Source: a virus (lineage: Duplodnaviria; Caudoviricetes). Taken from it: a DNA stretch of 44,291 nt. The position numbers and the translations under genes were made by a program. The stretch is taken from IMG/VR virus record IMGVR_UViG_3300006639_000010, positions 1-44,291 of that record; one strand, given 5' to 3'. The notes beneath the pieces are model-generated. The model was not told the origin of the DNA. It saw only the letters and a program-made list of their open reading frames with translations, and searched no databases. Below, in pieces: positions 1 through 44,291 of this stretch (positions are counted from its first letter, which is position 1; each line of letters opens with the position of its first letter).

Positions 1-196
1 GCATCGTATTGATGAACATCTGTACACCGATGTTTGTGGTTGCATCGATACCAGCAAGTCTGTTTCCAGTTGCGTCATCGATTACAGCCTCACAAAGATC
101 CGCATTTCCAGACCAGAAAGTATTATCGGTGCTGGAGATGTTCAAGGATAGGTGAACGCAGGGTCTGCGGTCAACCGTAAATAGTGGGTTAGCCAT
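1..196 (-). CDS. Hypothetical late protein, truncated by the window edge (MANPLFTVDRRPCVHL...)
   Basis: ATG overlaps the upstream stop (TAATG at 198-194); frame open to position 1. Confidence 0.7.
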   Translation of the reverse strand, partial: MANPLFTVDRRPCVHLSLNISSTDNTFWSGNADLCEAVIDDATGNRLAGIDATTNIGVQMFINTM

Positions 197-3100
197 TAGA
201 ACTTAGTCTCCAAATACATAACAGAAAGTTGCATGTTAACAGAACCTGTTGTAGCTCCGTTTGATCTCCAAGCGTGTCCCGTTAGTGTTTGTGTGTTTGT
301 TGGTATGTTTGAAGAGGTTGAGTAGTTGAAGGCTGTTCCAGTTTCTAGATCTTCAAATCTAAAATGAATAGTACTACCATTAGGTGGCGTGTACACAACT
401 AGATCATACATAGTTGTACTAGAAATAGCTATGCCAGTATCTGTAAAAGTAGATGCCGCTGTTCCAGCTCTGTGTTGAATAAACCAGTTGGTGTCTCCGT
501 TTCGCTTACAAACACCGATAGCATCAGGTAAGGAGCTATGGTCTGGACTGGCATCCGCAATGTTTGTAACAGCATTCTGTGAGTTTAAACCAGCAAATTG
601 GGTTGTGGTTGCACCAACAGAATCATTAAACCCAAATCTACAGTTAAAGAAGAAACCACCTCTATTGTTGTTTGTGCCATCTCCTCTAAAACACTGTAGA
701 CCGTTTATTCTAAGGTCTACTTCTGTTTGGGCTGTTGTTGCGGTTGCTACTAAAGCCACTCGACCACAACTTGCTTGAAAGTTTGCTGAGCTAATTGTTG
801 CGGCGGTCATTGTACCCGTTGTGACAAAGTCAGCTCCGACATCAGCGGAAGCCTGTGCGGAAGCCGTACATGCTTTCCACCATCTAATGTTATTTCTTGA
901 CAAACAATGCTGTAAGTTTGTTGCATAACCCGATGAATCTGTATAAGCAAGTAAATCTTTTCCACCCAGATCTAGGGGATAAACCACCAAACTGTCGGCA
1001 GCTGGAGCAGAAGGAGCAGAGCTTGGCTTAATCAGTTTAAGATTACCACCAGCTTCTATCTCTACCTGTGATGCACCAGCAATAACCAAGTTACTGTCAT
1101 TGAACTGTACTTGTCTATCTGATCCACCAGGAGATGCTGAGCCGCCTGTGTTATCTGTTCCTGGTTCCCACACAGCAGATATGTTATTCCACTTGAGAAC
1201 CTGACCAGCTGTTGCTCCACCCTGTGCTATTCTAGCAAGAGCAAGAGAACCAGTTGTTATATCTGCAGCTGAGTGGGTGTGTGACGTACTTGCTTTTCCA
1301 GCGAGATCTGTAACAAGGTTGGTGATATCGCTTTGTGCGTGAGTGTGTGAGGCAGGAACATCAACTGTAATGGTATTTGCTGTGTTATCGTGACTAATTG
1401 AAGCAAGACCAGTACCACCTAGTGTTACTGTTCGTGTTTGCAACGAATCGTTATTCCACCAAATTAATTTTCCAGATGCTTGTAGTGGAACTGGAACGGT
1501 AATCGTAGATAGTGGTTGGGTGTGTCCATTAAGCCAACTATCTCTAGTTGAATTTATCCAAATATTACCAGCACCTAATATAAGAAGATCGTTTACAATA
1601 GGAGAGGTTAGAGTTACATCCGTTAAGTCGTTTAAGGCAACACTTCCAGCACCGCCAGTTGCATCATCAGCAGCTGCCCATGCAGAGCCGTTCCACTTGA
1701 TGACTTGACCTGAGGTTGCGCCTCCTTGTTCAAGATCGGCAAGGGCGTGGGTATGATCAAGAGGAGCTAGATCCTTATATTCGTTGCCGATATGTAAGAA
1801 CATTTCCTTTACAGTCAGCGTTTGAGCTGGACTAGATGTACCTCTAGAGCGGATTTCGCATCCACCATAAGTACCAACATCCGCTTCTAAACCTGTTCTT
1901 ACATAGTCAAGTTTAACAGTAGCTACTTCGTCTCCAAAGCTATCTAGTGTTATCTGAGATAATATAAAACCAGTTGGTGTGACTTCAACTCGTAAGGTTG
2001 CTTCTGATGCTACTGGTATTCCAGAATCAACAGAAACATCTACAACTTCAGTTCCAATAAAGTCATCTCTTACTTTACAAAACCAATTAGTTGTTCCATT
2101 ACAAACAAAGGCTACATATACTTGATCTTGTAGGTTGTGCGTAGCCGTAAAACCAACAAATGCAAATGTACCAGAATCCGAAGACCCTGTGTAGGATACC
2201 TTGGCTTGTAACATAGCCCTTGTATTACTAAAGGGTCTAAATGTTCCTGCTGCAACGCCCTTTCCACGATCCATATGTCTAAATCTAGCTACAGATGCGT
2301 TTAAATTTGCGTTGGTTATAAGCTGTATCGAATTACCTGTAAGCACAACATTACCGTTTGTTGGGTTTGGTTCTGTACCTACAGATGTTACAAACGAACC
2401 CGTAGTAGTTCCATCAGTAAAATAGTACTGATGTCCCCACATAATATCGAGAGGTTGCGTCATAAAGCTGTTATTAAATGCAAGATTCTGCATGGTAACA
2501 ACACCAGGATCAATAGTCCAAGTGTTGTCTCCGTTTACTGTAATGTCTCCCTTATCACCTTGTGTGAGATTAAAGGAGAACAATTCGGTTCCGTTATTGT
2601 AAGACGCAGAAATACTGTTACCATCCGTAAACTCAGCTGGTACCCAGTTGGTTCCATTCCATGCAGCCACACTGCCAGTGGATGCTCCGCTGACTGTTAG
2701 ATCAGACAAAGCATGTGGGTGTGAAGAGGGAACATCAACGTTTATTTCGTTAGTTGTGTTGTCGTGAGTAACAGTTGCAAGACCAGAGTCTGTAAGTGTT
2801 ACTGTTCTTAGTTGCAAGCTATCATTATTCCACCAAAGCAATCTACCACTTACTTGCTGTGGAGCGGGAATTGTAATTGTGGTTAGTCCCTGGGTGTGTC
2901 CTGATAGATACGAATCTCTATTAACAGGAACAAAAGCACCGCCACCACCACTACTCCATTGTAGGATATCACCGCCAATTGGAGTTCCCAAAGTAACGTC
3001 AGTCATGGCATCAATAGACAAAGTTGCCCATGTGCCATCACCCTTGAGATACTTGGTAGCGTCTGCGGTACCAGTTGCCAAGCGTTCCTTAGCAACAACC

Positions 3101-4209
3101 CGCGAAGAGTTAAGCACGGCAATGCCGTTAGCTTGATCTAGTTCTTCGATGACGTTTGCCGCAATGGCAAGACCAACGACGGCATCGGTATAATCCTTGG
3201 TAGCTGCATCCTGTGGATTCACAGGAAGGGCTAGGTTGAGGTTGTCCTGAGTAATTGTTGGCTCAGCCCAAGTACCATCACCATGCAATACAGTTGTTGT
3301 TGATGGTGTACCAGTGCCTAGTTGTTCTACAGGAACGGTAACATCAACAGCATCAAGCGTAGCAAACCAACCAGGTTGACCTAGTCTATCTTCTACAAAA
3401 GTCTGTGTTACATCTAGAGCGATTGGTTCTATAGTTCCTGCTACAATCTGCCAGTCGTTTTGTCCAACAACCTCAATTTCATTCTTAACACCTAGCGGTA
3501 TGGTTGTTCCCGCTACAGGACCAGGAGCATTGACCCACTGGGTACCATTGAACTGCAGGATTTCTGTGTTCTGTGGTGCCGTTAGAGTTACCGTGGTCAA
3601 ATCGTTAAGAGTTAATGACGGGGTTGGTATGACCCTGTTTACCCAGAGACCAGCTGTCTCATCAAAGGTAAGTACTTCACCTTCGGCTGGAGCAGTGTCT
3701 GGAAACTCTACGTCGTTGAGTTGTGTAATGCTAAGGGCTGGTAGTTTTGGCATGCCGATGGGATCTAGATTTTCCCAAACAGCTGTACCATTACCAATTC
3801 TAATTTCATTCAAGCTTGAGTCATAACCAATCTCACCAGCATTTAGGATAGTTCCTACCCAGTTTACGGTTATGTCTCTTCTAATCTGAATCTGTTGATC
3901 CAAGCTAGGAGCAGAACCACCATCAAGTGGACCGCTATCTAACTTGTTATTAATTAATGTCATCAATGCAGAGTCTAGCGACCAAGTGGTTCCGCCGCCA
4001 GAGATGACGATATCTCCTTTATCTCCATCTGCAATGATAGAGCTACCAATGACTGGCAAATCAAGCCAAGCATTGGTTCCATCACCAACCCTAATTTGGT
4101 GGTTGGTAAGATCGTAGGAGATTTCACCCAAGGCTAGAGTCGGATTTACCGATGTCCAGTTTGCGATGGTATCTCTACGAATTCGTATGATGGCAATATC
4201 AGTTGGCAT
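196..4209 (-). CDS. Large tail fibre / receptor-binding protein with two Mtd_N-like (hyaluronidase N-terminal-like) domains and internal duplications
   Basis: IRIRRDT..NW...GEI.YD...IR.G.G...W..L occurs twice; GDKGDI and LxGDGTW repeats; HxH motifs; duplicated WWNNDSL module; AGGAGG SD before ATG 4209. Confidence 0.8.
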   Translation of the reverse strand: MPTDIAIIRIRRDTIANWTSVNPTLALGEISYDLTNHQIRVGDGTNAWLDLPVIGSSIIADGDKGDIVISGGGTTWSLDSALMTLINNKLDSGPLDGGSAPSLDQQIQIRRDITVNWVGTILNAGEIGYDSSLNEIRIGNGTAVWENLDPIGMPKLPALSITQLNDVEFPDTAPAEGEVLTFDETAGLWVNRVIPTPSLTLNDLTTVTLTAPQNTEILQFNGTQWVNAPGPVAGTTIPLGVKNEIEVVGQNDWQIVAGTIEPIALDVTQTFVEDRLGQPGWFATLDAVDVTVPVEQLGTGTPSTTTVLHGDGTWAEPTITQDNLNLALPVNPQDAATKDYTDAVVGLAIAANVIEELDQANGIAVLNSSRVVAKERLATGTADATKYLKGDGTWATLSIDAMTDVTLGTPIGGDILQWSSGGGGAFVPVNRDSYLSGHTQGLTTITIPAPQQVSGRLLWWNNDSLQLRTVTLTDSGLATVTHDNTTNEINVDVPSSHPHALSDLTVSGASTGSVAAWNGTNWVPAEFTDGNSISASYNNGTELFSFNLTQGDKGDITVNGDNTWTIDPGVVTMQNLAFNNSFMTQPLDIMWGHQYYFTDGTTTGSFVTSVGTEPNPTNGNVVLTGNSIQLITNANLNASVARFRHMDRGKGVAAGTFRPFSNTRAMLQAKVSYTGSSDSGTFAFVGFTATHNLQDQVYVAFVCNGTTNWFCKVRDDFIGTEVVDVSVDSGIPVASEATLRVEVTPTGFILSQITLDSFGDEVATVKLDYVRTGLEADVGTYGGCEIRSRGTSSPAQTLTVKEMFLHIGNEYKDLAPLDHTHALADLEQGGATSGQVIKWNGSAWAAADDATGGAGSVALNDLTDVTLTSPIVNDLLILGAGNIWINSTRDSWLNGHTQPLSTITVPVPLQASGKLIWWNNDSLQTRTVTLGGTGLASISHDNTANTITVDVPASHTHAQSDITNLVTDLAGKASTSHTHSAADITTGSLALARIAQGGATAGQVLKWNNISAVWEPGTDNTGGSASPGGSDRQVQFNDSNLVIAGASQVEIEAGGNLKLIKPSSAPSAPAADSLVVYPLDLGGKDLLAYTDSSGYATNLQHCLSRNNIRWWKACTASAQASADVGADFVTTGTMTAATISSANFQASCGRVALVATATTAQTEVDLRINGLQCFRGDGTNNNRGGFFFNCRFGFNDSVGATTTQFAGLNSQNAVTNIADASPDHSSLPDAIGVCKRNGDTNWFIQHRAGTAASTFTDTGIAISSTTMYDLVVYTPPNGSTIHFRFEDLETGTAFNYSTSSNIPTNTQTLTGHAWRSNGATTGSVNMQLSVMYLETKF

Positions 4210-4221
4210 CAATACCTCCTG

Positions 4222-4494
4222 TTACAGCGTCTCAAAAGAGCCGCCAGAGTTTACATCTAGTGTACCACCAGTGCCAGCGTCACCGCCATCATAGACAACG
4301 ACCTGTGTGTTCGGAGCAAACTCACCATCAAGGATAAGTGTGCCACCTGTTCCACCGCCATTTGTATCTATGACAACGACGTTACCTGATTCGTATTCTA
4401 CGACCAAGTCACCATCTGCATTGAGGTACATGCGACTCACGCCACCGATGGATACGGTGGGTGGTCGCGGAATTACACGTTTATAATTTGGCAT
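4222..4494 (-). CDS. Small Gly-rich virion-associated hypothetical protein
   Basis: 90-aa ORF coupled to neighbours; DGG-type motifs also seen in the adjacent fibre. Confidence 0.65.
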   Translation of the reverse strand: MPNYKRVIPRPPTVSIGGVSRMYLNADGDLVVEYESGNVVVIDTNGGGTGGTLILDGEFAPNTQVVVYDGGDAGTGGTLDVNSGGSFETL

Positions 4495-5005
4495 TCTTTC
4501 TCCTTCGGAATGCGGTATCCAAAGCTGGATCCTTTGCCCTTAGGAACGCCACGGTCTCCCTCAGGGATGTATCTCCCCTTAGGGTTTCATCCAGTAGCTT
4601 TGCCTCCTGCTGTTTAGCTTCGGGGACATATCCAATAAGCTTTCTGAATAAAGAACCTAGACCAGAGTACCACAGCAGAACAACAACACCTATAACAGCA
4701 ATGGCAACCATTGTTATCTCTATAGTGTTTGCCCACCACGGTACGGTATCTACTACCCCCGAAGTCGCCTCGATGATTCCTTCGGTTTTCGCAACGATCT
4801 CGGTCTGTTCCGAAATCCCTTGATGGGATCTGTTCTTGATTTCTTCAAGTCTTGGGGGGATTGAGACTGCTGCTTCATAGATCTTCTCAAAGTTTTGCTT
4901 TGAGTCCTGTGCTAGAGACCGAATTGAATTGGAGTTCTTTTGAATTTGTTCTACCGATGAGCATGAAAATAGAGAGATGCTAATTAAGATCGTTCTTATC
5001 CACAT
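4481..5005 (-). CDS. Lipoprotein with a C-proximal TM helix (unimolecular spanin-like topology)
   Basis: MWIRTILISISLFSC lipobox-like signal, helical middle, hydrophobic ITMVAIAVIGVVVLLW; AGGAG SD before ATG 5005. Confidence 0.55.
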   Translation of the reverse strand: MWIRTILISISLFSCSSVEQIQKNSNSIRSLAQDSKQNFEKIYEAAVSIPPRLEEIKNRSHQGISEQTEIVAKTEGIIEATSGVVDTVPWWANTIEITMVAIAVIGVVVLLWYSGLGSLFRKLIGYVPEAKQQEAKLLDETLRGDTSLRETVAFLRAKDPALDTAFRRRKNAKL

Positions 5006-5264
5006 GGATTCCACTCCTGACAATAGCCAGTGTTAGTGTTTGAAGAACATTACGAATCTCATGGACATTCTTCTCTAGTCTTTCTACTCTGCTTATTACT
5101 GTTTCATGTTCTATTGTCTTGATATCTTTCATAGACTTGATCTCTGCTTCCAGAGATGAAATCTTAGTAGCTAGCCAATAGACACAACCACCTGCTGGAA
5201 GGAACAACACACTGATTATGAGCAACAACTGCTCTACCGTTAGGGGATGTGCGGTGACTTCCAT
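4980..5264 (-). CDS. Single-TM plus coiled-coil membrane protein (holin or lysis accessory candidate)
   Basis: Hydrophobic LLLIISVLFLPAGGCVYWL followed by a heptad-rich segment. Confidence 0.5.
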   Translation of the reverse strand: MEVTAHPLTVEQLLLIISVLFLPAGGCVYWLATKISSLEAEIKSMKDIKTIEHETVISRVERLEKNVHEIRNVLQTLTLAIVRSGIHVDKNDLN

Positions 5265-5265
5265 A

Positions 5266-6711
5266 TCAGGTACTCGCTAGAGACAAGGTCATAACGATTG
5301 GAGAATCTGTTACTCCTGCTAAAGCCATAGCGGTGGGTCTACCACCAACCATTACATTAGTAGCACTACCAGATGTAATTGTAAATGTACCAGCATTTAC
5401 TCCAAGTGAGCAACTAGAGTTACCTTGTATCGTAACCTTTCTAACAACAAAGGCATAAGCATTACCGCTTGTCCATTGTTCACGTCTCCAATAAAACGCA
5501 ACTGCCACACTTCCATTGTTTACTACGTTTACGGTAGAACCTGTAAAGGTAGTAACATCTTCTGAAATAGTAAAAGTAAGTGTAGATAAAGGACTTGGTG
5601 TTGTTGTTACGTTCTGTTCTGCTGTTCCGTTTTGAGACTTAAAGCTACCTATAGCTACGGAAGCAGCAGCTAGCGAACCAGCTGTTTGAATAGCACCCGT
5701 AACAATAAGATCGCCGCTGACTCTTGCGGTACCATCTACAACGAGTTCACCTACGTTGTTTCCGTTCTTAGGTCTGATGGTAATACCAGTGCTTGGTAGG
5801 TTACTGCTGTTTGAGAACAGGCGAATAGATCTACCAGCAGATGATAGGTTTGGTTGTACAAACAGATCATTTGAAAGACCAACGGAATCTGTTAGCGATG
5901 ATGCAAAGATTCTACCACCACCAGAAACATCTAGTTTTAGGTTGCTCGTTAGGGTCTTTGCGCCTGAGATCGTCTGATCGTCAGCTAGGGTTACTACGGC
6001 TGTCTTGGCATTGGTGCCAACAGCTGAGAACTCTAGGGTATTGTTGACGGTTGTTGTTGCAGAGGTTGCCGTAATGGCATCGACCGCAACACCAGAACCG
6101 TTGGTTGGTGCGATTACAACAGACTTGCTTACACCGCTGCCAGATAGCTTGGCGGTGCTGCTAAGGGAGATGTTGTTGCTGAAGGTCTTGGCTCCAGAGA
6201 TAACTTGGTTGGATGTAAGATCTACACCACCACCAGAGCTAACCCATGCGGAACCATTCCATACCTTTAGCGAGGTTGCGCCTACCGTGGTATCGAACCA
6301 CAGCTGTCCAGTGTCTGCCGCGTTTACGGTTGGCGTGGTATCCGTGAAGAATACACGACCAGCATTCTGTAGAACACCTCTTTGATTAAAGGCATTCAAT
6401 AGAGCATCTGCACTGGTTCTGATTTCAAGGAGATTGTTTAATTGTGATGCGTTTGCGTTTACCTTGAGAAGACGCAAAGCAGGATCGAATGTAAGACCTG
6501 TGGCTGGAACCTGTACGTTGAAACTGTCAGGTCCAACGGTAATTCTATTCAAGCCAACAAGTACATTGTCATTGTTTGTGGCATTGTCGATGCCAGGATC
6601 GCCAGTGGTAATCATTGTCCAGCTCTTGTTAGATGAGCTGAACTGCCACTGAACTGTTCCTTCTGTGTGGATTGCTCCATCGGCTGGAGCGTTTGGGAAG
6701 TTAATAGCCAT
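5266..6711 (-). CDS. Tail fibre / virion structural protein
   Basis: MAINFP N-terminus, GQLWFDT..LKVWNGSAW motif, two QxISGAKT repeats typical of phage fibres. Confidence 0.75.
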   Translation of the reverse strand: MAINFPNAPADGAIHTEGTVQWQFSSSNKSWTMITTGDPGIDNATNNDNVLVGLNRITVGPDSFNVQVPATGLTFDPALRLLKVNANASQLNNLLEIRTSADALLNAFNQRGVLQNAGRVFFTDTTPTVNAADTGQLWFDTTVGATSLKVWNGSAWVSSGGGVDLTSNQVISGAKTFSNNISLSSTAKLSGSGVSKSVVIAPTNGSGVAVDAITATSATTTVNNTLEFSAVGTNAKTAVVTLADDQTISGAKTLTSNLKLDVSGGGRIFASSLTDSVGLSNDLFVQPNLSSAGRSIRLFSNSSNLPSTGITIRPKNGNNVGELVVDGTARVSGDLIVTGAIQTAGSLAAASVAIGSFKSQNGTAEQNVTTTPSPLSTLTFTISEDVTTFTGSTVNVVNNGSVAVAFYWRREQWTSGNAYAFVVRKVTIQGNSSCSLGVNAGTFTITSGSATNVMVGGRPTAMALAGVTDSPIVMTLSLAST

Positions 6712-6719
6712 GAGTTACC

Positions 6720-7643
6720 TTATTGTGCAGGAGCAGAGACATCGACCCAATAGCCGATCTCAGCATCCGTTGCTTCTGTTGCTGCTCCAAACTTATCGTC
6801 TGGAATGTAGACATATAACCTACCATTAGTTAGGTTAAACCAAAGGGATCCCCAGCCAAACAACCCATCACCCACAGTACCTCTTGTTGGAGAGGCTGCT
6901 TGTGCAAAGAAGGAGCTTGGTAATAGACCTAGAGGACCAGGTGCCTGTGATGCTGGTAGTTTGCCAGATGAATCCAAAGTTGCAATACCGTTAGCTGCTC
7001 CTAGTTGAGAGGTAACGGTATCGTCTACTAGATCATCTACATATACCTTGGTCGCTGCGTCTTCGTCGTTTGTTGGTTCAGCTAGGTTTGTGATGACAAA
7101 CCCACCTGCACTTAGGTCTTCGACCAATGGGTTTACAACCGCATCAAAGTCAGTACGAAGAATGGCATTGTCTGCCGTGTTCTTTACCTCTTGGATAAGA
7201 CCCAGTAGGTGTGATGTCTGTAGATTGAGTTGGTCTGCAGTGATGCGCGAACCAGTAGTCCACGTTACATATGGTTCAGCGACGATGTTTACGCGCTTGA
7301 CCGTAATGGCTTCTCCAGCCAGTAATGCTGGTAGAGAGATAACGCTTCCGTCATCTCTTGTGAAGGTGGTACCTGGGGGAATTGTGATTGCTGTGATTGT
7401 TCTGTTGATTTCATCCAGTGTTAGCCAATCGCTAGCCAGTTGACCCATGTCGCGGTACTCTCGGGGTGACAGATCTAAACCTGATACCGTATCGATTTCG
7501 CTGCGGAACAGAAGCAACTGCTCCTGCTGATCAACACCACCCACCATTGTGAGTGGAGCATAGGAGATTGGAACTAAATCAGGACCACTAAAGGCGATGG
7601 TAGCCTCAGTTGATAGTGTAACTGTCGTTTGATTTGTTGCCAT
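6720..7643 (-). CDS. Tail fibre adaptor, T7 gp17 N-terminal-like
   Basis: VTWTTGSRITADQLN..Q..LL..IQE resembles the gp17 anchor; DAATKVYVD and GIATLDSSGK motifs; start MATNQ just after the gp12 stop. Confidence 0.8.
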   Translation of the reverse strand: MATNQTTVTLSTEATIAFSGPDLVPISYAPLTMVGGVDQQEQLLLFRSEIDTVSGLDLSPREYRDMGQLASDWLTLDEINRTITAITIPPGTTFTRDDGSVISLPALLAGEAITVKRVNIVAEPYVTWTTGSRITADQLNLQTSHLLGLIQEVKNTADNAILRTDFDAVVNPLVEDLSAGGFVITNLAEPTNDEDAATKVYVDDLVDDTVTSQLGAANGIATLDSSGKLPASQAPGPLGLLPSSFFAQAASPTRGTVGDGLFGWGSLWFNLTNGRLYVYIPDDKFGAATEATDAEIGYWVDVSAPAQ

Positions 7644-7645
7644 AT

Positions 7646-10318
7646 TTATCTCAATGAAGAATTGTTCTTGTTGAAGATGCTCTTGAATTCCATCTGAGTA
7701 ATATTGCAAGGAGATAGTTTGTCATTAATGATCTCAACCTTGGTTGTATCGCTTAAGCCAAATACCTTTGCAATAAAGATTCCATCCTCTTGGATGTTAT
7801 TGGTATTTTCAAGATTGGTAGCCGAAAACTCGGAGACCAGTTTGTTTGTCCTACCACGGCGAGTTACCTCGACTCTATAGGTTCCTGTCTTATTGTGTCT
7901 TAGTTGCAAGGTCTTAAGGTTCAACGAACCCTCGACAATGTTGCTGTCCTGTCCCCTTAGGAATTGTGGAGACAATTCAATCAACATCCTATAGGTGTTT
8001 CCTACATAGACCCGCTTACCAAGATGCTCTGTCAGGTCAATACCTGAGAAAGTAACTGAAGTAGTTGATCCTGAGATCTGTGCATTGCTCGCGGCAAAGA
8101 CTGAATACTCAAGATCCGCACCAAAGTCTTCAGATAGAACAACGTAGCAATCCTGTTCATCAAGGATGTATGGAACGCTGATGGTTGTTTCTACTGCTCT
8201 GGCTGTTGTGTTTAGGTTGGTAATCGTCAACAACGTTCTGTTGTCAAGACGTGGAATAGATACATCCTCTTGATCCAGTAGGTTGTTCATAACATACCAA
8301 GCACTAGAGGATTCTGATTCACGCTTTACAACGGCATACAGATAGTTATCCCATACCTTGATACCAAACACGCTGTCAATATCGTTTAGGTTATATCGCC
8401 AGAATGCTGATTGAATCAGTTGATTACCATCAAACCGATTGCAATACATATACAGCTTGTTCTTATTGTCTTCGTCTACCGCTATCAGGTAGTTCTGCGA
8501 GACCGCAGTAGTCACATCCTGATAATTGGTTGGTAGATAGCCGCGAACTGTATTTGACAATTCAACCGCTGTGTTAAACTCTCGGCTTTCCTGATTGAGA
8601 TAGATGTACAACCTCTGCTTATCGAAGAAATAGATCTGGCTACCCAAAGTTAGTGGGTCAACTAGATCTGCCGTAGAGTAGAAAGTCGTACTTGAGATCT
8701 CTGCTGTTAGCGGAGAAATCAAGTTGTTGTCTCCCTTAAGTTCGAACTGTACGCCACCCTTGGTATTGATGAACAGATACATGTCGAACGGAATCATAGC
8801 CGTGATCTCAGCATAGTTATTGCTGGCGGCACGGACATCGATTGGATCGGATACGGTTACATTGGAGGGATCCTTGATCCAAAGATCCTCTAGGACTCCC
8901 ATCTGAGAGGAGAATACAACATCTCCTGATGAGAAGAATAGTCTGTCTCTGAAGTTTGCCAAGGATGTAAGCTGAACGTGTCTGGCTTCGCCACTTTCCG
9001 TTAGGAATGGCGATGGACCTGGGTTGGTTGTTCTATCACCAACTGTTCTAGCCGACCAATTGATTGGCTCTAGACGGAATGTACCGTTAACTAGGGTCAA
9101 TCTCTGTGGCATTCTACGCTTGTCAATGACCGAACAGATGTCTGGTGTTCTTACCTTCTGGGTATAGGGTTTACCTGTACCCGTTACTAGAACTGTATCT
9201 ACGGTTATCTCGTTTCCTTCTGGAATAGAAACAATCCTGTAGTATCCAGCATCCAAAGATAGGTATGGTGCGTCGCAGAAATAGATCTTACCACGACCAT
9301 CCAACACATCGGGATACTGGGTCAAAGGATCGTAGAAAGTTCTCAACATATCCCTTGCGGTTGTATCATCTGGATCTGTGTCCAGATTGGAGTTGAGAAC
9401 AATGAAGTCATTGTTGTCTGGTGGGAACCGAAGTTCTCCAAAGTTTCTAACTGATTGACCCAGCCAAGGCTTCTCAAAATCTCCGTAGACATAGTCCTCT
9501 ACGGGAATGAACTGCGCTGGGAAGTTTGGGTCTAGTTCCTCACCCTCACGAAGAACGTGAGTAGAGGGATATAGGCGACCATCCAAAGTCTTAATGACCC
9601 GAAGGCTAGTAAAGTAGGTTACCTTACTGCCATGGGGGTCATCAATATCTGTTTCTGTACCGTTTAGATTGATTGTCTTGCCGTTGGTTCCGCTGGTAAA
9701 GCCAGCGTATACCTTGGTATTCAGGTACAAGGTGTTGGTACCAAGCTGCAAAGACTTGAGAACTTCTCTAGTCTTACCAGTACCAAAGGTCATGTACTCT
9801 CTTGATGCAGCATCCACGGTACCCTGACTAAGTAGTTGGGTATATCTTTCGTGAGTTGTGCCGCCACCACTGAGGGTAGCAAGGTCAAAGATTGGGAATC
9901 TAACGTCATCTACTGGAATAGAGGAGGGTGTGATACCATCCCAAGCCAAAGATGGATCATCGGGATCCCATTGTGTGTCTGATGTCTTATTGATCCAACC
10001 AGTCTCTGTTACCTGTAGGGCATAGATCAGCTTACTAGCTGCGCTGGTTGCATTTCGATCCACAATAATAAGATATCGGTTGTTTCTATCTAGTTGGTAC
10101 CAAGTAAAGTGTGGATCTGCGGTGCTTGGTAGAAACGATAGATCATATGTGCTGGTTCCACTAAGCATGGAGAATCCAGGTCTCTTCTCGACCGATCTCT
10201 CCAAGGAAACCATGCAGTTGTCTAGGTTCTCAGCTTGGTATGGGGTTCTCTTTGATGCGGGCTGTCGTGATACACCACCACTAAGTGTGTAGATGGGGAT
10301 GATTCTTGGCTCTGCCAT
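7646..10318 (-). CDS. Tail tubular protein B (T7 gp12-like nozzle)
   Basis: N-terminal LSGGVSRQP...KRPG, MPQRL, W..R.VGD..TNP.PSF, FRDRLFF, DPIDV, QSAFWRY. Confidence 0.92.
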   Translation of the reverse strand: MAEPRIIPIYTLSGGVSRQPASKRTPYQAENLDNCMVSLERSVEKRPGFSMLSGTSTYDLSFLPSTADPHFTWYQLDRNNRYLIIVDRNATSAASKLIYALQVTETGWINKTSDTQWDPDDPSLAWDGITPSSIPVDDVRFPIFDLATLSGGGTTHERYTQLLSQGTVDAASREYMTFGTGKTREVLKSLQLGTNTLYLNTKVYAGFTSGTNGKTINLNGTETDIDDPHGSKVTYFTSLRVIKTLDGRLYPSTHVLREGEELDPNFPAQFIPVEDYVYGDFEKPWLGQSVRNFGELRFPPDNNDFIVLNSNLDTDPDDTTARDMLRTFYDPLTQYPDVLDGRGKIYFCDAPYLSLDAGYYRIVSIPEGNEITVDTVLVTGTGKPYTQKVRTPDICSVIDKRRMPQRLTLVNGTFRLEPINWSARTVGDRTTNPGPSPFLTESGEARHVQLTSLANFRDRLFFSSGDVVFSSQMGVLEDLWIKDPSNVTVSDPIDVRAASNNYAEITAMIPFDMYLFINTKGGVQFELKGDNNLISPLTAEISSTTFYSTADLVDPLTLGSQIYFFDKQRLYIYLNQESREFNTAVELSNTVRGYLPTNYQDVTTAVSQNYLIAVDEDNKNKLYMYCNRFDGNQLIQSAFWRYNLNDIDSVFGIKVWDNYLYAVVKRESESSSAWYVMNNLLDQEDVSIPRLDNRTLLTITNLNTTARAVETTISVPYILDEQDCYVVLSEDFGADLEYSVFAASNAQISGSTTSVTFSGIDLTEHLGKRVYVGNTYRMLIELSPQFLRGQDSNIVEGSLNLKTLQLRHNKTGTYRVEVTRRGRTNKLVSEFSATNLENTNNIQEDGIFIAKVFGLSDTTKVEIINDKLSPCNITQMEFKSIFNKNNSSLR

Positions 10319-10965
10319 CAGAAGCCTCCATTCCAGTACCGTCTATTCCATCCGTAGGGATAACGAGTAGCGGCATCGGAATTAGCCAATAGGTTTCTCC
10401 GCTTGTCGGAGATGTCGTTTGCCTTGGCTTTGATCTTACTGAGCTGCTCTTCCTGTGCCAACAACTGATCGGTGATTCTGTCACCCTGTGTCAGCATCTG
10501 GTATCGACGCATTGCACTGGCAAGGATTGCACGTTGAGTTGTGGTATCTAGTTTCTCCCACTTGAGCAAAGCAGTAATGCTTACCCAATACTCTTCGGTA
10601 TCAACCCACACATCAGTCTCATCCGTCATGTTGTATAGACGGGGTGGATTGGTTTCTGTCGCTCTTGCCTTGATGAGAATACGATCCTCATTATAGTGGA
10701 CAGATTGCAAGGATGCCTCAAGGACACCCTCATAGTCATTGTTTGGATAGCCAAGAAGAATGTGTCCATTTTCGTCTGGTTCAATCTTCTTGGTGAATTT
10801 GTTTTCTGCGATACCTCGGAGCTGATGCTCAAGGCTGTGCTGGTCTAGCAGAAACTCTGCAATACCAGTATCAATGCCTGATGCTTCCTCAAGGTCGGCA
10901 ACCAAGCTTTCCCCTGCACTAAGCATCATCATGTTAACTGCGTCTAGCTTTGATAAATATCCCAT
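10318..10965 (-). CDS. Tail tubular protein A (T7 gp11-like)
   Basis: SKLDAVNMMMLSAGES matches the gp11 L.AVN..L..IGE motif; AAAGGA SD before ATG 10965; follows capsid and terminator. Confidence 0.9.
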   Translation of the reverse strand: MGYLSKLDAVNMMMLSAGESLVADLEEASGIDTGIAEFLLDQHSLEHQLRGIAENKFTKKIEPDENGHILLGYPNNDYEGVLEASLQSVHYNEDRILIKARATETNPPRLYNMTDETDVWVDTEEYWVSITALLKWEKLDTTTQRAILASAMRRYQMLTQGDRITDQLLAQEEQLSKIKAKANDISDKRRNLLANSDAATRYPYGWNRRYWNGGF

Positions 10966-10994
10966 AGATGATTCCTTTCTGTTGGGGATAAATG

Positions 10995-11027
10995 AAAAAC
11001 CCACTCCCCCACTTAAGGGGGAATGGG
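10995..11027 (-). terminator. Rho-independent terminator after the capsid gene (T-phi equivalent)
   Basis: Minus strand CCCATTCCCCC-TTAAGT-GGGGGAGTGGG followed by TTTTT. Confidence 0.85.
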
Positions 11028-11141
11028 CGTATACAACCATATGCTGGGGCACATGGAGGAGATTTCTGATCACCGCAACCCTTCTGGCTAAAGTCTTTGT
11101 AAAACTAATGCAAAGAATTACGATTCCCAAGTCTAGTTTAT

Positions 11142-12431
11142 TTAGACGTATGGGAAGCCAGTGCCTGCGGTTACTACGAACTCTGCGGTCATGCCAGTGA
11201 GGGCACGAAGTTCCTTACGAGCCTGAAGAGCCTCGGAACCACCAGTATTTGCCGCGTCGCATTGAGTTACAACGTTGCTAGCATCGCTAAAGAGCTTACC
11301 AGTACCATCTACGAATGCGCCAGTGTTCGATGCGGTTGGACCGACAAGAACAGCTGCACACTCTGGACGAAGAACGCCAGTACCAGCCATCATGCTTGCA
11401 ACAGTGAAGGTGGTGTTGCGACGAACGTCATCAACGGTATCTACCTTTAGACCCTGAAGCTTGAGAGAAGCTACGCAACTCTTCTGGAAGATGAGACCAA
11501 CGATACCAGCATTACCAAAGGTGAGGTTGTAACGGGCTTCACCAATGCCGCTAAAGTTGGATACTGGAAGGTGATTGCTCTTGATGATGGTAACACCCAT
11601 GTACTGAAGAGTGTCGGTGAGGTTGTTGAGACCCTGGGTAAGAGCCGCACCAAGACCACCAGCTTGAGCAACGCCGCCGAACATTGGCTGCATATTCTGA
11701 GCAGAAGCTAGAGTATTTGCAACACCAAGAGCACGGATGTCCTGGAATGCGCGTGGGGTGACGGCGAGGTAAACGCCATCGGTTGGAGCGTTGATGGTCT
11801 GGAGGTATACAACGAAATCCTCACAAGCCTTGAGTGCCTCAAGAGCAGCTGTAGCTCTTGCAGTCTGGCTTGCGGCTGCGTTGATAGTCGCACCAAGATC
11901 ATCAAAGTTTGGTGAGAGGAATACTGGACCAGCTGGAAGTGCACGAGGATCGCTAGTTAGGGTTGGCTCCATTGCAGCACGGGCGATATAAGCAGCAATC
12001 TGCTTGTCGCGTGCATTAGCAAGGGTTAGACCAGCCTGACGTGCGAGTTCTGAACGGAACTCCCACTGGGTCTGCATGAGATCGACGTTGTCGATTTCGA
12101 AGTGAGCTGCGATTGGACGCTTGTCAAGCTTGACGGCAAAGGTGGTTGATGCCGAATCTGTGGAACTACCGACGAGTTCCTGACCAGCTTCCCATGCAGC
12201 CTTTAGTGCAATGGTACCAGTTACTGGGAACTCCATTGAAACGCCATTGCTGATTACGCGAGACTCAACGAGTGACTCAAACATGTTGTACTCGTCGTAT
12301 GCGTGAATGGTTTCGCCGCTCCAGATGCTAAGCCAAAGCTTGTTTGCACCTGCGAGTGGACCTGAAAGACCCGCTGCTACATCTGTTCTATAAACTAGAT
12401 CACTTGCTGCTAGATCGCCTACTGTTGCCAT
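11142..12431 (-). CDS. Major capsid protein (T7 gp10-like)
   Basis: LWLSIWSGE, R.ISNG.S..FP.TG, LANARD..I, G..IIKSNHLP, G.GVLRPECA; follows the scaffold gene. Confidence 0.93.
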   Translation of the reverse strand: MATVGDLAASDLVYRTDVAAGLSGPLAGANKLWLSIWSGETIHAYDEYNMFESLVESRVISNGVSMEFPVTGTIALKAAWEAGQELVGSSTDSASTTFAVKLDKRPIAAHFEIDNVDLMQTQWEFRSELARQAGLTLANARDKQIAAYIARAAMEPTLTSDPRALPAGPVFLSPNFDDLGATINAAASQTARATAALEALKACEDFVVYLQTINAPTDGVYLAVTPRAFQDIRALGVANTLASAQNMQPMFGGVAQAGGLGAALTQGLNNLTDTLQYMGVTIIKSNHLPVSNFSGIGEARYNLTFGNAGIVGLIFQKSCVASLKLQGLKVDTVDDVRRNTTFTVASMMAGTGVLRPECAAVLVGPTASNTGAFVDGTGKLFSDASNVVTQCDAANTGGSEALQARKELRALTGMTAEFVVTAGTGFPYV

Positions 12432-12444
12432 AATTTATTTTCCT

Positions 12445-13341
12445 TTATCTTAGATTATTGAAGTTTGTTCTAGACATCCGTAACTCTACGGCTTGTCTAA
12501 ATTTTGGATCATTCTTGAAGCGTGGATCCGAACGCTCTGTGTAGAACTCAGCCTTGCTTCCATATGGTAGGGTATTAATTGTGTTTGCGGTACCCTGACC
12601 TACGGTCTTTCCTGTCTTGACTGGTTCATTTGCGGTAACTTTGGTAGCCAATGAAGACTCATACTTGGTCTTCAGACCCAATAGTGTTACCTCCCAAGAA
12701 GGTGTTGCCAGCGAAGCGTTGACCGTAGCTTGCTCCTGAGGAGTCAAGTTCTTACTAGCCCAATCGAATACGCGGGCAAGAGTATCCTTGCCACCTACTC
12801 TATTGGCTGCTTCTGCATAGGCATTCTGCAAGCGAGCCTTCTGTCCCTGCATAAAGTCATCAATCACGAAGTCTGGTACGCCTAGTCGTTCCTTGATCGC
12901 CTTACGAGAATCGTCTGATAGATTGCCGTTAACGGTGAACTCGGTCGAATACTTGGACCACTCTTCCTGAGTAAGTACCTTTGCTGCTTGCGAAGCGGGT
13001 GTCTCCGTAACTACTGGCTTGTCGGGAATACGCAGTTCCTCTGGAATCTTTGGAACTGGGGGTTCCACAGGTTGCTCCTGAGCTGGCTTCTCGACAACTG
13101 GTTGTTGCGGGATCTGCTTCTTTAGATTTGAAATTTCCTGTCGTGCCTTGGTGTACTCACCTTGCGCGGACTTAAGTGCATTGAACCAATCACCGACTGA
13201 CTTGAAGTTGTCGGGTACTGGTACACTATTTGCGTTTACATAAGTCTCGAAAGCCTGCGCTTCGCGGGCAATGACGGGATCCGTTGTAACCGCAGATTGT
13301 TCCACCTGTGGTGGAGTCGTTGGTTCTTGTGTGTCTGACAT
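12445..13341 (-). CDS. Capsid assembly scaffolding protein (T7 gp9-like)
   Basis: VGG.D....F.WA..NL and C-terminal DPRFKNDPKFRQAVE motifs. Confidence 0.88.
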   Translation of the reverse strand: MSDTQEPTTPPQVEQSAVTTDPVIAREAQAFETYVNANSVPVPDNFKSVGDWFNALKSAQGEYTKARQEISNLKKQIPQQPVVEKPAQEQPVEPPVPKIPEELRIPDKPVVTETPASQAAKVLTQEEWSKYSTEFTVNGNLSDDSRKAIKERLGVPDFVIDDFMQGQKARLQNAYAEAANRVGGKDTLARVFDWASKNLTPQEQATVNASLATPSWEVTLLGLKTKYESSLATKVTANEPVKTGKTVGQGTANTINTLPYGSKAEFYTERSDPRFKNDPKFRQAVELRMSRTNFNNLR

Positions 13342-13342
13342 T

Positions 13343-15043
13343 TTAAATTCCTGAGATTGAATTAATTATTGGTCTGCTGTCTGAGAGGTACCAAAAACCT
13401 CTTGATGTACTGGAGACAGTTATTGTTTCTGTAGTAGAGCCAGCTGTAATATTTACGCTGGTTCCTCCTGTACCACCAATTATCTGTGGCGGTACGGTAA
13501 CTCTCCACATCTTGGATCCTAACAAGGATCCGCTACAGATTCTTCCGCCACTAACAAAACCCTTTTCATGTACTTCCTTGAGGGGAACAAGATCACTGGC
13601 AGTGGTATGATCCGCTGTAGTATTGGAACATGCTTTGAATGTTCCGTTTTTACTTAGTGCTCTTAGTTCATGTAAGCAATCATGTAGTGGTTGCGTGGAG
13701 TTGAACTCTCCTTGGAAATAGGCAAATGGATTACAGCCACTCAGTGCGGCATGAAATATCATTTCCTTCCAATAGCGTTGATCAATATGATATCTGACGT
13801 TGTCTGTTGTGTCTGCTGGGTTTCTGACGTAGACCTTGAATGGTCTGCCGACATTAGCCCGAATGACAGAACGAAGACTTTGCATATCCATTACAAAGCC
13901 CTGATAGGCTAGGTTTGCATAAGCGGTAACGCCAGCTCCTGGGGCTTGTAGTTGGAAGAAATCCATTTCCGAAACTGGTGAGGATTTAAAACCCCAGTTT
14001 GCAGCTTGATCGATGGCTCCGTATAGAACGGGACAAGGAACAACCTTTGGAGATGTGTGCAACAATCCACCAAGAAGACCATAGTGAGTGTTTTCGTTTC
14101 TTAGAAACTTCCACTCTGAGTGTGTGTTATTGTAGGTATCGTAGTTAGAGTAAGTACCTGTAAACCAAGGCTTGGTTAGCACTGGTTTAAAAATTCTTTC
14201 TACTCGGTGAACTTCAGATACCTGTCTTAGTGCCTTTTCAAAGGCATAGTAATTGTTGGGTACACCCCAAGGAAGCATGAAGTTAATTGGAGAAACACGA
14301 CCAAACCAATCTGCCATGATTGTTGTGTGTGTTGCGGTTGTTCCTGTTAGGCTTAGGAAAGTTTCTTGAACGATGTTTGCCCAACTTTTACCTCTAAGCA
14401 TATCACCGTGTGTAAACGTATCTGTAAACCGTGAGTCTGTAACAACTGCTTCAATAAGACGTGCATCTCCTGGAGCTTCCCACGCTGCTAGGGTACCACC
14501 AGTTAAACGGTTTCCACCTAGACTCCATGCAGCATGACTCTCATAGTCATCTATGATGTCTACAAAGTGTGCGTTGTTTTGCTCTACCCCATTTAAATAC
14601 GCTGCCCAATAAGCAGCAGCTTCTGAAGTCTGTGTGTTGGTGGAGGTAGCTGAAAACTGAAACGGAGAGTCCCAGTTAGTAGCACCTATCTGTACTTTAG
14701 TCTCTACATTATTTCTGTAGTTTGTAAAGTTATCTAAATCTCTTCCACCAATACCATCGTCTTGTAGATAGTTGGGAAATAAAACGCGCCGACTACTTGG
14801 CTGTGCTCTTAGTGCGGCAAAGGAATCTTGAATTCCAGTTGCCAGCGTTGGTAGGTTTGTGTTATCTAGCGTTCTTCTTCTATTGGTTGATTCAATCATT
14901 CGTATCATTGGAACAATTGAACGACTTGTAGAAGTTATTCCAGTTGAATCCCAGCAAGCTCCCCACACTGAATAACCAGTAGCGTTTTCTATTGCAACAT
15001 TTGCGGTATCATGTACCGCAGGATTATAAATAAGTAAAGGCAT
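13343..15043 (-). CDS. Hypothetical 566-aa protein inserted between portal and scaffold (possibly glycoside-hydrolase-like)
   Basis: Long clean ORF, aromatic-rich, IIDDYE and YWKEMIFHAALSG segments; function inferred only. Confidence 0.6.
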   Translation of the reverse strand: MPLLIYNPAVHDTANVAIENATGYSVWGACWDSTGITSTSRSIVPMIRMIESTNRRRTLDNTNLPTLATGIQDSFAALRAQPSSRRVLFPNYLQDDGIGGRDLDNFTNYRNNVETKVQIGATNWDSPFQFSATSTNTQTSEAAAYWAAYLNGVEQNNAHFVDIIDDYESHAAWSLGGNRLTGGTLAAWEAPGDARLIEAVVTDSRFTDTFTHGDMLRGKSWANIVQETFLSLTGTTATHTTIMADWFGRVSPINFMLPWGVPNNYYAFEKALRQVSEVHRVERIFKPVLTKPWFTGTYSNYDTYNNTHSEWKFLRNENTHYGLLGGLLHTSPKVVPCPVLYGAIDQAANWGFKSSPVSEMDFFQLQAPGAGVTAYANLAYQGFVMDMQSLRSVIRANVGRPFKVYVRNPADTTDNVRYHIDQRYWKEMIFHAALSGCNPFAYFQGEFNSTQPLHDCLHELRALSKNGTFKACSNTTADHTTASDLVPLKEVHEKGFVSGGRICSGSLLGSKMWRVTVPPQIIGGTGGTSVNITAGSTTETITVSSTSRGFWYLSDSRPIINSISGI

Positions 15044-15045
15044 TG

Positions 15046-15708
15046 TTATGGTGTGTTGAATTCTGAAACCGTAATAACAAAGGTATCCAACAATGTGTTT
15101 GTTGTTTTGTTAGTTACTGTTATTGTTGAGGTTGCTAGTGTAGTAGATCCTGGCGTTCCAGTAAGACTACCAAGGTATTTTCCCTTTAGTCTTACAAAGA
15201 AACCAACATCGACTAGGAATGGAATTGTTCCATTTACTTTGGTATATCCATCTTGATCTGGTGATATACTAGAATTAGTTGGAACAACTGCTACACTTTG
15301 TTTTGCATAGAGATCAACCAAGGGATTTGAAGAAGTAAATGTCAACAAAACAGGAGCAGTGCATGATTGTAATCTTTGCTGTGCTCCCACGTAGTTTAAG
15401 AGTCCATCTTCTATACTGAGGTTATTATCTACCCAGTTTGGCAGTGAAGACGGAGTCAATACAAACGTTGAATCCAAATAGATCAAGTTCTTATTAAGAT
15501 CTGTTAATCTGCTGGAAGCAAGTAAGTTTGCGCCATTCTTAATCAGGATTCCCTCAAGTGCTTCCCGTGCATTAGTCAAAGTAGTATATCTACCAACCAT
15601 CTGGCTTTTGTTTACAACCAAAGTTGTTTCTGTTCCACTGATATAGAACTCAACATACTGAACATTCTTCAGGGCTGGATTACTGGCGGCTGATGCTCTG
15701 AATGTCAT
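15046..15708 (-). CDS. Hypothetical beta-rich protein (possible head decoration)
   Basis: ATGA overlap with the portal stop; Thr/Val-rich Ig-like C-terminus. Confidence 0.6.
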   Translation of the reverse strand: MTFRASAASNPALKNVQYVEFYISGTETTLVVNKSQMVGRYTTLTNAREALEGILIKNGANLLASSRLTDLNKNLIYLDSTFVLTPSSLPNWVDNNLSIEDGLLNYVGAQQRLQSCTAPVLLTFTSSNPLVDLYAKQSVAVVPTNSSISPDQDGYTKVNGTIPFLVDVGFFVRLKGKYLGSLTGTPGSTTLATSTITVTNKTTNTLLDTFVITVSEFNTP

Positions 15709-17303
15709 TGCATTCCTCCCATCATTGCCTGTAGGTCAACACCCTGTAGTGCTTGCTGAGCCTGTGCCTGTACGGCAGGTGACTGCAGGGCAGTCGTAGC
15801 GGCGTTGCCCGCTGCCTGAGCCATGCTGGAGCCGATTGCCCCTGCGGTGGTCTGGGCGGTCGCTTGCTGAGCCTTCTGAGCCTGTTGCTGGAGCTGCATC
15901 TCGCGTACCTCTTCCTCGCTGCGTACCCACTGACGTGGATCGAAGCCAAGAGAAGTGATTAGCTGGGAAGCATAGGCATCCCATCTGAATGTAGATACAG
16001 CTTCGGGTGGTAGGTTGCGAACCATCTCACCCAATTGCATTAGCTTCTGTAGATCTGAGTCACGACTCAGTGCCTGTAGACCAGTGATGATGTGGAGATC
16101 CAAGGTACCATCTTCTGAGAAGAACTGTTCCTCTAGACCTTCTTCAAGCAATCCATCATTGAGCATCTGTACGATGCATCTCTTTACGATTGGTTCCATA
16201 AGTGTTCTTGCAATGGAGCTAAAGGCACCACCTAGAACAGTCTCTAGTTCCGAACCAATCATTCTCACAGCCGTAGCGGTAACGCGATCACCTGATGGTA
16301 TAGCCTGACCAGTCATTAGGAATGCCTGACCAATCTCCCGTCTCATGTTCTCGACAGCCGCTGATGCTGCTTGAATCTGTGGATTCATTGTTGCAGCTGG
16401 AGAAATGGTGAAGACATCCTGCTGCCGTGCGGCAACGAATGCACCGTTTCTCTGAGTTGCAATGTCATCTATCTCGGTCACACCATTGGGATCAATGGCA
16501 ATCCAGAAGGAACTTGAAGCAGCAAGACCTTCGATCTGTGACTTGGTGTAGGACTCCAGAGACCTAAGGTCTCCAAGGATATCCTCGCAATGTGATCTAC
16601 CATAGTTCTCTCCAGGGATAGAGAACCAACGTAGGATTGCAAATGGCGGTACAATGTACACACCATCACTGTGGAGATCACCGTTGGCATGTTCCTTTCG
16701 GTAGTACCAGTGACCTTCATCATCCTTAATGTACTGACAATAGTATGTGCAGTACCCCTGACGGTATTCGATGGATGACTGATCGTAACGAACGTCATCG
16801 GGATCGACTACCTCGTACTCTAGGTGAATCACCTCGATGACCTCACCCATGATGTTTCTTTGGACAACGTACTGATCCAACCGATAGTTGGTATAGAAGT
16901 AGTTGTCATCCATCATCATCAGGACATCGCCTGTGATGATTAGATTCTGCAGTGCCTGATATACTGATTCGCGTAGGTTGGTCGAAACCATCTTACGGTA
17001 TACCTGATATGCCACTGTCTCTAGATACGAATCAACCTCTTGTGGTGCAAAGGATCCATCCTTCAGGGCGAACCTGAAGAACGGTGCATCATTCAGGGGG
17101 ATCAACGCACTAAGCATTCTGCTAGCCAAGGATGTTACTCCACGGCTAGCTACACTGCTGTATGGTTGTGGCAAAGCCCGTCCTTCATCCCAAGATTCGG
17201 GAGGAAGAATGGTTGGTATGGTCAGCATTGAACAGTACCGCGCTCTATCTAGCTTACTTGTACGGTTGCCATCTAGGATGCGATATCGTTCTTGTAGAAT
17301 CAC
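15705..17303 (-). CDS. Portal / head-tail connector (T7 gp8-like)
   Basis: TIP.I.P, SRGV.SLASRM..AL.P...PFF, GENYGRSHCE, RVTATAVR...ELE..LGG.FS. Confidence 0.93.
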   Translation of the reverse strand: MILQERYRILDGNRTSKLDRARYCSMLTIPTILPPESWDEGRALPQPYSSVASRGVTSLASRMLSALIPLNDAPFFRFALKDGSFAPQEVDSYLETVAYQVYRKMVSTNLRESVYQALQNLIITGDVLMMMDDNYFYTNYRLDQYVVQRNIMGEVIEVIHLEYEVVDPDDVRYDQSSIEYRQGYCTYYCQYIKDDEGHWYYRKEHANGDLHSDGVYIVPPFAILRWFSIPGENYGRSHCEDILGDLRSLESYTKSQIEGLAASSSFWIAIDPNGVTEIDDIATQRNGAFVAARQQDVFTISPAATMNPQIQAASAAVENMRREIGQAFLMTGQAIPSGDRVTATAVRMIGSELETVLGGAFSSIARTLMEPIVKRCIVQMLNDGLLEEGLEEQFFSEDGTLDLHIITGLQALSRDSDLQKLMQLGEMVRNLPPEAVSTFRWDAYASQLITSLGFDPRQWVRSEEEVREMQLQQQAQKAQQATAQTTAGAIGSSMAQAAGNAATTALQSPAVQAQAQQALQGVDLQAMMGGMQ

Positions 17304-17620
17304 AGCGGCTTCTCCGAACTAACGCCCTTACCCAAGGCTTCATAGAATGAAACCTTCTTGAGATCGGACTTCTTTTCGGTTGCTTTTGATTCCTCAATCA
17401 CGGCTTCCTCAGCCTGATTGATCTCGGCAATTCTGTTTGCCTCTTCCTGAGCCAAGCGTTCCCGTTCTGCACGGGCTTCCTCTTCACGCCTACGCTCATC
17501 TTCAAGAGCTTGCGCTCTTCTGTTTGCTTCTTGCTCCGCTTGGAATTCTCTTTCTTCCTTGAGGAGTTGTTGTCTTTCTGTATATGACATGCCACCGTCA
17601 ATATTTGGTGTACCGCCCAT
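17300..17620 (-). CDS. Small virion assembly protein (gp7.3-like position)
   Basis: MGG start, charged helix, immediately upstream of the portal; ends EKPL. Confidence 0.6.
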   Translation of the reverse strand: MGGTPNIDGGMSYTERQQLLKEEREFQAEQEANRRAQALEDERRREEEARAERERLAQEEANRIAEINQAEEAVIEESKATEKKSDLKKVSFYEALGKGVSSEKPL

Positions 17621-17629
17621 AGGTTCTCC

Positions 17630-18391
17630 TTATAGTGGTTTCTCTGTGTATGATGCCCCACGATAAGCGGAAGCTTCCGCAGCCATGAGTGCTTGATTCT
17701 TTTCTTCTAGGAATCTAGCTCTGGCTTCTTCGTTTCTCTTTGCTAGGGCAGCTTGCTCTGCGTCAAATCGTGATTGGTATGAAGTATATGTCTGATTAAT
17801 ATCGTCATAGTCGAACTGATTCCTCATCATCTGATCCGCCTCCTGCGCCAACAGGAAGCGATTGCCACGCGCAGAGGTATCACCTTTGATGATATCTTCG
17901 TATGACTTTCGCTTTCCTGTTGCATCTAGGATTCTGCCAAGTACAACGGTTTGTCCTTGGTTGTATGCGGAATCCTTGGCATAGGCAAGCATACCAGTGT
18001 TGGCCACGTTTGGTCTGTACTTAGTACCGTACAAACGTTCCATATCCTCGACGGTCTTGGCTGCTTGGAATGCATCCCACTCAGCCATCAGTGGATCATT
18101 GGATCCTGTCATGGCCTGTTGCTTGCGAAGTTCGATGTTCTTGTTCTGAAACTTGTCTTTGTAAACAGCGTCTCTATAGGCAGAGAGGTATTGCTCTTCT
18201 GCCCTAGCGAATCTGTTGTCCCAAATGTCCTTCCACTTCTGCATCTCCTTAGCGGATTCCTGCAGTTTCTTCTGATACCCTGCGGCGGTATCGCGGTAGA
18301 AGGTACCAAGACTTCCAAGCTGTTCTTCTTTGAACTGCCGATTGCGAATCTTGGCAATTGCCGCATAGTTACTAGCCTGGGTTCTGTCCAT
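17630..18391 (-). CDS. Helical hypothetical virion protein (gp6.7-like position)
   Basis: 253-aa ORF with AGGAG-type SD; ends EKPL. Confidence 0.6.
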   Translation of the reverse strand: MDRTQASNYAAIAKIRNRQFKEEQLGSLGTFYRDTAAGYQKKLQESAKEMQKWKDIWDNRFARAEEQYLSAYRDAVYKDKFQNKNIELRKQQAMTGSNDPLMAEWDAFQAAKTVEDMERLYGTKYRPNVANTGMLAYAKDSAYNQGQTVVLGRILDATGKRKSYEDIIKGDTSARGNRFLLAQEADQMMRNQFDYDDINQTYTSYQSRFDAEQAALAKRNEEARARFLEEKNQALMAAEASAYRGASYTEKPL

Positions 18392-18575
18392 TAGCCTTCT
18401 CCTGTAGTCTGATTATGTTCTCTAACTTGGAGATAACGTCCAGCTTCCCAGCTAAATGAGCCAACTGCCTAGCCAGTAACTCACTGGTTTGATTTGGGTC
18501 GTAGCTTGGTTGCTGAACCCATTCCTTCATTATCGGGATCCAGTCTGGATCTAGATACGGATACTTTGAGTTCAT
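18372..18575 (-). CDS. Small hypothetical protein
   Basis: 67-aa ORF coupled between RNR and the virion genes. Confidence 0.55.
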   Translation of the reverse strand: MNSKYPYLDPDWIPIMKEWVQQPSYDPNQTSELLARQLAHLAGKLDVISKLENIIRLQEKANGQNPG

Positions 18576-18702
18576 TGATTTCTCTTTCTAGTTCTTTTAC
18601 ACAGGTGGCAAGTTGTCTTGCCAAACGTCCAAACTCTGGACCAGTCAAGGGAAGACCCTTGTCTAGCTTTACCTGTAGTGTTGGTTCGATAATGTCTTTC
18701 AT
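18481..18702 (-). CDS. Small hypothetical protein
   Basis: ATGA overlap with the RNR stop; coiled-coil segment; overlaps the next ORF. Confidence 0.45.
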   Translation of the reverse strand: MKDIIEPTLQVKLDKGLPLTGPEFGRLARQLATCVKELEREINELKVSVSRSRLDPDNEGMGSATKLRPKSNQ

Positions 18703-20579
18703 ACGATTGTGCAACCTCCTGCTGTACAGGCTGGCTCATGTGCCGCCTTGGTTGTGTCTTCTGCTTCATAGAAACGAAGCATACTGAAGTCTACGTCTAC
18801 CTTTGGGAACTGAAGATACTGCTCTTCTGTGATCTCCTCAAAGGGTGCTTGCTGGTAGGTATGCTCTGCCTTGGGCAAGAACGAAACACCTGAGATGCTA
18901 TCGAACTGCTCAAATACGGTCGCGCCAAGACGCAAGAACTCTGCGTCTGTATAGTTGATTGTCACTGAGGGCTTGTGCTCGCAGTAGTAATCAGCGTATA
19001 TTCTCCACAGGATGAGATGCGTCTCTGCATCTAGATCCTGAGTAGTCTTAGCACCTAGCGGTGCCATCATTGGGAATGAGAACACAGCGGTAGAATCTGG
19101 ATTCATAACGCAGTCCTCAACAGGAACTCCCTGATCCTTCATAAGATGGTACAGGGGATCCTTCTTGTCGAGACGAACTCGACGGATATAGTATGGTGCA
19201 TACTGGGGGTGTAGACCTGAGGCACAGCCAGCTAGACAGCTGGTGGTTCCCTCTGGCTTGACACATGTGATTGATGTAGATGGTTCGGTGTCAATCTTTG
19301 CAGCCCATCGGGTATTGACTTCCTGAGCCACAGCCCGAAGATCCTGTAGGAACTGGATCAATTCATATGGAGACTTGCGTCCACATGTGAACGAGTTGTC
19401 GAAGATACCAGTCATGCTTACACCAAGCAGTCTCTCCTGCTCACAGTTTTCCTTCCATTCCTTGCGGAGATAAGGAAAGTAGGTGAACTTGGACTGCACA
19501 GTACCAAGGATCGTAGCCATCTCAAGCTTGCGTCTAATGTCCATCTTGCTATCGTGTTCACGAATGACGATGGTTGATAGATTGCAGAACTCAAGAGGAC
19601 GTAGGATGATCTCTGAGCATGGGTTGGTACCCAAGGCACAACCATCTGGGATGGGTCGTGCTGATCGATTACATACAGACTCAAGTGCCTGTCTATTGAG
19701 GATACCACGCTCTCCACTGAAGGAATTATAAAGTGATGTCCACTCCTGCAGGAACTTGCCCATGCTTGGCTTCTCGGTATAGACCGCAGAGTTATTGGCA
19801 AGGGCACGATAGGAGTGATTCTCCCACCAGTTACCTGACTTAGCTGTAGCCATAGACTGATCGTCAAGATCACTGAGGGAGATCATCGCTGAGCGACGAA
19901 CACCACCAACAATGACTGACTGAGCAATGACACAGCAGATGTCGTGACACTCTAGGGTAGTAAGTCTGCGACCTCTAGCCTTGTAGAATGTGTTGACAAT
20001 AAACTTGAAGACAGCCTCTAGTGGACCAGGTCCGCTAGCTCTGCCTCCGAATGTCTTAAGTCTTGCACCTGCTGGTCTGACCTGTGACATATCCCAAGTG
20101 GGATGGATGCCACCATATAGGTCAACCAATAGATTCTTAAGTGAATCGCACCAACCCTCACGGGAATCTGGTACGATGATCTTGACGGTGTCGGTGCGGT
20201 GGATTGAGGATGGAACAACTGGTAGCTTGTCTACGCAGCGTCTCTCCACAGAATAACCAACACCAGTACCACACATCAAGATGTACTGTAGTTCGGCAAA
20301 TGATTCAACCGAATCAATCTCAAGATAGCTACAGTTATACAGAGCAGTGTGATCACGATCCAAAGCTGGACCTGCAGTCATCAATGCTCGCATACTTGGG
20401 AAGACCTCCCGATTAAGGACAGCCTCCTTGATGTCGGGTCTCTCTAGCAGTGCGGGTTCCTTGGTGGAGAAATAGTTCCACCAACGATCCACGGTTTCCT
20501 GCCAAGTTTCACGACGATTCTCTGCTTCGATCCATCTTGAGTATCGACTCAGAGCAATAAAGTTCTCAAACGTATTCAT
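18699..20579 (-). CDS. nrdJ: Class II (adenosylcobalamin-dependent) ribonucleotide reductase
   Basis: PSMRALMTAG, YNCS, GGVRRSAMISL, TNPCSEI, KPEGTTS, C-terminal CTAGGC; no small subunit gene. Confidence 0.93.
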   Translation of the reverse strand: MNTFENFIALSRYSRWIEAENRRETWQETVDRWWNYFSTKEPALLERPDIKEAVLNREVFPSMRALMTAGPALDRDHTALYNCSYLEIDSVESFAELQYILMCGTGVGYSVERRCVDKLPVVPSSIHRTDTVKIIVPDSREGWCDSLKNLLVDLYGGIHPTWDMSQVRPAGARLKTFGGRASGPGPLEAVFKFIVNTFYKARGRRLTTLECHDICCVIAQSVIVGGVRRSAMISLSDLDDQSMATAKSGNWWENHSYRALANNSAVYTEKPSMGKFLQEWTSLYNSFSGERGILNRQALESVCNRSARPIPDGCALGTNPCSEIILRPLEFCNLSTIVIREHDSKMDIRRKLEMATILGTVQSKFTYFPYLRKEWKENCEQERLLGVSMTGIFDNSFTCGRKSPYELIQFLQDLRAVAQEVNTRWAAKIDTEPSTSITCVKPEGTTSCLAGCASGLHPQYAPYYIRRVRLDKKDPLYHLMKDQGVPVEDCVMNPDSTAVFSFPMMAPLGAKTTQDLDAETHLILWRIYADYYCEHKPSVTINYTDAEFLRLGATVFEQFDSISGVSFLPKAEHTYQQAPFEEITEEQYLQFPKVDVDFSMLRFYEAEDTTKAAHEPACTAGGCTIV

Positions 20580-20581
20580 GC

Positions 20582-21103
20582 TTATCCTAGACCTGTCGAT
20601 CCAAAGCCATTGACTCCTCTGGAGGAATGACCAAGTTCATCGACTGAAATGAATGACGGTGTGATGAATGATACAATCAGTAGTTGAGCAATACGATCAC
20701 CGTCTTCAATCGTAAATGGCTCGGTTCCTTCGTTCCTAAGGATGACACAGATGTCACCTCTATAGTCAGAGTCAATAAGACCTGGACTGTTGGGAACTGT
20801 GATGCCTCTCTTAAGAGCTAGACCTGAGCGTGGCATCACGAATGCACACACCCCATCAGGAAGTTCCAGACTAGTACCTGTAGATACTAGGCTAGTTTCT
20901 CCTGGGTTTATTGTAATATTGTTTATGATGTCTGCTCTTAGGTCAAACCCAGCAGAACCCTTGCTAGCTTTCTTAGGAACTCCATGCTTGCTTGCCCTGA
21001 TCTTAATTAGATTAGGAAAATCATAGCTGTAGCTGTTGGCTACAATGGTGCTTGGGTTGGAAACGGTCATTGTATTTGTAAGAAATTCGTTCTTGTTTTC
21101 CAT
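20582..21103 (-). CDS. dut: Trimeric dUTPase
   Basis: AGFDL, PRSGLA, GLIDSDYRG, DRIAQL, RGVNGFGSTG. Confidence 0.96.
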   Translation of the reverse strand: MENKNEFLTNTMTVSNPSTIVANSYSYDFPNLIKIRASKHGVPKKASKGSAGFDLRADIINNITINPGETSLVSTGTSLELPDGVCAFVMPRSGLALKRGITVPNSPGLIDSDYRGDICVILRNEGTEPFTIEDGDRIAQLLIVSFITPSFISVDELGHSSRGVNGFGSTGLG

Positions 21104-21116
21104 TTTTCTTGTTCCT

Positions 21117-21136
21117 CTTCAATACGTCTCCTACTC
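21117..21136 (-). promoter_or_regulatory. Candidate phage RNAP promoter, copy 2 (GAGTAGGAGACGTATTGAAG)
   Basis: 19/20 identical to 35920-35939; at the exonuclease/dUTPase junction. Confidence 0.55.
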
Positions 21137-21856
21137 GTCGCTTAGCGGTTCCCAAGGGTGGGTATCTTCCCCATCCCGTAGGATCCGCACGGCTCTAGCC
21201 ATAGACATGGCATCTTCGTAGGTGTACGCTTGTCCTTCTCTGTTCTTTCGTGTCTCATATAACGCCAGACACAAGGCGGTGTGATTCTTCGTTAGGGTTT
21301 CGTTAAGCAGAGCCTCTGCCTTTTTTGGTCCCATCTTCCAGATTCCTGCCACATTGTCAGTCGAGTCGCCTGTAATCCATTGGCGGTGGAACCACCAGTT
21401 GGCTTGCTCGACTGTCGTGTATTGGATTTCTCCCACAGGGGAGTCTGGATCAACAGGTGGTAGCCACCAATAACCAGGAACTTGTTGTAGATCCTTGTCA
21501 ATGGTTACGCATACCGCCCTGAGGGCTGACTTCTCAATACCCATCAGGTCATCTGCCTCCAGTCTGGGTACCTTGACAGTAACATAGTCACTGATCAGGA
21601 TACCCAGAGCATCTGGGAGATTGTCTGGTGTGGGTCTATCCGTCCTATGCATCTTATAGCTAGGTAGATAATCCCTACGGAAGTTCTCATCCCGTCTGCA
21701 GGATAGCGCAATGACAACCTTATTAATACCAGGAGGTGTCCACCGCTTTACGTCATCGTGTATTCTGCTTTCCAACCAGTCCCCACCCTCAGTGTCTGCC
21801 CAAAAGGCAGCTCTATAGGCAAGGATATCTCCATCAAGTATGGCAGTTTCAGTCAT
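21131..21856 (-). CDS. 5'-3' exonuclease (T7 gp6-like)
   Basis: LDGDILAY, NFR...PSYK..R, LEADD, DKDL.Q.PG, GDSTDN..GI..GPKKA. Confidence 0.92.
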   Translation of the reverse strand: MTETAILDGDILAYRAAFWADTEGGDWLESRIHDDVKRWTPPGINKVVIALSCRRDENFRRDYLPSYKMHRTDRPTPDNLPDALGILISDYVTVKVPRLEADDLMGIEKSALRAVCVTIDKDLQQVPGYWWLPPVDPDSPVGEIQYTTVEQANWWFHRQWITGDSTDNVAGIWKMGPKKAEALLNETLTKNHTALCLALYETRKNREGQAYTYEDAMSMARAVRILRDGEDTHPWEPLSDE

Positions 21857-22559
21857 CCTCTTCCTCTTCTCCGAACAGATCCTTAAAGAATTCCTCTAGG
21901 GTTATCTTCTCGTCTCTCTTCATCTTCTTGCAACCAGCACAGTCGCACTCTACATAAGAGAACGGAGTAGCATCCAGCCAAAGTGGCAGTCTATCCTTGA
22001 GCTTGTGCTGAAAGTCTTCCTTGGTTCCTTCGTTCTTAACGACGAACTCAAAGATGTCTTGATAGTCCTTGTTGCCTAGTTCATATTGGTTTGCCATATC
22101 CTCGGACTCATGCTTGCGCCAGTCGGCGTTGGCTTCTGCCAAGGTTCTGCTACCCTTGCTGATGAGTATGGTCTTGGCACCAATTGACTTGCCAAAGTTA
22201 AGTTCATTAAGATACCGACAGTCATCAACAATAACGACAGTTTCCTTCCAGATCTTGTCCGTTGATTGTGATTCCTGTTCGTCTTTCTTTCGTAGTTCAA
22301 GCCACTTCTCCTTGAATAGATTGATCCAGTGGTCTGGATTCTCCTTACGCCTACCCTCTCCCTCTGCTTGACAATACTTGCGATACTCTTCAGGATTGGT
22401 TTCCTTACTGAAGCCCGCAGCCGCAGCCGCATCTTTGATGGACTGGGCAAAGGGTAGAATGATTGGTCTGTATTCCTGCTTCTTCGCATAGCTAGCAATG
22501 TAGGTAGCAGCAGTTGTCTTGCCTACACGCGCCTGTCCTGCCAGTAAAATCGTGATCAT
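21849..22559 (-). CDS. Deoxynucleoside monophosphate kinase
   Basis: P-loop GQARVGKTT, FA..IK, DDCRYLNE, HESE. Confidence 0.85.
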   Translation of the reverse strand: MITILLAGQARVGKTTAATYIASYAKKQEYRPIILPFAQSIKDAAAAAGFSKETNPEEYRKYCQAEGEGRRKENPDHWINLFKEKWLELRKKDEQESQSTDKIWKETVVIVDDCRYLNELNFGKSIGAKTILISKGSRTLAEANADWRKHESEDMANQYELGNKDYQDIFEFVVKNEGTKEDFQHKLKDRLPLWLDATPFSYVECDCAGCKKMKRDEKITLEEFFKDLFGEEEEDD

Positions 22560-23041
22560 CTGTATAACCTATATAGTTTTGCTGGATGCCAGATCTCTGG
22601 CAGTTTAAACAAACCGCACACATACGATGTGCAGGTTCGTGGTCTTGTCAATCCTAGGAATCTGCCAACAAAATGGTGGAAGATCAAATCCCAGGCACTC
22701 ATGTCCGTATACTTACTTGCGTCATTGATTACCTCGGAGAGATCCAACGAGATCTGACCAACGGGAATCTTCTCAATCAGCACGGCACCCATCTTCTCAA
22801 GGACTTCCTCCTTGTGAACCTTAGCCACACTGAGTCTTCTGTCATTGTACCAAGAGCCAGCACATACCGTGATGGCAATTGATCCAACGTTAGGTACCTC
22901 AATGATTGGTCCGACATGGGTCACATTACTGAACCCAGTCAACCGCATCCATCTTCCATTCCACTTGCCTTGGATTGTCCTGAAGTCGTAACACCCGATG
23001 TAACAGGTGTACTTAGTGAGTCTCCGACCAGTCTCTTCCAA
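22556..23041 (-). CDS. Permuted papain-like (NlpC/P60-type) amidase candidate
   Basis: THVG histidine precedes the TCTSYV cysteine, terminal P..LY; start uncertain (TTG 23041 with GGAG, or upstream to 23077). Confidence 0.5.
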   Translation of the reverse strand: MEETGRRLTKYTCYIGCYDFRTIQGKWNGRWMRLTGFSNVTHVGPIIEVPNVGSIAITVCAGSWYNDRRLSVAKVHKEEVLEKMGAVLIEKIPVGQISLDLSEVINDASKYTDMSAWDLIFHHFVGRFLGLTRPRTCTSYVCGLFKLPEIWHPAKLYRLYR

Positions 23042-24728
23042 TTTTAAACTCCGCATTAATGGGCATTTTGATTCCAAGTCGCGTCCCTGCCTCTATTGCC
23101 GAATCAGTTATGATCTTACCCGCAGCCTCGGCAATGCTTGGGTGAACGGAGAACTGAAGCTCGTCATGCACATAGGCAAGCTGCTTCACCTTGTTGTGAC
23201 CAAAAGCCTTGGTTAAATTCCTGTTGGCTAGGATCATCCAGTACTTGCTGACTACTGCACCGCTGCCCTGTAGCAGGGTATTAAGTGCGGCATGCTTGCT
23301 GCGTACTGGAGCCTTGCGTCCATCTACTAGTTCTACTGTGGATGTCTTGGCTACTTGGAACTCTACCCACTGCTTTACCTTAGCCAATGCGGGTAGCTCC
23401 TTAAGGAACTTCTCCTTGAGGGCTGAACCTTGCTTGGCTGTGCCGTTGACAATCTTGCCTACCTTAGCATCGCCAGCTCCATACAAGAAGCCGTAGATGA
23501 ATGTCTTGGCGTTGTTGCGGGTAGGTAGACCCGCCTTCTCTTGGTTGTGAGTGTGGATGTCACCGTTGAGAATGACATCAGCATATGCACCACCGTCATA
23601 GGAGTGCATATAGTGTGCCAGCATTCTTAGCTCTAGACCGCTGAGATCTGAGCCAAGCAACACATCCCCCTGATGGGGGATCCACAACGCTCTTGCCCTG
23701 TGGTCACCAGATACCTGTGCCAGATTGGGTTGGCTGTGGGTACAACGACCAGTCGATGCACCTTGTACATTGACGAAGCCGTGAACCTTGCCGTCCCTAC
23801 TGTTGGTAGCTCTGGTATACCAATCCTCTACCTGACCCATTAGCTTGATGACATCGAAATATTCCACAAGCTTCTTAGCCTCGGGGAAATCTAAGTCACC
23901 CAGTACAGAAGCATCGACATTGGGGTTGCCGTTCTCTGTCTCTGGTGCAGACCAACCGTACTTCTCAAAGAGACGCTCGGCAATCTGCTTGCGTGACCCA
24001 GGGTTGAACACTTCGATCTTGTCCTTGAGACGCTTGCCTGTCTTGTCAGAGAAGCGAATGTGTACCTTGTCAGGAAAGATAACACGCATGTCATCTTCGA
24101 TCTGAGCCTTGGTCTGCAACAACTCAAGGATCAACTTCTCACCTGATGGTGAATCAAAGTTAAAGCCGTTGACCTGCTGCGTGTTGATGATGTCAGTAGC
24201 CATGTGCTCAAGTTGGGCAACCTTCTCATACTGAGGGTTGCCCTTGAGCCACTTCTGCTGATGGTCATAGATGTCGTGGGCTACATGCACATCCTGTATG
24301 CAGTAGTCGATCATCTCCATCGTCAACTCTTCCCATGTGCCAGTATAGTTGATCTTCTCATTGCCAAGATAGGTACCCCAGTTAGCCAACGAGTTGCCAC
24401 CCAGTGGGTGGTTCTGTAGGTCTGGATACATAAGCTTGCTGATTAACAGCGAGTCATAGATCTTGGCATTGCCTCTGTAACCTAGCATTCTGCGTAGACA
24501 CTCAAGATCAAAGCCGTAGATGTTGTGACCCACAAGCAAGGTTGCTTTGGACAGGTAGTCCAGCAACGGCTTGCCTAGATCAGTACCGTGCCACACATGG
24601 ACGATACGAGTCGCAATGTCCTTGGTAACTACGCAGTGAACCTTGGTGCATTCCTTGACTGGCTTGCCCTTGCTGTCCAGAGTTAGCTCCATAAGAGCAT
24701 TGGATTCGATATCGATTATCAGTTGCAT
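23013..24728 (-). CDS. polA: Family A DNA polymerase (T7 gp5-like, Tyr762 type)
   Basis: Exonuclease DIES and GHNI..FD; motif A DLSGLELR; motif B RNNAKTFIYGFLYG; motif C VHDE; 571 aa, apparently without a thioredoxin-binding loop. Confidence 0.96.
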   Translation of the reverse strand: MQLIIDIESNALMELTLDSKGKPVKECTKVHCVVTKDIATRIVHVWHGTDLGKPLLDYLSKATLLVGHNIYGFDLECLRRMLGYRGNAKIYDSLLISKLMYPDLQNHPLGGNSLANWGTYLGNEKINYTGTWEELTMEMIDYCIQDVHVAHDIYDHQQKWLKGNPQYEKVAQLEHMATDIINTQQVNGFNFDSPSGEKLILELLQTKAQIEDDMRVIFPDKVHIRFSDKTGKRLKDKIEVFNPGSRKQIAERLFEKYGWSAPETENGNPNVDASVLGDLDFPEAKKLVEYFDVIKLMGQVEDWYTRATNSRDGKVHGFVNVQGASTGRCTHSQPNLAQVSGDHRARALWIPHQGDVLLGSDLSGLELRMLAHYMHSYDGGAYADVILNGDIHTHNQEKAGLPTRNNAKTFIYGFLYGAGDAKVGKIVNGTAKQGSALKEKFLKELPALAKVKQWVEFQVAKTSTVELVDGRKAPVRSKHAALNTLLQGSGAVVSKYWMILANRNLTKAFGHNKVKQLAYVHDELQFSVHPSIAEAAGKIITDSAIEAGTRLGIKMPINAEFKIGRDWSETH

Positions 24729-24729
24729 T

Positions 24730-25389
24730 TTATCCCCAGTTGTCTAGAAGAATAGCGAGATCGCCCCCGTCAACAACGCCATTGTTGTTGAGGTCATAGG
24801 GGTTATCCTTGAAGTTGGTTGCGTTCCAATCCTGCAGAATCATAGCCATGTCTGCACCGTTAACCACGCCATCAGCATTGAAGTCTGCTGAACGAACACC
24901 AGTAATGGTTGCATTGGTCAGGGTACCAGTTACTCTGGATCCCGCTACATTGCCGCCATATACAATTGTCTCGGCTAGATAGGCATGCTGTACTGCGGGA
25001 ACCAGTGATACCTCGGTGCTGCCGAAGTTATCGATAACCTCAAATTCAAAGTTAACGATCTGCACTGGCTGCTGAATGTACCAGTAATCACCAAGTACAC
25101 CATAGCCATAGTACATGCCGTCACCATCAGCGGGTGGGTTTGCCTCGGAGCATCCCGTATAGTCCTGCTCGGCAGGGACTACACCACTGACAGCTTCCCA
25201 TAGACTGGGATGTGACCCTTCGTGATTGACCCCGATGAATCGAAGCTTGGTTGGATCCCAACCAAACACGATGTCGGAAACAAAGTAACGAACAGGAACA
25301 TCGGCATAGGCAACAAGTTGTACCTGTACAATCTGTCCTACATTAGCTGGGGTCTGGTTCGCTACCATCATCAGTGAGATTAAATCCAT
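24730..25389 (-). CDS. Cohesin-like domain plus C-terminal dockerin type I protein
   Basis: VGQIVQVQL...WDPTKLRF...F.F.V cohesin-like pattern; paired Ca-loops DFNADGVVNGADM and DLNNNGVVDGGDL..LL..WG. Confidence 0.8.
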   Translation of the reverse strand: MDLISLMMVANQTPANVGQIVQVQLVAYADVPVRYFVSDIVFGWDPTKLRFIGVNHEGSHPSLWEAVSGVVPAEQDYTGCSEANPPADGDGMYYGYGVLGDYWYIQQPVQIVNFEFEVIDNFGSTEVSLVPAVQHAYLAETIVYGGNVAGSRVTGTLTNATITGVRSADFNADGVVNGADMAMILQDWNATNFKDNPYDLNNNGVVDGGDLAILLDNWG

Positions 25390-25570
25390 ATCGTCTGTCT
25401 CTTTCTGCCAACAGTTCGTCGGCTATCTTTGCGATTTCTTCCGCTGTTCGCGGAGTTGCCTTGTCTCTGGTGGTACCAGGATGCAAGGACATTGATAGTG
25501 CGGCACTGGCATACATATCCCAAGCTGATGCTCGCAACAATAGGAACTGAGTTTCAAAACTACTTAGCAT
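25343..25570 (-). CDS. Hypothetical protein
   Basis: Start MLSSFETQ overlapping the upstream stop; A..IADELLAER motif common in phage proteins. Confidence 0.55.
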   Translation of the reverse strand: MLSSFETQFLLLRASAWDMYASAALSMSLHPGTTRDKATPRTAEEIAKIADELLAERDRRYGFNLTDDGSEPDPS

Positions 25571-25889
25571 ATTCTTTGGACAGCTGTGCATAGCGAGCTG
25601 CCATATCCTTGTACTTAGTGTGCAGCATCTTCCGTCTCTCGGTTTCTGCAAGACCTGATAGATCTTGATGCAGACCATTCACGATATCCTTGAGTTCCCG
25701 AACATCCTTGACTGCTAGATCTCGGTAGAATTTAGCGTCTTCAACGTGAGGTTCCAGATACTCCATAGTATCAATACACTCCTGCAGTGATCTTTCAATC
25801 TTGTTGATTCGCTCGTTAGCGTAGTACATGGAAATAATCCACAGAATACCAGCCACTGCCAACGTACCCATCAGTATAACATCAATCAT
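25560..25889 (-). CDS. N-terminal TM plus coiled-coil hypothetical protein
   Basis: Hydrophobic first 22 aa; ATGA overlap with the primase stop. Confidence 0.6.
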   Translation of the reverse strand: MIDVILMGTLAVAGILWIISMYYANERINKIERSLQECIDTMEYLEPHVEDAKFYRDLAVKDVRELKDIVNGLHQDLSGLAETERRKMLHTKYKDMAARYAQLSKEYAK

Positions 25890-27616
25890 TTGACCTCCTC
25901 GGGGTTAAATACTGGGAAGCCTTCGTCATTGAAGGCTACGTCTACTTCTCTCAACCTGCCGCTTGACCTGTCATAGTACAGTGCGGTAGCTACACCAGCA
26001 CGTCCAGTCAATCGGTTCTTAAGAACACGGACAATTGTGGTATTAGCCACAGTGGCATCGGGATTCTGACGGTCACGCTCAAGAGCGATGACGGTATTGG
26101 GAACTGATGCTAGCGCACCAGAACCACGAAGATCCTGTAGGGTGATTCGGTCACCTTCCTCATATGCCTTGTCTGTCTTCTTAAGCTGCGATACAATGTC
26201 CACGTGGACACCAGTACGCACTGCCAGTGAACGCAACTCCTTCATCAATGTGTCGATGATGAGACGCTCACTATTGCCACCTTCGATATCCTTGTCACCC
26301 ATACCCATTAAACCCGCTGCCGCAGCAGTGATGTGATCTAGGATGATGACATCAACCTTGAGGCTGACTGCCATGTACTCCATTCGTGCCAACAGATTCT
26401 GCATTGCGTTGTTGCCAAGGTGATCGTAGATGAACAGGTTTGTCTGACACAGCTTACGCTTGGCATCAGCATACTCGTCATCACTGAACTCGTTGACAAA
26501 GTCAATGTCGATTGGGTTCTTACCCATCTTGATACGAAGCTCGTTCATCATTTGAGCAGCACGGATAGCACGGACTGGCTTGTTAATCATCAGCGAGATC
26601 ATATCGTCCATCGTTTCCTGAGGAGATTCCTCAAGCATAATGGCACCTACTGATCTGCCTTCATCAAGGTGGTGGTGCATCAACTCCCGAAGGATGGTTG
26701 ACTTACCTGAGCCAGTACCGCTAGCCCACAGTGTGATCTCACCTGATCGTTGACCAATGAGGAACTCACTGAGCTTGTCGAATGGGAATGGATACACCTT
26801 GCTGGCGACAAAGTCCACTGAGTCAGCGATGGCTGAGATGTGCAGGATCTCGTCGGGCGAGTATACCTGTGCTTCCCAGATGGCAGACACAACAGCCTTG
26901 CCGTTGTTGTTGACCAGACAGTCGTTGGCATCCTTGAGCGGAAGCTTGGCGATCTTACACTTGCCAGGTGGTAGGATCTCACTGACTAGTTTCGCGGCAT
27001 CCTGACCAGGATCATCCATGTCAAAGCAGAGGACTACTTCCTGATAGGAGGAGACGAACTCAAGGTTATCCTTGATAGCCTTGACAGCTGACTGTGCTCC
27101 GTTTGGCAGAGATACTACAGGCCATGTACCACCAAGCAGTTGGCATACAGTCATGCAGTCGATTTCACCCTCGGTGATGACCAATCGCTTGCCGCCTACC
27201 TTCCATAGATTCTGACCGAACAGTTGCACTGACTTGGGCGAACCCTTCCAGATGAACTGCTTGTCAGGACCACGGACATGCTGCGATACTAGCTCGCCAC
27301 CCTGATCGTAATAGTTTGCAATCTCCACATCCTTGCCATTGACGTTGGCAACCATGTAGCCATACTGGCGACAGGTCTTCTCGTCAATGCGACGATGCGG
27401 CAACTCTGAGAATGCACCCTTCAGGGAATTCGAAAGCTTGCTTGGTTCTGGTTCACTCATATACCCACTAACTCCTCTATGGTATCCACAGCTAAAGCAA
27501 TGGACATGATCATCAGAATATACAGCGAGGTTATCCCCGCTGTTATCGTTACCTTGGCTAGCACATTTCGGACAGCGTTCACGACGAACAACTGTCGATT
27601 CACTCTGGTGTTCCAT
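25886..27616 (-). CDS. DNA primase-helicase (T7 gp4-like)
   Basis: Zn finger CPKC..HCFSC; TOPRIM ITEGEID and FDMD; Walker A SGTGSGKST; DHI, LRGSG, KNRLTG. Confidence 0.96.
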   Translation of the reverse strand: MEHQSESTVVRRERCPKCASQGNDNSGDNLAVYSDDHVHCFSCGYHRGVSGYMSEPEPSKLSNSLKGAFSELPHRRIDEKTCRQYGYMVANVNGKDVEIANYYDQGGELVSQHVRGPDKQFIWKGSPKSVQLFGQNLWKVGGKRLVITEGEIDCMTVCQLLGGTWPVVSLPNGAQSAVKAIKDNLEFVSSYQEVVLCFDMDDPGQDAAKLVSEILPPGKCKIAKLPLKDANDCLVNNNGKAVVSAIWEAQVYSPDEILHISAIADSVDFVASKVYPFPFDKLSEFLIGQRSGEITLWASGTGSGKSTILRELMHHHLDEGRSVGAIMLEESPQETMDDMISLMINKPVRAIRAAQMMNELRIKMGKNPIDIDFVNEFSDDEYADAKRKLCQTNLFIYDHLGNNAMQNLLARMEYMAVSLKVDVIILDHITAAAAGLMGMGDKDIEGGNSERLIIDTLMKELRSLAVRTGVHVDIVSQLKKTDKAYEEGDRITLQDLRGSGALASVPNTVIALERDRQNPDATVANTTIVRVLKNRLTGRAGVATALYYDRSSGRLREVDVAFNDEGFPVFNPEEVK

Positions 27617-27782
27617 TCACATCCTTGTAGAAACAGATGATGTCTCCGTGTAGAATCTGATCTAGGAAGCCCGCAAGACCATCCAATAGTTCCTGCTCGG
27701 TTTCCGTAGCGGTGTCGGCAGATAGATCAACAAGTTCAATCTGCTCACGCAACTGATGCATATCAACTCTTACCCGTCTCAT
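27600..27782 (-). CDS. Small hypothetical protein
   Basis: 60 aa, ATGA-coupled. Confidence 0.55.
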   Translation of the reverse strand: MRRVRVDMHQLREQIELVDLSADTATETEQELLDGLAGFLDQILHGDIICFYKDVNGTPE

Positions 27783-28138
27783 AGCTTCACCAATACTCCT
27801 TCTTGATTTGTGTACCAGATCTCATCGAAGATCTCGGTAACCCATCCTATGCAATACTTGCATGGACGGGACATTCCAACCACACCCGTGGTAGATATCC
27901 TGGTGTTTACCAACACAAGGGAATCACGGATGTCTGCCTTGTGCAATTGCCTGAAGGCATCAAGCTCTGAATGGATGGTTGGATACTTATATCCATACTT
28001 GAGGGCAAGAGGGTGAGTCTTTCCCCGATGTTCCTGACCAACCGCAAGAACCTTATTCTTCCTGAGAACAAAGCTGAAGTGAGTTCGATCCATGTTCTTG
28101 GCATTGAACTTCGCAGCATCTACCAAATAGTCATACAT
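27779..28138 (-). CDS. Zn-dependent cytidine/dCMP-deaminase-fold protein
   Basis: HSE (HxE) and SRPCKYC (PCxxC) motifs; adjacent to thyX. Confidence 0.8.
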   Translation of the reverse strand: MYDYLVDAAKFNAKNMDRTHFSFVLRKNKVLAVGQEHRGKTHPLALKYGYKYPTIHSELDAFRQLHKADIRDSLVLVNTRISTTGVVGMSRPCKYCIGWVTEIFDEIWYTNQEGVLVKL

Positions 28139-28796
28139 CCTTAAGTGCAGACCAACTGATTGGGAACAGTCTGGTCATCTCCTCATCGATTCGGGTTGCA
28201 TAGAACTGAACCTCACGCTGAGCGTGTGCATCAATACGCAGGGCATACATTCTAGCCCAAGCATACAGACTGCCAGTCCAGATCCACTCGGTCATCATTG
28301 ACTGGGGCAGAACTGCCCGTGCCTGTTCTGGACAAACACCATCAGCAATCATTGCCTGATATGCCAGGTTTGTGGCATAGTATACATTGTCCATGTCGAT
28401 CTTATACAGATCGGATGCAGGGTGTGCAGCCTCACTAGAGCCTTGCTTGACGTTGTCTGCCTTACTGCGAAGATAGTTTGGCATCCAGAACTCAGGCTCT
28501 TCGTTGACATAGCGACGAGACACCTCATTCCATGCAAAGCCAATCTGATGCTTTTGCAACTGACGGGCAACAAAGATCGGTGCCTTGAATCTGAACTTGA
28601 TCTGACAATGACTGAAGGGACTCCAGTGATTGTGCTTAGCAAGGTAGCCAATCAGTCTGTGGTTCTGATTGACGGTGAACATGTCTGCATCCTTAGCCAT
28701 AGAGACTCGGGCTGCATCACACACCGCATCATCATCACCCATGTGATCGATGTACTGAACAAGCTCGGGTTCGTCACCCCTCCACATTCTTGACAC
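28131..28796 (-). CDS. thyX: FAD-dependent thymidylate synthase
   Basis: AARVS, HWSPF, APIFVARQL.KH, NEVSRRY, PEQARAVLPQ, HAQRE. Confidence 0.95.
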   Translation of the reverse strand: MSRMWRGDEPELVQYIDHMGDDDAVCDAARVSMAKDADMFTVNQNHRLIGYLAKHNHWSPFSHCQIKFRFKAPIFVARQLQKHQIGFAWNEVSRRYVNEEPEFWMPNYLRSKADNVKQGSSEAAHPASDLYKIDMDNVYYATNLAYQAMIADGVCPEQARAVLPQSMMTEWIWTGSLYAWARMYALRIDAHAQREVQFYATRIDEEMTRLFPISWSALKDV

Positions 28797-28965
28797 TAGG
28801 CTTCTCCTTGATCTTCACATAGGTACGGGAAAGAATGTACAGCCCACACAATGAGGCGGCACAGATTGTAAGCAGCTCTTGGTTAGCGGCATCCTTGTTA
28901 GTCAGGGATGCCAGTACTGGTGCTAGACTTACCCAAAACTCTGTCGTTTGATATCCTGGTTTCAT
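28774..28965 (-). CDS. Small two-TM holin-like protein
   Basis: MKPGYQTTEFW N-terminus and Y..SR..VK C-terminus, a pattern of small phage membrane proteins. Confidence 0.5.
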   Translation of the reverse strand: MKPGYQTTEFWVSLAPVLASLTNKDAANQELLTICAASLCGLYILSRTYVKIKEKPSVKNVEG

Positions 28966-29431
28966 TTTGTTTTCTCATTTCTTCTTCATAGATCCAAGCA
29001 AGATAAGCATCATCATTGCTGTTCTGAAAGGAATCAATCAATTCCTTTTCGGTTATCCGACCGAACCATGCTTCTTCTGGAACAATAGGTTTGTCTTGGC
29101 TACCTTCAAGTTGGTAGACGTAGGCAAAATCAGCATGATGCAGGTGATAGATTGTAACGGTATACTTATCTTTTGCGTATTCTGGATTGATTTCCATGTG
29201 CTTACGCGGTTCAAAGACTTGTCGTACTGCCTTCTTTAGTTCATAGCGAACCCATTTGATGTCTTCAAATGGAAGTGGATCACTGTCTGTATAGTAGTTT
29301 CCAATACTATAGCATGGGTTATTTGCAACCTTGTATTCTGGATACATGGAAAACTTGTAAGGTATGGTAGTTCCATCCTTTGGTCCACCGTTGAATACAA
29401 CAATACTAGGTTCTGTTGGAATTGGTTTCAC
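28898..29431 (-). CDS. Hypothetical protein
   Basis: GTGA-coupled 177-aa ORF with a GGPxDG N-terminal motif. Confidence 0.6.
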   Translation of the reverse strand: MKPIPTEPSIVVFNGGPKDGTTIPYKFSMYPEYKVANNPCYSIGNYYTDSDPLPFEDIKWVRYELKKAVRQVFEPRKHMEINPEYAKDKYTVTIYHLHHADFAYVYQLEGSQDKPIVPEEAWFGRITEKELIDSFQNSNDDAYLAWIYEEEMRKQNETRISNDRVLGKSSTSTGIPD

Positions 29432-29691
29432 TTGCCGTCTTCCATCAAGAAGTTTTTCTCGGTGAGTTTTTCAAATCGCTCGTCAAGATCCTTCTGCATC
29501 TTTTTGCCCTCTTCCGATTCCTTCCATGCTTCGATGGAAGGATGACTACAGGAACAGACCAGTGCTTCATTGGTGTTTGGACCGACAAGCATTCCATCCC
29601 ATTCGTTGCACCAATGCCAACCCTGCTCCCACTCTTCCTTGGTGAGTCCTGTTCCTGATCGGTCAAGTTCGATGTAGCGTTCACGATTCAT
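29428..29691 (-). CDS. Hypothetical protein (MNRERY...)
   Basis: Coupled ORF, WHWCNEWDG motif. Confidence 0.6.
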   Translation of the reverse strand: MNRERYIELDRSGTGLTKEEWEQGWHWCNEWDGMLVGPNTNEALVCSCSHPSIEAWKESEEGKKMQKDLDERFEKLTEKNFLMEDGK

Positions 29692-30010
29692 TTGAATCTT
29701 CCTTTGGCATTCTGTAGTAACTACGGTATTGTTCGTGGTCAATGTTGTTCCGCTTGAGTGTTTCCTCAAGGTGCAGGATGTGCCACGACATACGCAGCAC
29801 GAACTCACGTGTCTCTTCTTTTATCCACTTGTTCTTGATCTGCCATGCCGCATCCAAGATGGCATCCTGAATACGTGGAGAACAGTTGCGCTGATCGTGG
29901 CGTTCGTAGATCATCTTGTCGATAATCTCAGGCTGACCAAATCCATTTAGGATCTTGTAGTATTCATCAAGAAACGGATCTTTCGTGACATTATCGTATT
30001 CATTATTCAC
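29681..30010 (-). CDS. Hypothetical protein
   Basis: AAGGAGG SD directly after tRNA-Arg, GTG start. Confidence 0.65.
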   Translation of the reverse strand: MNNEYDNVTKDPFLDEYYKILNGFGQPEIIDKMIYERHDQRNCSPRIQDAILDAAWQIKNKWIKEETREFVLRMSWHILHLEETLKRNNIDHEQYRSYYRMPKEDSNES

Positions 30011-30027
30011 TTGCTATCCTCCTTTAA

Positions 30028-30100
30028 CATTCCTGGGTGGATTCGAACCACCAACCACCAGCTTAGAAGGCTGATGCTCTATCCGTTGAGCTACAGGAAT
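30028..30100 (-). tRNA. trnR: tRNA-Arg(UCU), CCA not encoded
   Basis: ATTCCTG/CAGGAAT acceptor, GCTC/GAGC D stem, loop CT-TCT-AA, GGTGG-TTCGAAT-CCACC T arm. Confidence 0.93.
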
Positions 30101-30101
30101 A

Positions 30102-30177
30102 TGGTGGTTTCGGTGGGACTTGAACCCACGACTTATGGATTAAAAGTCCACTACTCTACCAACTGAGTTACGAAACC
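30102..30177 (-). tRNA. trnK: tRNA-Lys(UUU), CCA encoded
   Basis: GGTTTCG/CGAAACC acceptor + ACCA, loop CT-TTT-AA, GTGGG-TTCAAGT-CCCAC. Confidence 0.95.
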
Positions 30178-30181
30178 TTAA

Positions 30182-30254
30182 TACCAAGGATGGGATTCGA
30201 ACCCACACTACTCGCATTTTGAGTGCAATGACTCTGCCGTTGGTCTACCTTGGC
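30182..30254 (-). tRNA. trnL: tRNA-Leu(CAA) with a short (5 nt) variable region
   Basis: GCCAAGG/CCTTGGT acceptor, A73, loop CT-CAA-AA, variable GTAGT, TTCGAAT T loop. Confidence 0.88.
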
Positions 30255-30258
30255 GTAA

Positions 30259-30349
30259 TAGGCGTTGAGGGAATCGAACCCACCTCTCGCGGCAATCTAC
30301 CACTAAGTCTTGTTATAAGCAAGATTGCATACCCAGATGCTAAACGCCC
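30259..30349 (-). tRNA. trnI: tRNA with UAU anticodon (Ile by anticodon) and a long variable arm
   Basis: GGGCGTT/AACGCCT acceptor, GCAT/ATGC D stem, TCTTG-CTTATAA-CAAGA, about 24-nt variable region with GTGGTA/TGCCGC stem, TTCGATT T loop. Confidence 0.8.
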
Positions 30350-30353
30350 AGAT

Positions 30354-30373
30354 GGGTAGGGTTTCCCCTACCC
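30354..30373 (-). other. Perfect 8-bp hairpin with GAAA tetraloop immediately 5' of the tRNA array
   Basis: Minus strand GGGTAGGG-GAAA-CCCTACCC, no U-tract. Confidence 0.7.
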
Positions 30374-30377
30374 TTGA

Positions 30378-30689
30378 TTACTTGTTGACGAAGTCAGACA
30401 ACTTGAAGTCATCGAACCCATCGGGATCATAGATGTACCAGTCATCGTTGTCCTTGGCAAACTTCTTGAGGTCAGCCATAGTCACGTCACTGGTGCACAC
30501 ATTAACCCAGGTATCAGTCTCGGTGCCAACCTCATCAGCAGCGCACTGGAGATAGGTACTGATGGTATCTTCATCCATATTGTCAGCAAGGACAGGGAAG
30601 GTCAGCGTGATCTGAACCATCTTGAAGTCCTTGATGGTTGGGTTTCTAGTAGTTTCCTTCTTGCCAATCGTAGCCTTAGTGAACTTCAT
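30378..30689 (-). CDS. Acidic hypothetical protein
   Basis: GGAGG SD, 103 aa. Confidence 0.7.
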   Translation of the reverse strand: MKFTKATIGKKETTRNPTIKDFKMVQITLTFPVLADNMDEDTISTYLQCAADEVGTETDTWVNVCTSDVTMADLKKFAKDNDDWYIYDPDGFDDFKLSDFVNK

Positions 30690-30691
30690 AA

Positions 30692-30922
30692 TTAGAATCC
30701 TCCGAAGTTATGACCGAACTTGTCCAACAGGGCACGAACAGTATTGTGGTCAAAGACACCACCAATGGTACCATCATCATCAGTCGTGATCTCAATGTAG
30801 ATCTTGGACATATCCTTGGGATCTGCAATTCCCATATACAGTTCTGGGCTTCCATTGCCTTCGTCATAACCTTGCATATAACCACTCAGGTTGAAATCAT
30901 AAACACGATCATCATTATTCAT
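30692..30922 (-). CDS. Hypothetical protein
   Basis: AAGGAG SD, 76 aa, coupled. Confidence 0.65.
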   Translation of the reverse strand: MNNDDRVYDFNLSGYMQGYDEGNGSPELYMGIADPKDMSKIYIEITTDDDGTIGGVFDHNTVRALLDKFGHNFGGF

Positions 30923-31289
30923 CTGACATCTCCTTAATCTCTAAAGTAAAGTAACCATCCTTCTTAGCCCATTCTTTGTGGGCTTCTAGAAAGATGATCT
31001 GGGCATCGTCATTCCATACTACACCGTTGCATAGATCCAGTATCGACTTGACGTAGTTGTCGATGTCTGGTCGTGGGTACAATAACTTACTGGTCTTGGG
31101 TTTGGTCGGGTATACCCCGACATACACATACAACTGGGACTCGGTTGGCTGCCAATCTCCTATGGTATTCTCTACCACAGGCTTGGCAGCCAACCTAAAG
31201 TCCTTGTATGTACCAGTAAAGTACGCGCCCCACTTGGATACCCGTGGTCTGCTAGCAGCCACAGGTGAAATGGGGAACTTCCACTTCAT
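30915..31289 (-). CDS. rusA: RusA-family Holliday junction resolvase
   Basis: P....RPR N-terminus; RPDIDNYVKSILD...G.VW.DD.QI catalytic motif. Confidence 0.9.
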   Translation of the reverse strand: MKWKFPISPVAASRPRVSKWGAYFTGTYKDFRLAAKPVVENTIGDWQPTESQLYVYVGVYPTKPKTSKLLYPRPDIDNYVKSILDLCNGVVWNDDAQIIFLEAHKEWAKKDGYFTLEIKEMSDE

Positions 31290-31837
31290 TAGAACGGGAT
31301 GTCCGAATCAGTGATTGCAGGGGAAGACTGGGCAGCAGTAGCCGCAGACTTTGCAGGTCGGTCAACATGAGTGCCGACATACCCTCCCTCAATTGCATCG
31401 AAGCCATTCACCTTGGCGGCAGGATCAGCAGAGTTCTTCTGCACGATCTGAACACCATTGAGGTAGAACGACATCGACTTGCTGGCACCCTTGGCAACAA
31501 CCACAGGGGCAAGCTTGATTCGCACAGTGTCACCACCAAACGGAACCACATCGGTATAGTTACCAGTGCTGTCCTGACAGGGGAATGCACCCTTGTCAAC
31601 ATGAGACTTGGACTTGAACTTGACAGTCTTGAGTCCATCCTTCTCATAGGTTCCGTTGATCTTCTTGCAACCATTCTCCTTGGCTACCGCCATAAGCGTA
31701 GCCTCAAGCTCCTCGGTCAACACAACAGTGATGTTGTGATTGGCAGAACCCTCACCGAACATAGTGTCGGGCTTGATCAGGTTGCTCCACTTGACCTCAA
31801 GAACCTTGGTGATGATGTTCTTAATACGCTCAGCCAT
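31289..31837 (-). CDS. ssb: Single-stranded DNA-binding protein (gp2.5-like)
   Basis: W..L.KPD, YLNGVQI, acidic C-terminal tip SDIPF; T7-type position. Confidence 0.8.
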   Translation of the reverse strand: MAERIKNIITKVLEVKWSNLIKPDTMFGEGSANHNITVVLTEELEATLMAVAKENGCKKINGTYEKDGLKTVKFKSKSHVDKGAFPCQDSTGNYTDVVPFGGDTVRIKLAPVVVAKGASKSMSFYLNGVQIVQKNSADPAAKVNGFDAIEGGYVGTHVDRPAKSAATAAQSSPAITDSDIPF

Positions 31838-31982
31838 TATCAGTAGTCTCCTCGTTAATCTTGTTGATGTTGTTGATCATGTCCTGCTGACATGCCTCAA
31901 GATACAGCACGATAGTCTCAAGATACTTAACAACTTCCTCAGCCTTGAGGATCTTCATCTTCTCTTCGTTCGTTTCTTCCAT
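31830..31982 (-). CDS. 50-aa hypothetical protein (MEETNEEK...)
   Basis: Read manually; GGAG SD; fills the gap between two genes. Confidence 0.55.
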   Translation of the reverse strand: MEETNEEKMKILKAEEVVKYLETIVLYLEACQQDMINNINKINEETTDNG

Positions 31983-32337
31983 TATGCTTCTCCATTAATA
32001 GTTCCGACAGCTTGTTGATGGTCTGCTCCATTGCAGTTTCCCATTGATCTGTCGGTGGTTTGATACTGAAACCCGCTGCCGATTCCAGAGGGAACATGTA
32101 CAGGTGCAGCAGCTCATGCACCAGTGTGTTGACTACATCGTAGTCCTCGTACTTGGGATTGAGAATCCGTATGGTAGAGTCCATGTGGTTAGGATCATAG
32201 GAGTTAAGACCAAAGACTTTCTCTGTCTCGGTATTAAGTTCCTCTGGCTTAGCCCATACCACGGTAATCTTCCAGTTGGTCAGCCCAAGTTTCTTCTGCC
32301 ACATCTTGGCTTCTTTCCTGAGCTGAGTTAGGTTCAT
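31939..32337 (-). CDS. HEXXH zinc metallopeptidase-like protein
   Basis: WQKKLGLTNW.I and TLVHELLH motifs, downstream Glu. Confidence 0.7.
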   Translation of the reverse strand: MNLTQLRKEAKMWQKKLGLTNWKITVVWAKPEELNTETEKVFGLNSYDPNHMDSTIRILNPKYEDYDVVNTLVHELLHLYMFPLESAAGFSIKPPTDQWETAMEQTINKLSELLMEKHNGRNERREDEDPQG

Positions 32338-32993
32338 AGATCCATCAGCTCCAGATAGGGATGACCGTCGATCACCACACCACAGGAAACCACAGGCTTC
32401 TTGAGGTAGGCAGATCCGTACAACATGGCGGGGTGGAAACGATCCACACCTGAGCCAACATTCATACCGAAGATCCTAGAGGTAGGACCGACGATCCAGT
32501 TAATACCCGCCACACTGTGATAGTGACCCATCACAACTGACTGTAGCCGCATCTTGGCAGCGTTGATGGCAGGGTACATACCGCCTGCACCAACACCGTG
32601 ATAGTAGTACACGCCATCAATCTCAATGGCAGGTACCCAATCCCAGTCGGCTGAATCATACACCTCTTCATATCCCTTGATGTAGTGGGCAGGGATACCT
32701 GCATCGGCAGCAATGCGGATGACACGATCATCGTGATTACCGATTGTAACCGTTGCTTGCTTGAAGTTCTTGACCCACTTACTCAGTTCATTCATAGCCT
32801 GACGATACTCGTCAAGGGCAGCAGGATGCTCTGGGTTCTTCTTATGGAAAGAGATGGACGCATGGTCTACCACATCTCCAATGAACAGGGTGGTGTCAGT
32901 CTTGTACTTCTTCTGCACCGACTTGACAAACGCTAGATACTGAGGATGCACAGCAGGGCAGTGCAGATCACCGATTACCAGAACTCTTGACAT
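32334..32993 (-). CDS. Calcineurin-like metallophosphoesterase
   Basis: GDLH, GDVVD, GNHD, HG, GHYH motifs. Confidence 0.9.
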   Translation of the reverse strand: MSRVLVIGDLHCPAVHPQYLAFVKSVQKKYKTDTTLFIGDVVDHASISFHKKNPEHPAALDEYRQAMNELSKWVKNFKQATVTIGNHDDRVIRIAADAGIPAHYIKGYEEVYDSADWDWVPAIEIDGVYYYHGVGAGGMYPAINAAKMRLQSVVMGHYHSVAGINWIVGPTSRIFGMNVGSGVDRFHPAMLYGSAYLKKPVVSCGVVIDGHPYLELMDL

Positions 32994-33213
32994 TCTTCAT
33001 CCTTCGCTTATAGTCCTCTTTCCATTGATCTGCAAGAGATGGCAGAGGTTCGCCATTGTCCTGCGGGATTGGTGAGTTAACATCAATACCCGTACCATCA
33101 AAGTCGGCTTGCTGATGGATGTTCCATGAATCATAGAGATCACCCCACCTATAGCTCCGACCGTTAAGTTCAACCTTCTTCTTTTTGTTCGATGTAGATG
33201 TCGACTTTGACAT
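32968..33213 (-). CDS. Hypothetical protein (MSKSTS...)
   Basis: Coupled ORF; start uncertain. Confidence 0.5.
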   Translation of the reverse strand: MSKSTSTSNKKKKVELNGRSYRWGDLYDSWNIHQQADFDGTGIDVNSPIPQDNGEPLPSLADQWKEDYKRRMKNVKSSGNR

Positions 33214-33409
33214 GCTCAACCTTCTTCGCCTTCTTCTTGGCGAGGTAATCAACCATATATGTGAGGAACTGGACATGCATCCAGTCCGTTGTACAGAGAA
33301 AGACCAATGTAACAGGTGTCTTGGTCTTGTCCTTCATTGCCTTGTGGATTATCCTGACACCTGATTCAATGGCTCCCTCGCTGTCTATGATAATAGGAGG
33401 GGAGTTCAA
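33170..33409 (-). CDS. Hypothetical protein
   Basis: TTGA overlap with the RNAP stop. Confidence 0.55.
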   Translation of the reverse strand: MNSPPIIIDSEGAIESGVRIIHKAMKDKTKTPVTLVFLCTTDWMHVQFLTYMVDYLAKKKAKKVEHVKVDIYIEQKEEG

Positions 33410-35880
33410 TGAAAGAAGTACTCACTCTCTAGCACCTTGGTGATATCCAGAGTACCAGTGCTAGGTACATCTGGCAGATCCTCACCAAGTTGCAGACATA
33501 GTTGCTCACGCAACACCTGTAGTTGGTTGACCTGATGAATCTTTACGAACTCTTGCCTTGTTACTTGTCGGAGATTGTCCACCTCTGGTGCATGCACACC
33601 ATACGAATCGTGGATAAACGAATACGAATCACATGTCAGCTCGTTGATTACTGCGAACATGTGACTGGCATCCAACGAGTGAATATAGTTGGGAGAGATG
33701 CCGTTCTGTGCTTCTCTACCGTTCACCTCGTCTCTGACAAACTCATTAAACTCTATTCGCAGTGCGGTTGTTGCCGACTGCAAGTTAACAATACCGTTTG
33801 TCTTACCGTAGTATTGGTGGCACACCTTGAAACCAATCGGTGTAGTCCACTCAAGATGAATCTTCTTATCGGCTGCAATCTTAGCGATTGCCTTGAGCCA
33901 AGTCTTACCTTGGTTTGGGATAGTAAGCAGCGAGTTCATCGCAGCCTGTACATACTTGGTAAGTTCCTTGGCACCGTTGATCCTGAGTGTCTTATCTAAC
34001 CAGTCAAGATGCCCGTCATTGAGAAGACCGTCTGCGATACCTCTGGTTGTGACACCATAGGGATCAGTCATAACAGCCCGCTTGACAACAGAACGACTGA
34101 CCTTACCTTCCCATTCCTCAAGGAACAGGGTAACCCAGGGATCCTTGTGGTTCAACGGAAGCATAGCCGTAGTTACCTCAGCGGCAACCACACCATATGC
34201 GTCGTTAGGCTTGGGGTCAGGCAGCAGATTGACCATACGACCAATCACAGGATCCTTTGCAATGGCAGCCCAGTGTTGGATACCATTGCAGGAACCATCC
34301 ATACCGATAGGTAGCTGAGTCATACCATCCTCACGGAACAGTTCGAACACAGCAGCCAATCGTTGGAATGATTGATTCTTCTTCTTCTTGTCATCAGCCC
34401 AGAGATTCAGAGTCTCAAAGGGATCGTCGTTGATTGACCGCAACATCTTCATGTTGTCATCAACCCACTTGACACGATCAGCGAATGACTTCTTGTCCTG
34501 ATCAAACAGGTTGGCAACCTGTACCTTGAGCCAGTACCTACCTCGTTCTGTCTGAGGTACGGCATTGGCAAAGAGAATCAAGGCTCTGTCTTGATCACCT
34601 GACTGTGGCGACAGCAAGTCAGTAGCCGTATAGGCACGACCCCTGAAGTCACAGGTATACACATGATAGAAGAAGCCATACGAAACCAAGTCCTTTGCCA
34701 ACGATAACCGTAGGCACATCCTGATTCGTTCGTTCTCCTTGCGATACCACTCCGACCACAACTCAGACTTCTCTAACTTAGTTCTCTCAAGTTCTTCTGG
34801 ATCCGTTATGTCTGATCTATCCTGCGTAAGCACAGGATCCATTTCATATGGAGGCAGGTTGGCAATCCTGTTATTGGACTTGAACAACTTCTCCATTACA
34901 TCCAGTACCTTGGTGTTGACACACCATTCGGTGGACATCAGCTTGTTTAGACCGTCGATTACTTTCTGTGATGGCTCGCTACCCTTGAACTCGGTAACGA
35001 AATCCTCACCATGAAAGTAAATGTAACCACGATCTACCATACCCTTACGAAGATACTCGGAATGCACACCACCAGATAGACCGATGGCATGAGACATTGG
35101 AGGTACAATCATCGGACGATACCTGATCTTAGCACGAAGCATGAAGTCAGAGTGTGCTTCAGTAAGACCCGCAGTTACCTCAGGTGTAAAGCTAACAGCA
35201 ATAGGACTTGAGGTACTACCTTCCCAGAACTTAGTGCGTTCAATGATGCCAGCTCTCTCAAGGATAACCATAAGGTTAAGACCAAGATAGTACCGTTCCT
35301 TATTACTAAGGCGGATGTGTGCATCAGACTTGTGATTCTTAATGAAGTCTCTGATCTGTCTGTTTGTCCATCTATTCTTAAGAATCTTACTAGCAAGAAC
35401 CCAAGCACCAGCATTCTCATTACGAGACTGTTGGTAGTTGACAGCAGTCTGTATTGTATTAGCGATAGACCTAGCAAGATCTTGCTGAAGTACGGGAGTA
35501 AACTTTCTCCCGTTATCGTCGTTGTCTGTTCCTTCAATTCCCTTACGCTGTGTAGTAAGAATTGTCTCAGTACAAACCGTGATCAACAGACCAGCAATAC
35601 GCCTAGGTCCAAGCCTATAGATTGGATTGACCCAGGGTATGTTTCGTTTCTGAAGATCACAGAGGTATTCTTCAATAGCATTGGAGATGTGATCAACAAC
35701 ACTAAAGATTAATGCTTGTTCAGGTGCATAAGAACTGGGATCTCTCTCATAGTTATCCCAGTATTTCTGTAACGATTCGTTGAAGATGTCTTCTTCAAAG
35801 ATAGAGTTAAGTGTTAATCTAGTTTGTCTATCTTCAAAGGTTAAGCCAAGCCATTGCTTTCCAACGCAATACTTTGTCAT
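33406..35880 (-). CDS. Single-subunit DNA-dependent RNA polymerase (T7 gp1-like)
   Basis: PMIVPP, DFRGRAY, DGSCNGIQH, R..VKR.VMT..YG, PNYIHSLDASH, IHDSYG, SEYFF; AAGGAG SD before ATG 35880. Confidence 0.97.
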   Translation of the reverse strand: MTKYCVGKQWLGLTFEDRQTRLTLNSIFEEDIFNESLQKYWDNYERDPSSYAPEQALIFSVVDHISNAIEEYLCDLQKRNIPWVNPIYRLGPRRIAGLLITVCTETILTTQRKGIEGTDNDDNGRKFTPVLQQDLARSIANTIQTAVNYQQSRNENAGAWVLASKILKNRWTNRQIRDFIKNHKSDAHIRLSNKERYYLGLNLMVILERAGIIERTKFWEGSTSSPIAVSFTPEVTAGLTEAHSDFMLRAKIRYRPMIVPPMSHAIGLSGGVHSEYLRKGMVDRGYIYFHGEDFVTEFKGSEPSQKVIDGLNKLMSTEWCVNTKVLDVMEKLFKSNNRIANLPPYEMDPVLTQDRSDITDPEELERTKLEKSELWSEWYRKENERIRMCLRLSLAKDLVSYGFFYHVYTCDFRGRAYTATDLLSPQSGDQDRALILFANAVPQTERGRYWLKVQVANLFDQDKKSFADRVKWVDDNMKMLRSINDDPFETLNLWADDKKKKNQSFQRLAAVFELFREDGMTQLPIGMDGSCNGIQHWAAIAKDPVIGRMVNLLPDPKPNDAYGVVAAEVTTAMLPLNHKDPWVTLFLEEWEGKVSRSVVKRAVMTDPYGVTTRGIADGLLNDGHLDWLDKTLRINGAKELTKYVQAAMNSLLTIPNQGKTWLKAIAKIAADKKIHLEWTTPIGFKVCHQYYGKTNGIVNLQSATTALRIEFNEFVRDEVNGREAQNGISPNYIHSLDASHMFAVINELTCDSYSFIHDSYGVHAPEVDNLRQVTRQEFVKIHQVNQLQVLREQLCLQLGEDLPDVPSTGTLDITKVLESEYFFH

Positions 35881-35919
35881 GTTTATTCTCCTTGGCAAGC
35901 CAACGAGGCTTGGTGTGTC

Positions 35920-35939
35920 CTTCAATACGTCTCCTGCTC
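35920..35939 (-). promoter_or_regulatory. Candidate phage RNAP promoter, copy 1 (GAGCAGGAGACGTATTGAAG)
   Basis: 19/20 identical to 21117-21136; intergenic, upstream of the RNAP gene. Confidence 0.55.
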
Positions 35940-35943
35940 CCCG

Positions 35944-36135
35944 TCAGTCCGCCCCCGACTTATCGGGCTGAGAACAATCGCCCAACAGAAGCTCCCCAAC
36001 AGGCAGGATATCGTTCGCGTCAACCTCATCATTGCACAGCCGTGCATAGTCTTCGTCGGTAATGACGCAAATACTACAGCCATCAACAGTTGACCAAGTC
36101 TCACCGTCAGGCAGAATCAGAATCGTCCTCATCAT
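35944..36135 (-). CDS. Early hypothetical protein
   Basis: AAGGAGG SD, MMRTILILPDGETW. Confidence 0.65.
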   Translation of the reverse strand: MMRTILILPDGETWSTVDGCSICVITDEDYARLCNDEVDANDILPVGELLLGDCSQPDKSGAD

Positions 36136-36226
36136 TATCCTCCTTTGGATCATAGTCGTTCTCATTGTACCAGTAATCAGTACAGTGCATCTCGTCAATA
36201 AAGTTTACCCAGTCCATGTTATCCAT
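36107..36226 (-). CDS. Very acidic 39-aa early protein
   Basis: MDNMDWVNFIDE...; 15 D/E against 1 K; start uncertain. Confidence 0.5.
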   Translation of the reverse strand: MDNMDWVNFIDEMHCTDYWYNENDYDPKEDNDEDDSDSA

Positions 36227-36245
36227 ATCGTCCCACTCTCCCTCT

Positions 36246-36473
36246 TCAGTACATCTCGACATTACGATCATCCTGTGCTTCAAGAGCAATCACAATACCA
36301 ATAGCCTGCTCTTCAGCCATTAGTGGACACCTGAAGTTACCATCAATAGAGGTAGCAGACCAGTCCCAATCATAGATATCAAGATGGGTATTCAGTTTCT
36401 TCTCATAGGAAACCCAACCAGATGCCACATACCCTGGTCGGTACTCAAGGTTATCAAAGCGTTCAATCCACAT
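36246..36473 (-). CDS. Early hypothetical protein
   Basis: Start overlaps the upstream stop, GGAG SD. Confidence 0.6.
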   Translation of the reverse strand: MWIERFDNLEYRPGYVASGWVSYEKKLNTHLDIYDWDWSATSIDGNFRCPLMAEEQAIGIVIALEAQDDRNVEMY

Positions 36474-36712
36474 CAGTAGACTCCCGTGTTAGCGAAGTTG
36501 CGAATCTCTCGGATGGTATAGGTACCTTCCTTGAACATGAACAGCATGTTGGCAACACCCATGACAAGACGGTACTCATCCTTCTTGCCATCGTCCCACA
36601 GCCGCATCGCCATATTGTACAGATACTCGGCTTGCTTGTCAAGCACATCACCCTGAATCTGAATCTCGTTCACATACTCATGTCGGTTATCAATGTCCAT
36701 AGTTACCACCAT
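36473..36712 (-). CDS. Early hypothetical protein
   Basis: Coupled ORF. Confidence 0.6.
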   Translation of the reverse strand: MVVTMDIDNRHEYVNEIQIQGDVLDKQAEYLYNMAMRLWDDGKKDEYRLVMGVANMLFMFKEGTYTIREIRNFANTGVY

Positions 36713-37083
36713 CCAATCACAGTTGCACCTTCAGCAGCAGCAATCTCAAACCACTTGAGAAGATCTTGCGCTTCCTGAAAGGAAATATCATACTCATTTA
36801 CATAGGCTGCAAAGAACTCTGGAGTCGTACTGACTCGCAGTTCATCTGCAATAGCCTGCACAGTATCAGGATCAATGATCTCCTCATACAGAGTCATGCC
36901 AGTTGCGTACTGTACCCAACTGTCATACCGCTTACCCCTGAAGGCAGAACCCTGACCACTAAACATTCCGTGACCAAGGTCAATACCCTCAAACAAACTG
37001 TCGGGCAGCAGGTTAGATTCACTAACATCGGTAGGACACTTGTGGTGTTCCGTACCATACACAGCGTAGTTATCGAGTCCCAT
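36703..37083 (-). CDS. Early hypothetical protein (MGLD... family)
   Basis: MGLD start, FRGK.Y, terminal GWW; TAATG coupling. Confidence 0.7.
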   Translation of the reverse strand: MGLDNYAVYGTEHHKCPTDVSESNLLPDSLFEGIDLGHGMFSGQGSAFRGKRYDSWVQYATGMTLYEEIIDPDTVQAIADELRVSTTPEFFAAYVNEYDISFQEAQDLLKWFEIAAAEGATVIGWW

Positions 37084-37403
37084 TAGTTAACATCTCCACT
37101 TGCTCGGTTCTTGTAGACCTCAGACCTAGCATGATCTACAATCTTCTCGTACAGAAGTTCCATGACTACATCGACAGCCATGTCATACAGAAATCCATCG
37201 GTTGGCGACAGATCCCCAGGGAATCGTGCACCAAGGTGGAACACATCATCACCATTCACATCTACAATAGTCAGGTTCTTGAAGAACACATCCCACAGTA
37301 TACCCTTAGCAGGGTCTACCTTGCAGACGGTATCGCCAAAGAAACTGTACTCAGATCCGTAGTAAGACACATCAAGCGACACATTGTAGTCGATATCCGT
37401 CAT
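37083..37403 (-). CDS. Early hypothetical protein
   Basis: ATGA overlap at 37400-37403. Confidence 0.6.
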   Translation of the reverse strand: MTDIDYNVSLDVSYYGSEYSFFGDTVCKVDPAKGILWDVFFKNLTIVDVNGDDVFHLGARFPGDLSPTDGFLYDMAVDVVMELLYEKIVDHARSEVYKNRASGDVN

Positions 37404-37795
37404 CGCTGTAGCCCCATCACGATAGCGTCGAGCAGACACTTGCGTCCTGCATCGGAGGCAAAGAAGTTCTTGATCTCGTCACTCACAACATCAGATAGCG
37501 TCTCCTCAATAGCCCGCTCAATAGCGCGGTCATTGACACAGTCCTCTACATATCCCTGCACATTGCGGTCACAGTAACTTTCAACTGCATCCTCGACAAC
37601 ACTAGTATCGAAGTGATCCTCGAAAGAGAAGTGATCACTGAAGCAGAACTCATAGTTAAAGTAGTTACTGACAGACGAATCAATCTGATCGTTGCACACA
37701 TCACGAATGATATCAGAGGTGCAACTATCCTTGATCTTGCTATAGATGAAAGCCTCGACAGCACTGCCGACATTATTAGAGAGATTGTTTTCCAT
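37400..37795 (-). CDS. Acidic helical early protein (DNA-mimic candidate)
   Basis: About 27 D/E against about 10 K/R in 131 aa. Confidence 0.65.
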   Translation of the reverse strand: MENNLSNNVGSAVEAFIYSKIKDSCTSDIIRDVCNDQIDSSVSNYFNYEFCFSDHFSFEDHFDTSVVEDAVESYCDRNVQGYVEDCVNDRAIERAIEETLSDVVSDEIKNFFASDAGRKCLLDAIVMGLQR

Positions 37796-37799
37796 TGTA

Positions 37800-38024
37800 T
37801 TATCCAATCGTAACACGGGTCACCGAACACGCTTCGGTATCATAGGTTTCTGCGTCAACAAGCAGAGGTTCAGACAGTTGCTCGGGAAGATCCTTCGTAA
37901 AGATGATGGATGGATTCTCCTCAATGGCAGTGATGAAATCCTTGAGGTTAATGTCATCATCAAGTTCAAGTTCCCAAGTCTCACACACAGTCTGACGCGA
38001 GTCCATCTCAATAAAGATCTTCAT
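37800..38024 (-). CDS. Acidic early hypothetical protein
   Basis: TAATG coupling, AAGGA SD. Confidence 0.6.
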   Translation of the reverse strand: MKIFIEMDSRQTVCETWELELDDDINLKDFITAIEENPSIIFTKDLPEQLSEPLLVDAETYDTEACSVTRVTIG

Positions 38025-38356
38025 TAGTACAGTTCCTTTCCGAAAGAATCCTTGCGCTCCCACTCCTCATAGACCGACTCATCATACGCAGATGTGTCGA
38101 TATCAAACCACTCACATGCGGCATCATAGATCTCCCGCCAGTTAATCTCTGGACTATACAGGGAGATACCATCGGGAGTGATGGGACTGCCATACACACG
38201 AATGAATGACACCTTGGCACAGTACGCCATGTCATCCTTCAGCATACCCGCCCGAACAAAGGGGCGACAGGCAGAACGAAACTGTTGCCACACAGCCTCA
38301 TCATTCTGCAGCCACAGCACGACATTCCAAGTCTCGTAGTTAGACCATCCGTTCAT
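38024..38356 (-). CDS. Conserved phage early protein (NGWxNYETW family)
   Basis: MNGWSNYETWNVVLWLQNDE...TPDG..INWREI motif; GGAGG SD. Confidence 0.75.
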   Translation of the reverse strand: MNGWSNYETWNVVLWLQNDEAVWQQFRSACRPFVRAGMLKDDMAYCAKVSFIRVYGSPITPDGISLYSPEINWREIYDAACEWFDIDTSAYDESVYEEWERKDSFGKELY

Positions 38357-38460
38357 TTGTTCCTCCGCTTAATGGTGCGATACACCAGACCAAGACACAC
38401 ACCAAACACCACCAAACCAATGATGGATTCGATAAACATCTGCTTAAACAGCTGAGCCAT
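38353..38460 (-). CDS. 35-aa single-TM protein
   Basis: MAQLFKQMFIESIIGLVVFGVCLGLVYRTIKRRNK, read manually; ATGA coupling to the next gene. Confidence 0.5.
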   Translation of the reverse strand: MAQLFKQMFIESIIGLVVFGVCLGLVYRTIKRRNK

Positions 38461-38581
38461 TGGTACGATCCAGATGCATCATATACATGATCGCATCATC
38501 AAAGGTTTCGAATCCGTCGATAGCGGTATTACCAATGTACACCATGTACCAACCATCCTCAAAGTCAATCGACATCAGCAT
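38444..38581 (-). CDS. 45-aa early protein (paralogue B)
   Basis: MLMSIDFEDGWYMVYIGNTAIDGFETFDDAIMY..., AGGAG SD. Confidence 0.55.
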   Translation of the reverse strand: MLMSIDFEDGWYMVYIGNTAIDGFETFDDAIMYMMHLDRTNGSAV

Positions 38582-38729
38582 TAGTCTCTCCTAGTTCGTA
38601 TGTATACTTGATGGCATCCATCTCATCCAAGAAACCTTCGATGATGATGCCACGATTATCCACTACATTATACCATGCCTTATTATCGTAGAAGACACGG
38701 TACAATCCGTGAAACATTACAAGCGTCAC
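38565..38729 (-). CDS. 54-aa early protein (paralogue A)
   Basis: GTGA coupling; ...FYDNKAWYNVVDNRGIIIEGFLDEMDAIKY... Confidence 0.55.
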   Translation of the reverse strand: MTLVMFHGLYRVFYDNKAWYNVVDNRGIIIEGFLDEMDAIKYTYELGETNADVD

Positions 38730-38881
38730 TCGTCACCATACTCCTCGACATCATCGAGGATGATAGGATACCCAGTACTCTCGGCAATGTCACGCTGCAC
38801 AGTGTTGGCAACATCATCAACATCCTCATCATCAAACACATCAATGATGATGGAACACTTGAGGATATAGGGCTTAGGCAT
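38726..38881 (-). CDS. 51-aa acidic early protein
   Basis: AGGAGG SD; MPKPYILKCSIIIDVFDDEDVDDV... Confidence 0.6.
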   Translation of the reverse strand: MPKPYILKCSIIIDVFDDEDVDDVANTVQRDIAESTGYPIILDDVEEYGDE

Positions 38882-39023
38882 TGTTCAGTTCCTCCTGATA
38901 GTGGCGGATAAGTTGGGCTGCCTCACGCAGCACACGATAGTTGTACCCCGCAGGGTAATCATTCTCAAGTCGACGCAGCAGCAGTTCGATGTCAATGTTA
39001 TCCACTTCGTTGTTATCGAACAT
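38874..39023 (-). CDS. 49-aa early protein
   Basis: GGGAG SD; MFDNNEVD...LREAAQLI. Confidence 0.55.
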   Translation of the reverse strand: MFDNNEVDNIDIELLLRRLENDYPAGYNYRVLREAAQLIRHYQEELNNA

Positions 39024-39336
39024 CGGTAAACACTCCCTTCGTAATGTTCTTGGCTCGGTCGTACAGTTCCTCATGATACCCACCATAGATACAATCCTGA
39101 AGATCATACCAGTCAGCATCAGTCAGACCAATGTCGGGAAAGTCAAGCACAAGTTCCCCTCCCCGATATCCACGGATAGCAAGGGAACACTTGGTGACAC
39201 TAGCATCCGATCCGAAAGCCTTCGGGGTAATCGTGACAGTACGGCTGATATCACAGAAGCAGAAAATGTTTCCACCATCCGCAGTCTTCCAGTCAAAGGT
39301 GAAGCCACAGGTACGGTACTCATAGACATTAGACAT
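39013..39336 (-). CDS. Early hypothetical protein
   Basis: GGAG SD, coupled. Confidence 0.6.
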   Translation of the reverse strand: MSNVYEYRTCGFTFDWKTADGGNIFCFCDISRTVTITPKAFGSDASVTKCSLAIRGYRGGELVLDFPDIGLTDADWYDLQDCIYGGYHEELYDRAKNITKGVFTDVR

Positions 39337-39535
39337 TGTCGCTCTCCATAGTTTCGTTGATGTTGTCGGACAAGAATTGGATGAGGATACCTACTTCGGC
39401 ATCCGTAAGATACATGAGGTTTTGATGTTGCAGCAGAGTGGAAGCCGTAACCATAGCACCAGCCACAGCACCCACAGGCATAGGATGAACCAGCGTGTGA
39501 ATAAAGTCGGACACATGGCACTCATTAAACATCAT
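39329..39535 (-). CDS. Early hypothetical protein
   Basis: GGAGG SD, coupled. Confidence 0.6.
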   Translation of the reverse strand: MMFNECHVSDFIHTLVHPMPVGAVAGAMVTASTLLQHQNLMYLTDAEVGILIQFLSDNINETMESDNV

Positions 39536-39857
39536 AGAGAACCTCCGTATACTCGCGAGTCACAAAGATGGACTTCTGATTAGTGTACGCCTTCAGCCAC
39601 TTAAGGGCAGGCACAATGACATCCCGATACTTCTCATCGTTAGTCACCACAATGAACAGCGTCTGCTCATCACGGATATAGTCATCGTCAAGACAGCCCA
39701 CACAATACCCAGTACACGGCACCTCGGTAGTACCAGAGATACCACCCAGCAGCAGACACTCACGGAACAGGCAGAGAACATTATCCGCAATATGCAGCGG
39801 ATACCCGTCACCATCAGCCTTATAGTGCGGGACATGGATCGTAAACTTAACCGCCAT
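39525..39857 (-). CDS. Early protein, SAM-lyase / PII-like fold candidate
   Basis: G.T....TG.....E....V....Q.SIFV pattern resembles T3 SAMase spacing. Confidence 0.45.
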   Translation of the reverse strand: MAVKFTIHVPHYKADGDGYPLHIADNVLCLFRECLLLGGISGTTEVPCTGYCVGCLDDDYIRDEQTLFIVVTNDEKYRDVIVPALKWLKAYTNQKSIFVTREYTEVLYDV

Positions 39858-40233
39858 ATGCGTTAACAACCTTTCGTCGATAGTTCTTAGTGGCAGTACG
39901 GAGATACCCCTTCGGTCCTCCATTGTGAATACCAGCCACAGTTTCAATCTTCCAGTTCGGTGCATACCTAGAGAGATATGCAATCACAATCTTGCGGGCA
40001 TACACAGGATCAGTACAATCCTGATACGATCCACCGATAGAGGGATCATATTCGATTGCATCCTGCCAGTACACCTTGTGAATCTGATACCGCCCAATAG
40101 CCTTGCCATTGTCACCCACAGCAGAATCCTTATGATTAGATTCAACCTCGGCAATAGCCCGCAGGATACCATCAACATCAGTACCTGCGGGCGGGGGAAC
40201 CATCATCACACATGCAACCAGTGCATTAAGCAT
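39847..40233 (-). CDS. i-type lysozyme (destabilase-like) muramidase with a hydrophobic N-terminus
   Basis: AI.EVES, G.YQI...YW.DA, YQDC, YLSRY, IHNGGPKG, T..Y..KV; GGAGG SD before ATG 40233. Confidence 0.8.
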   Translation of the reverse strand: MLNALVACVMMVPPPAGTDVDGILRAIAEVESNHKDSAVGDNGKAIGRYQIHKVYWQDAIEYDPSIGGSYQDCTDPVYARKIVIAYLSRYAPNWKIETVAGIHNGGPKGYLRTATKNYRRKVVNAYGG

Positions 40234-40501
40234 TGAATGCCTCCATAGTTGAGACGAGTTCATCATCCACAGCCACAGTAGTGGGCACCCACATCTGGTT
40301 GCTTGCCTTGAAGTAGACGGGGTTGTAACCACTCACCCAGTACATACGATCCCGATAGTTCAGGGCGCGGCTATACCTGCTGTCAAGATAGTCAATCACA
40401 GCCCCAGGAATATCCGTGGTCTGACGAAGGTTGTACACAGCGTCGAGTTCCATAGACTGGGACTCGTAGTTCATGACATACACATGAAGGTAACTATTCA
40501 C
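40226..40501 (-). CDS. Early hypothetical protein
   Basis: GTGA coupling, GGGAG SD. Confidence 0.6.
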   Translation of the reverse strand: MNSYLHVYVMNYESQSMELDAVYNLRQTTDIPGAVIDYLDSRYSRALNYRDRMYWVSGYNPVYFKASNQMWVPTTVAVDDELVSTMEAFNA

Positions 40502-40800
40502 TTGATTTCTCCCATGTAAGAACCGTGCCACTTGGCTGCGCCCACATACCACTGAAACTTCTTGGAGTACACACACCCAAGGTTATACTCCCGAAGAATC
40601 GCATTGATGCGACTCTTAGTAGTATTGGTACGCCATCCCGCATCCATCACAACGACACAATCATTGTGAATCTCGGCAATCTTATTGCCATGCAGATAGA
40701 CTGCGGAATAATCCACGCAGTCCACAACCTCGGTATTGTCCCGCTTGAAATACTTGCGGGACTTGATTGCCTGTAGCATCTTATGTTCGATCACTCGCAT
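40498..40800 (-). CDS. Conserved phage early protein (VYLHGNKIA...TTKSRIN family)
   Basis: Motif familiar from aquatic phage hypothetical proteins; AGGAGG SD. Confidence 0.75.
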   Translation of the reverse strand: MRVIEHKMLQAIKSRKYFKRDNTEVVDCVDYSAVYLHGNKIAEIHNDCVVVMDAGWRTNTTKSRINAILREYNLGCVYSKKFQWYVGAAKWHGSYMGEIK

Positions 40801-40997
40801 GGCAGTTCCTCCTTAGGAATCTCATAGATCAGGTAGTACCAACCATCATTCCCCTCATAGGAAGAGATGATGGACTCCGCATACTCATCAGTTCCCATGA
40901 ACTTGCCCCGACACATTTCCAGAGCATCCTCATAGGGTACATTGTGCTGAATCCATGATGCACCAGCATCATAGGCATCGAACTGTACATGGTACAT
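40791..40997 (-). CDS. Early hypothetical protein
   Basis: GAGGAGG SD junction. Confidence 0.6.
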   Translation of the reverse strand: MYHVQFDAYDAGASWIQHNVPYEDALEMCRGKFMGTDEYAESIISSYEGNDGWYYLIYEIPKEELPCE

Positions 40998-41143
40998 GTC
41001 ACGCCTCCTCAATAGGGCAACCAAAGACGAACCAGATATCCATGCACTTGTGGCACAGATTCCACGACTCACAGTCAGGCGTATTGTAATACACCTTGTT
41101 GCAGTGCATACAGGTGCACTCTTCCATGTCACACCTCCTCAAT
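40995..41143 (-). repeat. Direct repeat ATTGAGGAGGYGTGACATG at consecutive gene junctions
   Basis: 18/19 identical copies at 40995-41013 and 41125-41143; degenerate copies at 41348, 41619, 41932. Confidence 0.75.
40999..41127 (-). CDS. 42-aa Cys-rich (CxxC...CxxC) early protein
   Basis: MEECTCMHC...LCHKC; GAGGAGGTG SD. Confidence 0.6.
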   Translation of the reverse strand: MEECTCMHCNKVYYNTPDCESWNLCHKCMDIWFVFGCPIEEA

Positions 41144-41350
41144 GGTATACCACTCGGTGGTATCCAGTTTGTCGTTGACATACACACGGTACACATTACC
41201 ATCGGGACGCAGTTCCACGGATGCACCATGAAAGGCATAGGCATTCTGCCACATTTGAATGACAGCCCCTGCCTTATACAGTGCGGAACCAACCTTCTCC
41301 GACACCACATCACCAGACGGAACTTCGAAGTGCACAGTCACATTGAACAT
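41129..41350 (-). CDS. Early hypothetical protein
   Basis: GGAGGTG SD. Confidence 0.6.
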   Translation of the reverse strand: MFNVTVHFEVPSGDVVSEKVGSALYKAGAVIQMWQNAYAFHGASVELRPDGNVYRVYVNDKLDTTEWYTIEEV

Positions 41351-41351
41351 A

Positions 41352-41621
41352 TCACACCTCCCATTCGGCACAGATCAACAGTTCATCATCACGGTCACGC
41401 ACCGTGACAACCTCGGGACTGACAGTGAACGCGATATACCGTCCATTGATTTGCCAGTTGATGTTTCCTGCAAAGGACACGGTGCGGATATAGGTGCGAT
41501 CCAGATAATCCAGCACCCATTCCGCATCACATGACACCACATCGGACGGAATCATTCGGGATTCCAACATCACCATCTCACCTTCCACCTCTCGGTACAC
41601 AGTCAGGTACATACGATCCAT
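41352..41621 (-). CDS. Early hypothetical protein
   Basis: GGAGGTG SD, MDRMYLTVY. Confidence 0.6.
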   Translation of the reverse strand: MDRMYLTVYREVEGEMVMLESRMIPSDVVSCDAEWVLDYLDRTYIRTVSFAGNINWQINGRYIAFTVSPEVVTVRDRDDELLICAEWEV

Positions 41622-41622
41622 G

Positions 41623-41934
41623 TCAGCACCTCCGCCCATAGGGCATTGTGTTGTCGTTGTTAATCGTCCACGACATCGGAACGATGTCAATGTTGCGGAC
41701 ACCCACCGCGTCGATAGCGCGGATGGTAGAGAACGGGATACCACATCCCGCAAGGTCACACATCTCCGCACAGGTCACCGCGGTGACATCGGCGCGGACA
41801 ATCCGCACCACATACTGGGTCATATCCCAGTCCCCACACGTCTCGCAGGTATTCTGCGAGATAACAGCGGGAGTATCCTGCACAGACAGAACACCACCGC
41901 AGCAGTCACGAACCACATAGTAGGTCTCAATCAT
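41623..41934 (-). CDS. Early hypothetical protein with CETCGD zinc-ribbon motif
   Basis: GGAGGTG SD; CC...CxxC. Confidence 0.6.
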   Translation of the reverse strand: MIETYYVVRDCCGGVLSVQDTPAVISQNTCETCGDWDMTQYVVRIVRADVTAVTCAEMCDLAGCGIPFSTIRAIDAVGVRNIDIVPMSWTINNDNTMPYGRRC

Positions 41935-41949
41935 TGTGCACACCTCCGT

Positions 41950-42615
41950 AAAGGCACACCGTCTACACAACGGTGCATCTTATAGGGTTCCGTATTGCCG
42001 CTACGGAACAAGAGCGGAGACATTTACATAGCATAGATTGTCTCGCAGTCTATGCCACTCCTCTGCACTAGGAGATATACTAATACCACTAGGTGCAGAA
42101 CCTAGTTACACCGTGTACTTCGGCGTATCCATATTCTATACGAATAGGGAGTCCATTACAGCCCTAACTTACCTGTTGCCACAGGCTGGCTGCGCTAAAG
42201 TTTGTGAGCAGTTTAAGGACATACTCAGGTCTATATCGCTCCCTATAACATCAAAGGTTAGGTGCGTGGTGACTTCTGTAGTTAACTCCCCGCATACGGC
42301 GGTTACTTCCCTACATAGTTTCCTTTGTTCGGACTTTCAACCGACACTATCCGTTATACATAACGGAGGGCACACCTTTGCCCAAGTTTCTTTATTGCCC
42401 ACAGTTTCTTCTCTGCTTGCCATACGGCGGGGCGGAAAGATACCCGTGGGATATTTCACCCACGGATACCGTGACTTTAATCAGTTGCGGTGCGTCAATA
42501 CCGCATACCTAGTCCGTTTCTTTATCTGTCTCAACTAACCACGGACAGTTAGTTGCGTACACACCCCTACCAATAGGCTGGGACAATCAGGTACGATTGT
42601 CGTGTGTACTTTGGT
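41950..42615 (-). ncRNA. Candidate large structured non-coding RNA (about 660 nt)
   Basis: No minus-strand ORF of 60 aa or more; about 14 hairpins and several loop-to-distal complementarities; most wobble pairs are G-U on the minus strand. Confidence 0.65.
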
Positions 42616-42618
42616 TTG

Positions 42619-42918
42619 TTAGATGTCCGACACATCGCGGTCGGCAAGATACTTGCCGATACGCTTGGGAACCACCTTCATCACGGACACAAAGCGTCCG
42701 CGCTTGTTGGCATCATAGCCAACACCGTCCGTGCCCCAACTGTGCCCGTTGCACAGTTCGCATGCCAGCATTTGCACGCGAAACAACACATCGTCAAACT
42801 TGTCGGGGGACACAGCCCCGACATACAGTTCGACGACATTATCGCGGACATCGTACACGCCACCGATACCCGCAAGTTTCGTCACCCACGCCTCACAGTG
42901 TGCAGCAGTCTTGGACAT
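42619..42918 (-). CDS. Early hypothetical protein
   Basis: GGAGG SD, MSKTAAHCEAW; WGTDGVGY motif. Confidence 0.65.
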   Translation of the reverse strand: MSKTAAHCEAWVTKLAGIGGVYDVRDNVVELYVGAVSPDKFDDVLFRVQMLACELCNGHSWGTDGVGYDANKRGRFVSVMKVVPKRIGKYLADRDVSDI

Positions 42919-42976
42919 ACTACCTCCGATTGTTTGCCTCGTCAGTGTGCGGGTAACAATCCCGCACAGACTTCCC

Positions 42977-43102
42977 TTAGCGGGAAGTTTCGGCATTGAA
43001 GATGCGCTTAATTTCGCGCTTCTCTTCTTCGATTTGCTTATCCACTAGGACAAGCGTTTCCGCAATTGCCTCTAGGACAATCTTGTGGAAATGTTCCCTC
43101 AC
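42977..43102 (-). CDS. 41-aa early protein
   Basis: GTGA coupling with GGAGGTG SD; read manually. Confidence 0.5.
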   Translation of the reverse strand: MREHFHKIVLEAIAETLVLVDKQIEEEKREIKRIFNAETSR

Positions 43103-43278
43103 TTGACACCTCCCGTGAACATCTTGCCATACTTCTTAGCCAACTTCTCCTCCGCAACCTTGCGGGAAGACTTGGTGGCAAATGCCACCGCCTTCACCAT
43201 AGCCTCCCAGTTGCGAAAGCACTTGACCGCTTCGAAGTTGAGCATTGCAGACTTAGCGCAATCAACTTTCAGGGACAT
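43099..43278 (-). CDS. 59-aa basic early protein (MSLKVDCAK...)
   Basis: AAGGAGG SD; read manually. Confidence 0.6.
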   Translation of the reverse strand: MSLKVDCAKSAMLNFEAVKCFRNWEAMVKAVAFATKSSRKVAEEKLAKKYGKMFTGGVK

Positions 43279-43315
43279 ATCGTCCTCCTTTGTTTGGGTT
43301 AGTCGGGCACAGACA

Positions 43316-43351
43316 GTAGGGGAGTGTACCCAAACGGATACACTCCCCTAC
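43316..43351. promoter_or_regulatory. Long intergenic hairpin (RNase III-type processing site candidate)
   Basis: Perfect 13-bp stem gtaggggagtgta/tacactcccctac between the first two early genes; no U-tract. Confidence 0.55.
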
Positions 43352-43364
43352 AGTGCGAGTCCGA

Positions 43365-43751
43365 TCAGAGACCGAGATCGGCATACTTGGCACGATCTGT
43401 GCCGCCGCGCATCTTCGGAGCCGACGACTTCGGCTCACTTGCGGCGAACCAGTTGGAGTGACCATTCTCCTCCAACCGACGTTGCATCCAATCAACGATA
43501 CCGTTGACGAAATCACCGCCGCGACCGTCGACCTTCATCCGCTCACCGAAAGTGAGCGTAACCACCATGTCGAGGATGGTATCACCACCGAGCACCTGCA
43601 ACTTCTCATTCTGGATCAGAGACTTGAGGGTAGCACGATGCAGGATGATCCGCCCGTCATCCGTTACCTTGCGACAATCCCTCGCAACCTTGACGAAGTC
43701 AGGCAGAACCGCAGCATCGAAACGAATCACATTCGGGAAACGAATCTCCAT
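43365..43751 (-). CDS. First early protein, hypothetical
   Basis: AAAGGT SD, MEIRFPNV, 128 aa. Confidence 0.7.
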   Translation of the reverse strand: MEIRFPNVIRFDAAVLPDFVKVARDCRKVTDDGRIILHRATLKSLIQNEKLQVLGGDTILDMVVTLTFGERMKVDGRGGDFVNGIVDWMQRRLEENGHSNWFAASEPKSSAPKMRGGTDRAKYADLGL

Positions 43752-43769
43752 GAGACACTTACCTTTCGT

Positions 43770-44215
43770 TAGAGTAAAGAAACCACACACGATGAAACCC
43801 CACGCTTCCCGTTAGGGAAGCGCAGGGGAGAAACAAGGTAGGGGAGTCGCTTCCCCGTACCTTGTGGGTGAGTGTTATAGAATCCACAGTGTGCTTTCCA
43901 CAACTCACTAGGCACACACCGTATCGGACATCCCCCGCTCAACCCAGTACGGGATAAGACTGCGGGGGACTTCCCTCCCGTGCGGACGGTCTGCGTTAGT
44001 GTCCTCGCGGGACACTCCGTTGCGCCTAACTTACGGTGCCCAGTAGTCCGATCCACAACGCGGTGGATGCTATTCTAGAGACTGGGACTTCTACCTATTA
44101 GAACCGTAAGGGTTGCGAGGTCAGTTGCCGTCCCCTCGGGGAGGGGATTAGGTTGTAGAGCAAAAGGCTCCGAATCAGTGACATTGTTTACCATAGTCAC
44201 TTGAACACCACTCAC
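43770..44215 (-). ncRNA. Candidate structured leader / second non-coding RNA (about 450 nt)
   Basis: At least 10 hairpins, GCGA loops, kissing-loop complementarity gtgagt/actcac. Confidence 0.55.
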
Positions 44216-44291
44216 GAAACGAGGCGGGCAGACTTCGGAGTCTCCGCGCCATATAGCAGGTGGGGGGTGCCATCGCTAGGGGGCATAGGGG

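Follow-up and report, generated by a model that had tools for sequence, protein, structure and literature searches.

A pseudoknot-rich gap in the early region of a T7-like phage, probably a mosaic array of small RNA modules

Introduction

Several described RNAs invite comparison with the locus analyzed here. In the mycobacteriophages L5 and D29, an early non-coding region of about 500 nt yields four abundant RNA species of 100–500 nt and is itself toxic to the host, and the Pleft RNAs of the Cluster A phages L5, D29 and StarStuff are presumed in the same source to be processed into several stable RNAs (PMC5712189). GOLLD and ROOL are large, pseudoknotted, phage-borne RNAs that form conserved families with Rfam models and are described as cages (PMC12286853). 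At the smaller end of the scale, type III antitoxins are H-type knots of 36–45 nt (PMC5086642, PMC4627078), and STAXI (RF01728) consists of small pseudoknots in series on mobile DNA (PMC2864571). RNA-based counter-defense by phages so far rests on few cases, e.g., pseudo-ToxI.

We analyzed 44,291 nt of viral DNA (IMG/VR record IMGVR_UViG_3300006639_000010), hereafter the window, whose early region contains a gap (41950–42615) that an initial annotation had read as one large ornate RNA. Like the Pleft RNAs, the gap is a non-coding, fast-diverging stretch of the order of 500 nt in the first-transcribed operon; unlike them, it belongs to a T7-like phage, is a pseudoknot-rich mosaic and is accompanied by a hammerhead, the likeness being one of layout. 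With GOLLD and ROOL, as characterized in PMC12286853, it shares size, pseudoknots and carriage by a phage, but it matches no family, lacks enclosing helices and contains no part that every relative has; the gap shows neither a covariance-model match to GOLLD, ROOL or OLE nor conservation as a unit with long-range multi-stem junctions. Its knots resemble ToxI, CptI and the PhiTE pseudo-ToxI in being compact, H-type and 30–45 nt long with A-rich loops, but they are heterogeneous, are not tandemly repeated, and no cognate toxin is known for them. Whereas STAXI repeats one knot, the knots of the gap differ from each other and do not match RF01728. Finally, one 47-nt module, hairpin C, resembles the T7 hairpins R0.5 and R1.1 (AAG...GCCUUUA stem, internal loop, position ahead of an early gene); the likeness is confined to this module, the exact flanking pattern has no T7 match, and GCCUUUA by itself is no rare sequence (2 occurrences versus 0.9 expected). 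By analogy, we rate the gap as a probable variant of those early non-coding regions of phages that give rise to stable processed RNAs; its modules are absent from Rfam. The literature searched contains no description of the array and no mention of the sequence of its knot PK3; single modules may be among the 8,495 candidate DNA-virus RNAs that PMC10690425 reports from IMG/VR.

Results

Genome Context

The window covers about two thirds of the genome of an uncultured T7-like phage (66% complete). Its minus-strand genes include a single-subunit RNA polymerase (33406–35925), to which the best named polymerases are only 26–30% identical, a primase/helicase, a DNA polymerase and a capsid gene. The gap lies among small early ORFs near the genome start, from a stop codon at 42619–21 to an ATG at 41934, and is indeed the largest internal gap, as had been claimed: it measures 648 nt between ORFs of at least 50 aa, and the runner-up is a tRNA gap of 367 nt. 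The three tRNA genes of the window occupy its middle region (30028–30254, minus strand) and are present in relatives too. Besides three tRNAs, Rfam matches in the window comprise a type II hammerhead at 42928–42995; the gap itself matches no family, and no match of the ROOL or GOLLD kind emerges even at E 10. The initial annotation is supported in that the gap is non-coding, structured, on the minus strand and rich in pseudoknots, is assigned to no Rfam family and has a plus-strand ORF without coding conservation. Transcription in the first minutes of infection would be expected from the T7-like layout; the minus strand within 41000–44291 contains no sigma-70 consensus promoter.

The early ORF immediately upstream of the gap (42619–42918, minus strand, 99 aa) has 18 homologues and no Pfam or PADLOC match, and Atlas searches gave no usable match for it or for the ORF on the other side. 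An archaeal genome label on one homologue was not trusted as a host clue.

Modules of the Gap

Five of the minus-strand modules of the gap are H-type pseudoknots; the others include a three-way junction, a hairpin with a UGAAA loop and a hairpin like the T7 RNase III sites. Block A1 begins 10 nt past the stop codon with the three-way junction (42557–42609, local z −3.3), which is also found in the distant phage G001 and in the public runs X2, X3, X7 and X11, in copies too alike for covariation. It is followed by PK1 (42512–42555; stems of 8 and 6 bp, a 1-nt loop 1 and a 14-nt A-rich last loop), which is near-identical in G001 and offers no covariation, and by PK2 (42472–42505; 6 and 4 bp, A-rich last loop). 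Block A2 is a covarying 12-bp hairpin with a T-loop-like UGAAA loop (42439–42470), possibly a leaky terminator; it is the most widely shared block, occurring in G001, G002, G004, X2 and X7 and twice in X3. Block A3 (42253–42438) comprises a small junction and four hairpins; its copies in X2, X3 and X7 end at 42252–3, after which a different gene start follows, and the stem of its hairpin 42350–67 is kept through paired changes, as reconstructed from the indel table. A twister P1 candidate at 42322–42369 was rejected (18.6 versus 67.2 bits, E 1.7), both pseudoknot pairings being absent by eye when compared with the twister layout.

Beyond block A3 lies PK3 (42205–42231), a 27-nt H-type knot that belongs to a very widespread phage family, the CUGAG knot. 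The middle of block B (42061–42193), which is weakly supported, contains a hairpin (42193–42158), a two-hairpin module (42159–42107) that resembles one in G001 in a two-sequence alignment, and a further hairpin (42100–42061). PK4 (42017–42056; 8 and 6 bp), for which no homologue was found, abuts PK5 (41987–42017; 5 and 7 bp). In G001, G002 and X3 the slot of PK5 appears to hold a knot of different sequence but like topology, as judged by hand in an alignment of ambiguous register. Hairpin C (41942–41988), with an AAG/CUU base, an internal loop and a 9-bp upper stem, directly precedes the ribosome-binding site of the ATG at 41934. The pairing scan predicts for PK1, PK2 and PK4 the knot form of the type III antitoxins, H-type and 36–45 nt long with an A-rich loop.

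Folding Energy and Knot Density

The pairings originally listed for the gap are largely real: 14 of the 16 tested (14 stems and two loop pairings) are fully Watson–Crick and the other two contain one other pair each, the GAAA-capped stem and the third loop pairing were both found, and all three of the pseudoknots that had been noted are present. The statement that nearly all of the gap pairs was too strong, as 67% is paired in the minimum free energy fold and only 153 pairs (46% of bases) exceed p = 0.5. Wobble pairs in the listed stems, which had been described as mostly G-U on the minus strand, do not pick a strand, with one G-U on minus and one on plus. The gap does fold better than shuffled sequence (z = −6.2 on the minus and −7.0 on the plus strand, 20 shuffles each), but it is not exceptional within this genome, nearly all of which is more stably folded than its shuffles: the z values of 16 other 666-nt windows lie between +0.1 and −7.3, two of them below the −5.9 obtained for the gap with the same 10 shuffles each. 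Because two of the 16 windows of the same length score as low or lower, the folding energy of the gap is by itself unremarkable. Coding regions also fold far below their shuffles (666-nt windows ending at 31491 and 18491, minus strand; z −6.4 and −7.3).

No pair spanning at least 70 nt rises above p = 0.51, and distal complements of loops occur at chance level (4 of 18 loops versus a control mean of 5.1). Two long-range loop pairings (42593–89 with 42510–06, and 42378–74 with 42258–54) were rejected as being at chance level.

The gap stands out by how densely it is packed with compact H-type pseudoknots whose last loop is A-rich; five of them are real. A strict scan gives four matches, one of them a plain hairpin miscalled as a knot, versus a mean of 0.4 and a maximum of 2 in 40 shuffles. 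A relaxed scan, whose settings were tuned after seeing the data, gives seven (the five real knots and two miscalled hairpins), whereas none of 100 shuffles and none of 62 genome tiles exceeds 4. For the plus strand of the gap the number is 4. Two pairs of perfect 10-nt repeats (42293–42302/42421–42430 and 42386–42395/42516–42525) are spaced by 128 and 130 nt and perhaps reflect an old duplication within the gap; in X2 and X7 one of them is changed.

Covariation

The alignment of PK2 and the UGAAA hairpin (three sequences) is paired in 66 of 66 cells, with four two-sided and three one-sided changes. Stem 1 of PK2 accounts for two of the two-sided changes and stem 2 for a single U-A to U-G change; the UGAAA hairpin has two of each kind. 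For hairpin C, likewise in three sequences, 36 of 36 cells are paired, with three two-sided and two one-sided changes. These levels were reached by 7 of 500 and 17 of 500 shuffles, which do not control for relatedness. All five of the one-sided changes counted keep a G-U pair on the minus strand, which argues for a minus-strand RNA. With three related sequences per alignment, this supports, but does not prove, that the three modules covary as minus-strand RNA. For PK1, PK4 and most of block B, covariation evidence was not found.

Relatives and Mosaic Blocks

Three relatives whose polymerase is 76–77% identical to that of the window reach the gap region (G002, G003 and G004). Records that are not independent were not counted as further sequences: the window itself (L025), repeats of G001 (L026 and L030) and of G004 (L029), and the G001-like L027 and L028. 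None of the relatives holds the whole gap. Instead, sharp-bordered blocks (35, 50, 75, 177, about 220 and 355 nt) are found reordered and before other genes. Two of them recur in G002, the UGAAA hairpin (35 nt) and hairpin C (50 nt), and ORFs separate the two; G004 shares PK2 together with the UGAAA hairpin (75 nt, 81%); G003 has no blastn match in the gap and one weak model match (E 0.05). In other searches, model R1 found no match in five other records, mostly fragments, blastn against named phages returned matches of PK3 size only, a PK1 pattern gave one true match and three chance matches in coding DNA, and eight of the 11 matches to the UGAAA-hairpin pattern stood in unrelated contexts and were left out of the homologues.

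The distant phage G001 carries 42435–42611 at 97% identity over 177 nt and is divergent beyond. For its proteins of 604 and 936 aa, the complete G002 offers no match, and its only other DNA matches to the window are a short piece of an early gene (74–80%) and a 30-nt PK3 at 90%, with 29.8 of 33.8 kb compared. The missing match to the window polymerase was dropped as a sign of distance, as the record ends before the expected gene. Such identity in an otherwise distant genome favors a recent transfer of the 177-nt block as a cassette. The 604-aa ORF of G001 (L031 1771–3585) has no PHROG match and no BLAST match to the window polymerase; its motifs recall those of single-subunit RNA polymerases.

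The public run comparison covers four of the 22 listed runs and 40 of the 100 differences. X3 carries 42253–42607 (355 nt); the UGAAA hairpin is found a second time upstream of this block, and a gene begins immediately past 42253. In X2, A1 and A2+A3 are on separate contigs, and 779 other letters replace 41987–42251. In the RNA library X11 a deep contig of 337 nt spans A1 with an upstream flank of the G001 type; contigs of two RNA libraries cover modules, could derive from DNA and are uninformative on strand or level. In L028 a deletion has removed all sequence from the UGAAA hairpin to the leader of the next gene. Block borders recur at about 42611–15, 42470, 42435, 42252 and 41987, and a given module is found ahead of different genes depending on the phage, a pattern that agrees better with cargo than with control of a specific gene. 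As read from these alignments, blocks have been exchanged between phages and replaced by ORFs in the manner of accessory genes.

G001 has an early cluster of its own of about 2 kb (L031 4900–6920) with 13 knot matches versus 0.8 in shuffles, a few of which may be hairpins or the knot of its ribozyme. This cluster contains a pistol ribozyme (5454–5523), four copies of PK3, two look-alikes of tRNA arms and a knot (6850–6878) that by eye is similar to CptI. Another knot is common to G001, G002 and G004 and absent from the window. The early gaps of G003 (400 nt) and G010 (640 nt) show no excess of knots. The non-coding gap of G010 (L160, minus strand, last 2.3 kb) is unrelated in sequence, and in this phage a T-run/GCGATATCC-like motif occurs several times ahead of early transcription units and may mark promoters.

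The PK3 Family

The PK3 knot family occurs in at least 120 viral contigs, and 78 of the 80 copies examined are intergenic. Among the 78 scored, 20 lie 5–8 nt after a stop codon, several of them at related hsp20 loci, and 34 within 16 nt. Stem 1 is fully paired in 15 of 17 copies that were not chosen for stem 1, with nine different triplets. Rfam names nothing for PK3 in the 36 of 80 loci scanned, and 74 of the 150 ORFs listed as flanking it include no toxin family. One copy lies between the ribonucleotide reductase and glutaredoxin genes of the Lentibacter phage ICBM1 (L159 1501–1535), and SIO1 has similar matches; ICBM1 is cultured and would be a handy test system for PK3. Near another copy, a tRNA cluster of L095 contains a sub-threshold twister P1 match (544–602, minus strand; 40.2 bits, E 1e-5).

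Candidate Processing Sites

The type II hammerhead (42928–42995, minus strand; RF02276, 45.6 bits versus a cut-off of 37) lies 350 nt upstream of the gap. It has a CUGACGA core, scores above the Rfam cut-off with core and three stems, and lies in a region also covered in X3. Cleavage, as read from the alignment, is predicted on the 3' side of C42969, with the next ATG 50 nt further on, and the hammerhead is a candidate 5' end of the RNA. Rfam ribozymes were not found in the early regions of G002, G003 and G004, so the hammerhead would be an optional element. At the other end, hairpin C agrees in its fold and its GCCUUUA strand with two early hairpins of T7 (1425–80 and 5845–905), the RNase III sites R0.5 and R1.1. 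With about two helix turns, an internal loop, covariation and a position before an early gene, it has the structure of an R1.1-type site and is a candidate RNase III site and 3' end. A perfect 16-bp hairpin between the first two early ORFs (43287–43365, minus strand; z −5.7), 83% alike in L006 1022–1105, is another candidate RNase III site.

Discussion

The gap very probably consists of some ten small RNA modules, independent of one another and arranged as a mosaic, in the first-transcribed operon. The single ornate RNA of about 660 nt proposed initially does not agree with the folding, in which long-range helices of high confidence are lacking, or with the relatives, which hold separate, rearranged blocks.

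What such an array might do can be outlined from its candidate ends. The region would be transcribed within the early operon, and the hammerhead would cut after C42969 and leave a 5'-hydroxyl end. Such ends slow RNA decay. A single cut by host RNase III in hairpin C would leave a protective 3' hairpin, as single cuts at internal loops are described to do (PMC1540722), and would free an RNA of about 1 kb. Exonucleases may then stall at the knots and hairpins, in the way that a pseudoknotted viral xrRNA blocks the bacterial RNase J1 (PMC5760640), so that this RNA or nested smaller pieces would accumulate, comparable to the RNAs of the L5/D29 early region (PMC5712189). Hairpin C, the UGAAA hairpin and PK3 would act as end or processing signals, and the remaining modules would be cargo with an effect in trans, for which the most plausible route is the binding of host RNA-binding proteins or defense nucleases. 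We give this whole chain, from cuts at either end of the early transcript to modules that survive as stable RNA cargo and act on the host, a little less than even odds. Trans action is favored for part of the array because ten signals exceed what is needed in cis and because the blocks travel independently.

The cis-only reading, in which the modules are terminators, processing sites or exonuclease blocks that tune neighboring early mRNAs and pile up as remnants of the gain and loss of small early genes, seems doubtful to us but is the main rival; it stays close because PK3 and the UGAAA hairpin resemble gene-end signals elsewhere. In other phages PK3 lies just past stop codons, and hairpins with a UGAAA loop are found in unrelated phages between a stop codon and a U-run. 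In the window itself A1 starts right behind a stop codon and hairpin C looks like the early hairpins of T7, the place of block B is taken by ORFs in X2 and G002, and the xrRNA precedent would serve blocks in cis equally. However, one signal per junction would be enough, yet there are about ten in the gap and 13 knot matches in the cluster of G001; the 177-nt block was kept or moved at 97% identity independently of the flanking genes, and ORF remnants between the modules of the window are not evident.

If the array does carry cargo, it could be an anti-defense island, in which swappable small decoy RNAs are released by ribozyme and RNase III from the first injected DNA, antitoxin-like knots here and tRNA-arm look-alikes in relatives, and would fill the role that the protein Ocr has in T7. 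We regard this as a speculative and rather unlikely extension.

A large ornate RNA of the ROOL/GOLLD kind, whether the whole 660 nt or the 355-nt A1–A3, is improbable. Its size and pseudoknot content would fit, A1–A3 are contiguous in X3, the 5' domain of GOLLD is described as variable (PMC12286853), A1 or A3 could be tied together internally by loop complements of five bases, and two 10-mers recur 128–130 nt apart. However, no long-range pair rises above p = 0.51, distal complements are at chance, A1, A2 and A3 occur apart, and Rfam offers no match of this kind even at E 10.

More improbable still is that the modules as such mimic the type III antitoxin RNAs ToxI and CptI and neutralize host abortive-infection RNases. 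A precedent exists in phage PhiTE (PMC3475682), CptI is described with loops like those of PK1, the first of 1 nt and the last long and A-rich (PMC5086642, PMC4627078), and the G001 knot in the slot of PK5 shares, by eye, a 7-nt stretch and a UAUAA linker with a CptI primer (PMC4627078). Nevertheless, PhiTE reportedly needed 4.5–5.5 near-identical repeats, whereas the gap has no tandem repeats. No Rfam antitoxin matches it, 74 of the 150 listed PK3-flanking ORFs include no toxin family, the PK2 pattern is absent from bacterial genomes, and many small knots have such a shape.

A protein-coding or DNA-level feature, the latter including folds of single-stranded DNA, is largely refuted and very improbable: the plus ORF 42038–42538 is an open frame of 166 codons and folding is as good on plus as on minus, but the frame has no coding conservation, no PHROG, Pfam or PADLOC match, one-base frameshifts in G004 and X3 and blocks rearranged within it, and changes that preserve G-U pairs occur only on minus.

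The array of independent modules, our preferred reading, implies that a long, well-folded gap in a phage genome need not equal one giant RNA. Because the modules are 27–180 nt long and their borders are marked by natural exchange, they can be tested singly, for example for nuclease blocking and toxin rescue. If this reading is true, a mosaic of exchangeable early RNA modules would mean that small folded RNAs evolve like accessory genes.
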